In this document: piece by piece, positions 1-64,000 of the stretch
Numbering within the stretch: the first letter of the stretch is position 1
How the letters are laid out: each line of letters starts with the position of its first letter
DNA from: Candidatus Altimarinota bacterium
Lineage (GTDB): Bacteria; Patescibacteriota; Gracilibacteria; UBA4473
Length of the DNA stretch: 64,000 bases
Direction of reading: 5' to 3'
Assembly (NCBI GenBank): GCA_965231215.1
Contig: OZ246423.1
Location: 1,248,001 to 1,312,000, forward strand
Made by a program: the position numbers and the translations under genes
The notes under the pieces: model-generated
Told to the model about the DNA's origin: nothing
Seen by the model: the letters and a program-made list of their open reading frames with translations, nothing else
Database searches by the model: none

Positions 1-34
1 TCGTTCCCCCATCTTATTTTTTAATCAAATAAAA

Positions 35-187
35 ATGTCTAAAGAATATAAAACTCCTTCTCAATTTATATCTGATTTTAAATCTACTTCTGATCCAGAA
101 GAACAACTAAAAATCGCTAAGAGGTATGCAAATCAAAATTATAAAAAAGGTTTGATGCACACCTTTAATAAAAAATTTAATCGTTAA
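35..187 (+). CDS. Small hypothetical protein (50 aa, MSKEYKTPSQF...KKFNR)
   Basis: ATG at 35 and TAA at 185-187, read by hand; ends 4 nt before the rep ATG; same T-rich codon style. Confidence 0.55.
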   Translation: MSKEYKTPSQFISDFKSTSDPEEQLKIAKRYANQNYKKGLMHTFNKKFNR

Positions 188-191
188 AAAT

Positions 192-1160
192 ATGAAATCT
201 AAATACCTTTATTTTGGTTTAGACTTTCTTCGTCTAAATTTCAAGTCTAGTTATAAAAATATTAGATTTGATAATTATTTTTCTGGACTATCTGCTAACT
301 CAAATTTTAAAACGGTAGATTGGTTCGGTCTTACTTTTAACTGTACTTTCACTCAAACCGGTAATAAAAAAATTCTTATATTTAATTATAATGATTTTCC
401 TGTTTTTGTTTTGGAAGAATTTTTAGATGGTGGGATTAATACTCATACATCTTATGTAATTCAGTTTTATAGTGCTTTTTTTTATATAAAAGAACTGGAT
501 TTATTTTTGTTCGCTTTTTTAAATTATTATGGTCGTTACTGCTATATAACTCGCTTCGATATAGCTTTGGATGTTCCCTTGTCCATAAGTGATTTCGTTT
601 CAAAAGGGTATTCTACTAAGTTTCGAAAGGGGGCTAAGTTTGGTTTAAATGAAAATACTGGTGAATTTGAAACTTGGTATCTCGGGGCTAAAGGATGCTC
701 AAATAAAAAACACTTTATAAGAATCTATAACAAACTTTTAGACTCAAAGAAAAAATCAAAAATGATGCTTTTTTGGCAATACTTTGATTTTGAGGATGTC
801 ACCAGAATTGAAGTACAGGTTAATTCTCAATCCTGTTCTGTCTTTGGTGCAATACCGGATAATATAACAGATATTAACTTTCTCGGTTCTGTTTTTAAGT
901 CTTGTGCTGTAAATAAATCAGGCACTATTTTTAATCACTTAGAGGATTTAGATTTTATAAATTCTTCTTCTCTAATTGCTTATAAAAAGCCTAAAAAATC
1001 AGATATTATTGACAAACTTTCTTACGCTAAAACCATGCTTGGCTATGCTCAAACTTTATTGGATCAAGGTTTTGATCCTGTTTTGTTTTTAAGAGATAAT
1101 TTGAAAGATAATCAACCCAAGTATTCCAATGATAATTCCTCCAATCATGTACCAGTTTAG
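192..1160 (+). CDS. Rolling-circle replication initiator / relaxase, Rep_trans (RstA/NicK-like) family
   Basis: Motifs ITRFDIALD (R-x-D-x-A-x-D), TWYLG...IRIYNK (catalytic Tyr region) and TRIEVQV. Confidence 0.8.
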   Translation: MKSKYLYFGLDFLRLNFKSSYKNIRFDNYFSGLSANSNFKTVDWFGLTFNCTFTQTGNKKILIFNYNDFPVFVLEEFLDGGINTHTSYVIQFYSAFFYIKELDLFLFAFLNYYGRYCYITRFDIALDVPLSISDFVSKGYSTKFRKGAKFGLNENTGEFETWYLGAKGCSNKKHFIRIYNKLLDSKKKSKMMLFWQYFDFEDVTRIEVQVNSQSCSVFGAIPDNITDINFLGSVFKSCAVNKSGTIFNHLEDLDFINSSSLIAYKKPKKSDIIDKLSYAKTMLGYAQTLLDQGFDPVLFLRDNLKDNQPKYSNDNSSNHVPV

Positions 1161-1565
1161 AGGCATTTCTTCGTTATCTTTTAGTTCTAATTTTTCTATT
1201 ATCTCCGATTTCCCGATACACATTATCCTCATATTTGCACATTCTTTTCTTGTATAACTGTCTATTTCCAATGTGGTAAACATTATTCCTTTGTTTATTC
1301 CGTCTCTCAAAAGACAACCTCCTAAACACCTTACTTCTTTAACTGGTAAGGTGTTTAGTTTTTTTGTACCTTTATTCCATTTTTTACATTGTGTGTATAT
1401 TTTTTCTCCTCCAAATTCTGATATGACATCTACTCCCCTATCTCCGAAAGATTTAGTCACATAAATTTTTTTGTGTCCCATTAGCTCTAAAAATTCTTTA
1501 GCAAAAAATTCAAACTGTCTTGGGGTTAGGCTTTTGACTTGTTGGAATGTCTTATATTTAGTCAT
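1089..1565 (-). CDS. Mrr-like (Mrr_cat) restriction endonuclease domain protein with C-terminal TM helix
   Basis: LTPRQFEFF...GDRGVDVI...TQCKKW...V.EVR.L.G pattern (D..QxK); hydrophobic tail WYMIGGIIIGILGLIIFQII. Confidence 0.8.
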   Translation of the reverse strand: MTKYKTFQQVKSLTPRQFEFFAKEFLELMGHKKIYVTKSFGDRGVDVISEFGGEKIYTQCKKWNKGTKKLNTLPVKEVRCLGGCLLRDGINKGIMFTTLEIDSYTRKECANMRIMCIGKSEIIEKLELKDNEEMPLNWYMIGGIIIGILGLIIFQIIS

Positions 1566-1986
1566 CTTTGAAAATTGTCCTATACATGTGGTCTATACAT
1601 TTTTCAGCTGTTTTTGATTCTGCCTTTTCGTTCATAAAATCTTTTAAGGCAGTAATTTTTCTTTCGATCTCAGGTGTTTTTTCGATTTGTATGTATTTTT
1701 TACCCATTTTGGTATTTTTTTGAATTTCCCGGATTTTAAAATTAAATCCTTCTTTCCGTATTATATATTCTTTCTTGGTCTTTCTTTCAACTCCATATTT
1801 CTGTTCTCTAAAATCTTCATCATCTATATACGATGTATATTCTCCACAATTTTCACATTTTAACTTCCCTACTTCTTCATCGTATCTTAAATTTTTATGC
1901 CTAAACTCTCTTTCAGGGTAAGGGAATTTATATCTTTCTTTGTAGCATTTTTCGCATCTGGCTTTTACAATATTGATGTTAACCAT
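1558..1986 (-). CDS. Hypothetical Zn-ribbon protein (CEKC...CENC), Lys/Glu-rich
   Basis: ORF track 1558..2043 starts at TTG; ATG at 1986 preferred; two CxxC pairs; stop overlaps the Mrr start region. Confidence 0.65.
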   Translation of the reverse strand: MVNINIVKARCEKCYKERYKFPYPEREFRHKNLRYDEEVGKLKCENCGEYTSYIDDEDFREQKYGVERKTKKEYIIRKEGFNFKIREIQKNTKMGKKYIQIEKTPEIERKITALKDFMNEKAESKTAEKCIDHMYRTIFKDD

Positions 1987-2050
1987 TTTGTAGGGTTTTA
2001 AGTTTAACAAATCCCTACTAACTGCTTGACGATTATGTGTCAAATTTTAT

Positions 2051-2118
2051 TTTAATATTAATTAATGTAAATTTAATATTAAATAGTATACTTTTAATAT
2101 GAAAATGCTTGTTTTCAA
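2051..2118. repeat. Three TTTAATAT boxes at 21-bp period (2051, 2072, 2093) plus TGAAAA-N6-TTTTCA inverted repeat (2100-2117)
   Basis: Read directly; includes the perfect palindrome ATTTAATATTAAAT at 2071-2084. Confidence 0.55.
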
Positions 2119-2231
2119 GTGAATATTATTGTTTATATTGTTTTAATTAAAAACACACTTAAAACCAGCCTATCAAAAAATTACTACATAAAAATTTGGA
2201 AGCCTTATTCATTCTTCTTTATAATCAACCT

Positions 2232-2636
2232 ATGAAAAAAAATAAAAACTCACAACCGATGACTATTTTATATTCCTTTGTACTGTGGACTACCTCTGTT
2301 GTAGTTTCGGTATTTTTTTCTGTATTTATAGTTCAGATTTATATACTTGGAAGCTTTAACATTGATAAAAGCGCTCGAACTGAAAGCTTTAATAAAAAAG
2401 TTCAATGTAAAGGGCTTGAATACCAAATTTTTGGAATTATCCCTGAAGATAAAAAAGCAGGCTTTCAGGGTATGGTTTATGATCCACGCCTAGATACTTG
2501 TGTGCTTGGGAATATTGTAGAGATCAAGGATGACGCAGGGGAAATCAAAAATATTTTTGTTGTTGAAGACGTGCTTAATAGAAAAATCTTGAGCCAGCAA
2601 GAAGTCCAAACAGCACCTCAACAAGTCCTTCAATAG
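2232..2636 (+). CDS. Hypothetical membrane-anchored protein (N-terminal TM)
   Basis: ORF track 2196..2636; ATG 2232 lies 6 nt after TATAAT (2220-2225); basic N-terminus followed by a hydrophobic helix. Confidence 0.7.
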   Translation: MKKNKNSQPMTILYSFVLWTTSVVVSVFFSVFIVQIYILGSFNIDKSARTESFNKKVQCKGLEYQIFGIIPEDKKAGFQGMVYDPRLDTCVLGNIVEIKDDAGEIKNIFVVEDVLNRKILSQQEVQTAPQQVLQ

Positions 2637-2663
2637 GATTTTAATATAAAACAATAATTCCTT

Positions 2664-2699
2664 TTGACATTGAGTTTGAGCAGAATAAAATCGCGCTCG
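2664..2699 (+). promoter_or_regulatory. Sigma70-type promoter of ntpD
   Basis: TTGACA (2664-2669), 16 nt spacer, TAAAAT (2686-2691), then GC-rich CGCGCTCG. Confidence 0.7.
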
Positions 2700-2720
2700 T
2701 ACAATATTTGATTGTAAAAT

Positions 2721-3374
2721 ATGGCAATAAAAAACGTTACCGCAACTCGTATGACTATGCTGGGTCTAAAAAATCAGTCTAGTGTCGCTAAAAGAGGACA
2801 CAAATTACTGAAAGATAAGCAAGATGGTCTCATGCAAGAATTTTTAGCTATTGTGCATAAAGCCAAAGCTCTTCGTATGGAAGTTGAAGTTGCTATTAAA
2901 GCCGCTAATAATAGTTTTTTACTAGCTCAGGCAAGTATGCCAAAAGAAGTATTAGAAAACGTGCTTTCTAATCCTGCACAAAGTCTAAAACTAGAGGTAA
3001 AAACAAAAAATGTAATGTCGGTTCGTATACCGGTATTTCAACTAAAAACAGAAGGAAACGCTCTTCACTACGGTTTAGCTCAAACCAGAGGTGAACTAGA
3101 CCTGGCTATTTCTGAGTTTGCTAAGGTGTTTACCCTGCTACTAGAACTTGCTGAAATTGAAAAAGCCGCTGAAAATTTAGCCCTTGAAATTGAAAAAACT
3201 CGTCGAAGAGTAAATGCGCTTGAACATAGATTAATTCCAGATCTCGAAGACACGCTGAAATTCATCAAGATGAAACTTGGTGAAGCTGAGCGTTCAGCAA
3301 TTGTGCAAGTGATGGCTATTAAGAATATGATTGAAGCTCAAGAAGCTGAAGCTCAAATGAAGCAGGTAGCATAA
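2721..3374 (+). CDS. ntpD: V/A-type ATP synthase subunit D
   Basis: ATRM.ML.LK...AKRGHKLLKDKQDGL and EIEKTRRRVNALEH.LIP motifs. Confidence 0.95.
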   Translation: MAIKNVTATRMTMLGLKNQSSVAKRGHKLLKDKQDGLMQEFLAIVHKAKALRMEVEVAIKAANNSFLLAQASMPKEVLENVLSNPAQSLKLEVKTKNVMSVRIPVFQLKTEGNALHYGLAQTRGELDLAISEFAKVFTLLLELAEIEKAAENLALEIEKTRRRVNALEHRLIPDLEDTLKFIKMKLGEAERSAIVQVMAIKNMIEAQEAEAQMKQVA

Positions 3375-3396
3375 ATTTTTATTTTTATTAATTCAC

Positions 3397-4581
3397 ATGA
3401 AAAGTTTTTGGATGATTCCAGTTTTGAGTATTTTATTTGTTCAGTCTGTTTTGGCTGCAGCGCCTAGCCCTGATCAATATGCCTTTGAACAAAAATTAAA
3501 CTTTGCCCCTGTAAGTACGGAAAAGACCGTTAAAGTAACCCTTAATGAAGATGTACTCAGGCATACCGCTACTGAGTTTGAAAATTTTCAAGTACTTAAT
3601 GATTTGAATGGTGAAGCCGTTTTTGTGCTTCATCCAGAAGCGGCTGGAAAAGTAAAGGAATTCGGGCCTATTAATATTTCTTCTGGAATGAAAGAAACAC
3701 CAGGCAGTAATTTGTTAGACGATAACCGACTTACTGAATTTGCTTTTGATCAAAAAGTAACCTCAGAAGAACCAGCTACTGTATTTATTGATTTTGGAAA
3801 AATCGTGAATCTTCATCGGCTAGAGTCATGGGTGGCAAGTAGAGGGAAAGTTTTGGGAATGGAAATTCGAGGCGGAGTGACCCAAAATAGAATGAAAACT
3901 ATTCGTAGAAAATCCGAGTTTAAGGCTGTGATTGATACGAACTTTCCCCCACTGCAGTTTTTGGAAATTTCATTCTGGGGATCAAGACTCTATTTCGAAG
4001 ATATCCTGTTTTATCAAAAACAATCTGTAGATGTGTATTTTACAGCTCAGCCAGATAGACGGTACCGAATTCTTTATGGTAATCCAAAAATAAAATCTAA
4101 AAGGTATAAGGGGGTCGTACACGAAGCCCAAGAATTTGATATTGAAGCTCGAACCGCCAATGGAACCTTTAATCCCCTAGCGAGTGATGATTTTGATGAT
4201 GATGGGGTTATCAATGAGGAAGACAACTGTTTCTTTGTTTCAAATAAATCTCAAAATGATGAGGATTCAGATGGAGTTGGAGACAAATGTGATAACGCTA
4301 AAGCCGTAAAAAACTTTGCCCAATCTGATGTAGATAATGATGGAATTGGTGATATTATCGATAACTGTAAACTTGAAGCGAATCCAGATCAAAAGGATAA
4401 AGATCGTGACGGAATTGGAGATGTATGCGATGCGGCTCCTGAAACTAAAGATATTAGTGATAAAGCGCATTCAACCTACATACCTAAAAAACCAAACACC
4501 CCCTTCCCTCTTTTTGTGATTTTTGGGTTAATTTTGGCAGCAGCTGGATATTTTGGATATAAAAAATATTTAAAGAAATAG
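3397..4581 (+). CDS. Surface protein with signal peptide, discoidin-like region, thrombospondin type-3 Ca-binding repeats and C-terminal TM anchor
   Basis: Repeated DxDxDG(V/I)GDxCDNC...NPDQxD motifs; N-terminal signal ending VLA; C-terminal TM plus KKYLKK. Confidence 0.8.
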   Translation: MKSFWMIPVLSILFVQSVLAAAPSPDQYAFEQKLNFAPVSTEKTVKVTLNEDVLRHTATEFENFQVLNDLNGEAVFVLHPEAAGKVKEFGPINISSGMKETPGSNLLDDNRLTEFAFDQKVTSEEPATVFIDFGKIVNLHRLESWVASRGKVLGMEIRGGVTQNRMKTIRRKSEFKAVIDTNFPPLQFLEISFWGSRLYFEDILFYQKQSVDVYFTAQPDRRYRILYGNPKIKSKRYKGVVHEAQEFDIEARTANGTFNPLASDDFDDDGVINEEDNCFFVSNKSQNDEDSDGVGDKCDNAKAVKNFAQSDVDNDGIGDIIDNCKLEANPDQKDKDRDGIGDVCDAAPETKDISDKAHSTYIPKKPNTPFPLFVIFGLILAAAGYFGYKKYLKK

Positions 4582-4648
4582 ACAAGCTTAGTTAATTTAA
4601 AAAAGTCGTTTTTTATGCTAGAATAAGGCGAAATTTATACATTTAATT

Positions 4649-5260
4649 ATGACTCAAACAGAACCTAAAGCCCATCTAGTTCCAATGGTAGTTGAAAAAA
4701 CTGACATGGGAGAAAGATCGTACGATATTTATTCGAGACTCTTAAAAGATCGTGTAATTTTTATTGGAACGGCTATTGACGCTCATGTGGCTAATTTAAC
4801 GATTGCTCAATTACTTTTCCTTGAATCTGAGAACAGTAAAAAAGATATCACTATTTACGTAAATTCCCCTGGAGGATCTGTTTCAGCAGGTCTAGCAATG
4901 ATCGATACGATGAATTATGTAAAACCGGATGTTTCAACGGTTTGTGTTGGAATGGCCGCTTCAATGGGGGCAATGATTTTGATGTCCGGGACACGCGGAA
5001 AACGATTCGCCCTTCCCCACTCTGAAGTAATGATTCATCAGCCATTAGGCGGAACTCAAGGACAAGCCTCTGACATTGCGATTCATGCCCAACATATTTT
5101 GGATACCAAAGATATCTTGTACGATATGATCCATGAATGTACTGGTCAAGACCGAGAACAGATCATTACCGATTGTGATCGTGATAACTTTATTAAAGCT
5201 TCAGAGGCGGTTAAGTATGGTAAATATGGACTTATTGATAAAGTTATTGAACGGAAATAG
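4649..5260 (+). CDS. clpP: ATP-dependent Clp protease proteolytic subunit
   Basis: [30 protein letters not shown] (catalytic Ser), MIHQPLGG (His). Confidence 0.97.
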
Positions 5261-5264
5261 TAAT

Positions 5265-5762
5265 TCAGAAGACCAAATCACGAACAAAAGTCCGAATTTG
5301 ATTACTTATAAGTGTTATGTTTAAAGTTCCTGCAGAATCCTCTTTCAGAGAAATAGCATGCCAACCAAGAAGTGGTTTTTCAGAGTAAGCATCAATGTTT
5401 ACTATGTCTCCAGATTTTTTATTGAAAATAGCTAATTCATCGTCACTAAAAAGCTTGCTTTTTAATTGAGCTAAAGAAATTCCTTCGCCCCTAATATCAG
5501 AAAGGTGTGCGTGAGGGATTCTAAGCAGGTTTCTCACCCTGCTATTTACAAAAATGGCTGCTTCTCCCCAATTTTCCCAAATTCTATTTTCCACAGGAAT
5601 AGGGGTTGTTGTCGTAGTAAAGGATATAATAGTTTTATCAGTAGGAGATTCATTGATTATTGATGTTGCTAGATCAGCCCTTGAGATAGTATTATCATCT
5701 AGGTTGTATTTATAATCTGCTGTTGATGATCTAAACCGTAAAATTTCTTTGTTTGCCCCCAT
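5265..5762 (-). CDS. Hypothetical protein (165 aa)
   Basis: Uninterrupted ORF filling the gap convergent on clpP; TTGACA on the - strand upstream near 5811-5816. Confidence 0.6.
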   Translation of the reverse strand: MGANKEILRFRSSTADYKYNLDDNTISRADLATSIINESPTDKTIISFTTTTTPIPVENRIWENWGEAAIFVNSRVRNLLRIPHAHLSDIRGEGISLAQLKSKLFSDDELAIFNKKSGDIVNIDAYSEKPLLGWHAISLKEDSAGTLNITLISNQIRTFVRDLVF

Positions 5763-5826
5763 TAAAAATCCTTTAAGTTCATTTTAAATAAGTAATTTAT
5801 AATGTAATTGTGTCAAATTTTACCCA

Positions 5827-5928
5827 AATAAACCTTCGAAAATTTTAATATGCGGATTTCAATCGTTTTGAAAAGCCTCTCCATTTCTCCATTAAAAACC
5901 TATGATGATAATTTTCGAAGGTTTTATT
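5827..5928. repeat. ~100-bp element bounded by a 15-bp perfect inverted repeat
   Basis: AAACCTTCGAAAATT (5830-5844) and AATTTTCGAAGGTTT (5910-5924); internal small hairpin TTTCAA-TCGTT-TTGAAA. Confidence 0.7.
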
Positions 5929-5968
5929 AAAAAAGTATGACAAAGTATAAAAAAAATCATCCAAACCT

Positions 5969-6003
5969 TTGACATACGGCTCTTGACTCATAGAATTCGC
6001 GAG
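5969..6003 (+). promoter_or_regulatory. Sigma70-type promoter of ntpB
   Basis: TTGACA (5969-5974), 16 nt spacer, TAGAAT (5991-5996), then TCGCGAG. Confidence 0.7.
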
Positions 6004-6028
6004 AATTTACTTTTAAATTGCTTAAAAA

Positions 6029-7411
6029 ATGCAAAAAACCTACGAAAACATTCAGTCAATTGCCGGTCCAATCCTAGTCGTAGACGGAGTTGAAGGCGCT
6101 AAGTATGAAGAACTTGTCGAAGTAACTCTTGCCAACGGAGATAAAAAAATGGGAAAAGTGTTAGAAGTACATAAAAATCGAGCGATGGTTCAAATGTTTG
6201 AATCTACTCAAGGTCTTGGGACGGAAGGACTTAAGGCTAAGTTTCTAGGAAAGATTGCGACGCTTGGCGTTTCAGGAGACATGCTCGGTCGAATTTTCAA
6301 CGGGGCCGGAAAACCTATCGATGGTGGAGCCGAAATTTTGGCTGAAAAACACGTAGATATTGCGGGAGCTTCTATCAATCCTTACTCTCGAGAATTCCCT
6401 TCTGACTTTATTCAGACGGGTGTTTCTTCCTTGGATGTGATGAACACACTTGTACGAGGACAGAAATTGCCAATCTTCTCAGGAGCAGGTCTTCCCCACT
6501 CTGAGTTAGCCGTACAAATTGCCCGAAATGCAAAAGTGAACGATGGTTCAGAATTCGCCGTAGTATTTGGGGCGATGGGAGTAACCTTTGAAGAAGCCAT
6601 GTTCTTCCAAAAAGAATTTGAACGAACTGGAGCTATTGAAAAAGCCACACTCTTTATCAATACTGCAGCCGATCCAGTGGTTGAGCGTATTGCCGTTCCG
6701 CGAATGGCTCTTTCTTATGCTGAGTACTTGGCCTTTGAAAAAGAAATGCATGTACTGGTGATCCTGACAGACCTTACCAACTACGCAGAAGCTCTACGTG
6801 AAGTATCTGCTGCACGTAAAGAAGTTCCAGGTCGTCGTGGATACCCAGGTTATCTATACACGGATCTTTCTACTTTATATGAACGAGCAGGACGAATTAA
6901 AGGGAAAAAAGGTTCTGTGACTCAGATGCCTATCCTTTCAATGCCTGAAGATGATATTACACATCCCATTCCAGATCTAACGGGATATATTACTGAAGGA
7001 CAATTTGTACTAGATCGAGGCCTTCATCAAAAACAAATTGAAGCCCCTGTGGATGTACTTAAATCTCTTTCACGTCTAGCCGGTGCTGGAATGGGAGAAG
7101 GAAAAACGCGAGATGATCACTCAAAACTAAAAGACCAACTCTTTGCCTGTTATGCCCGTGGTAAAGATGTACGTGAATTAGCCGTGGTACTTGGGGAAAG
7201 TTCTCTTTCTGATATTGATAAAACGTACCTTAAATTTGCTGAAGAATTTGAAGCTCAATTCATCGGACAAGGGTTTGATTCTGATCGAAACATTATTGAT
7301 TCATTAGAGCTTGGATGGGAACTTCTAAGACCATTCCCTGTAACAGAACTTAAACGTATTAATCAGAAAACTATTGACGCGTTCCACCCAGATCACCGAG
7401 ACAAGAAGTAA
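6029..7411 (+). CDS. ntpB: V/A-type ATP synthase subunit B
   Basis: [60 protein letters not shown]. Confidence 0.97.
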
Positions 7412-7431
7412 TAGACAAAATACTTAAATAG

Positions 7432-7459
7432 AAAAAAGCTCCTCCGGGAGCTTTTTTTT
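7432..7459 (+). terminator. Intrinsic terminator after ntpB (bidirectional form)
   Basis: AAAAAAGCTCC-TCCG-GGAGCTTTTTTTT. Confidence 0.85.
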
Positions 7460-7556
7460 ACCTCAAATATTATATTGAAGTTTGATAAAATTATTAAATT
7501 CTATAGGATCTGAGTAGCTGTTGCTCTTATAGCAAACTTATTATTTTTAGACCTAA

Positions 7557-8639
7557 ATGGCTTTTAAGAAAAAAATTCTCTTTCTCTATAATGGAGGAAC
7601 TATTGGGCAAGAATATCAATATGTAGAAGGAGAAAGAATCCTTTTTCCACCCAATAGCGGAGCAGCTTTTAAAAAAGTCTGTGCTCCTATAATTCAAAAG
7701 TTTGAGAAAAAATTTGAAGTTACCTTTGAGGTAATCACAACTAAAGATTCAACCAATATGATTCCCCCAGATTGGGAGATTTTAATTAATCGTATTGAGA
7801 AAGCGCAGGACGAGGAAGGCTTTGACGCTGTAGGCATAGCCCATGGGACCGATACGTTGCCCTACACAGGAACCGCTCTAGCGCTGGCTCTACACGGAAA
7901 AAATTCAGGATTACAAATTCCAATTTGTCTTACCGGAGCTCAAAATACTATATATGCCCCTGGTGGTGATGCTTTTTTTAATTTAGAAAACTTATTTCGT
8001 GTGTTAGAGGTAGCTATTGATAACGAAGTAGCCGAGGTATTGATCAATTTTTGGAGTCGAGTTCTTTTAGCGGTTCGAGTTACAAAAGTGAGCGAAAGCA
8101 ATTTTGATGCCATGAATTCAAAAGCTTTTCCCAATGTAGGGAATATTAATGCTACTGGTGTTAATTTAGATACTTCCCTGCTCCGGTTAAAATCTGATAC
8201 AAAATCTAGAAAACTAAATATTCAACCACACTTTGGAAGTGGAGTAGTTAGCTTTGATCTTTCGCCGGGGTTTGAACCGAGTGTTTTAAAAAATCTAATA
8301 AACAGCGGCGAGATATCAGCGATTATATTGCGTTCTTTAGGGGAAGGAAATGTTTGCTCAGAAGGGCCTTACAGTTTATTACCCGTGATAAAAGAAGCTA
8401 CGGAAAAACATAGAATTCCCGTTTTTATTGTAACTAAGTTTAGTGGAGGGAAGGTTTCTTCTTCTCACTATGAAGTAGGGTTAAAAGCTATTGAGGCTGG
8501 AGGAATAAGCTGTTATGATCAAACGGATGTAACGGTAGATGTAAAGGTTCGTTGGCTGATTGGTAACCAGCTTTGTAGTTCAATTGAAGATTTCAAAAAA
8601 GCTATGAAAACTAGTTTTGCTGGAGAAGTGACCGTTTAA
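7557..8639 (+). CDS. ansA: L-asparaginase (type I-like, cytoplasmic)
   Basis: NGGTI, DSTNM.P.DW, HGTDT, LTGAQ and SLGEGN motifs. Confidence 0.85.
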   Translation: MAFKKKILFLYNGGTIGQEYQYVEGERILFPPNSGAAFKKVCAPIIQKFEKKFEVTFEVITTKDSTNMIPPDWEILINRIEKAQDEEGFDAVGIAHGTDTLPYTGTALALALHGKNSGLQIPICLTGAQNTIYAPGGDAFFNLENLFRVLEVAIDNEVAEVLINFWSRVLLAVRVTKVSESNFDAMNSKAFPNVGNINATGVNLDTSLLRLKSDTKSRKLNIQPHFGSGVVSFDLSPGFEPSVLKNLINSGEISAIILRSLGEGNVCSEGPYSLLPVIKEATEKHRIPVFIVTKFSGGKVSSSHYEVGLKAIEAGGISCYDQTDVTVDVKVRWLIGNQLCSSIEDFKKAMKTSFAGEVTV

Positions 8640-8687
8640 ATATTGATTTCTCCGGCTATATTTTGATGCATCACTTCATGAGTTTCT

Positions 8688-8867
8688 TTATACGAGAAGT
8701 GTTTGTTGGATTTGATCTTTATAGGCTGCAGCCAATTCTAGTTTTTGCCATTCAAAAATAACGAGCCCTGCAGAAATCAACGACATAATCAAAAAACTAG
8801 AACCCACAGCTAAGGGACTCTGAGGTTTTTCGAAAAAATTATGAACCTTTTCCCGAAAATTAAAATC
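8688..8867 (-). pseudogene. Start-less fragment resembling the N-terminus/S1 helix of an ion-transport (Kv-like) protein
   Basis: Hand translation FREKVHNFFEKPQSPLAVGSSFLIMSLISAGLVIFEWQ...*; no start codon at its 5' end; truncated after one TM. Confidence 0.4.
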
Positions 8868-8900
8868 TTACACTATGCAAAAGCGGTATTTGGTAAAGCT

Positions 8901-9325
8901 TTAGATAGATTGAGCTGTTTTTTTGAGAGGAAACTCTCCAATAACGTTAGATTCCATATAATTCCAAAATTTACGAACGCTTGCTTGCTCTAATAAGTTA
9001 TCGCTTCCAGTTCCAGTTAAGCCTTGTAACCCAGCGTGGTGTTTTGCCATGTTCATTTTAGCCTCAAGGGATGGAACTGAAAGTGACAGGATTGGAATCA
9101 CTGCTTGAACTTTTTGAATAACTTCTCCAAGAGCAGCTCCAGCCGCATATTTCCCAGTATCAGTACTTGCATCAACAAAAGGAGAAAGTCCGACAGGAGC
9201 AACAATTCCTTAAGTTGCTTAAACCTTGGACTAACATCTCTGTCTAATTCCTCATAAGTAGGAACTTTAGACTAAATTTCTTCTCCAAATTGAGATAGTT
9301 TTAATAATGCTTTAGATCTAGACAT
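8901..9325 (-). pseudogene. Degraded hypothetical gene (in-frame TAG plus frameshift)
   Basis: ATG 9325 MSRSKALLKLSQFGEEI, then TAG (9272-9274), SKVPTYEELDRDVSPRFKQL, then a frame change to GIVAPVGLSPF...KKTAQSI*; TTGAC-type -35 upstream near 9373-9378. Confidence 0.55.
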
Positions 9326-9438
9326 GATTTTTAAGTGCAATTTATAATCTTTTTTAAATAATTAAATATTTTTGTCAAGTCTTGTTTTATATTTTTATAT
9401 ACCTACCTTTTACTTAATCACTTCATGATGCTCCTTAC

Positions 9439-9849
9439 ATGATTCTTATTGTGGCTTCCAAATTTGATAAATCAGACGCTCATGTCATTGATAAAATGAT
9501 AGAGAGAGCTATTGAAACACTCAAAATAGCTGGGGAATCGTATAAAGTGGTTCGAGTCCCTGGAGCGAATGAAATCCCAGTTACAATCAAACACTTGGTT
9601 CATAAACAGGAGGATAAATATACGGCTATAATAGCTTTGGGATGCGTTATCAAAGGGGACACTGATCACTACGAACTGGTTATAAAATCAGTGACCGAAG
9701 GGCTTACACAATTGAGCCTGGAGCTTGAAATGCCGATTATCCAGGGAATCCTGGCCTGCCAAAATAAAAAGCAGGCCGAAACCCGTATTTATCTGGGGGC
9801 AGAATATGCGGAAACGGCTCTTGAAATGAAAAAGTTGTTTGAAGCCTAA
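9439..9849 (+). CDS. ribH: 6,7-dimethyl-8-ribityllumazine synthase
   Basis: VRVPGANEIP, IIALGCVIKGDTDHYELV. Confidence 0.93.
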   Translation: MILIVASKFDKSDAHVIDKMIERAIETLKIAGESYKVVRVPGANEIPVTIKHLVHKQEDKYTAIIALGCVIKGDTDHYELVIKSVTEGLTQLSLELEMPIIQGILACQNKKQAETRIYLGAEYAETALEMKKLFEA

Positions 9850-10486
9850 AACTCCCTATAGTCTTCCCGATATTTTTGATCCAATAATGTCTTTCACTCC
9901 CCTTTCTGAATTTTATGAAACTTTTTCCCAAGGGAATTTTGTTATTGTCTTTGATGAGCATCGTGAAGCGGAAGGAGACTTTTTTATTCTGGCGGAAAAT
10001 ATAAAACCCGACGATATTAATTTTTTATTTGAAAAAGCAAAAGGAATGATCTGTGTAGCTTGTCATCACACGGTCATTGACCGACTTGGGTTTAAACTCA
10101 TGGTAGAGCATAATGAAAATGCACACGGAACCAACTTCTGTACACTAGTAGATGCCGCTAAAGGGATTACCACAGGGGTTTCGGCTTCCGATAGAGCTCA
10201 AACCATTCGGCTTTTAGCCAATCCTGAATCTAGAAGAGCTGATTTTGTAGTCCCTGGACACACAGCCCCGCTTAGAGCTGTAGAAGACTATACTCTTCGG
10301 TTTGGACACACGGAGGCGGCCATAGCTTTAGCCGAAAAATGTGAGGTAAATCCAGTAGTTATTGTATGTGAAATTTTAAATCAAGAAGGCGCAAAAGCTA
10401 ACCTAGAAGAACTCAAAAGGCTTGCCGAATCATCAAATATCCCTATGACCAGCTTGGAACTTCTGTGTAAAGATTTGGGGTATTAA
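9839..10486 (+). CDS. ribB: 3,4-dihydroxy-2-butanone-4-phosphate synthase
   Basis: DEHREAEGD, GITTGVSASDRAQTI, PGHT.PL, GHTEAA, CEILN. Start uncertain (TTG 9839 or a later ATG). Confidence 0.92.
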   Translation: MKPKTPYSLPDIFDPIMSFTPLSEFYETFSQGNFVIVFDEHREAEGDFFILAENIKPDDINFLFEKAKGMICVACHHTVIDRLGFKLMVEHNENAHGTNFCTLVDAAKGITTGVSASDRAQTIRLLANPESRRADFVVPGHTAPLRAVEDYTLRFGHTEAAIALAEKCEVNPVVIVCEILNQEGAKANLEELKRLAESSNIPMTSLELLCKDLGY

Positions 10487-10558
10487 AATTTAAAGGGCAG
10501 TTATATCTGTCACACTCATTACTCGCTTTTCGTCTGACTATATGAAACAATCCCCTTG

Positions 10559-11725
10559 ATGAAAAAATTTTTAATACTGGCTTTAGGGTTATTACTCCTC
10601 CCCTTTTCGCTTGGGGCTCAATCTCTCTCTGATACAGAAATTGGCAGTTTAGATTTTGATGCACTCGGATCAAATACCACACTGCGGATGGGAGAATTTG
10701 CAGAAATCGGAAGATTTAGGATCACCAATAGAGGGCGCAGAACACTTATGGTAGATAGGATTAGGCTTAGAAATTATGGCAACGCTCGACTAGATGAAAG
10801 CTTTGAAAATCTAGGGTTATACACGGGAACTGAAAAGATAAATGATGATATCCAAGTGTCTCGCAATTATATTACATTTCATGTGCCTTCTACATTTATA
10901 GATCGTGGAGATAGTTTAATCTTTACGGTTCGTGGTCAGTTAATCTATGCTAAAAGTAACAGACGTACGGTACAATTAGGGGTTCGTCGCAAAGAAGACA
11001 TTTTGCTTAAGGAAGCTAGTTCTGGATTTTTTGCTAACTGCCAAGTATGTGAAGGCGTGCGACTCAAAACCTATACGCTTCGATTGGGAGGACTAAATAT
11101 TGAACGGAGTAATTATAGACCAACTTATCGATATTATGGATCTCGAACCAATAGTTATAATCCATATTATGGCCGAAGAACTTACAGGTCTACAGACTCA
11201 GAACCACGATCTTATAACCGTAGAATTTCTACGCCAGTTGGGAGGCAGAGTTATAGTCCAGGATCAAAAGATATAATCTTTTTCTCTAGCCAGTTTAGTT
11301 CAAAAGTACCTATTGAAGCCGAAGGTATTTTTTTGGAAGTTAGTTCTGGAAATGTGAGTGATAAAAATGGGAATGGCATCGCCAATGAGATCCAAGACTT
11401 CAGTGAAACCTTTGCTGATTTCTCGCTTTTTGTGAATGGTGAATTTGTGGATTCCACAAATGGGTTTGAACGATTTAATGGCCGCACTGGACTAAGGTTT
11501 GATAGTACTTTTATTATTTGGCCAAGTTCGCAATTAGTTTTGCGTGGCAGACTTACAAATCAGGCTCAAACAGGAGACAAAGTAAGATTTAAACTCAACA
11601 GCAATGGGATTTTAGACCCTGTATATCGATATAACTACAGAAGTGTGCCTAGCGTAAATATCAATGGCGGATCTACGGCTCCCTTTAGAGAAGTTGAAAG
11701 CGATCTAAAAATAAATAGTCGATAA
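10559..11725 (+). CDS. Secreted hypothetical protein with two beta-rich domains joined by an Arg/Tyr/Ser-rich linker
   Basis: Signal peptide MKKFLILALGLLLLPFSLGA; linker RSNYRPTYRYYGSRTNSYNPYYGRRTYR. Confidence 0.75.
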   Translation: MKKFLILALGLLLLPFSLGAQSLSDTEIGSLDFDALGSNTTLRMGEFAEIGRFRITNRGRRTLMVDRIRLRNYGNARLDESFENLGLYTGTEKINDDIQVSRNYITFHVPSTFIDRGDSLIFTVRGQLIYAKSNRRTVQLGVRRKEDILLKEASSGFFANCQVCEGVRLKTYTLRLGGLNIERSNYRPTYRYYGSRTNSYNPYYGRRTYRSTDSEPRSYNRRISTPVGRQSYSPGSKDIIFFSSQFSSKVPIEAEGIFLEVSSGNVSDKNGNGIANEIQDFSETFADFSLFVNGEFVDSTNGFERFNGRTGLRFDSTFIIWPSSQLVLRGRLTNQAQTGDKVRFKLNSNGILDPVYRYNYRSVPSVNINGGSTAPFREVESDLKINSR

Positions 11726-11781
11726 TTTTTTTATATAAACAAAAAACAGAGAGACCCTTTTGATAAAGAGGTATTTACTTT

Positions 11782-12696
11782 TTAAGCATTAGGTCTTGGA
11801 CACTCATTGAAAAGTTTTTTGAGTTTCTTGCCTGAGTTTTTTAGACTTTTGACTTCAGAAGATTTCAGGTCTAACTCAACCACTTTTCGGACTCCTTTGG
11901 CCCCAATTTCACAAGGAATCCCAAGACAAACATCTTTGAGTCCATACTCACCATTGAGCTCTGTAGACACTGGTAAAATTTTACCAGTGTCTTGAAGAAT
12001 ATTTTCAATGATATCAGCGGTACAGGCTCCAATACCAAAGTAAGTTGAACCTTTTCCAGCAATAATTTGATACGCTTCTTTTCGGGTTTCCTCTTCTATT
12101 TTTTGCTTATCGTCCTTAGGAATTTTTTCTGATCCCTCCACTTGGCTCCAGGCTACAAATTCACTATCTCCATGCTCTCCCATAACCCAACCACTGATTT
12201 GTGAAATTGATTTTTTAAAGTACTCAGATAAGCGCCACCGTAACCGTGAAGAATCTAGTAAAGTTCCAGTTCCTAGTACTTGGTTGCGAGGCAATGTGAA
12301 TATTTCTCTCGCTAGTTGGGTCATGATATCTACAGGATTGGTTATCAGAATAACAATAGCGCTCGGCTTCATTTCCCCAATCATGTTTTTTATATTTTGT
12401 AAAATTTTGGCATTTCTTCCTAGTAATTCACAGCGGGTTTCTCCGGGGCTTTGTTTGGCTCCAGCGGTAATTACAAAAAAGTCACATTCCGATAAAATCT
12501 CATCTCCTAAATCAACTCCTTGAATTTTAGCTTTAGGTGAAAAAAGGAGAACATCTTTCAAATCTAAAACCTGAGCTTCTTCAAATTCTTGATTCATATC
12601 CGCTAGAAAAATTTCTAATGGTAGATTTTTGTGAATGAGGGCACTCGCAGTATGAGATCCTACATTCCCGGCACCGATGATAGCTACTTTTTTCAT
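11782..12696 (-). CDS. ldh: L-lactate dehydrogenase
   Basis: IIGAGNVG, TAGAKQSPGETR (Gln at the specificity position), TNPVD, LDSSRL, GEHGDS. Confidence 0.9.
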   Translation of the reverse strand: MKKVAIIGAGNVGSHTASALIHKNLPLEIFLADMNQEFEEAQVLDLKDVLLFSPKAKIQGVDLGDEILSECDFFVITAGAKQSPGETRCELLGRNAKILQNIKNMIGEMKPSAIVILITNPVDIMTQLAREIFTLPRNQVLGTGTLLDSSRLRWRLSEYFKKSISQISGWVMGEHGDSEFVAWSQVEGSEKIPKDDKQKIEEETRKEAYQIIAGKGSTYFGIGACTADIIENILQDTGKILPVSTELNGEYGLKDVCLGIPCEIGAKGVRKVVELDLKSSEVKSLKNSGKKLKKLFNECPRPNA

Positions 12697-12704
12697 TATT
12701 TATT

Positions 12705-13001
12705 TTATTGAGGTTCGCGTTCTTGGATCCGTTTTGAAAGTTCAATAATCTTTCCCCAGATGAGAAGTAAATCTTCATTGGGGATAAGAGTATCAGTATT
12801 TTTATCTATTAAAGATTTTAACAACTCTTCTTCTCTTTCTAGATCATCAATATCTTTTCCAGTTTGTCTTTTAATTTCAGAAATTTCGACAGCCAACTTC
12901 ATTCGCTCATGTAAAAGTGAAAGTATCCCCGCATCAATTTCATTAATGCGTTCTCGTTTTTGATATAGGTCTTGGATCGTTGGATTTGATTGATCACTCA
13001 T
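12705..13001 (-). CDS. Monofunctional chorismate mutase (AroQ type II)
   Basis: RERINEIDAGILSLLHERM.LA.EI..IK....I.DLERE; C-terminal SKRIQ. Confidence 0.88.
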   Translation of the reverse strand: MSDQSNPTIQDLYQKRERINEIDAGILSLLHERMKLAVEISEIKRQTGKDIDDLEREEELLKSLIDKNTDTLIPNEDLLLIWGKIIELSKRIQEREPQ

Positions 13002-13675
13002 TTAAAATTTTTAGGCGCTAGTATTATAACAAATTCTCCTTTGGTATTGGAATCATTAAAGTAATTTTTTGCTTCCTCAATAGAGCCTCTCCAGATTTGT
13101 TCATGCATTTTGGTGAGTTCTCGCCCTATACAAATTTTTCTGTCACTGCCGAGGTATTCAGAAAGTTCATTCAATAACTTTGGAAAACGATGCACCGATT
13201 CATAAAAAACTTGAGATATCGAAGCCTCTTCAAAACTTTTAAGTAATGTTTGGCGACCTTTTTTGTGAGGTAGAAATCCATGGAAGGTAAAGCTATCAGT
13301 CGGAAATCCACTAGCAGAGATTAATGTCGTTAGGGCTGAAGCTCCTGGAATAGGAATAATTTTAATCCCTTTTTTGGCAGCGGTTTTTGTAAGTCTAAAT
13401 CCAGGATCAGAAATACAAGGAGTTCCCGCATCAGATATAAGGGCGCCTTGCGCCCCTTCTAAAATTCTTTCACAAATTTCTTCGGCCTTAGTGTCACTGC
13501 TTTGGGCGTGGTAGGAAATTACAGGGGTTTGTATGTAATACTTTTTAAGAAGTATCTGGGCATGACGCGTATCTTCTGCGGCTATGAAATCAACAGATTT
13601 TAATATTTCAACAGCCCGAAAAGTTATATCAGATAAATTTCCAATAGGAGTCGCCACAACATAAAGTTCAGCCAT
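12998..13675 (-). CDS. rsmI: 16S rRNA C1402 2'-O-methyltransferase
   Basis: LYVVATPIGNLSDIT.RA, AAEDTR, ISDAGTPCISDPG, RELTK.HE. Confidence 0.96.
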   Translation of the reverse strand: MAELYVVATPIGNLSDITFRAVEILKSVDFIAAEDTRHAQILLKKYYIQTPVISYHAQSSDTKAEEICERILEGAQGALISDAGTPCISDPGFRLTKTAAKKGIKIIPIPGASALTTLISASGFPTDSFTFHGFLPHKKGRQTLLKSFEEASISQVFYESVHRFPKLLNELSEYLGSDRKICIGRELTKMHEQIWRGSIEEAKNYFNDSNTKGEFVIILAPKNFK

Positions 13676-13824
13676 TCTTCAATAGAATATCAATAATATT
13701 TTGGCTTGTCCAGAGCTGGGTATATGCAAATGAAATATCAATAGCTAGGCAAACTAGAATAATTAGAAAAGTAAAAAAATTTGCGTTTTAAAACAAATTA
13801 TGAAGAATGAAAGATACCTTTAAG

Positions 13825-13840
13825 AAAACCTTAAGGTTTT
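13825..13840. promoter_or_regulatory. Perfect 16-bp palindrome in the divergent rsmI/transporter intergenic region (candidate operator)
   Basis: AAAACCTTAAGGTTTT. Confidence 0.4.
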
Positions 13841-13903
13841 TTATACATAAAAAAATAAAAAATGCGCCTCAAGAGGGTGGTTTGTTTGCATAACTTTTTA
13901 TAA

Positions 13904-15376
13904 ATGAAAGAAATTTGGTCATCACGTTGGGTCTTTATATTAGCTGCCATTGGAGCCGCTGCAGGTTTAGGAAATTTATGGCGTTTCCCCTACATGGTTT
14001 ATGAAAATGGCGGGGGTGCTTTTTTATTTGCCTATCTTTTGATTCTCTTTTGTTTCGGCCTACCACTCGTGATTATGGAAGTGGCTTTTGGTCAAAGAGC
14101 CCAGACAGAAATTGTACAAGCTTATAATAATGTAGCAGGCAGAATAGGAAGGTTTGTTGGATGGTTGGTGATATGTATTATCGCTTTAGTTATAGGATAT
14201 TATGCAACCATTGTAGCCTGGGGAGTAGATTTCTTTATGGCGAGTCCTACTTTGGCGTGGGGCAATGACGCACAAGGGTTTTTTAATGAGAGAATTCTTA
14301 ATTTGTCAGCCGATGTAGATACCTGGGGTGGTTTTTCTCGCCCTGTAATACTGGGCCTTATAATGACTTATTTAGGAGTCTATTTTTCTATTTACAAAGG
14401 AATAAAGTCAGTAGGGGCTGTGGTAAAATGGACCGTTCCCCTCCCCTTTGTGTTGTTGTTTATCCTCTTTTTAAATAGTTTATCTCTAGAGGGAGCTATG
14501 ACTGGTTTTGCCTATTTCTTGGTACCAGATTGGAGCCAGTTAGCCGAGCTTACGCTCTGGAAGGAAGCCCTTTCTCAGGCGTTTTTCTCTATGAATATTG
14601 GGTTAGCGTTGACGATTATGTATGCGAGTTTTAATCCTCAAAGACAATCGATTATGCAGTCAGGGATTTTGATTGCTTTGGGAGATGCCTTGGTCAGTAT
14701 AATGGCTGGATTGGCTATATTTGGAACTTTAGGATGGATGGCTCATAGCCAAAGCATGAACATAGAATCCGTAGTAACGGCTGGTCCGACATTAGCTTTT
14801 GTAACCTTCCCAACGGCGCTTTCGCTGCTTCCATTTGGAGCCAAACTTTTTGCAATGATGTTTTTCTTAGCCATCTTGATGTTAGCTATAGATTCACTAT
14901 TTGCAATGGTGGAATGTGTTTCAGTGACGCTTCGAAGACAGTTTCCAGTACTAACAAAATACAGCCGTGAAAGATGGACTCAAATGCTATGTGTCGTGTG
15001 TTTTTTGTGGTCACTTTGTTTTGCTGGAGGAAATGGGTTGTATCGCTTAGATATTTTGGATCACTATTTATTTGCTCATTTATTCTACCTCGGGATATGG
15101 CTTCAACTCCTAATTATTGGATGGATGCTGCCGATAGAGAAACTCCGTTTGTACATTAATCATGTTTCTAAGTCTGAGATACCTGAGGTTTTTAATACAT
15201 TAGTTAAGTATATTGCCCCAACGGTATTTATGCTGCTCTACTTTTCGACTTTTAGAGAAGAAATAGCTTTAGATTATGAAGGCTACTCAAAAAAAGCGCT
15301 GCTCTGGTGGGGGCTATTCCCTATGTGTTTAGCGGTAGGGATTTCCTGGATACTCTCGTCTGAAGAAACTAAATAA
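13904..15376 (+). CDS. Sodium-dependent transporter, NSS/SNF (LeuT-like) family
   Basis: WSSRW.FILAAIG.A.GLGNLWRFPYM.YENGGGAF; QAFFS; GPTLAFVTFP. Confidence 0.95.
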   Translation: MKEIWSSRWVFILAAIGAAAGLGNLWRFPYMVYENGGGAFLFAYLLILFCFGLPLVIMEVAFGQRAQTEIVQAYNNVAGRIGRFVGWLVICIIALVIGYYATIVAWGVDFFMASPTLAWGNDAQGFFNERILNLSADVDTWGGFSRPVILGLIMTYLGVYFSIYKGIKSVGAVVKWTVPLPFVLLFILFLNSLSLEGAMTGFAYFLVPDWSQLAELTLWKEALSQAFFSMNIGLALTIMYASFNPQRQSIMQSGILIALGDALVSIMAGLAIFGTLGWMAHSQSMNIESVVTAGPTLAFVTFPTALSLLPFGAKLFAMMFFLAILMLAIDSLFAMVECVSVTLRRQFPVLTKYSRERWTQMLCVVCFLWSLCFAGGNGLYRLDILDHYLFAHLFYLGIWLQLLIIGWMLPIEKLRLYINHVSKSEIPEVFNTLVKYIAPTVFMLLYFSTFREEIALDYEGYSKKALLWWGLFPMCLAVGISWILSSEETK

Positions 15377-15427
15377 TAAATACGCGCTATAATTTAAAGA
15401 AATCTAGAGACAGTAAAACAAAATTCT

Positions 15428-16819
15428 CTATGGCCCAGATTCGACCTTCCTTAATCGCAGTTTTTGTAGAATATCTTCATATAAGTTATTTTTACTGGTG
15501 GTCTCTTTTTGTGTAGTTGTATCAACCGTTGATGGGAGAACCTTTTTAGTCGTTTGTCTTGTGTTTGTGGTTGTTGGACGAACAGCCTTTTGTTTAGCTA
15601 GAAGTTTTTTTCTCAGTTCGGTTCTTTTTCTCAGGAGTTCGGCTTTGCTCATTTTGCTCGTCTCTGTAGTGTTGGTATTGAGAGCCTTGCGGGCTTGATT
15701 ATAACGATCTATAAGGAGGGTGTTGGTCCTTCTTAAAACTCGTTTTGGACGAGTCAAGTGGCTTCTGCTGGCTTTGGTTACACCACTGCCTGAATTGGGG
15801 TGGGTAGTAGTCGTATTTTGAGTAGCGGTTTTGTCTTCAACCAAAATTCCATCTTGCCGTTTAAAACTTTTGTATCGTTGAACTTTTTTAACTCGTTCTC
15901 GAATAGTTTTTAGAAATTCTGTTCGAGGTTTTAAAAGATAAGATCCGAGCCCAAAAGACTGGCACGTATATCCTTTAAAGCAGTTATCGTCATCAAATCC
16001 TCTAGAGATAAGAATGCCTCTACTACAGCTAGGAACTTCATACTGAGGGCAACTAGGGTTTAAGGGGTCTGGTTCTGGGGTGTTTGGATTTTCAGGATTC
16101 AGATTTTTAGGATTCTCTGGAATACCTGGGACTTTTGGGACAGTACTTTCACACCGAAGACCTTTAGAACATCCATTGTTATCAAATCCTTGGAAAACCA
16201 TAAACTGATTTGAGGCACAGTTTGGAACATTAAACCTCGGACATCCAGCGTGTTTTTCTGAGTCAGTGGCACATCGGTATCCCCTATCGCATCCATCAAG
16301 GCTTTCAATTCTCACCCAGTCAGATTCAGCACATTCTGTAGGACGAGCCGGAGCGGGGCAACTGTTTGTAATGCTACGACATTCAAATCCTAAAAAACAA
16401 CCATTAGCATCACTGCCCAGAGAAATCCTTTCTTGCTCATTTTCACATACAGGATTAGCCGGTTCGGCGCAGCTTACTCTATCTGAGACTTTAACCACTT
16501 TTCGAGCCATTTCAGCCTTAGTTGAGCCTTCAAAAATAGTGACTACGTAATTTCCAGGTCTATCAAAACTATGAGTAAACCTTTTAAGCCCCAAAAATTG
16601 CGCAGTCTGACTATTTCCGTCTCCAAAATCTATAATAAAAGAAACAAAGGCGTTCTCGTCATTGGTTTCAGTGGCGACAAACCAGGTTCCAGTTTCATTT
16701 GTAAAAAGGGAAAAAGGAGATTCAAAGAGTGCAATATCAAAGCTTTGTGCTTGTGTCACTGCTGGCCACAAAAATAAGGGAGAAAACAGAGAGAAGAGAC
16801 CGAGTTTAAGCGCTTTCAT
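15428..16819 (-). CDS. Secreted protein: PKD-like domain, four 4-Cys repeats and a basic Thr-rich C-terminal tail
   Basis: Signal peptide ending TQA; IDFGDGNS...THSFDRPGNYVVT (PKD); repeats such as CPRFNVPNC...NNGCSKGLRC. Confidence 0.8.
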   Translation of the reverse strand: MKALKLGLFSLFSPLFLWPAVTQAQSFDIALFESPFSLFTNETGTWFVATETNDENAFVSFIIDFGDGNSQTAQFLGLKRFTHSFDRPGNYVVTIFEGSTKAEMARKVVKVSDRVSCAEPANPVCENEQERISLGSDANGCFLGFECRSITNSCPAPARPTECAESDWVRIESLDGCDRGYRCATDSEKHAGCPRFNVPNCASNQFMVFQGFDNNGCSKGLRCESTVPKVPGIPENPKNLNPENPNTPEPDPLNPSCPQYEVPSCSRGILISRGFDDDNCFKGYTCQSFGLGSYLLKPRTEFLKTIRERVKKVQRYKSFKRQDGILVEDKTATQNTTTTHPNSGSGVTKASRSHLTRPKRVLRRTNTLLIDRYNQARKALNTNTTETSKMSKAELLRKRTELRKKLLAKQKAVRPTTTNTRQTTKKVLPSTVDTTTQKETTSKNNLYEDILQKLRLRKVESGP

Positions 16820-16909
16820 AAATATCTGTATTTATTTCGAAACCAAAAATAACAAGAACTATATTTTTGTTCAACCAAAAGTCCTTTACTAAGGCTTTAA
16901 TATATAGGC

Positions 16910-17821
16910 TTAGTAAATAGTAGTAACCTTGGTTGTTCGGCGGGTATTGGTGGTGGCTCTTGGTTCGCAGCTATAGCCTTGATTACATCCGTTTACATAG
17001 GGCTTAGCAATCAGCCTTCCTTCAGCACAATCCGGAACATTAAATACGGGGCATCGTGACTTTGGCGTGTTTGAATGGCTTGTGGTATTTCTTGCCTCAC
17101 AGCTATAGCCTTGATTACACCCATCTTTGTAGGGCTGAAGGACCAATCTTCCATCTGGACACGCTGGTACTTTAACCACTGGACAAATAGGTTTTAGAGG
17201 GGGAGGAGTTTGAGTGGTTATAGTAATTTCACATTTATACCCCATATGACATCCATTTTCGTAGGGTAATTGAACCAGTCTTCCATGAGGACAGGCTGGA
17301 ACTTTAACCACTGGACAGGTTTGCGGTTTGGCCTGGCAAGTATATCCAGGAAAACAACCATTGGTTCTCGGTTGTGGTACTAATTTTCCTCCATCACATT
17401 GAGGCACTACCGGGGCTGGGCATCTTCGTGGAACTCTGGGTTCCCAGAATCGTACACAATGGTAAGTTTTACAGCCTCTTCCATCAGTTCTAGTTTCAAG
17501 TTTTCGATCAGTACTACAGGTTGGAATGCTTGCTTCTTTACATTTTTTCGGTTCAGGAAGACTATATGGAATGGTCTTAGGTCCTTGGGTATTAACCGTT
17601 TGTCTAATGGGGCCTACCGTATATCCGTGAGTCCAATAATCATCGTAGTAATCAGTAAGTCTATAGTCATCATAATGATTAAAAACACTATCCCCCCAAT
17701 AAAGATCTATACCAAAATCTAAATCATAATAGGCATAACTCGCCTGGGTCATTCCAAATCCAAGGAATCCAATTCCTAGAAATAAAATAAGAGACTGTAG
17801 CTGTGTGATAAATTTTAACAT
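16910..17821 (-). CDS. Secreted protein with Tyr/Asp-rich N-terminus and five 4-Cys repeats
   Basis: Signal peptide ending SYA; CPVVKVPACPxGRLVxxPYxxGCxxGYxC units. Confidence 0.8.
   Translation of the reverse strand: MLKFITQLQSLILFLGIGFLGFGMTQASYAYYDLDFGIDLYWGDSVFNHYDDYRLTDYYDDYWTHGYTVGPIRQTVNTQGPKTIPYSLPEPKKCKEASIPTCSTDRKLETRTDGRGCKTYHCVRFWEPRVPRRCPAPVVPQCDGGKLVPQPRTNGCFPGYTCQAKPQTCPVVKVPACPHGRLVQLPYENGCHMGYKCEITITTQTPPPLKPICPVVKVPACPDGRLVLQPYKDGCNQGYSCEARNTTSHSNTPKSRCPVFNVPDCAEGRLIAKPYVNGCNQGYSCEPRATTNTRRTTKVTTIY
16968..17317 (-). repeat. Intragenic tandem repeats, 132-bp (44-aa) period
   Basis: CAGCTATAGCCTTGATTACA at 16968 and 17100; ACTTTAACCACTGGACA at 17169 and 17301. Confidence 0.85.
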
Positions 17822-17956
17822 TTCTATCTAGTTTTATTTTATTAATATTTTTCATAAAAAAGTCAATGTTTAATTAAGTAAACCTTTATTCTTAGCGGTT
17901 AAAACACTAGTAATTACATGAAAAATCTGGTATAATCACGAGAAATAAAAACAAAA

Positions 17957-20029
17957 ATGCATTTAAAATCATTTTTTAACCCACAATCGGTAGCTGTAGT
18001 AGGTGTTTCAGAAAGCCTAAACAAGCTTGGATCAGTGATTTTTCAAAATATTTTAGAATCTGGATTTAAGGGGGATTTGTATGGAATTAATCCAAAATTA
18101 GATGGTCAAAAACTCTTGGGGCAAGATTGTTTTAAAAGTATTGCTCAAGCGCCACCAGCGTTAGATCTAGTCATCGTAGTAATTCCAGGAAAGTTTGTCG
18201 AATCTGTCATAGATGACTGTGTCCTCATGCAGACCAAAAATATTGCGATCATTTCAGCTGGTTTTGGAGAAGTTGGGAACCATGATTTAGAGGAATCGAT
18301 TAAAGAAAAATGTGAAAGAAGTGGAATAAATCTGTTAGGCCCAAACTGCCTGGGAGCTATATTCCCCTATGCTAACCTCAATGCTAGTTTTGCTGATGGT
18401 TATCCAAAGAAAGGGAATATTTGTTTTGTCAGTCAATCTGGAGCCTTTTGTACAGCGATGCTTGATTGGGCGACTGAGAAAGGTATTGGATTTTCTCATT
18501 TTATCTCCCTAGGCAATAAGGCTGGAATTTCAGAAATTGATATCTTAGAACATCTAGGAGATGACCCGAATGTAGATATTTTTGCTTTTTATCTTGAATC
18601 TTTGGCTGATGGTCCAGCTTTTCTCGAACAGATTAGAAAAGTGGGGCCTCACAAACCTATTATTATTTTAGAACCTGGAAAGTCAGAGAAAGCCGCTGAA
18701 GCGGCTTCAAGCCATACCGGCTCTCTGGCTCCAAATTCACGGGTATTAGAAATGGCCTACCAACAAGCAGGCGCTATACAAGTATTCTCTATGCGTTCCA
18801 TGTTTGGGTTGCTAGAAACCCTCACCTACAACGCTGAAAAATCTTTTGGTAAAAATTTAGCCGTAATTACTAATGCTGGAGGAGTTGGCGTTTTAACGAC
18901 TGATTTAACTGAAGAAAATAACCTAAATTTGGCTCAATTTAGCACTGAAACTCTCAAAAAACTTAAAACAGAACTGCCTCTTGAGGCCAACATTAAAAAC
19001 CCTGTAGACATCATCGGTGATGCTCGAGCTGAGAGATACCAAAAAGCTTTAGAAATATTGTTAGAAGACAAAAATGTAGATCAAATTTTAGTGCTACTCA
19101 CGCCACAAAGAACTACAGAAGTGGAAGAAACAGCTAGAGTTATTGGTCAAATTGCTCAAAATACAACCAAAAATATTGTGGCTAGTTTTATTGGTGGACA
19201 GCGAATCTCAAATGGTATTCCCGTTTTAGCCAAACACACCATTCCTCACTTTGAGTTTCCTGTAGATGCAACACGCGTTTTAGGCCTGCTCGCCAACAGA
19301 CTCTCAAAAAATATAGCTCAACCAATAGACCTGCTTACCAGACAAGACGAAACCATTGTTAAACATATTGAAGCAGCGAAAAAAGCAAAAATGAAATCAC
19401 TGCCACAAGAACACGTGAATGCTCTTTTAAAAGCGTATGATTTTGATTTTCCTCAAAATTGTAATTTTGAGGATTATAAAGAAGCACTAGAATGTGCTTC
19501 CTCATTTTTCCCCGAGAGTGTGGTAATGAAAATTTCAGCCCCAAACGCTCTACACAAAACAGACCTTAAAGGAGTGGTTCTTAATGTCGATACACCAGTA
19601 AAATTTAAAGAAGTATGGGAGGGTTTTCAGGCTTCAATCAAAGCCGCTGGCCTCAAAGACGCTCGCATCCAGGTACAAGAACAAATCCCTCAAGGCACAG
19701 AAATTATTGTCGGTATTACTCGTGATCCAAACTTTGGAAGTGTCATGCTGTTTGGCTCTGGAGGTATTTATACTGAAGTCTTTAAAGACACTACCGTCCG
19801 AGTACTCCCTACCACTGACTTTAATGACATGATTGAAGAAACTAAGATTGGTGAAATCCTCCATGGAGTCAGAGGGGAAGAGCCTAAAGCGGTTAAACCA
19901 CTTATCAAAACGATGCAAAAAATGCAGCAACTAGTCCTCGACTATCCAGAAATTGCCGGTATTGATGCCAATCCAGTTATGGTCACAGAAGATCGAGCCG
20001 TAACCGTAGACTTTAAAATCTTAGTGTAA
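17957..20029 (+). CDS. Acetate--CoA ligase (ADP-forming), fused alpha/beta (CoA-binding plus ATP-grasp)
   Basis: FFNPQSVAVVG.S, LLGPNCLG, SQSGA, ASSHTGSLA (phospho-His), NPVDIIGDA, HKTD..GV, DANPV. Confidence 0.92.
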   Translation: MHLKSFFNPQSVAVVGVSESLNKLGSVIFQNILESGFKGDLYGINPKLDGQKLLGQDCFKSIAQAPPALDLVIVVIPGKFVESVIDDCVLMQTKNIAIISAGFGEVGNHDLEESIKEKCERSGINLLGPNCLGAIFPYANLNASFADGYPKKGNICFVSQSGAFCTAMLDWATEKGIGFSHFISLGNKAGISEIDILEHLGDDPNVDIFAFYLESLADGPAFLEQIRKVGPHKPIIILEPGKSEKAAEAASSHTGSLAPNSRVLEMAYQQAGAIQVFSMRSMFGLLETLTYNAEKSFGKNLAVITNAGGVGVLTTDLTEENNLNLAQFSTETLKKLKTELPLEANIKNPVDIIGDARAERYQKALEILLEDKNVDQILVLLTPQRTTEVEETARVIGQIAQNTTKNIVASFIGGQRISNGIPVLAKHTIPHFEFPVDATRVLGLLANRLSKNIAQPIDLLTRQDETIVKHIEAAKKAKMKSLPQEHVNALLKAYDFDFPQNCNFEDYKEALECASSFFPESVVMKISAPNALHKTDLKGVVLNVDTPVKFKEVWEGFQASIKAAGLKDARIQVQEQIPQGTEIIVGITRDPNFGSVMLFGSGGIYTEVFKDTTVRVLPTTDFNDMIEETKIGEILHGVRGEEPKAVKPLIKTMQKMQQLVLDYPEIAGIDANPVMVTEDRAVTVDFKILV

Positions 20030-20985
20030 TGGAACACTTTTTTAACCTCATCATCGCCTCCCCTTTCCCGGTACAGATATTTCTGGCGGGAATTTCTATA
20101 TTGGGGCTATGGTATGGAAGTGAAAAAGTAATCTGGGGCATTAAGCGAATCGCTCGAAAGTTTGGCATTTCGGAGCTTATTATTGGTCTAACTATCGTGT
20201 CTATTGGTTCAAGTCTACCAGAAATTTTTGTAAATATTTCAGCTGGACTCAATGGAGTGGATGATATTGGGGTTGGGAATATTGTGGGAAGTTGTTTTGT
20301 GCAGATATCGTTCATACTAGGACTTTGCGTGCTCGTTGGTGGTACGATGAAAGGGCAAGGGAAAGAACTGCATCGCGATGCCCTGATGGTGGTAGGATCA
20401 ATTATGGCGCTATTTCTTTTAGGGTTAGATGGGGAAATCCAGACCGGTGAGGCCTTGCTACTTATCTTTGCGTACGTTTTTTATACGTACTATTTGCTCG
20501 TCGCTAATAGAAAAGGATGGAAGGTCCGAAAAAGTGTCTCAAACCTATGGCTTAATATTGTAGCTTTTCTTTTTGGGGTAGCCCTAGTCTGGTTTTCTGC
20601 TGAAATGCTTCTCAAAATTGGGATCAATGCCGGAGAGCAACTAGGCGTAAATCAAGGAGTGATTGGACTTTTCTCTGGAATTGGAACTTCTATTCCAGAA
20701 CTTTCTATTTCCCTCATTGCGTTGCTGCGAAGATCTTCAGGATTATCCCTTGGGAACTTACTTGGCTCCAATATTACCGATCCTCTTTTCTCACTGGGCG
20801 TTGGGGCCGTCCTAGCTCACGGGTATAAAGTCTCTGATTTCTTACTCTTCACCGCTATTCCTATTTGGTTTGTCGCCAGTTTTGGGGCTATGTCAGTATT
20901 TTACCTTTACGGGAAAATGACCTGGAAGCACGCCTCGGTATTAGTCGCTTTTTATATTGGAGCGTTTTTAGTATTTTTGACTTAA
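20029..20985 (+). CDS. Sodium/calcium exchanger (CaCA, YrbG-like)
   Basis: Two alpha-repeats GSSLPE...GNIVGS and GTSIPEL...GNLLGSN. Confidence 0.92.
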   Translation: MEHFFNLIIASPFPVQIFLAGISILGLWYGSEKVIWGIKRIARKFGISELIIGLTIVSIGSSLPEIFVNISAGLNGVDDIGVGNIVGSCFVQISFILGLCVLVGGTMKGQGKELHRDALMVVGSIMALFLLGLDGEIQTGEALLLIFAYVFYTYYLLVANRKGWKVRKSVSNLWLNIVAFLFGVALVWFSAEMLLKIGINAGEQLGVNQGVIGLFSGIGTSIPELSISLIALLRRSSGLSLGNLLGSNITDPLFSLGVGAVLAHGYKVSDFLLFTAIPIWFVASFGAMSVFYLYGKMTWKHASVLVAFYIGAFLVFLT

Positions 20986-21084
20986 AGTTTTCCAAGGCCT
21001 AATGGCTTTTGATCTGCTAATTACTTCACCTATTGATTTGTATGAGTTATGGATTTTGGATTGAGTTCAAAATGATGGTTGAAC

Positions 21085-22503
21085 CTAATCTTTTTTCACA
21101 AACTTACCCACACACTCTACGTGAGATGTGTGTGGAAATTGATCTACTAAACTGAATTTTTTAAGTTCATATTGTTCTCTCAGTATTTCCGTATCTCTCG
21201 CAAGAGTCGCAGGATTACAGGAGACGTAGATAATTTCTTGAGGTCTAAAATCAATAATAGATCGTAAAGCTTTAGGGGAAATGCCAGCTCGTGGAGGATC
21301 CAAAATTACCGTAGGGGGACGACCTTCATATTCCTTCATAAATTTAGTTACATCGTCACACACAAAATTTATGTTATGAATGCCATTTTTAGCAGCATTA
21401 GCCTCGGCATCTTCTACCGCAGATTTTATAATTTCTACACTTGTGATTTTGGTATGAGGATTTTGACGAGCCATAATCTGACTGATGGTACCTGTTCCGG
21501 AAAAGAGTTCTAAAATTTCATCACCACCAGAGACATATTCCTCTACTTTTTTATATAACTTTTCAGCCGAAAAAATATTGGTTTGAAAGAAGGAATCTAA
21601 AGAAATATCAAAATCTAAATTATTAATATTTTCTGTGATTTTTGCTTCGCCAAAAAGGAAATTTCGTGAAACATAGTGGTGACTAGCATTTCCCAAATCA
21701 TTGCTTTGGGTCCAGCAAAATCCCTGGATACGCTCCCCTAGTTCTGATTTTAAAAGTTCAGCAAGAGCCTCAATGTTTTGAGCCTGGGTTTCATCAACGG
21801 TGGTTATAATCTCTACCAAGAAATGAGCTTTTGAAAAACTTTTTCGTACGGTTAACTGCCTCCAAAATCCTTGATTTTTGCGAGTATTGTACGCGGGCAA
21901 TTTAGAAGCCTCGCAAAGCGTACGAATTTTGGGAATAATATTTTCAAAGGCCTGATCAAAAAGGCCTGATGGTTTCTGTAAATTCTGCACAAGCCAAAAC
22001 TGGCCTCGTTTTTTGGAACCTAAGCCAAATCCCGTATGTGTCCAGGCTCCTTTTGGCCCTTCTTGGATTAAAGAGGGAGTTGTAGGGTGTTCGTCAGTTG
22101 GCCCAAAAGAATACTCCATTTTGTTTCGGTAAAACCAAATTTCAGGAGATTCAATATACTCATCAAACAGGGGTTCAAGGTCAGTTTGAGCCAGCCTTTT
22201 GAAAAGTTCAAATACTTGTGATTTTTTATGCTGTTGCTGGATTTCTATAGGCAATCCCATCCAGGGCGCTCCTGGAGTTTCTTGAAAATCAAGCAAGACT
22301 TCATCGGCGGCCCTTTGTAATACTCTTAAAATTTTGCCTTCTGCGTGTCGTCTTTTTTTTAGCGATATTTTGGCTTCAACTACCTGCCCTGGTAATGCCC
22401 CATCTATGAAGATCATAAACGCATCAACTTTAGCTATTCCCTTCCCGCCAAAGGCAAGGTCTTGAATTTTTAGTTCCAAAATCTGTCCTTTCTTTATTTC
22501 CAT
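21085..22503 (-). CDS. rlmD: 23S rRNA (uracil-1939-C5)-methyltransferase
   Basis: TRAM N-terminus, YRNKMEYSF, SFFQTN, LDPPRAG, YVSCNPATLARD, DQFPHTSHVE. Confidence 0.93.
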   Translation of the reverse strand: MEIKKGQILELKIQDLAFGGKGIAKVDAFMIFIDGALPGQVVEAKISLKKRRHAEGKILRVLQRAADEVLLDFQETPGAPWMGLPIEIQQQHKKSQVFELFKRLAQTDLEPLFDEYIESPEIWFYRNKMEYSFGPTDEHPTTPSLIQEGPKGAWTHTGFGLGSKKRGQFWLVQNLQKPSGLFDQAFENIIPKIRTLCEASKLPAYNTRKNQGFWRQLTVRKSFSKAHFLVEIITTVDETQAQNIEALAELLKSELGERIQGFCWTQSNDLGNASHHYVSRNFLFGEAKITENINNLDFDISLDSFFQTNIFSAEKLYKKVEEYVSGGDEILELFSGTGTISQIMARQNPHTKITSVEIIKSAVEDAEANAAKNGIHNINFVCDDVTKFMKEYEGRPPTVILDPPRAGISPKALRSIIDFRPQEIIYVSCNPATLARDTEILREQYELKKFSLVDQFPHTSHVECVGKFVKKD

Positions 22504-22545
22504 TATTTTGATTCTAGATAAAGTTTAACTGTTTGAAACTTAAAA

Positions 22546-24297
22546 ATGTCGATACAAGTATTACCACACAACATTCGTGATCAAATTGCTGCAGGAGAGG
22601 TGGTAGAACGGCCAGCCTCTGTGGTCAAAGAGTGTATAGAAAATGCACTAGATGCCGGGAGTACTAATATTGAAGTTACTCTAGAGGAAGGAGGCAAAAA
22701 GCGTATTGTTATCCTCGATAATGGCACCGGAATAAAAGCCACAGAGTTAGAACTAGCAGTAGAACGTCATGCTACTTCAAAGATTAAATCTATTGACGAT
22801 CTTTTTGCGATTCAGCATTTTGGGTTCAGGGGGGAAGCTTTGTCAGCGATTGCCGCCGTGTCGGACTTTACGATTACTTCCAAAACAAAAGAAGCTCAAA
22901 AGGCTTCACAACTTACCGTTTATGCGGGACGCAAAGAACCTATCCAAACGGTAGCTCATCCAAAAGGGACGACCATAGAAATTAAAAATTTATTTGCCCC
23001 CACCCCGGCGAGGTTGCAGTATCTGAAAACTTCAGAAACAGAGTACAGACAAGTTTTGAAAACCATACAACAATTTGCTTTAGCACATCCTCATGTGGGG
23101 TTTCGGCTTAACAAAGAGGCAAAAACAGTTTTAGATTTACCAACGGGTGAGACGGCTAGAACTCGGGCAGAAACGATTTTGAAACTTTCTAAAAATCAGA
23201 TTTTAGATTTGGATTTTGGGTATGACAATGTGAAAATTTCAGGATTTATTTGCGCGTCTGGATATTGCGCTAGAAGTCGGAATCATCAGTTTTTATTTGT
23301 AAATGGGCGCCCTATTGAGGATTCACGTATGGCTTATGCTATTCGGGAAGGGTATGTGCAAAGTGCAGGAATAGAAAAACACCTACACCCAATTTTTGCG
23401 CTCAATATTGAGCTAGATCCTTTACTCGTAGATGTAAACGTACACCCACGAAAATTAGAAGTGAAATTTGCAGAACCTGGAGAAGTGTTTGTAACGGTAA
23501 AAAAATCAGTAATGGAAGCGTTAAGATCCTTTAGTGAAATGGCAGCACTACCCCCAATACAACACAAAACTTTTACCTCTCCACCGCCTAAAACGCCCCA
23601 AAAACCAACGCTAATGTTAGTGCCAAAGTTTAGCCATAACTTTGCTTCGCGCAACACTCAAAGGGAACAACGGATTCCTAGACTTGAGAAAACAAATATT
23701 GAACCTGCCCCTGAAACTCCACAAAGCCTACGAGTTATTGGGCAAGTAGATAAAAAATATATTATAGCTGAATCTGAAAAAGGGATGTATATTTTTGATC
23801 AGCATGCACTACATGAAAGGCAGCGATTTGAACAGTTTTGGAATGAATGGAAGACTTCAAAAATTAAGAGTGAAACTTTGTTAGTCCCTCAAGTATTATC
23901 AATGAATGAAACACAAATTTCAGTGCTGGCAGAAAATACTAAAGCCTTAAATAAACTCGGTTTTAAAATAAACTTTACGACAGATAGTTCTGTGGAATTT
24001 TTAAGGGTACCAACTGTTCTAAAAGATGAAGATTTACAAAAAATTGCGGAATTAATGGTCAATTATTTTGACACAGAAAAGTTGGGAGAGCATGTCCTAG
24101 ATCAAGTAATGCGAAAAGCTTTAGAATACAAAGCGTGTCGTGGATCGATTATGTTTGGCGATAGACTTGATATTGCAGAAATGGAAAAACTTATTGCGGA
24201 CTTTGACTCTACTTCATGGAAATTACTCTGTCCTCATGGTAGACCTAACCATACGTTCATCCCCTTTTCTGATTTAGATCAACAATTTCATCGTTAA
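22546..24297 (+). CDS. mutL: DNA mismatch repair endonuclease MutL
   Basis: QIAAGEVVERPASVVKE, GFRGEAL, DVNVHP.K, DQHALHER, CPHGRP. Confidence 0.97.
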   Translation: MSIQVLPHNIRDQIAAGEVVERPASVVKECIENALDAGSTNIEVTLEEGGKKRIVILDNGTGIKATELELAVERHATSKIKSIDDLFAIQHFGFRGEALSAIAAVSDFTITSKTKEAQKASQLTVYAGRKEPIQTVAHPKGTTIEIKNLFAPTPARLQYLKTSETEYRQVLKTIQQFALAHPHVGFRLNKEAKTVLDLPTGETARTRAETILKLSKNQILDLDFGYDNVKISGFICASGYCARSRNHQFLFVNGRPIEDSRMAYAIREGYVQSAGIEKHLHPIFALNIELDPLLVDVNVHPRKLEVKFAEPGEVFVTVKKSVMEALRSFSEMAALPPIQHKTFTSPPPKTPQKPTLMLVPKFSHNFASRNTQREQRIPRLEKTNIEPAPETPQSLRVIGQVDKKYIIAESEKGMYIFDQHALHERQRFEQFWNEWKTSKIKSETLLVPQVLSMNETQISVLAENTKALNKLGFKINFTTDSSVEFLRVPTVLKDEDLQKIAELMVNYFDTEKLGEHVLDQVMRKALEYKACRGSIMFGDRLDIAEMEKLIADFDSTSWKLLCPHGRPNHTFIPFSDLDQQFHR

Positions 24298-24686
24298 AAT
24301 TTTGAACTTTTAAAAAATTCAGGCGAATAAGGTTGAGCTCGTTCTACCAAAATATTAGGAAATGTGTTTGCAAAGTTTTCTAAATTAAATTGTTGATCAT
24401 ACCCTAATAAAATCCTTTCTGGGGCGACTTCTTCTATCGTTTTAAAGAAATTTTGATCGGCTCTCCCCAAACGCACCTCTACATTCTCAAAATGCGTAAA
24501 TTCATAAATAACTCTTTCATATCTTTTTACCTCTGAATTTCTTGGCTTTTTGCCTTTAATTTTAAAAACAGTGTTGTCGCGGGCAATGATAATATGCAGC
24601 TCTGAAGAATGTGTATAACCAGACCACACATAGTGCTGATGACCAATATGAAAGTTGTCGAAGGTTCCAGCAATAAGTGTTTTCAT
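24294..24686 (-). CDS. Cytidylyltransferase-family nucleotidyltransferase, probable RibL-type FAD synthetase
   Basis: AGTFDNFHIGH (HxGH), IARD.TV.KIKG.KP, ILLGYDQ, terminal KSSK. Confidence 0.75.
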   Translation of the reverse strand: MKTLIAGTFDNFHIGHQHYVWSGYTHSSELHIIIARDNTVFKIKGKKPRNSEVKRYERVIYEFTHFENVEVRLGRADQNFFKTIEEVAPERILLGYDQQFNLENFANTFPNILVERAQPYSPEFFKSSKF

Positions 24687-24700
24687 AAAAAAAGTTTAAC

Positions 24701-27001
24701 CTAAACTTTTAAATTTTTCATATTAAACCCATGAAGATTTGCTAGCTCTGTATTTAGCCTCTTTCGGTTTTTTTTAATTTTTATTTTTTCAGGTTTTTCT
24801 AATTTACTAGGGTTTACCAAAATTTTATCCCAAAGTTCATGAGAGAAATTTACATCACATCTTTTATTTAATAGATCGTATAATCTTATTTTCATTTGAG
24901 TGAGGTCTATATCTTCTTCAAATTTGATGGCTTTTAAAGTATCCACTAAAGAAGCAACATTAGCTCCAATTCTAGTAAAAATAATTTCATCTGAAAGGTC
25001 TTTGTCCTCATCAAAAAGGATTTTCCAATCTTGAGCATGTAGAATGACCTCGCACCTAGCATTTAGCGCTTCTGCCATAAGCCTAAAGGCTTCATCCTCA
25101 CCTGGAACTATATCAGAAATATCCCTAATTCTGAGTACATGCTGATAGGCAAAAAACTCTTCTTCTTTTGGACCTTTAAAAAAGGAATTTTTAAACCTAT
25201 TTTTAATATCTTTCTTAGCTCTTTCAATAAAATCCTGCTCCTTTTTTCCTTCTTCGTAATCTATATAAGATCTATAGATTTCTGGATTGTTGGCTAAGTC
25301 CTTAACAATGTTCCACATAGAAGACTCTAATATTGGAATTGTAGGTCTAGATTCATCTACTAAATCTTGTAAAGCAACATATACATCGTGGTGATTAGCT
25401 CCGGACTCATTTTTTTTATAATCTTCCTCCGTCATAATTTGTATTTCAACTGGGATTCGGATGATTTCTTCTCCATATTTAATAGGGAAAGATCCCAATA
25501 ATTTGTACTCTTTTCTCTGGCTGTCTGCAGTTAAATTTTGTGAGGTTGATTCTTTAACTTTTAAGTTCCAAGATTCATCATATGGACTATTAGGACGGCC
25601 AAAATCAATTTGAAGTTTGTTTATTACCTCTCTAATATCATTTTCATTTGCTACGATAATACTTGCTCGATAAACGTCTTTTATATTACTTGGATCTACT
25701 TCTGATTTCCTTGTGCATTTAGTGGCCATTCTTTCTATGGCTTTAGCATTTGAATCTAATTTAAGGTAACACTTTCTCCCCCCTGTAAACCCTTTAATAA
25801 GTCTTCGACCTGTTTTTTTGCCCTGCGTTACCTCCTCTTCAGTTTTATCCCTTAGAGCTTGCCTAAATTCTTTTTCATGGGCATCGATAAACTGATAGTA
25901 TGGCAATTTGGATATTTTTTTGAATCCAACAAAAGATTTAAGCATTCTCCTGCCTAGGGGTGATTGGTTAGCCTTTTTTGCGAATTCAAAGAAGCTTTCA
26001 GGGTCTTGGATTTTGCGTATGAGAGGCATTAGATTTTTCTCAACCTTAGCTTGCAAGGCCCTAGCATCGTATTTAATGTAATCTCGCATAAATTGAGTTC
26101 TGGAAACTATGTGTGGCAAGCATCTCATTGCCATTAACCCTCCGGCCTGGATTGCTTCAGGTACATCTAAAGGAACTTCAAAGTGAGTTTCATATATTTT
26201 TTTAAATGCTTCAAAATCTGGACTGATACTAATAATATCCAACGGAGATATTATTTTATTCGTTTCTTGTACTGAATTAGAATCATTAATATCTTTAACA
26301 GTCATAGGCTTCCCTGAATTGGCTACCGCTAAAGCTTTGGCTCTAGTTTCTTCAGTCACCTGCTCCATTCGCTTTAGAGCCTCTTCTACTTGGGCTGCTC
26401 CTAAATGACTATTGCTAGCGATAAGTTCTCTAGTTTCTGGATCAGATAGTATAGCTGGACCAGAGGGCTCCCAGCTAATTTCTTCATGACTATCATCGCT
26501 GTGTTGTAAAGCGGTCCAAGTCTCTGGAAGATTTTCATATTCTTCAGGTTCTAAGATAACAAGCCAAAAAGTAATTCTTTTGTGGTCGATATGAGGTATT
26601 TTTTTAAAGGAGCCATTAGTCATAGCGGTTTCAGTGGTATACAACTTTTGAAATCGATTGAGATGCACATATAGCCCACTTTCTTCTTCTAATTCTTCGC
26701 CGGCCTTTTTTAAACGTGAAAGTTCTTTTTCTGGCTCTGACATAGCCAAAAAAGCGGTTTGTGCTGCTTTATCATCAAAAGTCTTTCCCCCAGGGATTTC
26801 ATATTTGCAGGCTTTGTCTGGACTTTTTCCTATACGATCTCCACTTTCACCATGATTCGAAGCCACAAGGATCGGTGGGTGGTTTTCTTCTCCTGGTTTT
26901 GGTTTTCGCATTACAAGGACTCTCTGAGTCTCCAAAAACCTTTCAGCTCTAATTGCTTGGGGTTCCTTTTCTAACATTATGCTTGAAGGTCTCTCATTCA
27001 T
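24701..27001 (-). CDS. NUDIX hydrolase fused to a RelA/SpoT-like nucleotidyltransferase domain (766 aa)
   Basis: N-terminal YEIPGGK...GEELEEESGL (NUDIX box with insertion); central K..ERM.TK..RK...IKDVYRASIIV...PVEIQIMT...NESGANHHDVY. Confidence 0.7.
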   Translation of the reverse strand: MNERPSSIMLEKEPQAIRAERFLETQRVLVMRKPKPGEENHPPILVASNHGESGDRIGKSPDKACKYEIPGGKTFDDKAAQTAFLAMSEPEKELSRLKKAGEELEEESGLYVHLNRFQKLYTTETAMTNGSFKKIPHIDHKRITFWLVILEPEEYENLPETWTALQHSDDSHEEISWEPSGPAILSDPETRELIASNSHLGAAQVEEALKRMEQVTEETRAKALAVANSGKPMTVKDINDSNSVQETNKIISPLDIISISPDFEAFKKIYETHFEVPLDVPEAIQAGGLMAMRCLPHIVSRTQFMRDYIKYDARALQAKVEKNLMPLIRKIQDPESFFEFAKKANQSPLGRRMLKSFVGFKKISKLPYYQFIDAHEKEFRQALRDKTEEEVTQGKKTGRRLIKGFTGGRKCYLKLDSNAKAIERMATKCTRKSEVDPSNIKDVYRASIIVANENDIREVINKLQIDFGRPNSPYDESWNLKVKESTSQNLTADSQRKEYKLLGSFPIKYGEEIIRIPVEIQIMTEEDYKKNESGANHHDVYVALQDLVDESRPTIPILESSMWNIVKDLANNPEIYRSYIDYEEGKKEQDFIERAKKDIKNRFKNSFFKGPKEEEFFAYQHVLRIRDISDIVPGEDEAFRLMAEALNARCEVILHAQDWKILFDEDKDLSDEIIFTRIGANVASLVDTLKAIKFEEDIDLTQMKIRLYDLLNKRCDVNFSHELWDKILVNPSKLEKPEKIKIKKNRKRLNTELANLHGFNMKNLKV

Positions 27002-27007
27002 CCCCTT

Positions 27008-27016
27008 ATTATATCA
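27008..27016 (-). promoter_or_regulatory. Extended -10 promoter (TGATATAAT) 6 nt upstream of the ATG, implying a leaderless mRNA
   Basis: - strand reads TGATATAAT-AAGGGG-ATG. Confidence 0.6.
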
Positions 27017-27069
27017 AAAAATTTAATTTAAATCGATTTTTTTTTGCTTTATGATTCTTACTGGTAAAA

Positions 27070-27372
27070 ATGAAACAAATCATAAACATGCTTTCACAAG
27101 ACGAAGTCGTACATATTGCAAAATTGGCTAAAATCAAGCTAAAAAATTCAGAAATTGAAAAATTTTCAACGGAGCTTTCCAGTATTCTTGGTTTTTTTGC
27201 TGACTTACAAGAGGTAGATACTAAAGGCATAACCGAAACCTCACAAGTAACCGGACTAGAAAATGAAACCAGACCCGATGAAGTAAAAGTGACAGAAAAT
27301 GAAGACGAACTCCTTGAATGTAGTCCTCACCCAGTGGAAAACCACAGCATTAAAATTCCTAAAATTATGTAA
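27070..27372 (+). CDS. gatC: Asp/Glu-tRNA amidotransferase subunit C
   Basis: EVVHIAKLAKI.L, LQEVDT.G...TSQVTGLEN..R.D, IKIPKIM; stop overlaps the gatA start. Confidence 0.93.
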   Translation: MKQIINMLSQDEVVHIAKLAKIKLKNSEIEKFSTELSSILGFFADLQEVDTKGITETSQVTGLENETRPDEVKVTENEDELLECSPHPVENHSIKIPKIM

Positions 27373-28814
27373 TGCCCTTAGTCAAAAAATCTTTAGCGGA
27401 GCTTTCAAGCCTACTTCAGTCTGGTGAAATCACTTCACGAGAACTGACCGAGGCGTTTATTGCCGAAATTGAAACCAAAGACAAAGACCTCAATGCCTTC
27501 GTAACAACTACTTTTGATTTTGCTCGTGAGCAAGCCAATAGTAGTGATAGTCGTTTGCAAACGGGAAAGGCGCTTTCGCCTTTGGATGGCATTCCGATGA
27601 CGCTTAAAGACGTAGTATCAACCAAAGGGATTAAAACTACAGCGAGTTCAAATATACTAAAAGACTTCAAACCCCCATATGATGCTACGGTTTGGCAGCG
27701 CCTTAAAGACGCAGGAGTAGTATTGCTTGGGAAGGTCAATACCGATGAATTTACTATGGGAGCCTCCACTGAAACTTCTGCTTTTGGGGTTACTAAAAAT
27801 CCTCATGATTTGACCCGAGTAGCCGGAGGTAGCTCTGGAGGCTCTGCCGCTGCTGTGGCGGCCAATATGTGTGCTGGAAGTATTGGCACTGATACTGGTG
27901 GGTCTATTCGACAACCAGCTCATTTTTGTGGCTGTACGGGGCTTAAAGTCTCGTATGGACGGGTGTCTCGTTGGGGCACTATTCCAATGGCTTCAAGTTT
28001 AGACACCGTAGGCCCTTTAGCCAAAACCCCAGAAGACTGTGCGATGATTATGAATATTATCGCGGGAAAAGATCCAAAAGACAGTACGACTCCCAATAGA
28101 GAAACTCCAGATTATACAAAAACACTAGGAGATAAAATCGCGGGAATGAAGATAGGGATTCCTAAAGAGTACTTTGTTGAAGGGATTGATCCAGATATTG
28201 TCGCGGTGTTAGAGTCTACTAAAGCTATTTTAGAAAACCTTGGAGCAAAAGTAGTAGAAGTCTCACTCCCTCATACTAAATATGCAGTGTCTGTGTACTA
28301 TATTGTGGCTCCCTCAGAAATTTCGGCCAATATGTCGCGGTTTGATGGTATACGGTTTGGGACAGCCTATGGTGAGAAAGACCTACAAGAAATCTACACA
28401 GAAACCCGCGAATCCGGATTTGGAGATGAAGTAAAAAGAAGAATTCTTATTGGTACTTATGCTCTCTCTGCCGGATATTATGATGCTTTTTACCGAAAAG
28501 CGCAGAAAGTAAGAACTTTGGTAAAGCAAGACTTTGAGAATACGTTTGAAGAAGTAGAAGCTCTTTTAGCTCCAAGCTTCCCGAGTGTGGCTACCAAAAT
28601 TGGGCATACCAGTGAAGACCCTCTACAGGCCTACATTGAAGACCTGTTAACGCTTCCCTCTAGTTTGGCTGGAATTTGTGGATTAACCGTTCCCGTAGGA
28701 TTTTCTAAAGACAAATTGCCTATTGGGCCTCAAATACTGTGTCCCGCTTATAAAGAAGAAAAGGCATTACAGATTGGACATCAGATTTATCAAGCAGTAC
28801 ATAAAAACGATTAA
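27372..28814 (+). CDS. gatA: Asp/Glu-tRNA amidotransferase subunit A
   Basis: Amidase signature GGSSGGSAAAV, GTDTGGSIRQPA; GFGDEVKRRILIGTY.LS.GYYDAFY. Confidence 0.97.
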   Translation: MPLVKKSLAELSSLLQSGEITSRELTEAFIAEIETKDKDLNAFVTTTFDFAREQANSSDSRLQTGKALSPLDGIPMTLKDVVSTKGIKTTASSNILKDFKPPYDATVWQRLKDAGVVLLGKVNTDEFTMGASTETSAFGVTKNPHDLTRVAGGSSGGSAAAVAANMCAGSIGTDTGGSIRQPAHFCGCTGLKVSYGRVSRWGTIPMASSLDTVGPLAKTPEDCAMIMNIIAGKDPKDSTTPNRETPDYTKTLGDKIAGMKIGIPKEYFVEGIDPDIVAVLESTKAILENLGAKVVEVSLPHTKYAVSVYYIVAPSEISANMSRFDGIRFGTAYGEKDLQEIYTETRESGFGDEVKRRILIGTYALSAGYYDAFYRKAQKVRTLVKQDFENTFEEVEALLAPSFPSVATKIGHTSEDPLQAYIEDLLTLPSSLAGICGLTVPVGFSKDKLPIGPQILCPAYKEEKALQIGHQIYQAVHKND

Positions 28815-28858
28815 TTTTACTTGTTGAATAACCTTGGACTTACTAGAATACTGGCCGA

Positions 28859-29926
28859 ATGAAAAAACTCTTTCTAGCTTCTGGTGAAAATTTTGCCGGA
28901 ACGGTTTTTGGAGCAGATACAGACACTTTAGGAGAAGTAGTTTTTACAACAGGAATGACTGGATATTTAGAAACTTTAACCGATCCAAGTTATTACGGAC
29001 AAATTGTGATCTTTACTTATCCATTAATTGGGAATTATGGTGTTTTCGACCCCAAACAAATGGTGCCAGGGGTAGATAAAACCTATGAATCAGAACGCAT
29101 TTGGGTAAAAGGAGTTATCCTTACAGAAGTTTCTGAAGCATTTTCGCACTGTGAAGCTTTCCAAAACTTTGATGCATGGCTTAAAGCGCACAACATTCCA
29201 GGGCTCGCAGGCGTAGACACCCGAGCCCTTACCCAAAGTTTGCGAGAGCATGGATGCATTATGGGAAATATGGGAAAAAATCCGGCAACAGACTTTGAAG
29301 ATAAGCTTAAAGGACGTTATGTACCAGAAGTTTCCCCTACAGAAACCACTATCTTAGAACCTGAAAATCCAAAAGGGAAAACGATAGCCTTTGTAGACTG
29401 TGGAGCTAAAAATGGAATTTTTAGAAACTTTTTAGACCGAGGTATTCGGGTAATCCGATATCCCTTTGATGTGAATCCATTTGAAGGGGAGCATAAATTT
29501 GATGGGATTTTCTTTTCTAACGGCCCTGGAGATCCAGAAGCCGTTACAGAAACTATAGACACTATGAAAGTAGCATTAGAAAAAGATATACCAATCTTTG
29601 GAATTTGTTTGGGGTGCCAGATGTTAGGACTTGCTGCTGGCGGAAAAACTGTGAAAATGAAATATGGACATCGAGGAGTGAATCAGCCAGTTCAAGAATG
29701 TTCAAGCGGGCACTGTATGGTAACGACTCAAAATCACGGATATGTGGTAGAAGCCGAAAGTTTACCTGCTGATTTTGAAGTCTGGTTTAAAAACCTGAAT
29801 GACGACTCGGTTGAAGGAGTACGACACAAAACCAAACCAGTCTTTGCGGCCCAATTTCATCCTGAAGCTTGCGGAGGCCCCGAAGATGCACAGTATTTAT
29901 TTGATGATTTTATAAAAGCCCTCTAA
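28859..29926 (+). CDS. carA: Carbamoyl-phosphate synthase small subunit
   Basis: GEVVFTTGMTGY.ETLTDPSY.GQ, SNGPGDP, GICLG, QNHGY, QFHPEA. Confidence 0.96.
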   Translation: MKKLFLASGENFAGTVFGADTDTLGEVVFTTGMTGYLETLTDPSYYGQIVIFTYPLIGNYGVFDPKQMVPGVDKTYESERIWVKGVILTEVSEAFSHCEAFQNFDAWLKAHNIPGLAGVDTRALTQSLREHGCIMGNMGKNPATDFEDKLKGRYVPEVSPTETTILEPENPKGKTIAFVDCGAKNGIFRNFLDRGIRVIRYPFDVNPFEGEHKFDGIFFSNGPGDPEAVTETIDTMKVALEKDIPIFGICLGCQMLGLAAGGKTVKMKYGHRGVNQPVQECSSGHCMVTTQNHGYVVEAESLPADFEVWFKNLNDDSVEGVRHKTKPVFAAQFHPEACGGPEDAQYLFDDFIKAL

Positions 29927-29941
29927 ACTGGACGAGATTAG

Positions 29942-30796
29942 ATGACTTTAGAAAATACAGCACTAAAATTCCAAAACGTTCACAAGAAATATGGCGATTT
30001 TACCGCACTTAAAAACGTTACTTTTGAAGTAAAAGAAGGAGAATTTATTGCGCTTCTTGGGCCGAATGGAGCCGGAAAAACAACGCTTATTAATTGTCTA
30101 AATGGATTGACCTCCCGTAATGGAGGTGAAATATCTGTATTTGGTGAAGACCCAGAAAAAAATCCCCTATCGACTAAAATGAATTTGGGAATTGTAGAAC
30201 AAGAACTGGTATTTGATCCCTTTTTTACGCCTTTAGAGATGCTTCGTCTACGTCGAGGTCTATTTGGCCTTAAACCGGATGAAGCCTATGTAAATTGGTT
30301 ACTGGAAAAACTCAGCCTTGAAGATAAAAAAAAGGTTCGTGCGAGAGAACTTTCTGGCGGAATGAAACGAAGACTTATGATTGCTAAAGCTTTAGCTCAT
30401 GAACCCAAAATTTTAATTCTAGATGAACCTACAGCTGGAGTAGACGTTGAATTGCGTAATGCTTTATATGACTTTTTACGAGCATTGAGAAAACAAGGTC
30501 TTACGATTGTGTTAACTACCCATTACCTAGAAGAAGCAGAGTTGTTGGCTGATCGTGTAGCGATTCAAAACCTAGGAGAAACCGTTGTCTTTGAGGATAC
30601 AAAAAAACTTTTAGCCACTAAAAATAGATGGTTATGTGTGGAATTTGAAGATGGAACTGTTGGGAAATTTGAACTTAAAGCCGATACCAGTGTTAGAAAA
30701 ACGCTTGATAGCTTTGGTTCTAAGAAAATTAAAGATCTCAAAATCCAAGAACCCAATTTAGAAGAAATATTTTTAGAATTTACGCACCAAAAATGA
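29942..30796 (+). CDS. ABC-2 type transporter ATP-binding protein (YadG-like)
   Basis: GPNGAGKTT, LSGGMKRR, ILDEPTAGVD, LTTHYLEEAE. Confidence 0.93.
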   Translation: MTLENTALKFQNVHKKYGDFTALKNVTFEVKEGEFIALLGPNGAGKTTLINCLNGLTSRNGGEISVFGEDPEKNPLSTKMNLGIVEQELVFDPFFTPLEMLRLRRGLFGLKPDEAYVNWLLEKLSLEDKKKVRARELSGGMKRRLMIAKALAHEPKILILDEPTAGVDVELRNALYDFLRALRKQGLTIVLTTHYLEEAELLADRVAIQNLGETVVFEDTKKLLATKNRWLCVEFEDGTVGKFELKADTSVRKTLDSFGSKKIKDLKIQEPNLEEIFLEFTHQK

Positions 30797-31560
30797 TTCA
30801 CCCTATTCGGCTCTGGACCCTTACCTGGAAAGAAACTTGCCGGTTTCTGAAAGTCTGGAGCCAAACCGTAGGATCACCAGTCGTAATTGCGGTGATGTAT
30901 TTTGCTGTATTCGGTGGGGCTCTAGGATCAAAAATCACAGAATTAAAAGGCGTCCCCTACTCTATTTTTATTATTCCAGGATTAGTGCTTTTACAATCCA
31001 CCACTAACGCCTTTATGAATCCTTCAAGTTCCCTTATTATCGCTAAATATAGTGGAACTATGTCTGATATATTGCTGCCTCCCCTGTCGGCCTTAGAAAA
31101 AACTTTGGGGTATTTGTTGGGAGGGCTTTTTCGGGGAATAATGGTGTCCATTTTGATATTTTTGGTAGCTGGATTTTTTACTGGAAAATATATTCCAGAA
31201 CATTGGGACGTATTTATTTTAATGCTTATTTTGGCTAATGGAGCCTTTGCCCTTCTAGGAACGCTTGTTGGAATTTGGGCCAAAAACTTTGATCAAATTT
31301 CAGGATTTTCAACTTTTGTAATTACCCCGATGGGGTTTTTAGGAGCTATCTTTTATAGTCTGGAAATGTTGCCGCCACTGGCCCAAAAAATGTCACTCTT
31401 TAATCCGTTCTTTTATTTTTCTGATGGCCTTAGATATGGCTTTTTGGGGGTTAATGAAGTCGATCCACAGTTTAGTATTGGGATGACTCTAGCCATCTTT
31501 GTAGTCCTGTTTATATTAAACCTTTGGGCCTTTCATAAAAATTGGCGATTAGGTATTTGA
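30793..31560 (+). CDS. ABC-2 type transporter permease (YadH-like)
   Basis: KET.RF.KVW.QT...PV, PGL.L, FLGAIFYS...LP, NPFFY..DG.RYGFLG; ATGA overlap with the ATPase gene. Confidence 0.9.
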   Translation: MIHPIRLWTLTWKETCRFLKVWSQTVGSPVVIAVMYFAVFGGALGSKITELKGVPYSIFIIPGLVLLQSTTNAFMNPSSSLIIAKYSGTMSDILLPPLSALEKTLGYLLGGLFRGIMVSILIFLVAGFFTGKYIPEHWDVFILMLILANGAFALLGTLVGIWAKNFDQISGFSTFVITPMGFLGAIFYSLEMLPPLAQKMSLFNPFFYFSDGLRYGFLGVNEVDPQFSIGMTLAIFVVLFILNLWAFHKNWRLGI

Positions 31561-31591
31561 TTGTTTTGTAAAATATTCTAGAATTCATCAG

Positions 31592-33238
31592 ATGAAAATA
31601 TTACTACTTGGCTCTGGAGCTCTAAAAATTGGAGAGGCCGGAGAGTTTGATTATTCTGGTTCTCAAGCCATTAAAACTTTCAAAAGACATGGGCATGAAG
31701 TAGTCCTAATAAACCCAAATATTGCGACGGTTCAAACAGATCCAAAAAACTTTGCCCCCTCAGAAAACTGTGCTGATAAAGTTTATTTTTTGCCCGTGAC
31801 TCCCAACTTTGTAGAAAAAGTAATAGAGAAAGAATCACCAGAAGCGCTCGTGCTTTCATTCGGCGGACAAACAGCGCTTAACTGTGGACTAGACCTGGAA
31901 GAAATGGGAATTCTCAAAAAGCATAAAGTAAAGGTTCTTGGCACCCCCGTAGAGGTTATTAGAGCCACGGAAGATCGAGAAATTTTTGTAAAAAAATGCA
32001 CGGAAATTGGAGTGAAAACACCTAGATCCATTCCGGCTTATTCTATGCAAGAAGCTAAAGCTGCGGCTAAAGAAATTGGGTTTCCTCTTATTATGCGTGC
32101 CGGTTTTGCTTTAGGAGGGAAGGGGTCAGGATTTTGTGAAACAGAAGATAAATTTGAAGGCATGGTAAAAGATGCACTTTCATTTTCTCCTCAGGTACTA
32201 GTAGAAGAAGACCTTCGCGGATGGAAAGAGCTAGAATATGAAGTAGTTCGAGATGGCGAAGATAACTGTATTACCGTAGTGAATATGGAAAATTTTGATC
32301 CATTAGGAATTCATACCGGTGAATCTATTGTTATTTCTCCATCACAAACTCTTTCTAATGCAGAATGGCAACTACTCAGAACTACCGCTATCAAAACGAT
32401 CCGACATTTAGGCATTGTAGGAGAATGTAATATTCAATATGCTCTCGATCCAAATAACTCGGAAGAATATAGAGTCATTGAGGTAAATCCGAGGTTGAGT
32501 AGAAGTTCTGCCTTAGCCTCAAAGGCCACAGGATACCCTCTGGCTGCCGTGGCGGCAGAAATTATTTTGGGAAATCCTCTGTATAAGATCCCAAATGCTA
32601 TTACGAAAGAAACAACCGCTTTTTTTGAGCCAGCACTGGATTATGTAGCGCTCAAAATACCTCGATGGGATCTTCAAAAGTTTAGAAAGGTAAGCCATCA
32701 AATCGCTACAGAAATGAAATCTGTAGGGGAAGTTATGGCTTTGGGACGAAACTTCCCTGAAGTGGTACAAAAAGCGGTTCGAATGTTGGGTATTGGAAGC
32801 CATGGAATACTTGATGCGCCAGCTAAATTTGAAGATAAAGCCGATGTTGAGGAAAATTTGAGAATGGCTTCTCCCAGAAGAATCTTCGCAGTCGCAGAAG
32901 GACTCTATCAAGACTACTTTACCGTAGATGAAATCTTTGAGATGACCAAAATTGATCGATGGTTTTTAATGCAAATGAAACGAATTACTGATTTTGCTCA
33001 AAGATTAGAAAAATCAGGAATAAAAAATCCAGAAATAATTAAAGAAGCTAAGGTTTTAGGATTTGCTGATCAAGAAATTGCACGTCTCACAGGAAAATCT
33101 TTTAAAGAAATATACCAAATGCGTAGAGACCACAATATTGCGCCTGTAACCAAGCAAATAGACACTCTGGCAGCGGAATTTCCAGCTCAAACAAATTACT
33201 TGTATACGACCTACTTAGGAAACAAAAACGACGTCTAG
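31592..33238 (+). CDS. carB: Carbamoyl-phosphate synthase large subunit, N-terminal half only (split CarB1)
   Basis: LGSGALKIGEAGEFDYSGSQA, GIHTGES, IEVNPRLSRSSALASKATGYP, KQIDTLAAEFPA.TNYLY.TY; stops at 548 aa, just before the second ATP-grasp half. Confidence 0.9.
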   Translation: MKILLLGSGALKIGEAGEFDYSGSQAIKTFKRHGHEVVLINPNIATVQTDPKNFAPSENCADKVYFLPVTPNFVEKVIEKESPEALVLSFGGQTALNCGLDLEEMGILKKHKVKVLGTPVEVIRATEDREIFVKKCTEIGVKTPRSIPAYSMQEAKAAAKEIGFPLIMRAGFALGGKGSGFCETEDKFEGMVKDALSFSPQVLVEEDLRGWKELEYEVVRDGEDNCITVVNMENFDPLGIHTGESIVISPSQTLSNAEWQLLRTTAIKTIRHLGIVGECNIQYALDPNNSEEYRVIEVNPRLSRSSALASKATGYPLAAVAAEIILGNPLYKIPNAITKETTAFFEPALDYVALKIPRWDLQKFRKVSHQIATEMKSVGEVMALGRNFPEVVQKAVRMLGIGSHGILDAPAKFEDKADVEENLRMASPRRIFAVAEGLYQDYFTVDEIFEMTKIDRWFLMQMKRITDFAQRLEKSGIKNPEIIKEAKVLGFADQEIARLTGKSFKEIYQMRRDHNIAPVTKQIDTLAAEFPAQTNYLYTTYLGNKNDV

Positions 33239-33303
33239 CCGTGTTTTCTGACTTAAGCCTTTGATAGATTGATTTTGTACTTGTTTTATGATATAATTAA
33301 AAG

Positions 33304-34074
33304 ATGGCACAAGATGCATCTTCGGATAAAAGAATTTTAAAGGGCTTTACCTCAGGTACTGAAAAATTAGTAAAAGGGGCTGGAGACTTTGTAGGAGGCA
33401 CTCTAAATACCGTTGGAGATGCCGTTTCTGCGCCTTTTAAGCTGACACAAGATAAAACCTCATATGAGATTTTTAAATTTAAAAGGAAAATTTATGATAT
33501 AGAAAAAACTTGTACCTTTGACAATGAATGGCTTACAACTGCCGTATTTTCATTTGTTACTGGAACTGGGAACACCCATGATGAAGTACTTTTAGCACTT
33601 CATGAAGTTCAAAAAGAGTACTTTTTTGGGGATAGGGCTAAAAAGTTATTGAGATGGAGGCAATACAAAGTGATAGATGGTGGTATTGAAATTGAGTGGG
33701 ATGAAACGAAACAGGGATTCTTAATGACCTACAAAATCAAAGTGGTTCGAGCTGAAGATCCTAAAGAAACTCAAAACATGCTATTTGGGAGGGGGTACTT
33801 TAGAGTCTTTTTTGGGGATACGTCAGAAGAGGAGATGAAAAAATTTATTACCTCCAAAATAAGACCAGAAGTGGAAGACCTAAATAACACTCTTAGAAGT
33901 GATGATAAGCGGTATCCATACTTTAAGCCCGCTAACTATAGAAAAGATCCACCAGAGGGCTCTAAAAATCAACCTCTAATTTATTTTTCAAATAAATTGG
34001 ACATAGAGGGGCCAGAAAAGATAACTGTTCTAGGGGGGGAACAGTTTACCGCCTTCTTTGATACTATGAGGTAG
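33304..34074 (+). CDS. Hypothetical protein (256 aa)
   Basis: Long ORF with its own promoter TTGATT-17-TATAAT, 6 nt before the ATG. Confidence 0.75.
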   Translation: MAQDASSDKRILKGFTSGTEKLVKGAGDFVGGTLNTVGDAVSAPFKLTQDKTSYEIFKFKRKIYDIEKTCTFDNEWLTTAVFSFVTGTGNTHDEVLLALHEVQKEYFFGDRAKKLLRWRQYKVIDGGIEIEWDETKQGFLMTYKIKVVRAEDPKETQNMLFGRGYFRVFFGDTSEEEMKKFITSKIRPEVEDLNNTLRSDDKRYPYFKPANYRKDPPEGSKNQPLIYFSNKLDIEGPEKITVLGGEQFTAFFDTMR

Positions 34075-34075
34075 C

Positions 34076-34630
34076 TTACTTAGAGGCTTGTTCAGCCTCA
34101 TCAGCAGGCGCGGCTTCTTTTTTGGTTTCAGCTTTTACTTCCTCAGTTACTTCAGGAGTTTTTGCTGTTGCCTCTTCTGGTGCTTCTGCTGGAGTTTCAG
34201 CTGTTTCAGCCGCTTTGGCCTCGCTCACAGGAGCTTCTGCAGTTTCTGGTTTAGGCAATTCAAATGCTTTTTCTTGAAGTTCTAGTGGCACCTCTTTCAT
34301 TCGAAGAGCTTTTCCACTCAGATCCCTGAGGTAATTTAATTTAGCTCGTCTAACTTTATGAGCTCGAATAACTTCAATTTTAACAATAGTAGGAGAGTGT
34401 ACCGGGAAAGTTTTTTCTACGCCAATTCCTTCTGACACCTTTCTTACTGTAAAAGTGTCATTTACCCCATGTCCAGCATTAGTCGCAATAACGGTTCCCT
34501 GAAACACTTGTACTCGTTCTTTATTACCTTCCTTGATCTTTTGATGTACCGCCACTAGGTAGCCTGGCCTCACATCGGGTACTTTAGCCTTACAAAATTG
34601 AGCTTCAAATTGGTGGATGGTTTTTGACAT
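34076..34630 (-). CDS. rplS: 50S ribosomal protein L19 with Ala/Glu-rich C-terminal extension
   Basis: [49 protein letters not shown]. Confidence 0.96.
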
Positions 34631-34649
34631 ATCTAAATACGGGTAAATT

Positions 34650-34684
34650 CTGGGCGATTATATGAAGGTAAAAGCACTTGGCAA
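34650..34684 (-). promoter_or_regulatory. Promoter of rplS
   Basis: - strand TTGCCA, 16 nt spacer, TATAAT, then CGCCCAG. Confidence 0.65.
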
Positions 34685-34708
34685 ATTTTTTGATGAAAAA
34701 ATGTATTC

Positions 34709-35278
34709 TTATAAAAGGCCTTCTGTGTCTTTCTTTAACTTATTTTTTAAAATAAGGTTATCTTTGTTTCCAAAAAGATTCATAACAAACTTATCTTTTA
34801 GCGTGATTCGATATAAGAAATCTTCTCGAGTCATTACGCCGAATTTAACGTCTTCACCTGCAAATTGCTCTTTAACAAAAACCCCTAGATCAGATTCTTT
34901 AACACTGCCCACTACAAAAAGGTCAATGTCAGACTTTGTGTCCACAAATTGCCCTGTAAGTACACATAGGTCAACATCCCCTAACTTGGAAAGTTTCTTG
35001 AGCAGGTTTTGATTGCCTTCATCTGTCTTACGAATAATAGAGGTAAATTCATGCAGTAATGGAAAGTGTGGATTCACATGATAGTATTTTTTGCGGTTTT
35101 TTTCTCTAGATTTAAGCATTCCAATCGATTCTAGATTTTCTAGTTCTCTACGAAGTGAGTTAATTTGTTCATCTAAGATACGAGTAAGTTCCCTGATAAA
35201 AAACTCCTCTTCTGGGTTGAGAAGAAATTGCTTGAGGAGCTTTACTCTAGCCCCGGAACCAAATACTTTTTTGAGCAT
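34709..35278 (-). CDS. Winged-HTH protein with C-terminal degenerate nucleotidyltransferase-like domain
   Basis: FGS.ARVKLL..FL.NP...FIREL.R.L.EQINS.RREL.NL; DIDLFVVG. Confidence 0.75.
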   Translation of the reverse strand: MLKKVFGSGARVKLLKQFLLNPEEEFFIRELTRILDEQINSLRRELENLESIGMLKSREKNRKKYYHVNPHFPLLHEFTSIIRKTDEGNQNLLKKLSKLGDVDLCVLTGQFVDTKSDIDLFVVGSVKESDLGVFVKEQFAGEDVKFGVMTREDFLYRITLKDKFVMNLFGNKDNLILKNKLKKDTEGLL

Positions 35279-35490
35279 TATTTGTGTACGTAACCCTACA
35301 GTGCAAAAAATGTATTCGGTTTTGAGTTAAATGTCAATTTTTTTTTATTACAAAATTAATAAAATCCTTTTGTAATAAGGTTTTTGTTGATTAAAAAAAC
35401 TTATCATGAACCTAATATTTTATCAGATTGTTCAAAAATTTTGTTCATTTCCTGCGGTATTGAATAAAATTATTGTTCAAAAATAAGAAT

Positions 35491-35517
35491 ACAAAAAAAG
35501 CCTTTATACAAGGCTTT
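35491..35517 (-). terminator. Intrinsic terminator after the tig-lapA-like unit
   Basis: - strand AAAGCCTT-GTATA-AAGGCTTTTTTT. Confidence 0.65.
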
Positions 35518-35541
35518 AAGATGATTTGGATGAATCAAGAA

Positions 35542-35787
35542 TTAAATGTCGGCGTCTTCATAATCATTATCATCCTTTTTGCCAGAAAGGATTGCCAAAC
35601 CACAAAATATGCCCCCAATAAACCCCATCATCATAATGAAGAGCATCGGCCAGAACATACTGCCTATCACTGGCTCAAAGAAAATCATAACTCCTGGAGC
35701 CTGAATAACGATATTTTCAAAACATACAATAAGCCCTAGCACCAGAATGAATGCCATAAAACCGAGATAGACATACCGCATATTCAT
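35542..35787 (-). CDS. Small two-TM membrane protein (LapA/DUF1049-like)
   Basis: TM, FEN, TM, acidic tail; 13 nt downstream of tig. Confidence 0.7.
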   Translation of the reverse strand: MNMRYVYLGFMAFILVLGLIVCFENIVIQAPGVMIFFEPVIGSMFWPMLFIMMMGFIGGIFCGLAILSGKKDDNDYEDADI

Positions 35788-35800
35788 TTCTATTTTTGTT

Positions 35801-37069
35801 TTATCCCTCCATTATAGCCGATCTAAGGAATTTGTCAATCTTCATATTCATGACAGCCTTCTCGACCTCTAGGTCATGGGCATAGCCTTTTTGACCATCT
35901 TGACCGAGATTATTATGCGCTATTTGTTTGGCTATCGCAAATTCATCTTTGTCCAACTCAATATTTTCTTGCTTAACGATTTCAGAGAGTCCCAAAAATA
36001 CTTTAAGGTCTTTGGCCCCTTCTGCACGCATTTCTTCTTTATAATCCTTTTCAGACTTACCCATAACCTTCCAAAAGGCTCCCGGATCATTTTTAAACTG
36101 TGGATTGTGTTCTAAGCGTTGCATTCGTGTATGCACTTCCCTATCAAGCCAACTTTCTGGGAGGTCGGTTTTTACCAGTGGGGCTAGTTTGTCAGTATAA
36201 GTTTCCGTGTCTTTTCGTTCAGTTTCTCGGGCTTTATTCTGGGTGATATTATCTTTTACCTTTTCTTTGAGTTCTTTTACTGAAATCTTTTCACCACAGA
36301 GCTGCTCCACTTGTGCTTCAGTTAGGGCTTCCACGTCAATTTCAAAGACCTGGTGAAGTTTGATGTCAAAAGGAACGGTCTTTCCAGCGAAATCTGGAGA
36401 ATGGTAGTCCTTTGGGAATTTAACTTTTACCGCTTTCTTTTCATCCCCGGCCTTCATCCCGATATAAGCTTTCTCTAGATCAGGTAGAAAGTGCCCCATT
36501 CCGAGTCTGAATTTTTGGTTTTTTCCTCCCGTATTAGGGAGCTCTTCGCCTTTTTCATCCTTACCTGAAAAATCAACTTCTACTAAATCTTTATCTTTAG
36601 CTTCTCTGGGGACGGGGTTGCCTAAGCTTAGTTGGCTACAGGCTGTTTCTAGAGCCTCAATAGCCTCATGGTCTTTTACTTCTACTTTGGTCTTTGTAAC
36701 TTTGATTTTTTTATAGTCTCCCAGTTTTACTTCTGGATAAACCTCTACAGTAATGTTAACACTCATGGGCATTTCTTTGGCGTCTTGTATATCTACTTCA
36801 GGCTGATTAATAACAGAAAGTTGATTTTTGGTTATAAAGGCTGAATAAGCTGAATCAATGCTGTGGCTCATGGACTCATGCATTAACCGCTCTGGACCAA
36901 TAGAACCAATAACCATATCATCTGGTGCATGTCCTTTTCTAAACCCTTTTATGGCTAAATGTTGCCGAGCATTATCAACCACTTTTTTCTGAGCGGCTTT
37001 TAAATCTGGTTCTTCAATTGTTAAAACAAAGTGAACTTTTGATCCTGGAAGTGTTTTGTAGTTTGCCAT
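35801..37069 (-). CDS. tig: Trigger factor
   Basis: IKGFRKGHAP signature; FKBP domain VEVDFSG...LGMGHFLPDLE...FPKDYH. Confidence 0.95.
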   Translation of the reverse strand: MANYKTLPGSKVHFVLTIEEPDLKAAQKKVVDNARQHLAIKGFRKGHAPDDMVIGSIGPERLMHESMSHSIDSAYSAFITKNQLSVINQPEVDIQDAKEMPMSVNITVEVYPEVKLGDYKKIKVTKTKVEVKDHEAIEALETACSQLSLGNPVPREAKDKDLVEVDFSGKDEKGEELPNTGGKNQKFRLGMGHFLPDLEKAYIGMKAGDEKKAVKVKFPKDYHSPDFAGKTVPFDIKLHQVFEIDVEALTEAQVEQLCGEKISVKELKEKVKDNITQNKARETERKDTETYTDKLAPLVKTDLPESWLDREVHTRMQRLEHNPQFKNDPGAFWKVMGKSEKDYKEEMRAEGAKDLKVFLGLSEIVKQENIELDKDEFAIAKQIAHNNLGQDGQKGYAHDLEVEKAVMNMKIDKFLRSAIMEG

Positions 37070-37085
37070 AGATGAGTAAAAATTA

Positions 37086-37121
37086 GTGCCCGCATGCTAA
37101 GAAAAACCCTTAAATTGGCAA
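37086..37121 (-). promoter_or_regulatory. Promoter of tig, overlapping the start of the divergent gene
   Basis: - strand TTGCCA, 16 nt spacer, TAGCAT, then GCGGGCAC. Confidence 0.55.
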
Positions 37122-38236
37122 CGCTTTTTTATCTAATTTACATTCACACTAGCTTTGCTGGATGGGAAACCCATACTGTGAAAGCCATTTTGGAAAGTGA
37201 TCAGTACTTACTTTCTCATAATAAAATAGTTAAGCCTTTGGACTTAGAAATACCTTCCTTCTATACTAAAAATCCTGAATACACCTGCTTTTTGAGATCT
37301 ATGGAGCGGTTTTTAGATCAAAAGCTGCTCGGACAATCTATCAAAATTAAATTCCCCGAGGCAAAACCTAAAAACCAGATAGTATACGGGGCTATGAAAT
37401 TTGATAAAACCGTTAAATTGGACGATTTTTTTGTATCTCAAGGGTGGGCCAGAAGTGCTAATGAAAATTTAAAAACAGCTCAACACAACGCAAAAATAAA
37501 TAAAAAAGGATTATGGGGACAGTGTAATGGGTGGAACCAGTTGAAGCATTATCAATCAAAAAAAGGAACAAATTTTGGATTTCCCCAAAAATACCGCCCT
37601 TATTTGCAAGGAGGGCAAACCGCTTGGGTTTCAAAAGTCTTATCTGCTAACTTAATAGAACTAAAAAACGGATTAAAAATTCGCCTTATAGGCGTCGGAA
37701 TACCTCAAAATGAAGGGGCGACACAAAAGTGTTTCAAAGCTGTGTCAAAAAAATATCTTGAAGCAAAACTTATCGGCAAAAAAGTTATTTTAGAGAAAGA
37801 CATTTCTCAGATAGACAAAGGCTATACGCTCTGGCGATATGTATTTTTACCTCAAACTAAGTTTCAAGCCCCAGTCTTTATAAATGAGTTGATGATCAAA
37901 GAAGGTTTTGCGAGATACAGCAATATCTCGAAGCAAGACCAAAAGTATGCACAAAACCTTGAATCAGCTCAAATGGCAGCACTTCAATCCCCTACCGGCG
38001 GCTGGAAAGTATGTCTAGATTCAACGATCAAGGAATCTCAAGACAAAGAAATTGAAGCCCCAGAGTTGCAATATGATCCAGACTGTCGGATAAAAGGGAA
38101 TATAGCTGGCTCAAAGAAAAACCCCAAATTCACCTATCACACGCCCCTTTCTGGGTGGTACAAGCGTCTTAAATATGAACGATGCTTTGAAACTGAACTA
38201 GAGGCTGAAAGCGCCGGATTTATAAAAGTGAAGTAA
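37094..38236 (+). CDS. Secreted tandem SNase (thermonuclease)-fold protein with C-terminal Ada-like metal-binding domain; catalytic residues degenerate
   Basis: KIRLIGV.IP, LWRYV, INELMIKEGFAR, AQ..A....GLW; C-terminal CRIKGNI...YHTP.SGWY...ERCF.TE.EAE.AGF. Confidence 0.8.
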   Translation: MLRKTLKLATLFYLIYIHTSFAGWETHTVKAILESDQYLLSHNKIVKPLDLEIPSFYTKNPEYTCFLRSMERFLDQKLLGQSIKIKFPEAKPKNQIVYGAMKFDKTVKLDDFFVSQGWARSANENLKTAQHNAKINKKGLWGQCNGWNQLKHYQSKKGTNFGFPQKYRPYLQGGQTAWVSKVLSANLIELKNGLKIRLIGVGIPQNEGATQKCFKAVSKKYLEAKLIGKKVILEKDISQIDKGYTLWRYVFLPQTKFQAPVFINELMIKEGFARYSNISKQDQKYAQNLESAQMAALQSPTGGWKVCLDSTIKESQDKEIEAPELQYDPDCRIKGNIAGSKKNPKFTYHTPLSGWYKRLKYERCFETELEAESAGFIKVK

Positions 38237-38809
38237 TTAAGCGGCCATTCTTTGTTCTACAGAGTTGTCATTTCCAGCTTTGGCAATAATGGCATTAATT
38301 TCTGCGTTTTGGCCATCACAGTACAAATCTAACATTGTAGTAATAGAGACCCCTGCTTTTGCAGCGATAGCTCTGGTTTCAGCAATTTCTGAGTGATAGG
38401 TCATGGGACTGCCTCCATCATCATTGGCTGCAGACATTTCAGTTAAGCCTTCTTCAACGTCTAAAGAGTTTATTATGTGGTTATCCCCCGTTACTTTGTT
38501 TGTATGATGTCTTTCCTCATGGCGTAATATGCGGATTACAACTGCTTGAGTACCCATGGTTAGTTGATCTGTATCAATGCGTGTTTTTTTTGAGGCTAGT
38601 TCATATTGACCTGCTACACCAGAATCTAAATCTGTAACTTCAGAATGACCTACATCTCTATTTGTGGTCTGATTAACCCTTCTCCTAGCCTCAAAAATTA
38701 CAGCTTGCTGGGCTATTATTGATTCAACAGATCTATATTGGCCAAAAAGTTCTTGAGCTCTTTTACTTTCAGGATCAACATTTATGTAATCGGTAACTCT
38801 TTCTGGCAT
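38237..38809 (-). CDS. Putative zinc metallopeptidase (HEXXH plus downstream Glu)
   Basis: ILRHEERHH followed about 15 aa later by VEEGLTE; ATG 38809 (MPERV) preferred over the ORF-track start at 38881. Confidence 0.65.
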   Translation of the reverse strand: MPERVTDYINVDPESKRAQELFGQYRSVESIIAQQAVIFEARRRVNQTTNRDVGHSEVTDLDSGVAGQYELASKKTRIDTDQLTMGTQAVVIRILRHEERHHTNKVTGDNHIINSLDVEEGLTEMSAANDDGGSPMTYHSEIAETRAIAAKAGVSITTMLDLYCDGQNAEINAIIAKAGNDNSVEQRMAA

Positions 38810-38990
38810 GGTGCATTTGATTAGGTAACTTAAAAATATATAAATTTTAACTATATGGTCAAATTTTTTTAATAAAATCATTAAAAATAAAAGATTATTA
38901 TTTTCTTATTAGATTTAAAAGTCTAAAAAATAAAAGCTAGATCAAAGTTCTAAAATAAATAAAATTGTTTCGTATTAAATGAAAATTTGA

Positions 38991-40691
38991 ATGCGTTACT
39001 CACAACTATTCGGAAAACCTGTAAAAGAAGACCAAGGGGGATCGGATCTAAAAAGCCATCAACTCCTCACAAAGGGAGGATTTATTGCTGAATCTGTAGC
39101 GGGAAGGTATTTTTTCTTGCCACTGGGGTGGCGAGTTCACGACAAAATAAAAGCGGTTATTAAAGCGCGAATGGACAGCTATGGAGCTCAAGAAATGATC
39201 ACCCCTACCCTACACCCATTAGAGCTATGGGAAGAAACTAACAGAACCTCAACGACAGGATTTGAACTTATGCAGGTAGAAGACCGTCGTGGGGGCCAAT
39301 TTGCTCTTGGAGGAACGGCCGAAGAAATGATGGTAGACGTGGTGCGCAAAAGGCAAATCAGCTATAAAGAACTGCCTTTTAATATCTATCAGTTCTCTAC
39401 CAAATTCCGGGATGAAGCCCGAGCTCGTGGAGGGCTTTTGCGGGTAAGAGAGTTTGTCATGAAAGATGCCTACTCTTTTGACACCGATGAGAAAGCCTTT
39501 GCCAAAACTTATGAGGATATGGCGGAATGTTACACTGCTATTTTTAATGACTTGGGACTCAAAACTAAAAAAGTAGAAGCTGATGGAGGGTATATTGGTG
39601 GAGATTATTGTCATGAATATCAAGTAGAAACGCCTATTGGTGAAGGCACTTACTTTGAAACCGAAGATGGATCTTATATTGCTCATGAAGATGTAGCGGT
39701 ATTTGAACGCGATATGATTAACCCGGATGAGGAAATCCAAGATATGATCGTTATAGAACAACCAGAATGGGTCAAAACCATGGATGATAATGAAAAACAT
39801 TACGGCCTACCAGCTTCAAGATTCCTCAAAAACGTCGTGTATAAAAATGTCACTACCGATGAGATTATCATTATTACGATTCGTGGAGACCTAGAAGTAA
39901 ACAAAACCAAGGTAGAGCGTCGTTTGGATGCTGTCGGACAGCTTGAGGCTGCCACAGATGAAGATTTAGCTAAACTAGGTACCAAGTCAGGGTTTGTGCA
40001 TGCTTGGGGGCATGAGGCCCGGTATATTGGTGATTTGTCGCTTAAAACGGTTGTAAACTTCATTGGAGGACAAAAAACCGATACTACAGATACGAAGAAC
40101 GTAAATTATGGAAGCGACTTTGAATGTGAATTTTTAGATGATTTAGCGGTAGCCTATGACGGAGCCAAAACCAAAGAGGGTAAAATCCTACATCAAAAGA
40201 CCGGCGTTGAAGTTGGAAATATTTTTCAGTTAGGCACTCACTATACGTCTAAAATGAAAGACGCTACTTACGTAGATGAGTCTGGGAAAGGGGTGCCATA
40301 CTATATGGGATGTTATGGAATTGGCCTTGGTCGAACTATGGCCACTGTTGTAGAAATGCATCACGATGAAAATGGAATTATTTGGCCAGAGAACATCGCC
40401 CCATTCCAAATTTATTTAGCCCCTATTGGGAAAGATCCAAAGGTCTACGAACTCGCCGAAAAAATGTACAAAGAAATGCTAGATAAAGGCATTGAAGTGC
40501 TATTTGATGACCGGCAAGACAAAAAGTCTGGCCCTGGAGCCAAGTTTGGGAACCATGAGCTGCTTGGTATCCCCTACCGAGTGGTACTTTCTGAAAAATT
40601 ACTCGAAGCTGGAAACGCTGAAGTTGTAAAAAGAGCCACCCTTGAAAAACAAGAAGTAGCCCTAGATAAAGTTTTGGGAATGTTTACTTAG
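38991..40691 (+). CDS. proS: Proline--tRNA ligase (bacterial type with insertion domain)
   Basis: MRYSQLF, YQ...KFRDEARARGGLLRVREF.MKDAYSF, EVGNIFQLG, MGCYGIG..R. Confidence 0.97.
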   Translation: MRYSQLFGKPVKEDQGGSDLKSHQLLTKGGFIAESVAGRYFFLPLGWRVHDKIKAVIKARMDSYGAQEMITPTLHPLELWEETNRTSTTGFELMQVEDRRGGQFALGGTAEEMMVDVVRKRQISYKELPFNIYQFSTKFRDEARARGGLLRVREFVMKDAYSFDTDEKAFAKTYEDMAECYTAIFNDLGLKTKKVEADGGYIGGDYCHEYQVETPIGEGTYFETEDGSYIAHEDVAVFERDMINPDEEIQDMIVIEQPEWVKTMDDNEKHYGLPASRFLKNVVYKNVTTDEIIIITIRGDLEVNKTKVERRLDAVGQLEAATDEDLAKLGTKSGFVHAWGHEARYIGDLSLKTVVNFIGGQKTDTTDTKNVNYGSDFECEFLDDLAVAYDGAKTKEGKILHQKTGVEVGNIFQLGTHYTSKMKDATYVDESGKGVPYYMGCYGIGLGRTMATVVEMHHDENGIIWPENIAPFQIYLAPIGKDPKVYELAEKMYKEMLDKGIEVLFDDRQDKKSGPGAKFGNHELLGIPYRVVLSEKLLEAGNAEVVKRATLEKQEVALDKVLGMFT

Positions 40692-41269
40692 GCGGAAGCT
40701 TGATCATTATTAGCATCAATATCAGCATTGGTGCCTCCATGAGTTTGGTTTTCTCCAGCTTCAGCTACTCGACTGTTGTTTTCACCTGGACGACTTCCTG
40801 CATTTTCATTGTCACCTCCCTCAACTTTTTTAGCATATTGTTCAGTTTCTCCAGTATCTTCAGCTCGAACTTGTTGAGCTGTTTTATGAGGATTTTGGTC
40901 TTCTGGCATTTGTCTGTTTTTTACTCTAGCTTCTACTGTCTTAGCGTCTTCTTCTAAATCAGCGGTTCTTTTTGCAATTTCAGGGTCCTTCTGAGCAGCA
41001 TCCTTGATTCCTCTTTTTTCTAATGATTTACCATTTTTTCGACCAAATCCACTCTCAAATTTATCTTTTTGGGCTTTAGCTTGCTTTCTCCCTCTTTCTT
41101 CGTATTTTTGCCTTTCTTCAGGATTCATATCCTCTGGCTTTTTTGGTTGCCTACTAGCTAGATCTGCTTCTCCTTCCTCTAGGTTATCTTTATCTTTATC
41201 TTCAGGTCCACGTTTCTTATAAATAAATTTGTAATCATATTCCGAAGCTGATTTGTAAAAATTTTTCAT
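40688..41269 (-). CDS. Hypothetical highly charged, low-complexity protein
   Basis: 193-aa ORF; shares its N-terminal motif with the upstream gene. Confidence 0.75.
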   Translation of the reverse strand: MKNFYKSASEYDYKFIYKKRGPEDKDKDNLEEGEADLASRQPKKPEDMNPEERQKYEERGRKQAKAQKDKFESGFGRKNGKSLEKRGIKDAAQKDPEIAKRTADLEEDAKTVEARVKNRQMPEDQNPHKTAQQVRAEDTGETEQYAKKVEGGDNENAGSRPGENNSRVAEAGENQTHGGTNADIDANNDQASA

Positions 41270-41292
41270 GTTTTATATAAGAGGTTATTTGT

Positions 41293-43491
41293 TTATGTTT
41301 TGCTGTCCTTAAATCTTCCTGGATGCCGAGCATCTTGATCTGGACTAATAATTTTTAGGTCTAAATGGTCTGGATCGTGACGATAAATCATAACCTTTGT
41401 TCCACTAGCAAGAGTTAAATCATAAGTCTTGCCATCTCGGGCATTACCATGTTGTTTAGCAAACTGCCACAAAGCCTGACCATAATTGGACGTTGCTCCT
41501 TTTGAGGGATTACATCGAATATCCCATTTACAACCAGCACCATGTGATTGATCTCCACTACCATGCTTTCCACCAGTTGCAGAGTTAATGTATCCTTTTG
41601 GTCCAGAATACCCCATTGAATTACGCATAAGTTGGTCTAATTCCATTAGCCCTTTAGCAGAACCTAGTTGAACACCATTAATTCCGTTTTCAAAATTGGC
41701 CATACTTCCACTACTAGCATTATCAAAACGAGAAGAAAGAATTTTAACCAATTCAGCTCTTTCTGCTGCACTTTCAATCTTGTAAGTACCATCTTTTCCA
41801 TCAAACATTTCAAAACCTGGAACGTTATTTTCTAGATAATCCATAACTTCATCATGGGTCATATCGGTTCCATCAGGATTTTTTATCATACCTGAAAAAT
41901 CGGCTCCACTGTGTTTAACGTAATTTTTAAGACCTTCGTTATTAGCTCCTAAAAGTAATCGTAGATATTTAGGCTTAAGGTGTCGTCGTCCATCAGGATT
42001 AGTTGTATAGGCTTCATCTCCAATTTTACCTAAAGCTCTATCAATGCCTCGTGCATTCATATTGAGCTCTTTTAGGTAATCAGTTCCAGAGGTAGAAAGA
42101 TCCTTAGATTTCAGCATCAAAAGATGAGGATCAATCCCATATCTTTGAGCCATCTGATTGATCAGTTCGTGTTTTTTAAACTTTTTGCCTGGAGCAATCT
42201 CAACCTCCTCGTTCATCCAGGCATTCCCTTCTTGAGCGGCTAATTTTTCTCCTTCAAAGCCAAATTGCTTTATGTGTTCATCTACTTTTTTACTAATAGC
42301 AGACATTTCTTTTTCTGTAGCCATTTTTAACGGCTTAACCTTTGTCCCATTTACGATTTTGGCATATTCATCTGTAATATTTCCTTGGCCATCAACATAG
42401 AAAAAACTTCCTCCTTCTGCATTGTCCTTTCTAATAGCCCTTCGTCCATCTACTTCAATTTCTCTTACTTCAGATGGATACCTATCTCCGGCTCCAATCG
42501 TCCTTAAATTGTCGTTATTGTTGAAACTAATAGTTTCGATTGTGCCTGAATCTATTAGTTTTTTGGCTTCTTCAGGGCTTAGAATTCCATTCCCACGAAG
42601 CCTTAGCTCATGGGTTTCTTCGCCAGTTTCTTCATTTTTGATTGTTTCTATATTTCCAGTGGCAAAAGCTTGGTTTGTAAACTCTTTTTTTGTATAGGCT
42701 TCTTCTTTTTCAGTCTTTAATGGTGCTTCAAGTTCAGTTCGAACTTCTTCAGCCATAGATTTCACAGTTTCTTTTAGAGTAGCTTCGTCCATTGTGGCTA
42801 ACTTTGAAGGATCCATAGCCTTAAGCTTAGCCTTTATAGCCTCTATAATACGTTCATCCATAATTTTTTTAGCACCTTCCATACCTGTTTCACGCAGTGC
42901 ATCATTTATCCCAAACTGAATTTTTCCGCGTACAATTTCAGCCTCTACTTGTTGCTCTATCGATTTAGAAAATTCAGGATCATTTAGATCAATATCCTTA
43001 AAAGCTGTTCCAGCTTCTGTTTTTTCTTTTATAAGGGCTTCTACGGTTGTTTTAATAGCTCTATCCAAAGTTTCATCTCCATGCTTATACTTATCAGCCA
43101 TCTTAGAGCGAATGGCTTCAGAAAGGTTCCCAACAACCTCTTCGCGCTTCTTGTTATGAAGTTCTGTTAATTTAGTTTCAATCTTAGATTTATCGGCTGC
43201 AATTCTGTCAAAATCCGCTTGAGTGAATTCTACTTCACCTGTTTTTTTTGCCCCTTCTGGACTAGCTTTCATGCCTTTAATTATTTGGGCTACTTGGTCT
43301 GGCGGGAGGGATCTGCACTTTTCAACTAAAGCACAAGCTTGCTTATGAATTTCTTCATTAGTAAGAGATGGGTTATCAGTGGTATTTTCAGATTCATCTG
43401 CCCTAGTTTCAGTATTTTCTGCCTCTCCTGGCTTTTCTTTGTAAATGTACTGAGGAACTTCTTGTGAATTAAATTGAAAAAGTTTTTTCAT
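41293..43491 (-). CDS. Large helical protein with C-terminal peptidase M15/LAS-like Zn domain (putative peptidoglycan hydrolase)
   Basis: INSATGGKH...SHGAGCKWD (H-x6-D) and DHLD; SLT-like segment INQMAQRYGIDPHLL; long Glu/Lys/Ala-rich N-terminal half. Confidence 0.65.
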   Translation of the reverse strand: MKKLFQFNSQEVPQYIYKEKPGEAENTETRADESENTTDNPSLTNEEIHKQACALVEKCRSLPPDQVAQIIKGMKASPEGAKKTGEVEFTQADFDRIAADKSKIETKLTELHNKKREEVVGNLSEAIRSKMADKYKHGDETLDRAIKTTVEALIKEKTEAGTAFKDIDLNDPEFSKSIEQQVEAEIVRGKIQFGINDALRETGMEGAKKIMDERIIEAIKAKLKAMDPSKLATMDEATLKETVKSMAEEVRTELEAPLKTEKEEAYTKKEFTNQAFATGNIETIKNEETGEETHELRLRGNGILSPEEAKKLIDSGTIETISFNNNDNLRTIGAGDRYPSEVREIEVDGRRAIRKDNAEGGSFFYVDGQGNITDEYAKIVNGTKVKPLKMATEKEMSAISKKVDEHIKQFGFEGEKLAAQEGNAWMNEEVEIAPGKKFKKHELINQMAQRYGIDPHLLMLKSKDLSTSGTDYLKELNMNARGIDRALGKIGDEAYTTNPDGRRHLKPKYLRLLLGANNEGLKNYVKHSGADFSGMIKNPDGTDMTHDEVMDYLENNVPGFEMFDGKDGTYKIESAAERAELVKILSSRFDNASSGSMANFENGINGVQLGSAKGLMELDQLMRNSMGYSGPKGYINSATGGKHGSGDQSHGAGCKWDIRCNPSKGATSNYGQALWQFAKQHGNARDGKTYDLTLASGTKVMIYRHDPDHLDLKIISPDQDARHPGRFKDSKT

Positions 43492-43583
43492 TATTTGTAT
43501 TTATTAATATGTGATTATATCACACTTTAAGCCGAAAAAAAAGTCTTCTGGCAAAGATTTTTAGAATCCATAGAATAACTTCA

Positions 43584-44024
43584 ATGAATGATCTTTTTAG
43601 TGACTTGAATAGTGATAAACCAGTCAAATCAGCCACGCTCTTTTGTGATGGCGGATCAAGAGGAAATCCTGGCCCTGCTGGGTGTGGAGGGGCTTTATTT
43701 GATGCAAATAAAAAAGAAATTGGTGCCTATTATGAATTTTTGGGACATCAAACTAATAACTTTGCGGAATATACTGGATTGATTTTGGGACTTAAAAAGG
43801 CTTTAGAATTAGATATAACCCACCTAAAGGTCTGCATGGACTCTAAGCTAGCCATAGAGCAAATGGGCGGCAATTGGAAGGTGAAACACCCAGATATCAA
43901 AAAACTTTGGGAGCAAGCCAAGTTGCTCTGTGAAGATTTTATAGAAGTTACCTATGCGCACGTCCCGCGAGAAAAAAACAAGCGTGCAGATGCACTCGCC
44001 AATAAGGCTATGGATTTGGGATAG
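43584..44024 (+). CDS. rnhA: Ribonuclease HI (short, DGGSRGNPG type)
   Basis: FCDGGSRGNPGPAG, TNNFAEY, MDSKL, HVPREKNKRAD.LAN.AMD. Confidence 0.93.
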   Translation: MNDLFSDLNSDKPVKSATLFCDGGSRGNPGPAGCGGALFDANKKEIGAYYEFLGHQTNNFAEYTGLILGLKKALELDITHLKVCMDSKLAIEQMGGNWKVKHPDIKKLWEQAKLLCEDFIEVTYAHVPREKNKRADALANKAMDLG

Positions 44025-45198
44025 GAAACTCAGTACACTGATCTAGTATAGCTTCTGGAGTATAAAACCTATTCCGTACTGCTCCGCCCAAAAACAGACC
44101 GTTAACAAAAATAATGCCATTATGTGCTTTTTGCCAGCTTTGAGCTGCTTCAAGAGCTTCCTTAGGATCAGCTATAGCGCTCCCTACTTTGAACTGTTTA
44201 TAAAGCATTTTAGCTGGCCACGTAAGCCTCAGGTTAGGAACTGCTGACCAAATCACTTCATCAAATTGATCTAAGATAATATTAAATATTTCGGGATCAT
44301 GATTTTTTCCTAGACCTAAAATAGCGCATCGAGGTGATTTTAATTTTTTAATTTTTGGTAAAATATACTCAAATCGAGGAGCCGAATGGGCTCCATCTAT
44401 GACCAAATGGGTACTTATTTTCTCCCATCGGCAGGGCATGTGTGGAGTAATCATTTCAAAACTATTTGAATCTAAAATTTGTTCGCATATATTGCGAGCA
44501 ATTTTTTTGTTCATTTTTTGTTTTATTCCTTTTAAAAAAAGAATTTTAGAGCTAGATTTTTTTTCTAAAATTGATCTATATTTTTGTTCAAATGAGATAT
44601 TTAATTTAGAATCTTTGGTAAAGATCCCAGCCTTAGCTTCGGCCAATTTTTCTATAGAATCATCAAACATCTCCAAGTGATCATGCCCAATAAAAGTAAG
44701 GGCTGCAATGCGCTTCCCTTTGAGGGCATTTACGGCATCCATTTCACCACCAATTCCTACCTCGCAGATACAAATCTCTACTCCAGCTTTTTTAGCCGCC
44801 AAAATACCCGTTAGAACAATCGCCTCATAGTAAGTCGGATGAACTTGTAGTTTTTGGGTGATAGCTTTTATTTCTAATACATTTCCCCCAAATACCTCTG
44901 AGTCAATAAGTCTACCATTTAATCGAATCCTTTCAGTTATAACTTGTAGGTGAGGCGAGGAAATAAGCGCGACACTTTTCCCCTGAGAAAGCAGTGTCTG
45001 CTCTGTATAGCGACAAACACTCCCCTTCCCGGCCGTACCACCTACAATGACACGCCATTGAAAGTCTTTATCGGGATTCCCTAAAGCTTCTAAAACTTTT
45101 AATGTGACTTCTAAATTTGGCTTGGCTTTTGTATGGAAAAACTTCTTTTCTGAAGCGAGTTTATCAAGCCATTCTGTGGCCTCTTTGTATAGGTGCAT
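44008..45198 (-). CDS. folC: Folylpolyglutamate synthase / dihydrofolate synthase family
   Basis: VGGTAGKGSV, SSPHL...ERIR.NG, EVGIGG.MDAVN, IDGAH; ATG 45198 preferred. Confidence 0.88.
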   Translation of the reverse strand: MHLYKEATEWLDKLASEKKFFHTKAKPNLEVTLKVLEALGNPDKDFQWRVIVGGTAGKGSVCRYTEQTLLSQGKSVALISSPHLQVITERIRLNGRLIDSEVFGGNVLEIKAITQKLQVHPTYYEAIVLTGILAAKKAGVEICICEVGIGGEMDAVNALKGKRIAALTFIGHDHLEMFDDSIEKLAEAKAGIFTKDSKLNISFEQKYRSILEKKSSSKILFLKGIKQKMNKKIARNICEQILDSNSFEMITPHMPCRWEKISTHLVIDGAHSAPRFEYILPKIKKLKSPRCAILGLGKNHDPEIFNIILDQFDEVIWSAVPNLRLTWPAKMLYKQFKVGSAIADPKEALEAAQSWQKAHNGIIFVNGLFLGGAVRNRFYTPEAILDQCTEFPIPNP

Positions 45199-45246
45199 GC
45201 GTGAGAAATATACAAAAAAAGTCCATTTAACCAAATGAACTCTTTA

Positions 45247-45323
45247 TGGTGGGCGATATAGGATTCGAACCTATGACCTCCTCGGTGTAAACGAGATGCT
45301 CTAGCCAACTGAGCTAATCGCCC
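45247..45323 (-). tRNA. tRNA-Val (anticodon TAC), CCA encoded
   Basis: - strand GGGCGATTAGCTCAGTTGGCTAGAGCATCTCGTTTACACCGAGGAGGTCATAGGTTCGAATCCTATATCGCCCACCA. Confidence 0.97.
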
Positions 45324-45405
45324 TTGAAGCTGGAGGAATATATATATTTTTTTATGAGGTGCAAAATTTTTTGAGCGAATTTAAATCTATGTAAAATGTT
45401 TAAGA

Positions 45406-45798
45406 ATGAAAAACCCACTAAACCGTCTACTCCACCGGAAACCTAAAATAAAGAAAGGTCAGCATCTAGAACCAATTCATCATTATCATGTAAGAAAGCG
45501 GGTATTCCATAAAGATGAACCCTACCCACATCCTGATAGGTTTAAGCGATTGCTAGATAGAAGTGTTTATTTTGTAGGCGTTATTGGGCCCATAATGACG
45601 CTGCCGCAACTTTATATGATTTGGCATAATCAAAATGCGGAAGGCGTTTCTATTTGGACCTGGGGAGCCTATGGATTTGTTTCTGTTTTTTGGTTTCTTT
45701 ACGGCACGCTTCATGATGAAAAACCTATTGTTTTTACCTATAGCTTTTGGATTTTGGTTCATGCATTTGTGATCACAGGAATAATTTTGTATGGTTAA
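45406..45798 (+). CDS. SemiSWEET / PQ-loop family transporter with His-rich N-terminus
   Basis: GP.MTLPQL..IW....AEGVS..TW, FW.LYG..H..KPI. Confidence 0.8.
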   Translation: MKNPLNRLLHRKPKIKKGQHLEPIHHYHVRKRVFHKDEPYPHPDRFKRLLDRSVYFVGVIGPIMTLPQLYMIWHNQNAEGVSIWTWGAYGFVSVFWFLYGTLHDEKPIVFTYSFWILVHAFVITGIILYG

Positions 45799-45801
45799 AC
45801 T

Positions 45802-46329
45802 ATGAAACTTGTTGAACAATATGTATCCCTAAATGACAACTACAAAGCGGTAGTTTTTGAGCCAGAGGCTGAAGAAGTCATGTTTGAAGTAAATGTATAT
45901 AAATGGAACGAACAACAGCTTGACGATGAAGGAAATCCAATCTGGGAAAGAATTGCTGGGCCGTTTGCTATACAAAATCTAGAAGCGGCTAAAACGCTTG
46001 CTCTAGACCAATTGCACTTACTTTCTGGTGAGACTGAAGACCAAAGTATTCCAGAAGATATAAAAAATGAAGTGCTAGAGACGCTTGGAAATGATGAATT
46101 TATATTTTTGGACATTAAAAACTATTCACTGAGTTATCTCCCGGACTCCCAAAGCGAAAATTTTGAAGATTTTGAAGGTCAAATCCTACTGGCGGCTGAT
46201 GAGTTCTATTTTGTGCAAGCCAAAGATAATTGTTGGTGGTCAGGGTTTTTGTATGATGAAGGGCAAATACGCTGTTGGCAAAAATTTGAAGCCCTCAACG
46301 TAGCGCTTATAAACACCATAAAAAGCTAA
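45802..46329 (+). CDS. Hypothetical acidic protein
   Basis: 175-aa ORF starting 3 nt after the PQ-loop gene. Confidence 0.75.
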   Translation: MKLVEQYVSLNDNYKAVVFEPEAEEVMFEVNVYKWNEQQLDDEGNPIWERIAGPFAIQNLEAAKTLALDQLHLLSGETEDQSIPEDIKNEVLETLGNDEFIFLDIKNYSLSYLPDSQSENFEDFEGQILLAADEFYFVQAKDNCWWSGFLYDEGQIRCWQKFEALNVALINTIKS

Positions 46330-46331
46330 AA

Positions 46332-47126
46332 TTACTCTTGTTTCTTTAACTCACCGGTTAGTACTAAACGGTTTTTATTTGTCCCTACAGGGGTACAGGT
46401 CATCAGCGTAATCAAAAACTTATCGGTAGGCTGGTTTAGTACCTCTACGGCGGTAGGGGGCACTACTTCTGAATACTTCATTTTATAAACGTACTTTTTG
46501 CCTTCCCAGTATACTTCTACCAAATCTCCTACTTTGACTTCATGTAAAAGTGCAAATACATCTTTAAATCGCCCTTTATCCCAAGCATAGTAAGATGAAT
46601 GCCCCGTAATAAAGAAGTTTCCAAAATTTCCAGGGGTATGGGAAATAGGGTGCACTACTACGCCTTGACGAAGTCCTGACTGAATATTTTTTTCTAATTC
46701 ATTCCAGTTTTGGTGGTTTGGCACATTTACAAGCGGCACATTTTTATCAATTCTAGGGATATAAAGCCTATTGTCTGAAGGATAAATCTTCATATCAGAA
46801 AATACTTTCTTAGCTTGGTTTTTGGGGGGGAGATTTTTTCTACGGAAGTTTCTCCGTGATTTCTTTACTTTTTTTAGTCTAAGGGCTTCAATATTTGTTA
46901 TTTCTTCTTCAGTGATTTTGGTCGCTTCTTCACTGGATTCAAAAGTTTCAATTACTGAAGCTTTAAGTTGCTGGTATTTAAAATCGGCAATCTGCCCATA
47001 AGCGTCTTTATTAAGACCCATATGAGCGATACCCCAGATGACCAAACTAACTCCAAAGAAATAGCATAGATCTTTCCAAAGAGGTCTTCGTTTTTCTAGA
47101 TTTTTGAATTCAAATTCGTGATTCAT
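46332..47126 (-). CDS. Sortase family protein
   Basis: N-terminal TM; LYIPRI, ITGHSS (His), ITLMTCTPVGTNKNRL (Cys, Arg). Confidence 0.92.
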   Translation of the reverse strand: MNHEFEFKNLEKRRPLWKDLCYFFGVSLVIWGIAHMGLNKDAYGQIADFKYQQLKASVIETFESSEEATKITEEEITNIEALRLKKVKKSRRNFRRKNLPPKNQAKKVFSDMKIYPSDNRLYIPRIDKNVPLVNVPNHQNWNELEKNIQSGLRQGVVVHPISHTPGNFGNFFITGHSSYYAWDKGRFKDVFALLHEVKVGDLVEVYWEGKKYVYKMKYSEVVPPTAVEVLNQPTDKFLITLMTCTPVGTNKNRLVLTGELKKQE

Positions 47127-47239
47127 ACTAATTTATAAACAAATCACGCGATTTTAGTAAAAAACATTATTTTTGGCAAGTTATACAGGTTGCCAGAATT
47201 AGTATTTTGAGTTTTTTTAAAAGAGTTAAGAAGCGGCAC

Positions 47240-48223
47240 TTAACTCAAATGTTTTGGATCTAAGCCAAATTTAGACCGCACAGTATGAAGCTTGGCCTCA
47301 GCAATAAGGTTCGCTTTTTCAGCTCCTTTTTTTAGAATATTTTCTACTTCTGCGGGATCAGATTCTAGCTTCGTGCGTTTAGCACGCGCTTCAGCAAAAT
47401 AATCCCACACAAATTCAAAGAGTTGTTTTTTGCTCTCCCCAAAACCAATACTTCCCTCTCTATAAGCGTTTTCTAATGTTTCAGTATTGGGATTTCCAAA
47501 AAGTCGGTGATATTGCATGACATTACAGGTATCTGGATCAAGAGGTTCTCCTAGTGCTTTTGACTCTGTCTGGATAGACATAATCTTTTTCTTGATATCT
47601 TTTTCTTCTCCAAAGATTTCAATCGTATTTCCGTAACTTTTTGACATCTTGGCTCCGTCTAGTCCTGGAATGGTCTGTACTTCTTCTTTGATCTGGGATG
47701 TTGGTAGAACAAAAGTCTCTCCAAAATGGTGATTAAATTTTTGGGCTAAGTCTCGAGCCATTTCTACATGTTGTTTTTGATCTTTCCCGACAGGTACTAT
47801 TGCTGCGTCATACAGAATGATATCAGCGGCCATTAAAATAGGATAGGTAAAAAGGCCTACGTTAGCCTCCAATCCCTTAGCCACTTTATCTTTATAGGAA
47901 TGAGCTCTCTCCATCAGTCCAAATGGAGTAAGGCATGAGAGATACCATAAAAGCTCTGTATGTGCCCGAATATCGGATTGACGATAAAATACGGATTTTT
48001 GAGGATCAATGACTATCGCTAACCAATCTAATACCCCAGCTTTTTGATTTTTATGAAACAATTCAGGATCTTGTTTTGAGGTGAAGCTATGCAGATCTGC
48101 TACAAAATAGAAACACTCATTTCCAGGCGTTTCTTGCAGTTTTTTGGCCTGTTTCATCATGCCAAAATAATTCCCTAAATGAGAATTACCACTCGATTGC
48201 ATACCGGTTAAAATTCTGGGCAT
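47240..48223 (-). CDS. trpS: Tryptophan--tRNA ligase
   Basis: HLGNY, YPILMAADI, VPVGKDQKQH.E, KMSKS. Confidence 0.97.
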   Translation of the reverse strand: MPRILTGMQSSGNSHLGNYFGMMKQAKKLQETPGNECFYFVADLHSFTSKQDPELFHKNQKAGVLDWLAIVIDPQKSVFYRQSDIRAHTELLWYLSCLTPFGLMERAHSYKDKVAKGLEANVGLFTYPILMAADIILYDAAIVPVGKDQKQHVEMARDLAQKFNHHFGETFVLPTSQIKEEVQTIPGLDGAKMSKSYGNTIEIFGEEKDIKKKIMSIQTESKALGEPLDPDTCNVMQYHRLFGNPNTETLENAYREGSIGFGESKKQLFEFVWDYFAEARAKRTKLESDPAEVENILKKGAEKANLIAEAKLHTVRSKFGLDPKHLS

Positions 48224-48271
48224 TGACTGTGGCCCAATAGTACTTTTTGTCGATTTTGAAACAAGTAAAAA

Positions 48272-48658
48272 CTACACTTCAGGGACATCTAAACCCTTTG
48301 ATTCCATAATTTTTAAAACTTTTTCTACCACTTCTTGTGGAGTGTAATCAACTTTTCTGAGGTAGGCATCGGCTCCCCCTTCCAATGCCTGGTGTTGGGT
48401 ATAATCTTCAGAGAGATTACTGGTTACTATAATAGGAGCATTGAGCTGAACCTCCTTTTTCAGATCCTTTAGAACCTGAAACCCATCAATATGGGGCATC
48501 ATTATATCTAGCAGTATTACATCCACTCCCCTGCTGTAGGCTAATTTCTTACCGGTCTCTCCATCCTTGGCTTCTAGGACTTCAAATCCAGCACTGCCAA
48601 AGGCCAGAGCAAATAAAGCTCTCAGGTCGCTATTGTCTTCAATAATAAGTATTTTCAT
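48272..48658 (-). CDS. Single-domain response regulator (receiver only)
   Basis: ILIIEDN, ILLDIMMP..DG, GADAYLRK. Confidence 0.92.
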   Translation of the reverse strand: MKILIIEDNSDLRALFALAFGSAGFEVLEAKDGETGKKLAYSRGVDVILLDIMMPHIDGFQVLKDLKKEVQLNAPIIVTSNLSEDYTQHQALEGGADAYLRKVDYTPQEVVEKVLKIMESKGLDVPEV

Positions 48659-48836
48659 GGAGAATTGACTTAAAATTCTATACGAATTTAAAGCAAAAAA
48701 AAACCCCTCAGTCTCATCAAAACTTAATTTATGAAAATGCTAATCATGCAGAGACGCACATATAAAATACGGAATATTTCAAGCCCTGATTTAACATTAT
48801 TTTCCGCTAACCTGAGTATATAAAGACATCGACAGA

Positions 48837-48863
48837 TTTTCACTCGCAAGTAAAGAGTGCTAA
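48837..48863. promoter_or_regulatory. CIRCE element 1 (HrcA operator)
   Basis: TTTTCACTC-GCAAGTAAA-GAGTGCTAA versus consensus TTAGCACTC-N9-GAGTGCTAA. Confidence 0.88.
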
Positions 48864-48869
48864 AAGATC

Positions 48870-48899
48870 TTGACACTCTAGCTTTTGGAGTGCTAAAAT
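48870..48899 (+). promoter_or_regulatory. CIRCE element 2, coincident with the groESL promoter
   Basis: TTGACACTC-TAGCTTTTG-GAGTGCTAA; the left arm contains the -35 TTGACA and the right arm runs into TGc-TAAAAT. Confidence 0.9.
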
Positions 48900-48927
48900 C
48901 CGCACGTTTAATTAATCTCAGAACAAC

Positions 48928-49218
48928 ATGTCCAATCTTACCCCCCTACTTGATAATGTGATTGTGAAACCGCTAGAAGGTGAAACTACCACGGCTTCTG
49001 GAATCGTAATCCCAGACACAGTGTCTAAAGAAAAACCTATGCGTGGCGAAATTATTGCCGTAGGACCAGGAAAAGTAAAAGACGGGCAAAAAATTGAATG
49101 CCCAGTAAAAGTTGGAGACGTAGTAATTTTTACAAAATACGCACCAACAGAAATCAAAGTAGACAATCAAGAACTCTACATCCTTGGATTTGACTCGCTC
49201 TTAGCAGTTGAATCTTAA
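48928..49218 (+). CDS. groES: Co-chaperonin GroES
   Basis: LTPL.D.V.VKP, TTASGIVIPDT..KEKP..G...AVGPG. Confidence 0.97.
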   Translation: MSNLTPLLDNVIVKPLEGETTTASGIVIPDTVSKEKPMRGEIIAVGPGKVKDGQKIECPVKVGDVVIFTKYAPTEIKVDNQELYILGFDSLLAVES

Positions 49219-49237
49219 TTTTTTAAATACTTATTAA

Positions 49238-50890
<1,653 letters not shown>

Positions 50891-50913
50891 ATCTATTCTA
50901 AACTTTAAATTAA

Positions 50914-50955
50914 AAAATCTGCTTAGGGTTTATAAAGACACCTTAAGCAGATTTT
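50914..50955. terminator. Bidirectional hairpin terminator between groEL and the convergent lipoprotein gene
   Basis: AAAATCTGCTTAGGGT...ACCTTAAGCAGATTTT. Confidence 0.8.
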
Positions 50956-53062
50956 AGATTTCTACTACTGTATATTCAAACGGGATAGCTTCTGTATTAA
51001 TGCCTTCGAGTGAACATATATCCTCAAGGGTAGCGAGCGTAAAGAGTAAATTTTGAGTCCCATCACCAATGAAATCACCGGTTTCTTCGCTACAGCTCAC
51101 AAGCGCCATTTCTGTACCGGCTTCATCATGAATATAAAAATATCCAAAATCAGGAACCATTGAACTCATTTCTGAAAACTCAAATCGGCCTTCTAAAAAC
51201 AAAATTTCTTCAAGCCATTCTCCAGCAGTTTGCTCTGCAAGAGGATCAGGGGAAAATCCACTAATCTTGCCTCTTGTTGCCGCTACATTTAGAAAGGTTG
51301 TAGCCAATCTGACATCATTTCGCCTGTTAGAATCCCTATCAAAAGCACCACCTTCAAGTATAACTTCCTCATTCACAGAATCTTCAGCAGAGAATTCTAA
51401 AGTGTCTATTGCTTCAATGTCTTCTACAGGTATTTCACTGTCTGGTGCTTCTGGTTCTCCAACGAGAAGTCCTTCTTCAACGGCTTCACCAATAACTTCT
51501 GCAAGATTTTCAACTAAAGCTTCCTCAACGGGTAAAGGTTCTACTGCTTCTAAGGAGTTTTCAGGAGGCTGAGGCAGGGACAAAAAACAATCATTCGCTA
51601 CTTTCATCATGTAACCTGAAGCCAAATCCATAATCTGAAAATTTTCTGTATCTTCTTTCCTCCACTGCCCTGATTCATTTTGATAACTATTGAGACTTAA
51701 AATTTCACAAGTTCCAGCAACAGAGCTCAAACGATGGTTAAGCATTAACGGAGTAAAGGCCATAAAGTTCCAACCTCCAAAAAGTGCATGTCCATAACCT
51801 TCATACACACTGTCTAAGAGCGTTTGATGTTCAATTGGATAATTATACTCAAGGCTCGTGTCTTGAGGGAGGTTAATAATGACTCCATGAAGTACGAGTT
51901 CTAAATTTCCGTACAATTTTTGGTAAGCCGATTTAAAGCTCTCCCAAAAGCGCCTATCTTCTGTAGGGGGATACGTGATTTTTCGTTTATAAACCGGATC
52001 ATAAAAGAGTGCTGGATTGCCCGCTAAAATATCTTTACCTAAAAATCCTTGAACAATAAGAGATTTAAAGACGGCATATGAAACTAGATTAAGCCCAGCT
52101 TTAAGCACCACAGTTGGCTTAGATTCAGCTACCACTTCAGGTATGCTGGGCATAAATGAAACCCAAAAATCTTCACTATTTATACTTTCTTTATTTTGAT
52201 CGACTTCAAGTAAATCAATCATTAGTGTTTGTGAATCCACTATATCACCAATTCCTGAATCTATAATTTCACCAGGAACAACAATGGTATAATGAGCCTC
52301 CATTCCAAAAGCATCTGGGGAAAACCCTTTTATATTCCCAGCCTCAAGGGCTTCTTCCTGTTCTAAGTCTTCTTCTAAAATATTCTCGTCTTTAGTATTA
52401 TCTTCACCAAAAGTATCTGAGAAAAGATAGATAATGTTGCCATCTTCATTTTCAATCCAGGTAGCTTCATCTACAGGTTTTTTTAGAACTATTTTTCCTA
52501 CTCCTGGGATTTCTGCTTCTTCACAGCTCACAACCTCAAATGCATCATCGGTATCAACCTGGTCGCAAAAATCGGCATCTGGCCCTGCCTGCATATCAAA
52601 CTGAAAGAATTTATTTTTACCACCAAAATTATTACTAAAATCAGTCTCATTAAATACTTGATCTACCTCCCCTACAAAATCTTCTGGCGAAATCTCTTCA
52701 GTTTCTGAAACCATTTTAGGTTCTAAAATTTTGGTAGAAAAGTTTTGAGTTAATGCTGTTGGAACCTCTTCAATAAAGGGGGTCTCTTCCTCTTCTTTGG
52801 TATCAAAAACCTCTAAAAGAGTGGTTTCTGAATCTAAAAAATTTTCTTCTTCAAGTTCAAGCGCTAAATTGGCCGATAAGGTCTCGCCCATAGCTTGAGT
52901 TTGAGAGTCTATGATTTTATAAAGCCCAGACATATCCATCTCAATAACCACTTCCGATGAGCCATCAAAATCCAACGTTTCAGTTATATCAACTTTAAAA
53001 CAGCCACTCAAAAAAAATGGTATTACCCCTACCATTAGAAGCCGAAAAGGCGATTTAATCAT
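50954..53062 (-). CDS. Large acidic lipoprotein; LppM-like N-terminus and pilin-like C-terminal segment
   Basis: Lipobox FLSG-C; very Glu/Asp-rich; RDSNRRNDVRLATTFL near the C-terminus. Confidence 0.75.
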   Translation of the reverse strand: MIKSPFRLLMVGVIPFFLSGCFKVDITETLDFDGSSEVVIEMDMSGLYKIIDSQTQAMGETLSANLALELEEENFLDSETTLLEVFDTKEEEETPFIEEVPTALTQNFSTKILEPKMVSETEEISPEDFVGEVDQVFNETDFSNNFGGKNKFFQFDMQAGPDADFCDQVDTDDAFEVVSCEEAEIPGVGKIVLKKPVDEATWIENEDGNIIYLFSDTFGEDNTKDENILEEDLEQEEALEAGNIKGFSPDAFGMEAHYTIVVPGEIIDSGIGDIVDSQTLMIDLLEVDQNKESINSEDFWVSFMPSIPEVVAESKPTVVLKAGLNLVSYAVFKSLIVQGFLGKDILAGNPALFYDPVYKRKITYPPTEDRRFWESFKSAYQKLYGNLELVLHGVIINLPQDTSLEYNYPIEHQTLLDSVYEGYGHALFGGWNFMAFTPLMLNHRLSSVAGTCEILSLNSYQNESGQWRKEDTENFQIMDLASGYMMKVANDCFLSLPQPPENSLEAVEPLPVEEALVENLAEVIGEAVEEGLLVGEPEAPDSEIPVEDIEAIDTLEFSAEDSVNEEVILEGGAFDRDSNRRNDVRLATTFLNVAATRGKISGFSPDPLAEQTAGEWLEEILFLEGRFEFSEMSSMVPDFGYFYIHDEAGTEMALVSCSEETGDFIGDGTQNLLFTLATLEDICSLEGINTEAIPFEYTVVEI

Positions 53063-53134
53063 TGAAAATGAGTTTATTTTTGTATTTTCTAGGGTATTGT
53101 ATCACAAAAAAAAGTTACATCACAAGCGCTTCCT

Positions 53135-55272
53135 TTACAGTAAGCTAGAGGGGTTTATGTCAATCTTTGCTTGGGACTCTAAATTTAATGAAGTAATAAA
53201 CTCAACTAATTTAGTTTTATTCGGTCCAGTAATAAATACATGAAACCAGTATTGGTTATGTGCACGAGGAAAAAAAGCCGGAGCCCAATTTACTTCAAAT
53301 TCCGCTTCTTTAGTTTCTGATAACTTTTGTTCTAACATTTTATAAGTTCCAAAAGCTTCAGCAAAAGCCTGCGCTTTATCTCTATGTTGAAAAACTATTT
53401 TTCCAACAGTGCTAAATGGAGGGAGCCCCAAAGCTTTGTGTTGATTTAACCGGGCTTCTAAAAATCCTTTGACGTCATGGGTCTTCAAGTAGGTAACAAT
53501 GGATTTTCATCCTGATAAGTCTGAATAATAATTTTGCCTTGGGTATGCCTTCTACCAGCTCTTCCAGATACCTGTTCTAACAGATTGAAAACTCTTTCCT
53601 CTGTGTTGTAGTCAGGCAAATTAAGACCTACATCGGCTAAAATAACCCCAACAGTCTGCACCTTTTCAAAATCCAAGCCTTTGGCCACCATTTGGGTTCC
53701 GAGTAAAATATCAGCTTTATGGTCCTTAAACTGTGCATGAAGTTTTTCAAAATCATATTTACCGGTAATACTATCTTTATCAGCTCTCAGGATAGTTCGG
53801 TTGGGGAAATGTTCTTTTAGTACGGCTTCTACTTGTTGTGTCCCCCACCCTTTGAAACTAAAGTCTTTGTTATTACATTCTGGGCATACTTCTTTAAAAA
53901 TCTCCATCTTCCCACAAGTATGACAAAGCAATGTGGGTTTTCCAGACTTGTGTAGTTTCATAGGTAAATCACAATTTGGACATTTAAAGGTATGCCCACA
54001 GGCACTACAAAAAAGTGAGCCACTCCAGCCACGCTTATTTAAAAATAAAACAGCTTGTTTTCCAGCTTCAAAAGTGGCCTTTAAAGTTTCTACAAGTTTT
54101 TCAGAAAGGGGTGAAAAATTTCCTTTTTTAACTTCATTTTTTAAATCTACAATTTGTATATCTGGTAGATTTGTCCCAAAGATCCGCTCTTTTAATTCTA
54201 CTAATTCAAAATGTGCCTCTTGCACCTGCAAAAAGGTAGCTAATTTAGGAGTAGCGGTACCAAAACATAAACCGGCATTAAACTTTTTTGCCAATATGGC
54301 CACTACATCATGAGTCCAAAATCGAGGGGCAAATTCATTTTTATATGTCCATTCATGTTCTTCATCTACGACAATAGCTTTAAGTTTTGGAAGTGGAACT
54401 AGGCACGCTGACCGGGTGCCTACCAAAATTTGAGCAGCCCCTGTTTGGAGTTGCTTCCATACTTGTACCTTTTCTTGAGGGGTAAGGTTTGAATGCCAAA
54501 CGACCGCCTTACCTGGAAAAAATTGATGAAATTCTGAAAGCAGTTGAGGCGTAAGATTTATCTCTGGAACCAGCATTAAAGCCTGGCCATCCTTCCCTAT
54601 TTTTTCAGCAAGAAATCGTTTATAGATTTCTGTTTTTCCACTCCCCGTTATTCCCCAAAGCAATACGGGCTTGGTTGAATGTATACACCTATCTAAAGCT
54701 TTTTTTTGGAGTGCCGTAAGTCTGTTTTGTTTTTTGGGCTCGTCTGAACTACCAAAATCTTTCCGAGCAATAAGCTTCTTTTGTTCACAAACCAAAAACC
54801 CCTTAGATACAAAATTTTTAAACACGGGTTTTAATTCTTGAGGCACTTTCTGATCCTCAAAAAAGGGGTTCTTTTTAAGCCATTCTAAAAATTCAGTTTG
54901 TTTAGGTCCTTGTCTTTGAGGCTTTTCAAAATCCAGCTTTAGAGAATAAAAACGACTATATTTTTCTGGTACTTCTTTTAGTAAAAAAGGTTCAGGAATC
55001 TGCAAACTTAACACCTTGGCCAGTTTGGTGAAATTGGCTTGGGCTACCTCGCGTGCGAGACTTAAATAATCTTCAGATAAAAAAGATTCATCTAAAATAT
55101 TCAAAACTTCCTGAGTATCAAAATCGCTTGATTCAGTGGCTTCAATCACAATTCCAATTCTTTTTTTGTTTCTAAATAAAACCTGAACCCGAGATCCTAA
55201 AGGAATTTCGACTGTAGAATGCCACGTATAAAAATCAGGCACATTTCGTAAATAAATTCTGTAATAGCGCAT
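53135..55272 (-). CDS. priA: Primosomal protein N' (PriA), interrupted by a 1-nt frameshift near 53490-53508
   Basis: GITGSGKTE, VDEEHE, CxxC Zn motifs, GTQMVAKGLDF, QVSGRAGR; the C-terminus (...LPPFS...WAPAF) continues in ORF 53135..53488 in another frame. Confidence 0.9.
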
Positions 55273-55304
55273 TGAAGACAAAACCATTCTATGTAAAATA
55301 ACAA

Positions 55305-56024
55305 ATGATGAAAGAGCGTACTATAGTAATTTTGCAGGCGTTAGTAGAAGATTTTATTGAAAGCGCCAGCCCGGTGGCTTCAAAGAAGTTACTAGAGGCT
55401 AAAGGATTTAAAATTTCTTCAGCTACCGTAAGAAATGAATTCGCCACACTTGAAGAAGTGGGGCTTATCCAGTCACCTCATGTATCGGCTGGAAAAGTGC
55501 CAACCTCAAAGGGGTATCGATTTTTTGTGGATCAAATGATGGCTGAAAGTGATCAAACTCATTATAAAACAGTTCAGTCTGTTTTTGATAAGTATGCCCA
55601 AGAATACAAATTACAAAAATCTAAAGAAAGTCTACTTGATGCACTACGCATCACCGCTCAGCTTTCTGAAAATGTAGCTTTTACTAGTGTTAATGATGAT
55701 CAAACTTTTTACCTAGGGCTTTCTAATGTGCTGAGAAGTCCGGAGTTTGTGTCTGAACCAGAAAAGGCCGCACAAATTGTAGAAATACTAGAAGGACGGC
55801 AAAGGTTTCAAGCTTTTTTGAACCAGCTAGAGGCAAATGACCGAGAAGTAAAAATATTTATCGGAGAAGAAAATATCCTCGATGAAATTTCTAGTTGTGC
55901 TGTATTGGTGGCGCCTTTTCAAACTCAAAACATGAATGGTTTCTTGGGAATATTGGGGCCAATGCGAATGAATTATGGGTTTAATAAAGCCCTTATTGAA
56001 AATGTTCTAGAGCTAGTAACTTAA
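55305..56024 (+). CDS. hrcA: Heat-inducible transcription repressor HrcA (short form)
   Basis: PVASK.L, SSATVRNE...LEE.G.I..PH.SAG.VPT.KGYRFFVD; G.LGILGP.RMNY; CIRCE sites present in the window. Confidence 0.93.
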   Translation: MMKERTIVILQALVEDFIESASPVASKKLLEAKGFKISSATVRNEFATLEEVGLIQSPHVSAGKVPTSKGYRFFVDQMMAESDQTHYKTVQSVFDKYAQEYKLQKSKESLLDALRITAQLSENVAFTSVNDDQTFYLGLSNVLRSPEFVSEPEKAAQIVEILEGRQRFQAFLNQLEANDREVKIFIGEENILDEISSCAVLVAPFQTQNMNGFLGILGPMRMNYGFNKALIENVLELVT

Positions 56025-56693
56025 ATCATACAACATTTCTCTATCAACCCCTGTAGTGTTAAAGAAGGGGCTTGAAAAATTTAGAGTCGAAAATTGAAAG
56101 TCATAACCAGGTATATTGATGCTTTCAGAGTTTTTAGATACAGCTTTTTCTGCGGGATTAATTTCCACAGGATTACACTGAAAGTGTTCAGCTTTTAAAT
56201 GTTTCTCTCCCCAATTCTGCAAATCTGGAGTTCCGACAATAACCGCCTCTTTTTTTCGCTTGTTCCATGCCGCAATAAGATACCCTGGATTTTTTTTATC
56301 ACGAAAATCTGCATGAATCCTCATAAGCTTTTGAGGCCAGTAGGAAAAAATATAACAGGTATCCTTTGACGGTTTAGCGACACTAAATTTTCTCTCAATA
56401 AAAAGCTGAGCGAGGGTTTTGGTCGCTTTGAATGGATATTTTTTTCTCTCATCTTTGAGGGGAACCGCATAATCATTAGGCGAATGAATATAGGCATACT
56501 TAGAACGAGAATCTTGATCCATACTGTCGGTTTCAATCATCAAAGCCATTTTATTAAGCTGCCCTTGGACTTTAGTATCATGACTGACCAATAAGTATTT
56601 ATTAATCTGAAACACAAAAACCCCAATAAAAAATATAACCAGCAGAGCCACCATGATGACTTTTAGAGGCGAATCTCCAGATTTCTTTTTCAT
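56013..56693 (-). CDS. Pilin-like membrane-anchored hypothetical protein
   Basis: MKKKSG-DSPLKVIMVALLVIFF...SHDTKVQGQLNKMALMIE resembles a type IV pilin N-terminal helix with a degenerate cleavage motif. Confidence 0.55.
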   Translation of the reverse strand: MKKKSGDSPLKVIMVALLVIFFIGVFVFQINKYLLVSHDTKVQGQLNKMALMIETDSMDQDSRSKYAYIHSPNDYAVPLKDERKKYPFKATKTLAQLFIERKFSVAKPSKDTCYIFSYWPQKLMRIHADFRDKKNPGYLIAAWNKRKKEAVIVGTPDLQNWGEKHLKAEHFQCNPVEINPAEKAVSKNSESINIPGYDFQFSTLNFSSPFFNTTGVDREMLYDLSY

Positions 56694-56702
56694 TGGTCCA
56701 AA

Positions 56703-57662
56703 TTATACAAAATTATTAAGGCGAGTGCCACGTCGAATTAATTTTCGGTTTATATCTACTCCACTGAGTTCACATCCTTCATCAATAACACTTCGAGAGA
56801 TATAGCAATTTTTGAGTTTTGTATTGGGGTAAATGATTGAATCTACGATAGTACAATTTTTGATCTCGCACCCACTACCAGCATATACTTTCCCTTCAAT
56901 TCTGTTTGTATCAGCTTTTATATTGGCATGCTTAAATGAATCTTTTTGTAAGGCTTTGTGTGCTTCCAAATAGGTATCATAATCCCCTACGTCAAACCAG
57001 GAATCAACTTCAATAGCTAAAACTTCAGCTTTTTTTTCAAGTAAGATTTCAAACACAGCTCCCAAAGCATCTGGTGTTTTTTTGGCCTGGGAAGCTACAT
57101 AACCAAGTAAATGCTTACCAATTCCAAAAAAAGCGGTAGACACATACTTGGATTCAGGATTTTGTGGTTTCTCCTGAAAATGTAAAACGTGGTGATGGGC
57201 TCCTATTTTTTCACCAAGCTTTATAACCCCAAATCTTTGAGCCTCATGTAGATTTTCAACCTGAAATGTAGTTAATATAGCTTGATTAGATTTTGGGTAA
57301 ATCGTTTTCAGATCCAAATCTGGAACTAAATTATCCCCGGCTAAAATAATAACACTGTCAGTAATCTTAAAGTGATCCAAAACCAAAGCTACCGCTGATA
57401 AAGCGCCTGGTTTGTTTTGGTCTGAATGAGCATCTTCGCAAAAAATTTCAATATTGAGATCTGGGAATTTTTTAATTTCTTTTTCAAAGTCTTTATAAAA
57501 AATAGAGTTGGTAGAAATAATAACTCGGTCCTCCGGCGAAACCTTTTTCAATTTATGAGCTAAAATAGTTTTACCATCCAAAAGTAATAATGGTTTAGCT
57601 CTTTTCTCTGTTAAGGGCCAGAGTCTTGTAGCAAATCCACCAGCCAAGATAATAATATTCAT
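56703..57662 (-). CDS. Sugar-phosphate nucleotidyltransferase (NTP_transferase plus left-handed beta-helix)
   Basis: IILAGGFATRLWPLT...KPLL, AGDN, FQEKP, WFDVG. Confidence 0.9.
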   Translation of the reverse strand: MNIIILAGGFATRLWPLTEKRAKPLLLLDGKTILAHKLKKVSPEDRVIISTNSIFYKDFEKEIKKFPDLNIEIFCEDAHSDQNKPGALSAVALVLDHFKITDSVIILAGDNLVPDLDLKTIYPKSNQAILTTFQVENLHEAQRFGVIKLGEKIGAHHHVLHFQEKPQNPESKYVSTAFFGIGKHLLGYVASQAKKTPDALGAVFEILLEKKAEVLAIEVDSWFDVGDYDTYLEAHKALQKDSFKHANIKADTNRIEGKVYAGSGCEIKNCTIVDSIIYPNTKLKNCYISRSVIDEGCELSGVDINRKLIRRGTRLNNFV

Positions 57663-60600
57663 GAAGTAAGGATGTAGGCGATATTATCTTCCAAGAATTT
57701 TGTTTTGCGAACCCTGAATGGCAGATTTACAACCTGGGTTGAGAATTTAACTTGAACCTTTATTCCATCGTTTGAAGTGTCTTCATTTTCTTTAAGTAAA
57801 ATCTTTAGTGCCTCTACTTGAGACTTCAAAGTGCTTTGGGGAATATCAATAACAAAAATCTCATCTACAGGAGGGACTGAGACCCCATGAGATTTATCAT
57901 CCTTAGCTTCAAATAAATGTTTATTGCCTTGTACATCCTTTAGGTTTCCAAGTTTAGCTTCATCAACAATACAGTTGAGTTTACCATTTCTATCTTCTAT
58001 TTTACCTCTGATTCTTACAAACGCATCAATATTAAAAATATCAGGCAGGATTGAGTCATACATTTTAGGAAAGATTGCGCATTCAATTTTTCCAGAAGTA
58101 TCTTCTATTTCTAAGAGGGCCATATTTTTTCCAGATTTTGTAATGATCTTTTTTACATTAGTAACAAGACCATGGAGAGTTCGCCTTTTTCCCGCGTCTT
58201 CGGCTTCATTTAAAGCCCCGATAAGACTCCCATATTTTTCAAAATATTGATTAAGGCCTCTTAGAGGATGATCTGATACAAACAGTCCCAAACTTTCGCG
58301 TTCCCATTTCAAGATGTCTTCTTTAGTAGCTTTTGTATTTCGCACAGAAAATTCTATAGCGCTTTCGTCAGCCCCACCAAAAAGCCCCATCTGTCCACTG
58401 TCTTGTTTTTCTTGATAGTCACGGGCAAATTTAGCCAAATCATCAAGAGAATCTACAATCCCTTTTCGATCCCCAAAGGCATCAAAAGCCCCAGAAAAAG
58501 CTAAAGCTTCGAGTGTTTTTTTATTCATTAGTTTAGCCGGCACCCTTTTGGCAAAGTCTTGTAGAGACTCAAAAGCACCCGTGGCATTTCGTTCAAAAAT
58601 AATTTGGTTTACGGTTTCTTCTCCTAGCCCTTTAATGGCGGTAAGGCCAAACCGAATTTTTTTGGAATGCTGAATTTCTTTATTCTCAACTAAAACTTCT
58701 TGCCCAGATTCTACAGGCTTTATGACAGTAAAATGACTCCCGGATTCATTTACACTCGGAGGTAAAACTTCAATTCCCATGAGCTGACACTCATTCATTT
58801 CTAATACAATACGATCTGTATTGTTCCTATCGGTAGTCATCATAGCCGCCATAAACTCAACTGGATAATTGGCTCTTAGATAGGCTGTTTCATACGCAAT
58901 CCTGGCATAACACACTGCATGAGAACGATTAAATCCATATCCAGAAAATGGGACTACAATTTCATCAAAGATTTTAATAGCGAGTTTTTTATCATACTTT
59001 TTTTCGGTAGCCCCTTTGATAAATTTTTCCCGTTGTTCAGCCAAAATCGAAGCAATTTTTTTACCGATAGCTTTCCTCAGAATATCGGCTTCTCCCAAAG
59101 AAAATCCGGCAAATTCTTGAGCAATTCTTAGGACTTGTTCTTGGTATACGGCAATTCCATAAGTTTTATTTAAAATAGGTTTAAGATCCTCATGCAGGTA
59201 TTCCACAGTTTCAGGTTTATGTTTTCCCTGAATATATTGAGGAATATATTCCATCGGTCCGGGCCTATAGAGGGCATTCATAGCCACTAGGTCTTCTAGT
59301 TCAGTTGGACGAAGGTCTCTTAAATACCGTCTCATTCCAGCTGACTCAAACTGAAAAACTCCAGTAGTTTCTCCCTCTGAAAGCATGGCAAAGGTTTTGG
59401 TGTCTTTAAGCTCAATGGTATTGAGGTCGAGTTCAATACCTTCCGTATTATAAATATTCTGAATCGTTTTTTCTAGAACCGTGAGGTTCTTGAGCCCTAA
59501 AAAATCCATTTTCAAAAGCCCCAAGTGTTCTAACTGTTGATATGGAAATTGAGTAATTTTTATAGCCTCAGTTCCTGGCGCCCACTGCAGAGGGGTATAG
59601 TTAGTTAGATCTGATTTTCCAATAATAACCGCACAAGCATGTACCGATACATGTCTCACACATCCTTCTAGTTGTTGCCCAACCTCAAAAATCTTTTTGA
59701 GTTGCGGGTTTTTATCTACAAAGTCTGTAAATTCTTTTACCTTTTTGGCATCATCCAAAGTAAACCCTGGTTTATTGGGTAAAAGTTTAGTCATAGCATT
59801 CATAAGTCCAAACTCAATTCCATGAGCTCTCCCGACATCTTTGAGAGCGGCTTTAGCCGCTAAGGTTCCAAAGGTGCATACTTTTGAGACCTTTTCAGTG
59901 CCATATTTTTCAATCACATACTGCAAAACTTCATCTCGCCTTTCATCCGAAAAATCAATATCAATATCGGGCATAGAGATTCGTTCCGGATTCAAGAATC
60001 TTTCAAAAAGCAATTCATACTCCAGCGGATCAATATTAGTAATTCCCAGTAAATAAGAAATGATTGACCCAGCCGCACTCCCTCGCCCTGGGCCTACAGA
60101 AATCCCATTCTCCTTCGCAAAGTTAATAAAATCAGCCACAATAAGAAAATAAGATTCAAATCCCATTTTTCCTACCACGTTTAATTCATAAGCGAGTCGC
60201 TCTTTGGCTTCGGTTTTTTGGTCATCGGTTTTATATTTCTTTTTAATCGCTTCTAGACATAAGCCCTTTAGCTTATCAGCTGTTGAACTGCCATCATCCG
60301 TTTCAAAGTTAGGCAACAAACTTTGATCAAAAACCATTTCAAAATCAATCCCTTCACAAATTTTAAGGGTATTAAGGCGGGCTTGTTCTAAGAGGGTTGA
60401 GTCTAAGTAATCTAATTCCTTGGTTATTTCGTCCCAAGATTTGAACCAATTTTTTTCTAAAAATTTAAACCTATTAGGATCGCTAACCAGTTGGTTTTTC
60501 CCAATACAGTAGAGAGTATCCGCGGCTTCTTCTCCTTTTGGATCAGCGTATCTAGCATCACTGGTAACCACAAACTCACTGTTAAGGTTCAAGTCTCCTA

Positions 60601-61177
60601 CCCATTTATTAAAGTTTATTTGTTCCTCAAAATGTCTGGCCACAATTTCTAAAAACACATTTTCATGGCCATAAATCGATTGGATTTCAGCCAGAAAACC
60701 TAACGCTTTTTCTTCACCAAAATCACGCCAAAGCCGGCCAAATACTCCTCCAGAAGTTCCCGTCAGGCAGACCAGACCTTTTGAATATTTTTTTAAAAGC
60801 TCTATATCAGCCCGTGGTTTATAATAAAACCCTTCTAGTTGACTCAAAGAGAGAATCTTTACCAGGTTTTCATAGCCTTGAGTATTCTGAGCCAATAGCA
60901 CAATGTGCCCTTCTTTTCCATCTATTCCAGCCCTTCGCTCAAACCGTGAATCAAGCGTCAAAAAAACTTCTGCACCCGCAATAGGTTTAACCCCTTCAAA
61001 CTTTGCAGAAGCTTCAAAAAAATCTAAAATTCCATACCCCACTCCGCTATCGGTAATGGCTACACCAGGAGCTTCATGGCTTTGCGCTAACTCCAAAATA
61101 TTCTTTGGAGACAACGTTCCCGAAAGAATCGAATAAAAGGAGTGCGTATGCAGGTTAACAAATAAATTTTTTGGCAT
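57659..61177 (-). CDS. dnaE: DNA polymerase III alpha subunit
   Basis: VGPGRGSAAGS, FERFLNPERISMPDIDIDF, GLLKMDFLGL, YGFNRSHA; ATG 61177 preferred. Confidence 0.97.
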   Translation of the reverse strand: MPKNLFVNLHTHSFYSILSGTLSPKNILELAQSHEAPGVAITDSGVGYGILDFFEASAKFEGVKPIAGAEVFLTLDSRFERRAGIDGKEGHIVLLAQNTQGYENLVKILSLSQLEGFYYKPRADIELLKKYSKGLVCLTGTSGGVFGRLWRDFGEEKALGFLAEIQSIYGHENVFLEIVARHFEEQINFNKWVGDLNLNSEFVVTSDARYADPKGEEAADTLYCIGKNQLVSDPNRFKFLEKNWFKSWDEITKELDYLDSTLLEQARLNTLKICEGIDFEMVFDQSLLPNFETDDGSSTADKLKGLCLEAIKKKYKTDDQKTEAKERLAYELNVVGKMGFESYFLIVADFINFAKENGISVGPGRGSAAGSIISYLLGITNIDPLEYELLFERFLNPERISMPDIDIDFSDERRDEVLQYVIEKYGTEKVSKVCTFGTLAAKAALKDVGRAHGIEFGLMNAMTKLLPNKPGFTLDDAKKVKEFTDFVDKNPQLKKIFEVGQQLEGCVRHVSVHACAVIIGKSDLTNYTPLQWAPGTEAIKITQFPYQQLEHLGLLKMDFLGLKNLTVLEKTIQNIYNTEGIELDLNTIELKDTKTFAMLSEGETTGVFQFESAGMRRYLRDLRPTELEDLVAMNALYRPGPMEYIPQYIQGKHKPETVEYLHEDLKPILNKTYGIAVYQEQVLRIAQEFAGFSLGEADILRKAIGKKIASILAEQREKFIKGATEKKYDKKLAIKIFDEIVVPFSGYGFNRSHAVCYARIAYETAYLRANYPVEFMAAMMTTDRNNTDRIVLEMNECQLMGIEVLPPSVNESGSHFTVIKPVESGQEVLVENKEIQHSKKIRFGLTAIKGLGEETVNQIIFERNATGAFESLQDFAKRVPAKLMNKKTLEALAFSGAFDAFGDRKGIVDSLDDLAKFARDYQEKQDSGQMGLFGGADESAIEFSVRNTKATKEDILKWERESLGLFVSDHPLRGLNQYFEKYGSLIGALNEAEDAGKRRTLHGLVTNVKKIITKSGKNMALLEIEDTSGKIECAIFPKMYDSILPDIFNIDAFVRIRGKIEDRNGKLNCIVDEAKLGNLKDVQGNKHLFEAKDDKSHGVSVPPVDEIFVIDIPQSTLKSQVEALKILLKENEDTSNDGIKVQVKFSTQVVNLPFRVRKTKFLEDNIAYILTS

Positions 61178-61262
61178 AAAAATAACCAGTCTACAGGTAA
61201 GACAATGGTACCCAAAAAGAGAGGCCATCTCAAAAGAATCAACTACCTTTTTTGTGGAAAAA

Positions 61263-62342
61263 TTACTTTACCACTTGGTACCCGCTAGTTTCTAAAATAT
61301 AGTCTAACTGTTCTACTGAATTGGCGTTTTGGGCCGCTACTTTGTAATCAACTCTGTCATTAATAACTAGTTCGGCCAAAGATTGGTCAAATAGAACCAT
61401 TCTTCCAGTTCCATCAGTCTGCATAGCATTTGGAATCTGGAAAATACTGTTTTGTCTAATATGGTTAGCAATAGCGTAATTTGAAGTAAGTATTTCATAG
61501 GCTAGAGCTCGTCCGCCCTCCCTAGCGGGAATGAGTCTTTGGCTCACTACCATAGCTAGAGTCGCGGCTAATTGTGAACGAATTTGTCCTTGTTTCTCAG
61601 CTGGAAAAGCATCAATAATTCGATGAATAGTTTCAGCCGCACTATTGGTGTGAAGTGTAGAAAATACGACATGCCCAGTTTCGGCCGCAGTAAGAGCGGC
61701 TGAAATAGTTTCCAGGTCTCGCATTTCTCCTACCATCATTACATCTGGATCTTCTCTTAGGGCGGCTTTGAGGCCTCTTTCAAACCCCTGAACATCTCTT
61801 CCTAAAGAGCGCTGATGGACAATACTTCTATCAGAATCAATCAAAAACTCAATCGGATCCTCCATGAGCACAAAATGCTCATTTGCGTTATCAGCCCGAT
61901 GCTTAATCATAGAAGCCAGTGTTGTAGATTTACCATGTCCCGTTGGACCGACCACCAAAACAAGGCCTTTATTGAGACTCATCATATATTGAAGAACAAA
62001 TCGAGGTAAACCTGTAAAAGCAAAATCAGGAATTTTTTCAGGAATTTGACGGAAAGCCATAGCTAAACCGTCTCGTGTATGATAGGCGTTCCCTCTAAAT
62101 CTATTTTTACGAATGGTCGTATACACAAAGTCAATATCTCTAAATTCCTCAAGCTTTGCGTTTTGCTGGGTAGCTAACATCTCTGCACAAAAATTTTGAA
62201 TATCAACAGCTTGAATAATTTCTCCTACGGTCAAAATTTTACCACTAATCCTTAGATAGGCTGGTTTATTAGGGCTCAGGTGAATATCTGAAGCGCCCTT
62301 TTCAATGGCATAATCTAAGATTTGGTCAAAATTTTTCACCAT
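61263..62342 (-). CDS. pilT: Type IV pilus retraction ATPase PilT/PilU family (copy 2)
   Basis: ASDIHL, GPTGHGKSTT, EDPIE, LREDPD, GEMRD, AAETGH, TLHT. Confidence 0.92.
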   Translation of the reverse strand: MVKNFDQILDYAIEKGASDIHLSPNKPAYLRISGKILTVGEIIQAVDIQNFCAEMLATQQNAKLEEFRDIDFVYTTIRKNRFRGNAYHTRDGLAMAFRQIPEKIPDFAFTGLPRFVLQYMMSLNKGLVLVVGPTGHGKSTTLASMIKHRADNANEHFVLMEDPIEFLIDSDRSIVHQRSLGRDVQGFERGLKAALREDPDVMMVGEMRDLETISAALTAAETGHVVFSTLHTNSAAETIHRIIDAFPAEKQGQIRSQLAATLAMVVSQRLIPAREGGRALAYEILTSNYAIANHIRQNSIFQIPNAMQTDGTGRMVLFDQSLAELVINDRVDYKVAAQNANSVEQLDYILETSGYQVVK

Positions 62343-62345
62343 TTA

Positions 62346-63416
62346 TTAGCTTATATTATTGAGTTCAAATAAAGCTCTAAGTTGATTTTTGTCATTAGCG
62401 TATTCAAACGCTACCTCCTTACTAATCTGTTTTGACATCACCAACCCGACCAAAGATTGTTCGAACTGGATCATTCTTCCAGAACTGTCTGTTTGCATCA
62501 CATTTGGAATTTGGAAAATTTTGTCCTGACGAATGTAATTAGCAATAGCGTAATTCATTGTCAGAATCTCAAAGGCCAAAACTCGACCATTACCATCAGC
62601 TCGTGGAATAAGGCGTTGTGAAATAATCATAGAAAGGTTACTTGCTAGCTGACTTCGTACCTGTGGTCGTTGTTCAGCGCTAAAACTATCAAGGAAACGG
62701 TTAATCGTTTGTACGGCACTATTGGTATGAAGCGTTCCAAACACTAAATGACCAGTTTCAGCTAGAGTCAGGGTTGCAGCCATAGTTTCTTTGTCTCTGA
62801 TCTCCCCAATCATTAACAAATCTGGGTCTTCTCTAAGCGACCCCATAATGCCTTCACTAAAGTCTACCACATCACGTCCAATTTCACGCTGTTGTACAAT
62901 ACTTTTCCCATTGCTCGGAATCAAATACTCTACCGGATCTTCAATCGTAAGAATATGTTCGTTAACTTGTGCTGAACGACTTTTAAGCAGAGCCGCAAGG
63001 GTGGTAGATTTTCCCTGTCCAGTAGGGCCTACTACCAATACTAATCCTTCACGAGATCGCATAAGCTCTTCCCCTACAAAAGCCGGAAAACCAAGCTGAG
63101 CAAACTCAGGAGCCTGGCTCATGATTACTCGGAAACAAAGAGAGAGCCCCGTATTGGTATAAAAGGCATTGCCTCTAAGTCGATTTCCTTTGGGGGAAGA
63201 GTATAAAAAATCTACCTGTCTAGACTCTTGAAGTGTTTTTTTCTGCAAATCAGAGAGCATGCCCTCAACCAGCTTAGTAATAAAAGCCGCATCTACAGGA
63301 TTTCCCACAGGTTGCATGGTGCCATCAGATCTCATGAAAATCGGAGATCCCGCAGCAATATGGATATCTGAGACACGGTTTTTTAAGGCGTAATCGATAA
63401 TTTGGTTAAAATCCAT
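62346..63416 (-). CDS. pilT: Type IV pilus retraction ATPase PilT/PilU family (copy 1)
   Basis: VSDIHI, GPTGQGKSTT, EDPVE, LREDPD, GEIRD, AETGH, TLHT. Confidence 0.92.
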   Translation of the reverse strand: MDFNQIIDYALKNRVSDIHIAAGSPIFMRSDGTMQPVGNPVDAAFITKLVEGMLSDLQKKTLQESRQVDFLYSSPKGNRLRGNAFYTNTGLSLCFRVIMSQAPEFAQLGFPAFVGEELMRSREGLVLVVGPTGQGKSTTLAALLKSRSAQVNEHILTIEDPVEYLIPSNGKSIVQQREIGRDVVDFSEGIMGSLREDPDLLMIGEIRDKETMAATLTLAETGHLVFGTLHTNSAVQTINRFLDSFSAEQRPQVRSQLASNLSMIISQRLIPRADGNGRVLAFEILTMNYAIANYIRQDKIFQIPNVMQTDSSGRMIQFEQSLVGLVMSKQISKEVAFEYANDKNQLRALFELNNIS

Positions 63417-63476
63417 AGATTTTTGAGCATATTAATCTAGGGATTATATCACAGTTGGAGCCTTTTTTCAATAGGT

Positions 63477-64000
63477 CTAAGCGCTTTTTTTATAGATATT
63501 ACTTCGGTATGGACTTTTGCTTAAAGAAAGGGTGTTTTCTTTTTTGAATTTTTTCCATTCCTCACGCTGCTCTTCCTCTGGAAGAAGAGCGATACGAGCA
63601 CATTTACTACTACAACAATTCCCATACTTTTTTTTACAATTTTCACACTGGATAAACAGTAAATTACAGGCCTTGTTAGCACAATTTGTATGCGCATCAC
63701 AGGGAGCTCCACACAAATGACACTGAGCAATTACATCATCGGTAATGCGCTCTCCGATTCGTTCATCAAAGACAAAATTTTTTCCAATAAACTTATTCTC
63801 AAGGTTCTTAGACTCTACCTCATGTTTGTATTGAATAATGCCACCGTGAAGCTGATAGACTTTTTTAAATCCATGATGTCGGAGGTAGCTACTCGCCTTT
63901 TCACACCGAATTCCACCGGTACAGTAAAGCAGTACTGGTGAATCTTCCTTTCCTTCTAACATATCTTTAGTCATAGGCAGCTCTTCCCTGAAAGTAGCCG
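63477..64000 (-). CDS. trhO: Rhodanese-domain tRNA uridine(34) hydroxylase, 5'-truncated by the window edge
   Basis: TFREELP...YCTGGIRCEKAS, YQLHGGI, GKNFVFDER, NCAN..C.LLFIQC; the frame is open to the window end. Confidence 0.92.
   Translation of the reverse strand, partial: ATFREELPMTKDMLEGKEDSPVLLYCTGGIRCEKASSYLRHHGFKKVYQLHGGIIQYKHEVESKNLENKFIGKNFVFDERIGERITDDVIAQCHLCGAPCDAHTNCANKACNLLFIQCENCKKKYGNCCSSKCARIALLPEEEQREEWKKFKKENTLSLSKSPYRSNIYKKSA

Follow-up and report, generated by a model that had tools for sequence, protein, structure and literature searches.

The window analyzed here, a 64,000-nucleotide stretch of a Candidatus Altimarinota genome, contains a gene for a large protein, P0001, that reads as a single uninterrupted 766-residue frame from an ATG start (Table 1). 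Residues 11-760 of this protein align with a 755-residue orthologue from another genome (G004) at 42-44% identity. An AlphaFold2 prediction from the P0001 sequence by itself was unusable (pLDDT 36.9), and an alignment-based model was used instead. Built on a 25-sequence alignment, this full-length model is confident (pLDDT 87.6, pTM 0.89) and has a Nudix-fold domain at its N-terminus, a connector, a central synthetase (SYNTH) domain of the RelA/SpoT type, and a mostly helical C-terminal domain. The sequence has no visible N-terminal hydrophobic signal. P0001 escapes standard annotation, having one Pfam match at the level of the cut-off, no Nudix match and no named relatives, and phmmer found no match to it among PDB sequences at E ≤ 10. 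Two further profile matches were dismissed as chance: Stonustoxin_helical (E 0.0071, 16.9 bits against a cut-off of 27, found in 1 of 12 family members) and a GatB model from NCBIfam (E 0.077).

The gene lies between gatC and a small gene for an adenylyl/cytidylyltransferase-like protein. The divergent pairing with gatC is a conserved feature of the family: a gatC homologue adjoins the family member in nine genomes (G000, G004, G013, G003, G001, G002, G259, G022 and G015). The small nucleotidyltransferase-like gene, which starts 14 nt past the P0001 stop codon, is a neighbor shared by G001-G004. There is no terminator-like site between P0001 and this downstream gene, and the two are probably co-transcribed.

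Table 1. Position of P0001, its domains and its neighbors in the window.
Feature	Residues	Position	Strand	Basis
Whole gene P0001, 766 aa + stop		24701..27001	(-)	ORF and G004 orthologue alignment
Nudix-fold domain	~15-219	26345..26959	(-)	Fold and relatives
Split Nudix box	68-110	26672..26800	(-)	Family alignments
Connector	220-360	25922..26344	(-)	Model secondary structure and conservation
RelA/SpoT-type SYNTH fold	~361-605	25187..25921	(-)	Fold, Pfam and hhalign
Pfam RelA_SpoT match	419-541	25379..25747	(-)	Pfam scan
Family-specific C-terminal domain, mostly helical	~606-766	24704..25186	(-)	Model and alignment
gatC		27070..27372	(+)	PF02686; divergent, 68 nt from P0001 start codon
Small adenylyl/cytidylyltransferase-like gene, 130 aa		24294..24686	(-)	PF01467, 27.3 bits (cut-off 21); TIGR00125, 29.5 bits

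The central domain has a RelA/SpoT fold

A first-pass annotation had described RSH-synthetase motifs at residues ~413-545 of this protein and found no recognizable HD, TGS or ACT domain. The motifs are in place, reading KAIERMATKCTRK (residues 420-432), IKDVYRASIIV (440-450), NLTADSQRKEYK (489-500), PVEIQIMT (517-524) and NESGANHHDVY (531-541), and the profile searches and the model agree with them. RelA_SpoT (PF04607), the Pfam family of RelP and RelQ, matches P0001 right at its cut-off of 27 bits: the protein scan gives 26.7 bits (E 7e-6, profile positions 3-108 of 113), and a six-frame genome search scores the same stretch at 29.5 bits, above the cut-off. Eleven of 12 family members match this profile, the best with an E of 1.5e-8. 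Comparing the family's central domain with canonical Rel and SAS domains in hhalign gave a probability of 98.2% (E 6e-14, 116 aligned columns). The model also matches RelP, RelQ and Rel in structure, and its central domain takes up the α/β fold of a RelA/SpoT SYNTH domain, as the annotation had anticipated. Because a search of the PDB with the family profile returned no RSH chain among its matches, the tie to solved RSH structures rests on fold, Pfam and hhalign. As for the other domains of long RSH enzymes, the Pfam scan of P0001 gave no match to HD, TGS or ACT families at E ≤ 10, in keeping with the earlier description.

The annotation had also likened the end of the synthetase region to TIGR04552-like proteins. 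The resemblance itself holds over a 36-position motif match, but P0001 does not belong to that family, scoring 19.0 bits against a cut-off of 125. The score for TIGR04562 is 18.3 bits against 140, and the matches to these two models cover 30-47 residues (499-545) around EIQI...H..Y.

A conserved catalytic core with probably rebuilt base pockets

We took residue equivalences to Staphylococcus aureus RelP (SaRelP) from the hhalign mapping, and residue roles from the description of SaRelP in PMC5794853. According to that description, Asp107 and Glu174 hold Mg2+, Lys80, Lys88, Arg91 and Ser84 contact the phosphates, His190 contacts the ribose, and Arg78 and Arg112 stack on the adenine. The catalytic Asp and Glu of the family, D442 and E519 (the Mg2+ ligands), are kept in all 22 synthetase-bearing members, as are K420, K428, N489 and Y541. 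R424 and H538 are each kept in 21 of the 22, and Q521 in 19. P0001 itself retains the triphosphate-binding lysines K420, K428 and K432, along with the ribose-contacting H538.

The pockets for the bases are another matter. Alterations of the Syn1 Arg and of the guanine-selecting loop had been suspected from the sequence, and we find both. The adenine-stacking pair of Arg residues is missing in P0001, which has N418 and S447 instead. Position 418 is never Arg among the 22 synthetase-bearing members; position 447 (five residues past the Asp, and equivalent to SaRelP Arg112) is Arg in 18 of them and Ser in P0001 alone. The Tyr of the G-loop is missing in 22 of 22 members. This residue, Tyr151 in SaRelP, is termed critical in all (p)ppGpp synthetases in the relevant section of PMC5794853, and in FaRel2 the acceptor base is held by its Y128, with a positive patch described near the conserved Tyr in all alarmone synthetases (PMC11782079, in its treatment of the acceptor site). 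In the P0001 model, the β3-β4 loop between strands 481-483 and 499-509 reads VKESTSQNLTADSQR and has no aromatic residue, and the family pattern in this loop is N-x-x-[A/R]-[D/G/S]. In place of the Tyr are an invariant Asn489 and the conserved Asp493, Arg496 and Lys500.

These substitutions set P0001 apart from RelP/SAS2 and RelQ/SAS1 (PDB 6ex0, 6fgk, 5dec and 5ded), which have the G-loop Tyr where P0001 has Asn489 with its Asp, Arg and Lys, and the first adenine-stacking Arg where it has N418. Further differences are the Ser that contacts the α-phosphate, which is Arg424 in P0001, and the Arg of EIQIRT, which is Met, Ile, Leu or Val in the P0001 family. The P0001 SYNTH domain also sits inside a 766-residue protein with Nudix and C-terminal modules. 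Since the G-loop Tyr and both adenine-stacking Arg residues are missing, P0001 likely makes a product that differs from (p)ppGpp, and the earlier suggestion to that effect is plausible.

The unusual Ser447, at a position where 18 of 22 members have Arg, may mean that the activity of P0001 is weakened or its donor changed. Taken together with the replacement of the other stacking Arg by N418, it raises the prospect that the synthetase is impaired in this genome alone and serves as a pseudoenzyme or scaffold within an otherwise active family. We give this idea very little credence, as every metal and phosphate ligand is intact, the nearby family-specific residues R424 and R445 could compensate for the missing Arg, and the 766-residue frame is both intact and well modeled.

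A Nudix domain with a split box

At residues ~25-180, the first-pass annotation had recognized a Nudix fold signature, and its motifs, YEIPGGK (67-73), GEELEEESGL (101-110) and SHEEISW (171-177), are in place. The P0001 box begins with E68-x-P-G-G-K, continues with an inserted helix of ~16-20 residues and ends with the catalytic helix E102-E103-L-E-E106-E107-S-G109-L, so that the canonical 23-residue spacing GX5EX7REUXEEXGU is broken. Fourteen of the 15 Nudix-bearing members have this insertion between GGK and the catalytic helix; P0006 is without it and has canonical spacing. A conserved [D/E]-D-x-H motif also marks the Nudix subtype of the family, and stand-alone Nudix homologues carry the identical insertion together with an ED-x-H motif. 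No substrate-specificity motif of a known Nudix subfamily was recognized in the P0001 domain.

Pfam NUDIX (PF00293) does not match P0001 itself at E ≤ 10, and the Nudix assignment therefore rests on relatives and fold. Five of 12 family members match PF00293 at E ≤ 1 (best 2.2e-5). P0004 scores 20.5 bits against the cut-off of 21.1, and the stand-alone N-domain homologues L021 and L022 exceed that cut-off with 34.3 and 39.4 bits. Structure searches with the P0001 model match Nudix hydrolases, and the domain has the Nudix α/β/α fold. A PHROGs scan gave matches to Nudix phrogs alone, in P0004 and P0006. When the family profile was compared with the PDB, the matches were all non-significant, and two of them were Nudix chains (E 0.78 and 0.97).

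Several of these features would suit a Nudix domain that has given up hydrolysis and instead switches the synthetase by binding a nucleotide such as ADP-ribose. The inserted helix breaks the box spacing, P0001 lacks a Pfam NUDIX match, and the residue at the box Arg position varies, being Glu in P0001 and reading E, N, K, R, R, D, A, V, S, K, R, D, E, R and R across the 15 copies. Moreover, two members (G030 and P0010) retain the domain despite the loss of its catalytic glutamates. Regulatory parallels exist in the Nudix domain of NrtR and the inactive HD domain of RelA. However, the metal-binding glutamates are retained in most of the 15 Nudix-bearing members (E103 in 13, E106 in 12 with Gln in another two, and E107 in 13), including stand-alone homologues above the NUDIX cut-off, which is the pattern expected from selection for catalysis, and the structural match to NrtR ties with dozens of active hydrolases. 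We therefore consider a non-hydrolytic, ligand-binding role improbable. The Nudix modules of NrtR and NadM-Nudix are tied to other functions, in NAD/ADP-ribose metabolism, and their partners are a winged-helix DNA-binding domain and an NMN adenylyltransferase, whereas the partner in P0001 is a RelA/SpoT-type synthetase; structural matches to these two proteins also tie with many other Nudix enzymes.

The annotation had gone further and proposed an enzyme in which NUDIX replaces HD. Both folds are there and HD is missing, so this much of the proposal stands, and Nudix enzymes that act on alarmones are known: NahA, MutT and NudG all degrade (p)ppGpp. Thermus Ndx8 is a further (p)ppGpp-degrading Nudix enzyme, cited in PMC3153485. 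P0001 differs from these hydrolases (Ndx8, NahA, MutT and NudG) in its 16-20-residue box insertion, its [D/E]-D-x-H motif, its non-conserved box Arg and its fusion to a synthetase. What has weakened is the idea of an obligatory make/break pair. Two syntenic orthologues from the same genus, in G001 (509 aa) and G003 (564 aa), have no Nudix domain, two of the 15 Nudix copies lack the catalytic glutamates, and the Nudix subtype stands alone in G010 and G032, where no synthetase-type family match is listed. In addition, canonical alarmone duties already have their enzymes in this genome: a 684-residue Rel of canonical type, which carries HD and NGYQSLH motifs, and a canonical 296-residue SAS. If P0001 were simply a (p)ppGpp make/break enzyme with Nudix substituting for HD, it would also have to work with a β3-β4 loop that has neither the Tyr nor any other aromatic residue, and we find this reading quite improbable.

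Connector and C-terminal domain

The connector consists of the end of a long helix (202-228), a strand motif, S252-x-L-D255, and a helical lead-in to the synthetase. Position 252 is Ser or Thr in 21 of 22 synthetase-bearing members and D255 is kept in 20 of 22; the Nudix-less relatives start just upstream of this motif. Every full-length member of the family has the C-terminal domain, in which R624, L646, N647 and W659 hardly vary, and it is well modeled, with mean pLDDT values over 10-residue blocks that are mostly 87-97 and fall to 81 in the last block. For these ~160 residues there was no PDB sequence match and no relative was identified. In the ESM Atlas the best score, 0.76, was below lead level, and the structure searches, dominated by Nudix rows, barely probed this domain. 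It is likely the regulatory part of P0001.

A fixed locus and a fast-evolving gene

The family is tiny, with 16 matches among 1.84 billion representatives. In 401 genomes searched with a profile at phylum level, nothing beyond the class matched at E ≤ 1e-5, and a related-loci search with alignment A3 gave one locus. Word-indexed protein searches with P0001 and with profile A1 returned only the query; because they missed even the 42-44% identical orthologue, they are uninformative on distribution. The fusion of Nudix and synthetase is nevertheless not a one-off, since the alignment holds 13 fused proteins.

In nine genomes of at least four genera, the family gene is single-copy and sits at the same place beside gatC-gatA, which favors vertical inheritance and disfavors a mobile cassette. 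At the same time, it diverges much faster than its neighbors. P0001 is 42% identical to the G004 protein over the full length, and its identity to those of G001, G002 and G003 is 23-31% over just 141-173 residues; in the comparisons with G001-G004, GatA is 76-80% identical and a MutL-like gene 50-56%. That a gene fixed in place should diverge so fast is puzzling and worth following.

Fast divergence fits a role in conflict better than one in housekeeping signaling, and P0001 may be considered as a conflict or defense protein of the toxSAS/CapRel type. SYNTH would then be a toxin, arresting growth either by pyrophosphorylating the 3' ends of tRNA or by draining ATP. At rest the C-terminal domain, together with the Nudix domain where there is one, would restrain it, until the fast-evolving flanking domains sensed a phage or host cue and set it free. 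The rate of change at this fixed locus is far above that of the neighboring genes, the N-terminal domain has been gained or lost within one genus, and across the genus the SYNTH core is the only part that can still be aligned by BLAST. With the toxSAS proteins (FaRel2, CapRel, FaRel and Tas1), P0001 shares a divergent SYNTH domain, a probable non-guanosine acceptor and fast evolution. Its C-terminal domain is always attached, as is the autoinhibitory pZFD of CapRel (PMC11782079, in the part on CapRel), and by this likeness an extra attached domain of P0001 could act in cis. But the gene is single-copy and syntenic in a fixed housekeeping setting outside variable islands. It has neither an antitoxin or immunity gene nor a secretion context, and outside genus g1 no small partner gene is conserved. 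P0001 also lacks the G-loop Tyr that FaRel2 uses on the acceptor adenine, and its ~160-residue helical C-terminal domain gave no zinc-finger-like match in searches that barely probed this domain. Among six members run through PADLOC, four, including P0001, had no match, and two had weak, short matches to PDC-S07 and PDC-S33. On balance, a toxSAS/CapRel-type function strikes us as unlikely, although it deserves serious attention. The annotation's proposals of a dormancy switch, a self-neutralizing toxin or a host-directed effector are speculative.

A possible second nucleotide-signaling node

We tentatively favor, at somewhat less than an even chance, the reading that P0001 is a cytoplasmic three-module enzyme of the RSH superfamily, with Nudix, SYNTH and C-terminal domains, that is vertically inherited and confined to one family of Patescibacteria. 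Such an enzyme would probably make or trim an unusual nucleotide. As we picture it, SYNTH would still use an NTP as pyrophosphate donor, with the 3'-OH of an acceptor as the target. Given the rebuilt base pockets, the acceptor, and perhaps the donor as well, would differ from the GDP/GTP-ATP pair, and the product would not be (p)ppGpp. We infer that the acceptor would be a free nucleotide rather than tRNA, because a basic cluster lies by the acceptor loop and because a Nudix domain is attached. This Nudix domain would most likely degrade or trim the SYNTH product in cis, in a make/break or make/trim arrangement; NahA, for instance, trims (p)ppGpp. The synthetase would not need the Nudix in cis, since the orthologues at the same locus in G001 and G003 are without it. 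The outcome would be a second nucleotide-signaling node alongside the canonical Rel and SAS that the genome encodes.

In its boldest form, this reading would place P0001 in a new long-RSH class of candidate-phyla bacteria, with Nudix in the place of HD, a Tyr-less pocket that makes a novel messenger distinct from both (p)ppGpp and (pp)pApp, and a cis Nudix that trims or destroys it. We regard the full combination as unlikely. If it were true, reduced-genome symbionts would gain a second signaling system, possibly linked to interaction with a host or phage. RSH enzymes are the central stress-signaling enzymes of bacteria, and regulation in the Patescibacteria is almost unstudied. PMC5794853 and PMC11782079 describe the acceptor-loop Tyr as conserved among the examples they discuss, whether these make (p)ppGpp, make (pp)pApp or modify tRNA. 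The P0001 family keeps the catalytic core without this Tyr and fuses it to a Nudix domain, and its product could thus widen the chemistry of the superfamily.

We found no fusion of Nudix and alarmone synthetase in the literature, where the main text of PMC7229694 has no mention of Nudix and PMC3153485 has three, none of a Nudix domain fused to a synthetase; the supplementary tables of classification papers could list one. Compared with the long RSH enzymes, represented by Bacillus subtilis Rel (PDB 8acu) and by the 684-residue Rel of this genome, P0001 is without HD, TGS and ACT/RRM domains, and its acceptor loop is non-canonical. Its N-terminal enzyme is a Nudix domain, not universal in the family, and the P0001 family would show that hydrolase modules besides HD can be recruited.

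Domain composition of P0001

The 766-residue P0001 carries both a Nudix domain and a RelA/SpoT-type synthetase (SYNTH), and we regard the two assignments as sound because sequence searches, relatives, a structural model, Foldseek and profile-profile comparison agree. The motifs that the first-pass annotation had quoted for this product were all found at the residues it named. The window is densely coded, ordinary bacterial chromosome that fits translation table 11, in a genome of 1,326,059 bp that forms a single contig and is 99.3% complete.

Searching P0001 against Pfam gave one match of note, RelA_SpoT at residues 419-541 (profile positions 3-108 of 113, E 7e-6), which at 26.7 bits lies next to the cut-off of 27; a six-frame search of the genome scored the same stretch above the cut-off, at 29.5 bits. 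No HD, TGS, ACT or NUDIX family matched P0001 at E<=10, in keeping with the earlier remark that the first three are missing. The resemblance to TIGR04552 proposed at the same time comes down to a motif match, the only one in NCBIfam, at 19 bits against a cut-off of 125. Among 12 aligned full-length relatives, RelA_SpoT was matched in 11 and NUDIX in five (E<=1), and two proteins that correspond to the N-terminal domain on its own, from genomes G032 and G010, scored 34.3 and 39.4 bits for NUDIX (Pfam cut-off 21.1). In a local profile-profile comparison, the family's central domain aligned to canonical Rel and small-synthetase domains drawn from the host genome and its class over 116 columns (98.2% probability, E 6e-14).

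Single-sequence structure prediction gave a pLDDT of only 36.9, whereas AlphaFold2 supplied with a 25-sequence family alignment returned a confident model (pLDDT 87.6, pTM 0.89). Each of the 15 PDB structures that Foldseek matched to it at E<=1e-3 is a Nudix hydrolase or one of the small alarmone synthetases RelP/RelQ, as expected of the two predicted domains. A BFVD search included phage proteins named Nudix or RelA/SpoT among its matches. By fold, profile and catalytic residues P0001 thus belongs to the RSH synthetase superfamily, but unlike long RSHs it has none of their accessory domains. Literature searches, including passages of PMC7229694 and PMC3153485 but not supplements, turned up no description of a Nudix-SYNTH fusion.

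Coordinates of the features discussed
Feature	Position	Strand	Remarks
P0001 gene	window 24701..27001	-	one open frame, 766 codons, ATG start
P0001 codon 447	window about 25661..25663
130-aa minimal HIGH-motif nucleotidyltransferase gene	window 24294..24686	-	PF01467, TIGR00125
Head-to-head gap to gatC	window 27001..27070		68 nt
Low-G+C stretch	window 1..2000		29.3% G+C; 35-41% elsewhere in window
Canonical Rel, 684 aa	L001, G000:C1:1139021-1142362		motifs HD, NGYQSLH, EIQIRT, TGS-type
Small synthetase, 296 aa	L002, G000:C1:1126697-1130023		canonical motifs
Stand-alone Nudix protein	L021:1522-2091	+	genus g7
Stand-alone Nudix protein	L022:1480-2064	-	genus g7

The synthetase active site

We transferred residue roles from S. 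aureus RelP (SaRelP) by motif spacing and counted conservation over the 22 family members with a synthetase. D442, E519, K420, K428, N489 and Y541 are retained in all 22, so that the catalytic Asp and Glu are conserved throughout; 21 members have R424, 21 have H538 and 19 have Q521.

SaRelP residues, their roles according to PMC5794853, and P0001 equivalents by motif spacing
SaRelP	Role	P0001
Arg78	donor adenine stacking	N418
Lys80	phosphate contact	K420
Ser84	alpha-phosphate contact	R424
Lys88	phosphate contact	K428
Arg91	phosphate contact	K432 (or R431)
Asp107	Mg2+ ligand	D442
Arg112	donor adenine stacking	S447
Glu174	Mg2+ ligand	E519
His190	ribose contact	H538

The base-binding positions differ. 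The first-pass annotation had suspected an altered Syn1 Arg and an altered guanine-selecting loop, and both suspicions proved right: position 418 is Arg in none of the 22 members, and in the model the G-loop equivalent, between strands 481-483 and 499-509, lacks aromatic residues; Asn489 is invariant there, and Asp493, Arg496 and Lys500 are mostly conserved. PMC5794853 names Tyr151 as the SaRelP G-loop residue and calls this tyrosine critical in all (p)ppGpp synthetases. Judged from conservation, the catalytic core of SYNTH is strongly constrained and both base pockets are rebuilt, because the catalytic residues are kept and the G-loop Tyr and position-418 Arg are absent. P0001 therefore differs from characterized RSH members in lacking both the G-loop Tyr and the two Arg residues that stack on adenine, and that it is a plain enzyme making and breaking (p)ppGpp seems quite improbable.

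Position 447, equivalent to SaRelP Arg112 in the spacing-based mapping, is Arg in 18 of 22 members and Ser in P0001 alone. Together with N418 this could mean that the synthetase is impaired in the host genome, a reading we consider very improbable for a protein with D442 and E519 in place.

According to PMC11782079, FaRel2 holds its acceptor adenine through Y128, and alarmone synthetases have a positive patch close to the conserved Tyr. Our preferred reading, held tentatively, is that P0001 is a pyrophosphotransferase whose SYNTH domain would act on a non-canonical acceptor. A free nucleotide is a likelier acceptor than tRNA, given the basic cluster that borders the acceptor loop and the presence of a nucleotide hydrolase in the same protein; the cis Nudix domain would degrade or trim the product, and the C-terminal domain would be regulatory.

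An atypical Nudix domain

The Nudix catalytic helix of P0001 reads E102-E103-L-E-E106-E107-S-G109-L, or REUXEEXGU with Glu for Arg, and is separated from P-G-G-K by an insertion of ~16-20 residues, where the model shows an additional helix at 78-85 and a longer box helix at 89-108. Fourteen of 15 Nudix-bearing sequences, including both stand-alone homologues, share the insertion; only P0006, a relative, has canonical box spacing. E103 and E107 are each present in 13 of the 15 and E106 in 12 (Gln in two more), and almost all share a [D/E]-D-x-H motif (residues 169-172). Such conservation is what one would expect of a Nudix subtype that is atypical yet active in most family members. The glutamates are gone from the G030 member and from P0010, and a Nudix domain serving P0001 as a non-catalytic sensor is conceivable, if improbable.

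The stand-alone Nudix proteins (190-195 aa) belong to the insertion-bearing subtype; in their two genomes the sole listed family match is to the Nudix part of the profile, and each lies near a ~300-aa ORF with a hydrophobic, signal-peptide-like N-terminus. In three metagenomic relatives (P0005, P0007 and P0008), Trp occupies the columns of P0001 residues 71, 72 and 109, the P-G-G-K and Nudix-box glycines that are invariant in other members, as expected if UGA encodes Gly (table 25) and was predicted as Trp. Several genomes of the class have in-frame TGA within profile matches; the window itself is clean under table 11.

Distribution, divergence and locus

At E<=1e-3, exhaustive HMMER searching of 1.84 billion representatives recovered only 16 proteins, counting the query itself, and eight of these reached E<=1e-30. 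P0001 matched nine of 61 related genomes. When the family profile was run on 401 genomes of the class, it matched strongly (E<=1e-11) only within the organism's own taxonomic family, f1; the remaining matches (E 2.3e-7 or above) appear, from profile range and frame length, to be mostly ordinary long RSH or small Nudix genes. In 401 genomes sampled phylum-wide, no match outside the class reached E<=1e-5.

The family diverges fast. Within genus g1, identities to the host genome's copies are 76-80% for the GatA-like protein, 58-63% for GatC, 50-56% for the MutL-like protein and 48-55% for the 130-aa neighbor; P0001 shows 42% with G004 over its full length and 23-31% over 141-173 residues with G002, G003 and G001. 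Neither the G001 orthologue (509 aa) nor that of G003 (564 aa) has the Nudix domain, and the space between gatC and their start codons is too small for one. Because of these two orthologues, we place the S-x-L-D strand, helical connector, SYNTH and C-terminal domain in the conserved core, with Nudix as an accessory module. The fusion recurs in 13 proteins of the alignment.

Fast divergence and domain turnover would also suit a conflict protein of the CapRel/toxSAS kind, the main alternative to the pyrophosphotransferase reading. We hold it possible but unlikely, since the locus is fixed, no small partner gene is conserved beyond genus g1 and the G-loop aromatic residue is absent. The gene is single-copy per genome and in nine genomes of at least four genera lies divergent from gatC and a GatA-like gene, the latter labeled from sequence reading and gatC alone profile-scanned (outside the window: L005, L007, L008, L009, L011, L016, L023 and L024). 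This layout could be plain small-genome synteny or regulation shared with a tRNA-dependent pathway. In five other loci the gap to gatC, read from ORF coordinates, is about 75-110 nt.

Downstream of the family gene, all five genus g1 genomes carry the 130-aa gene for an adenylyl/cytidylyltransferase-like protein, along with one that is MutL-like. In the window the 130-aa gene starts 14 nt past the P0001 stop with no terminator-like site between; its best sub-cut-off likenesses are RfaE domain II, PPAT and FAD synthetase. Beyond the window, the host genome encodes a canonical Rel, three ordinary Nudix genes and a small synthetase whose canonical SYNTH domain lies behind a ~170-residue N-terminal extension.
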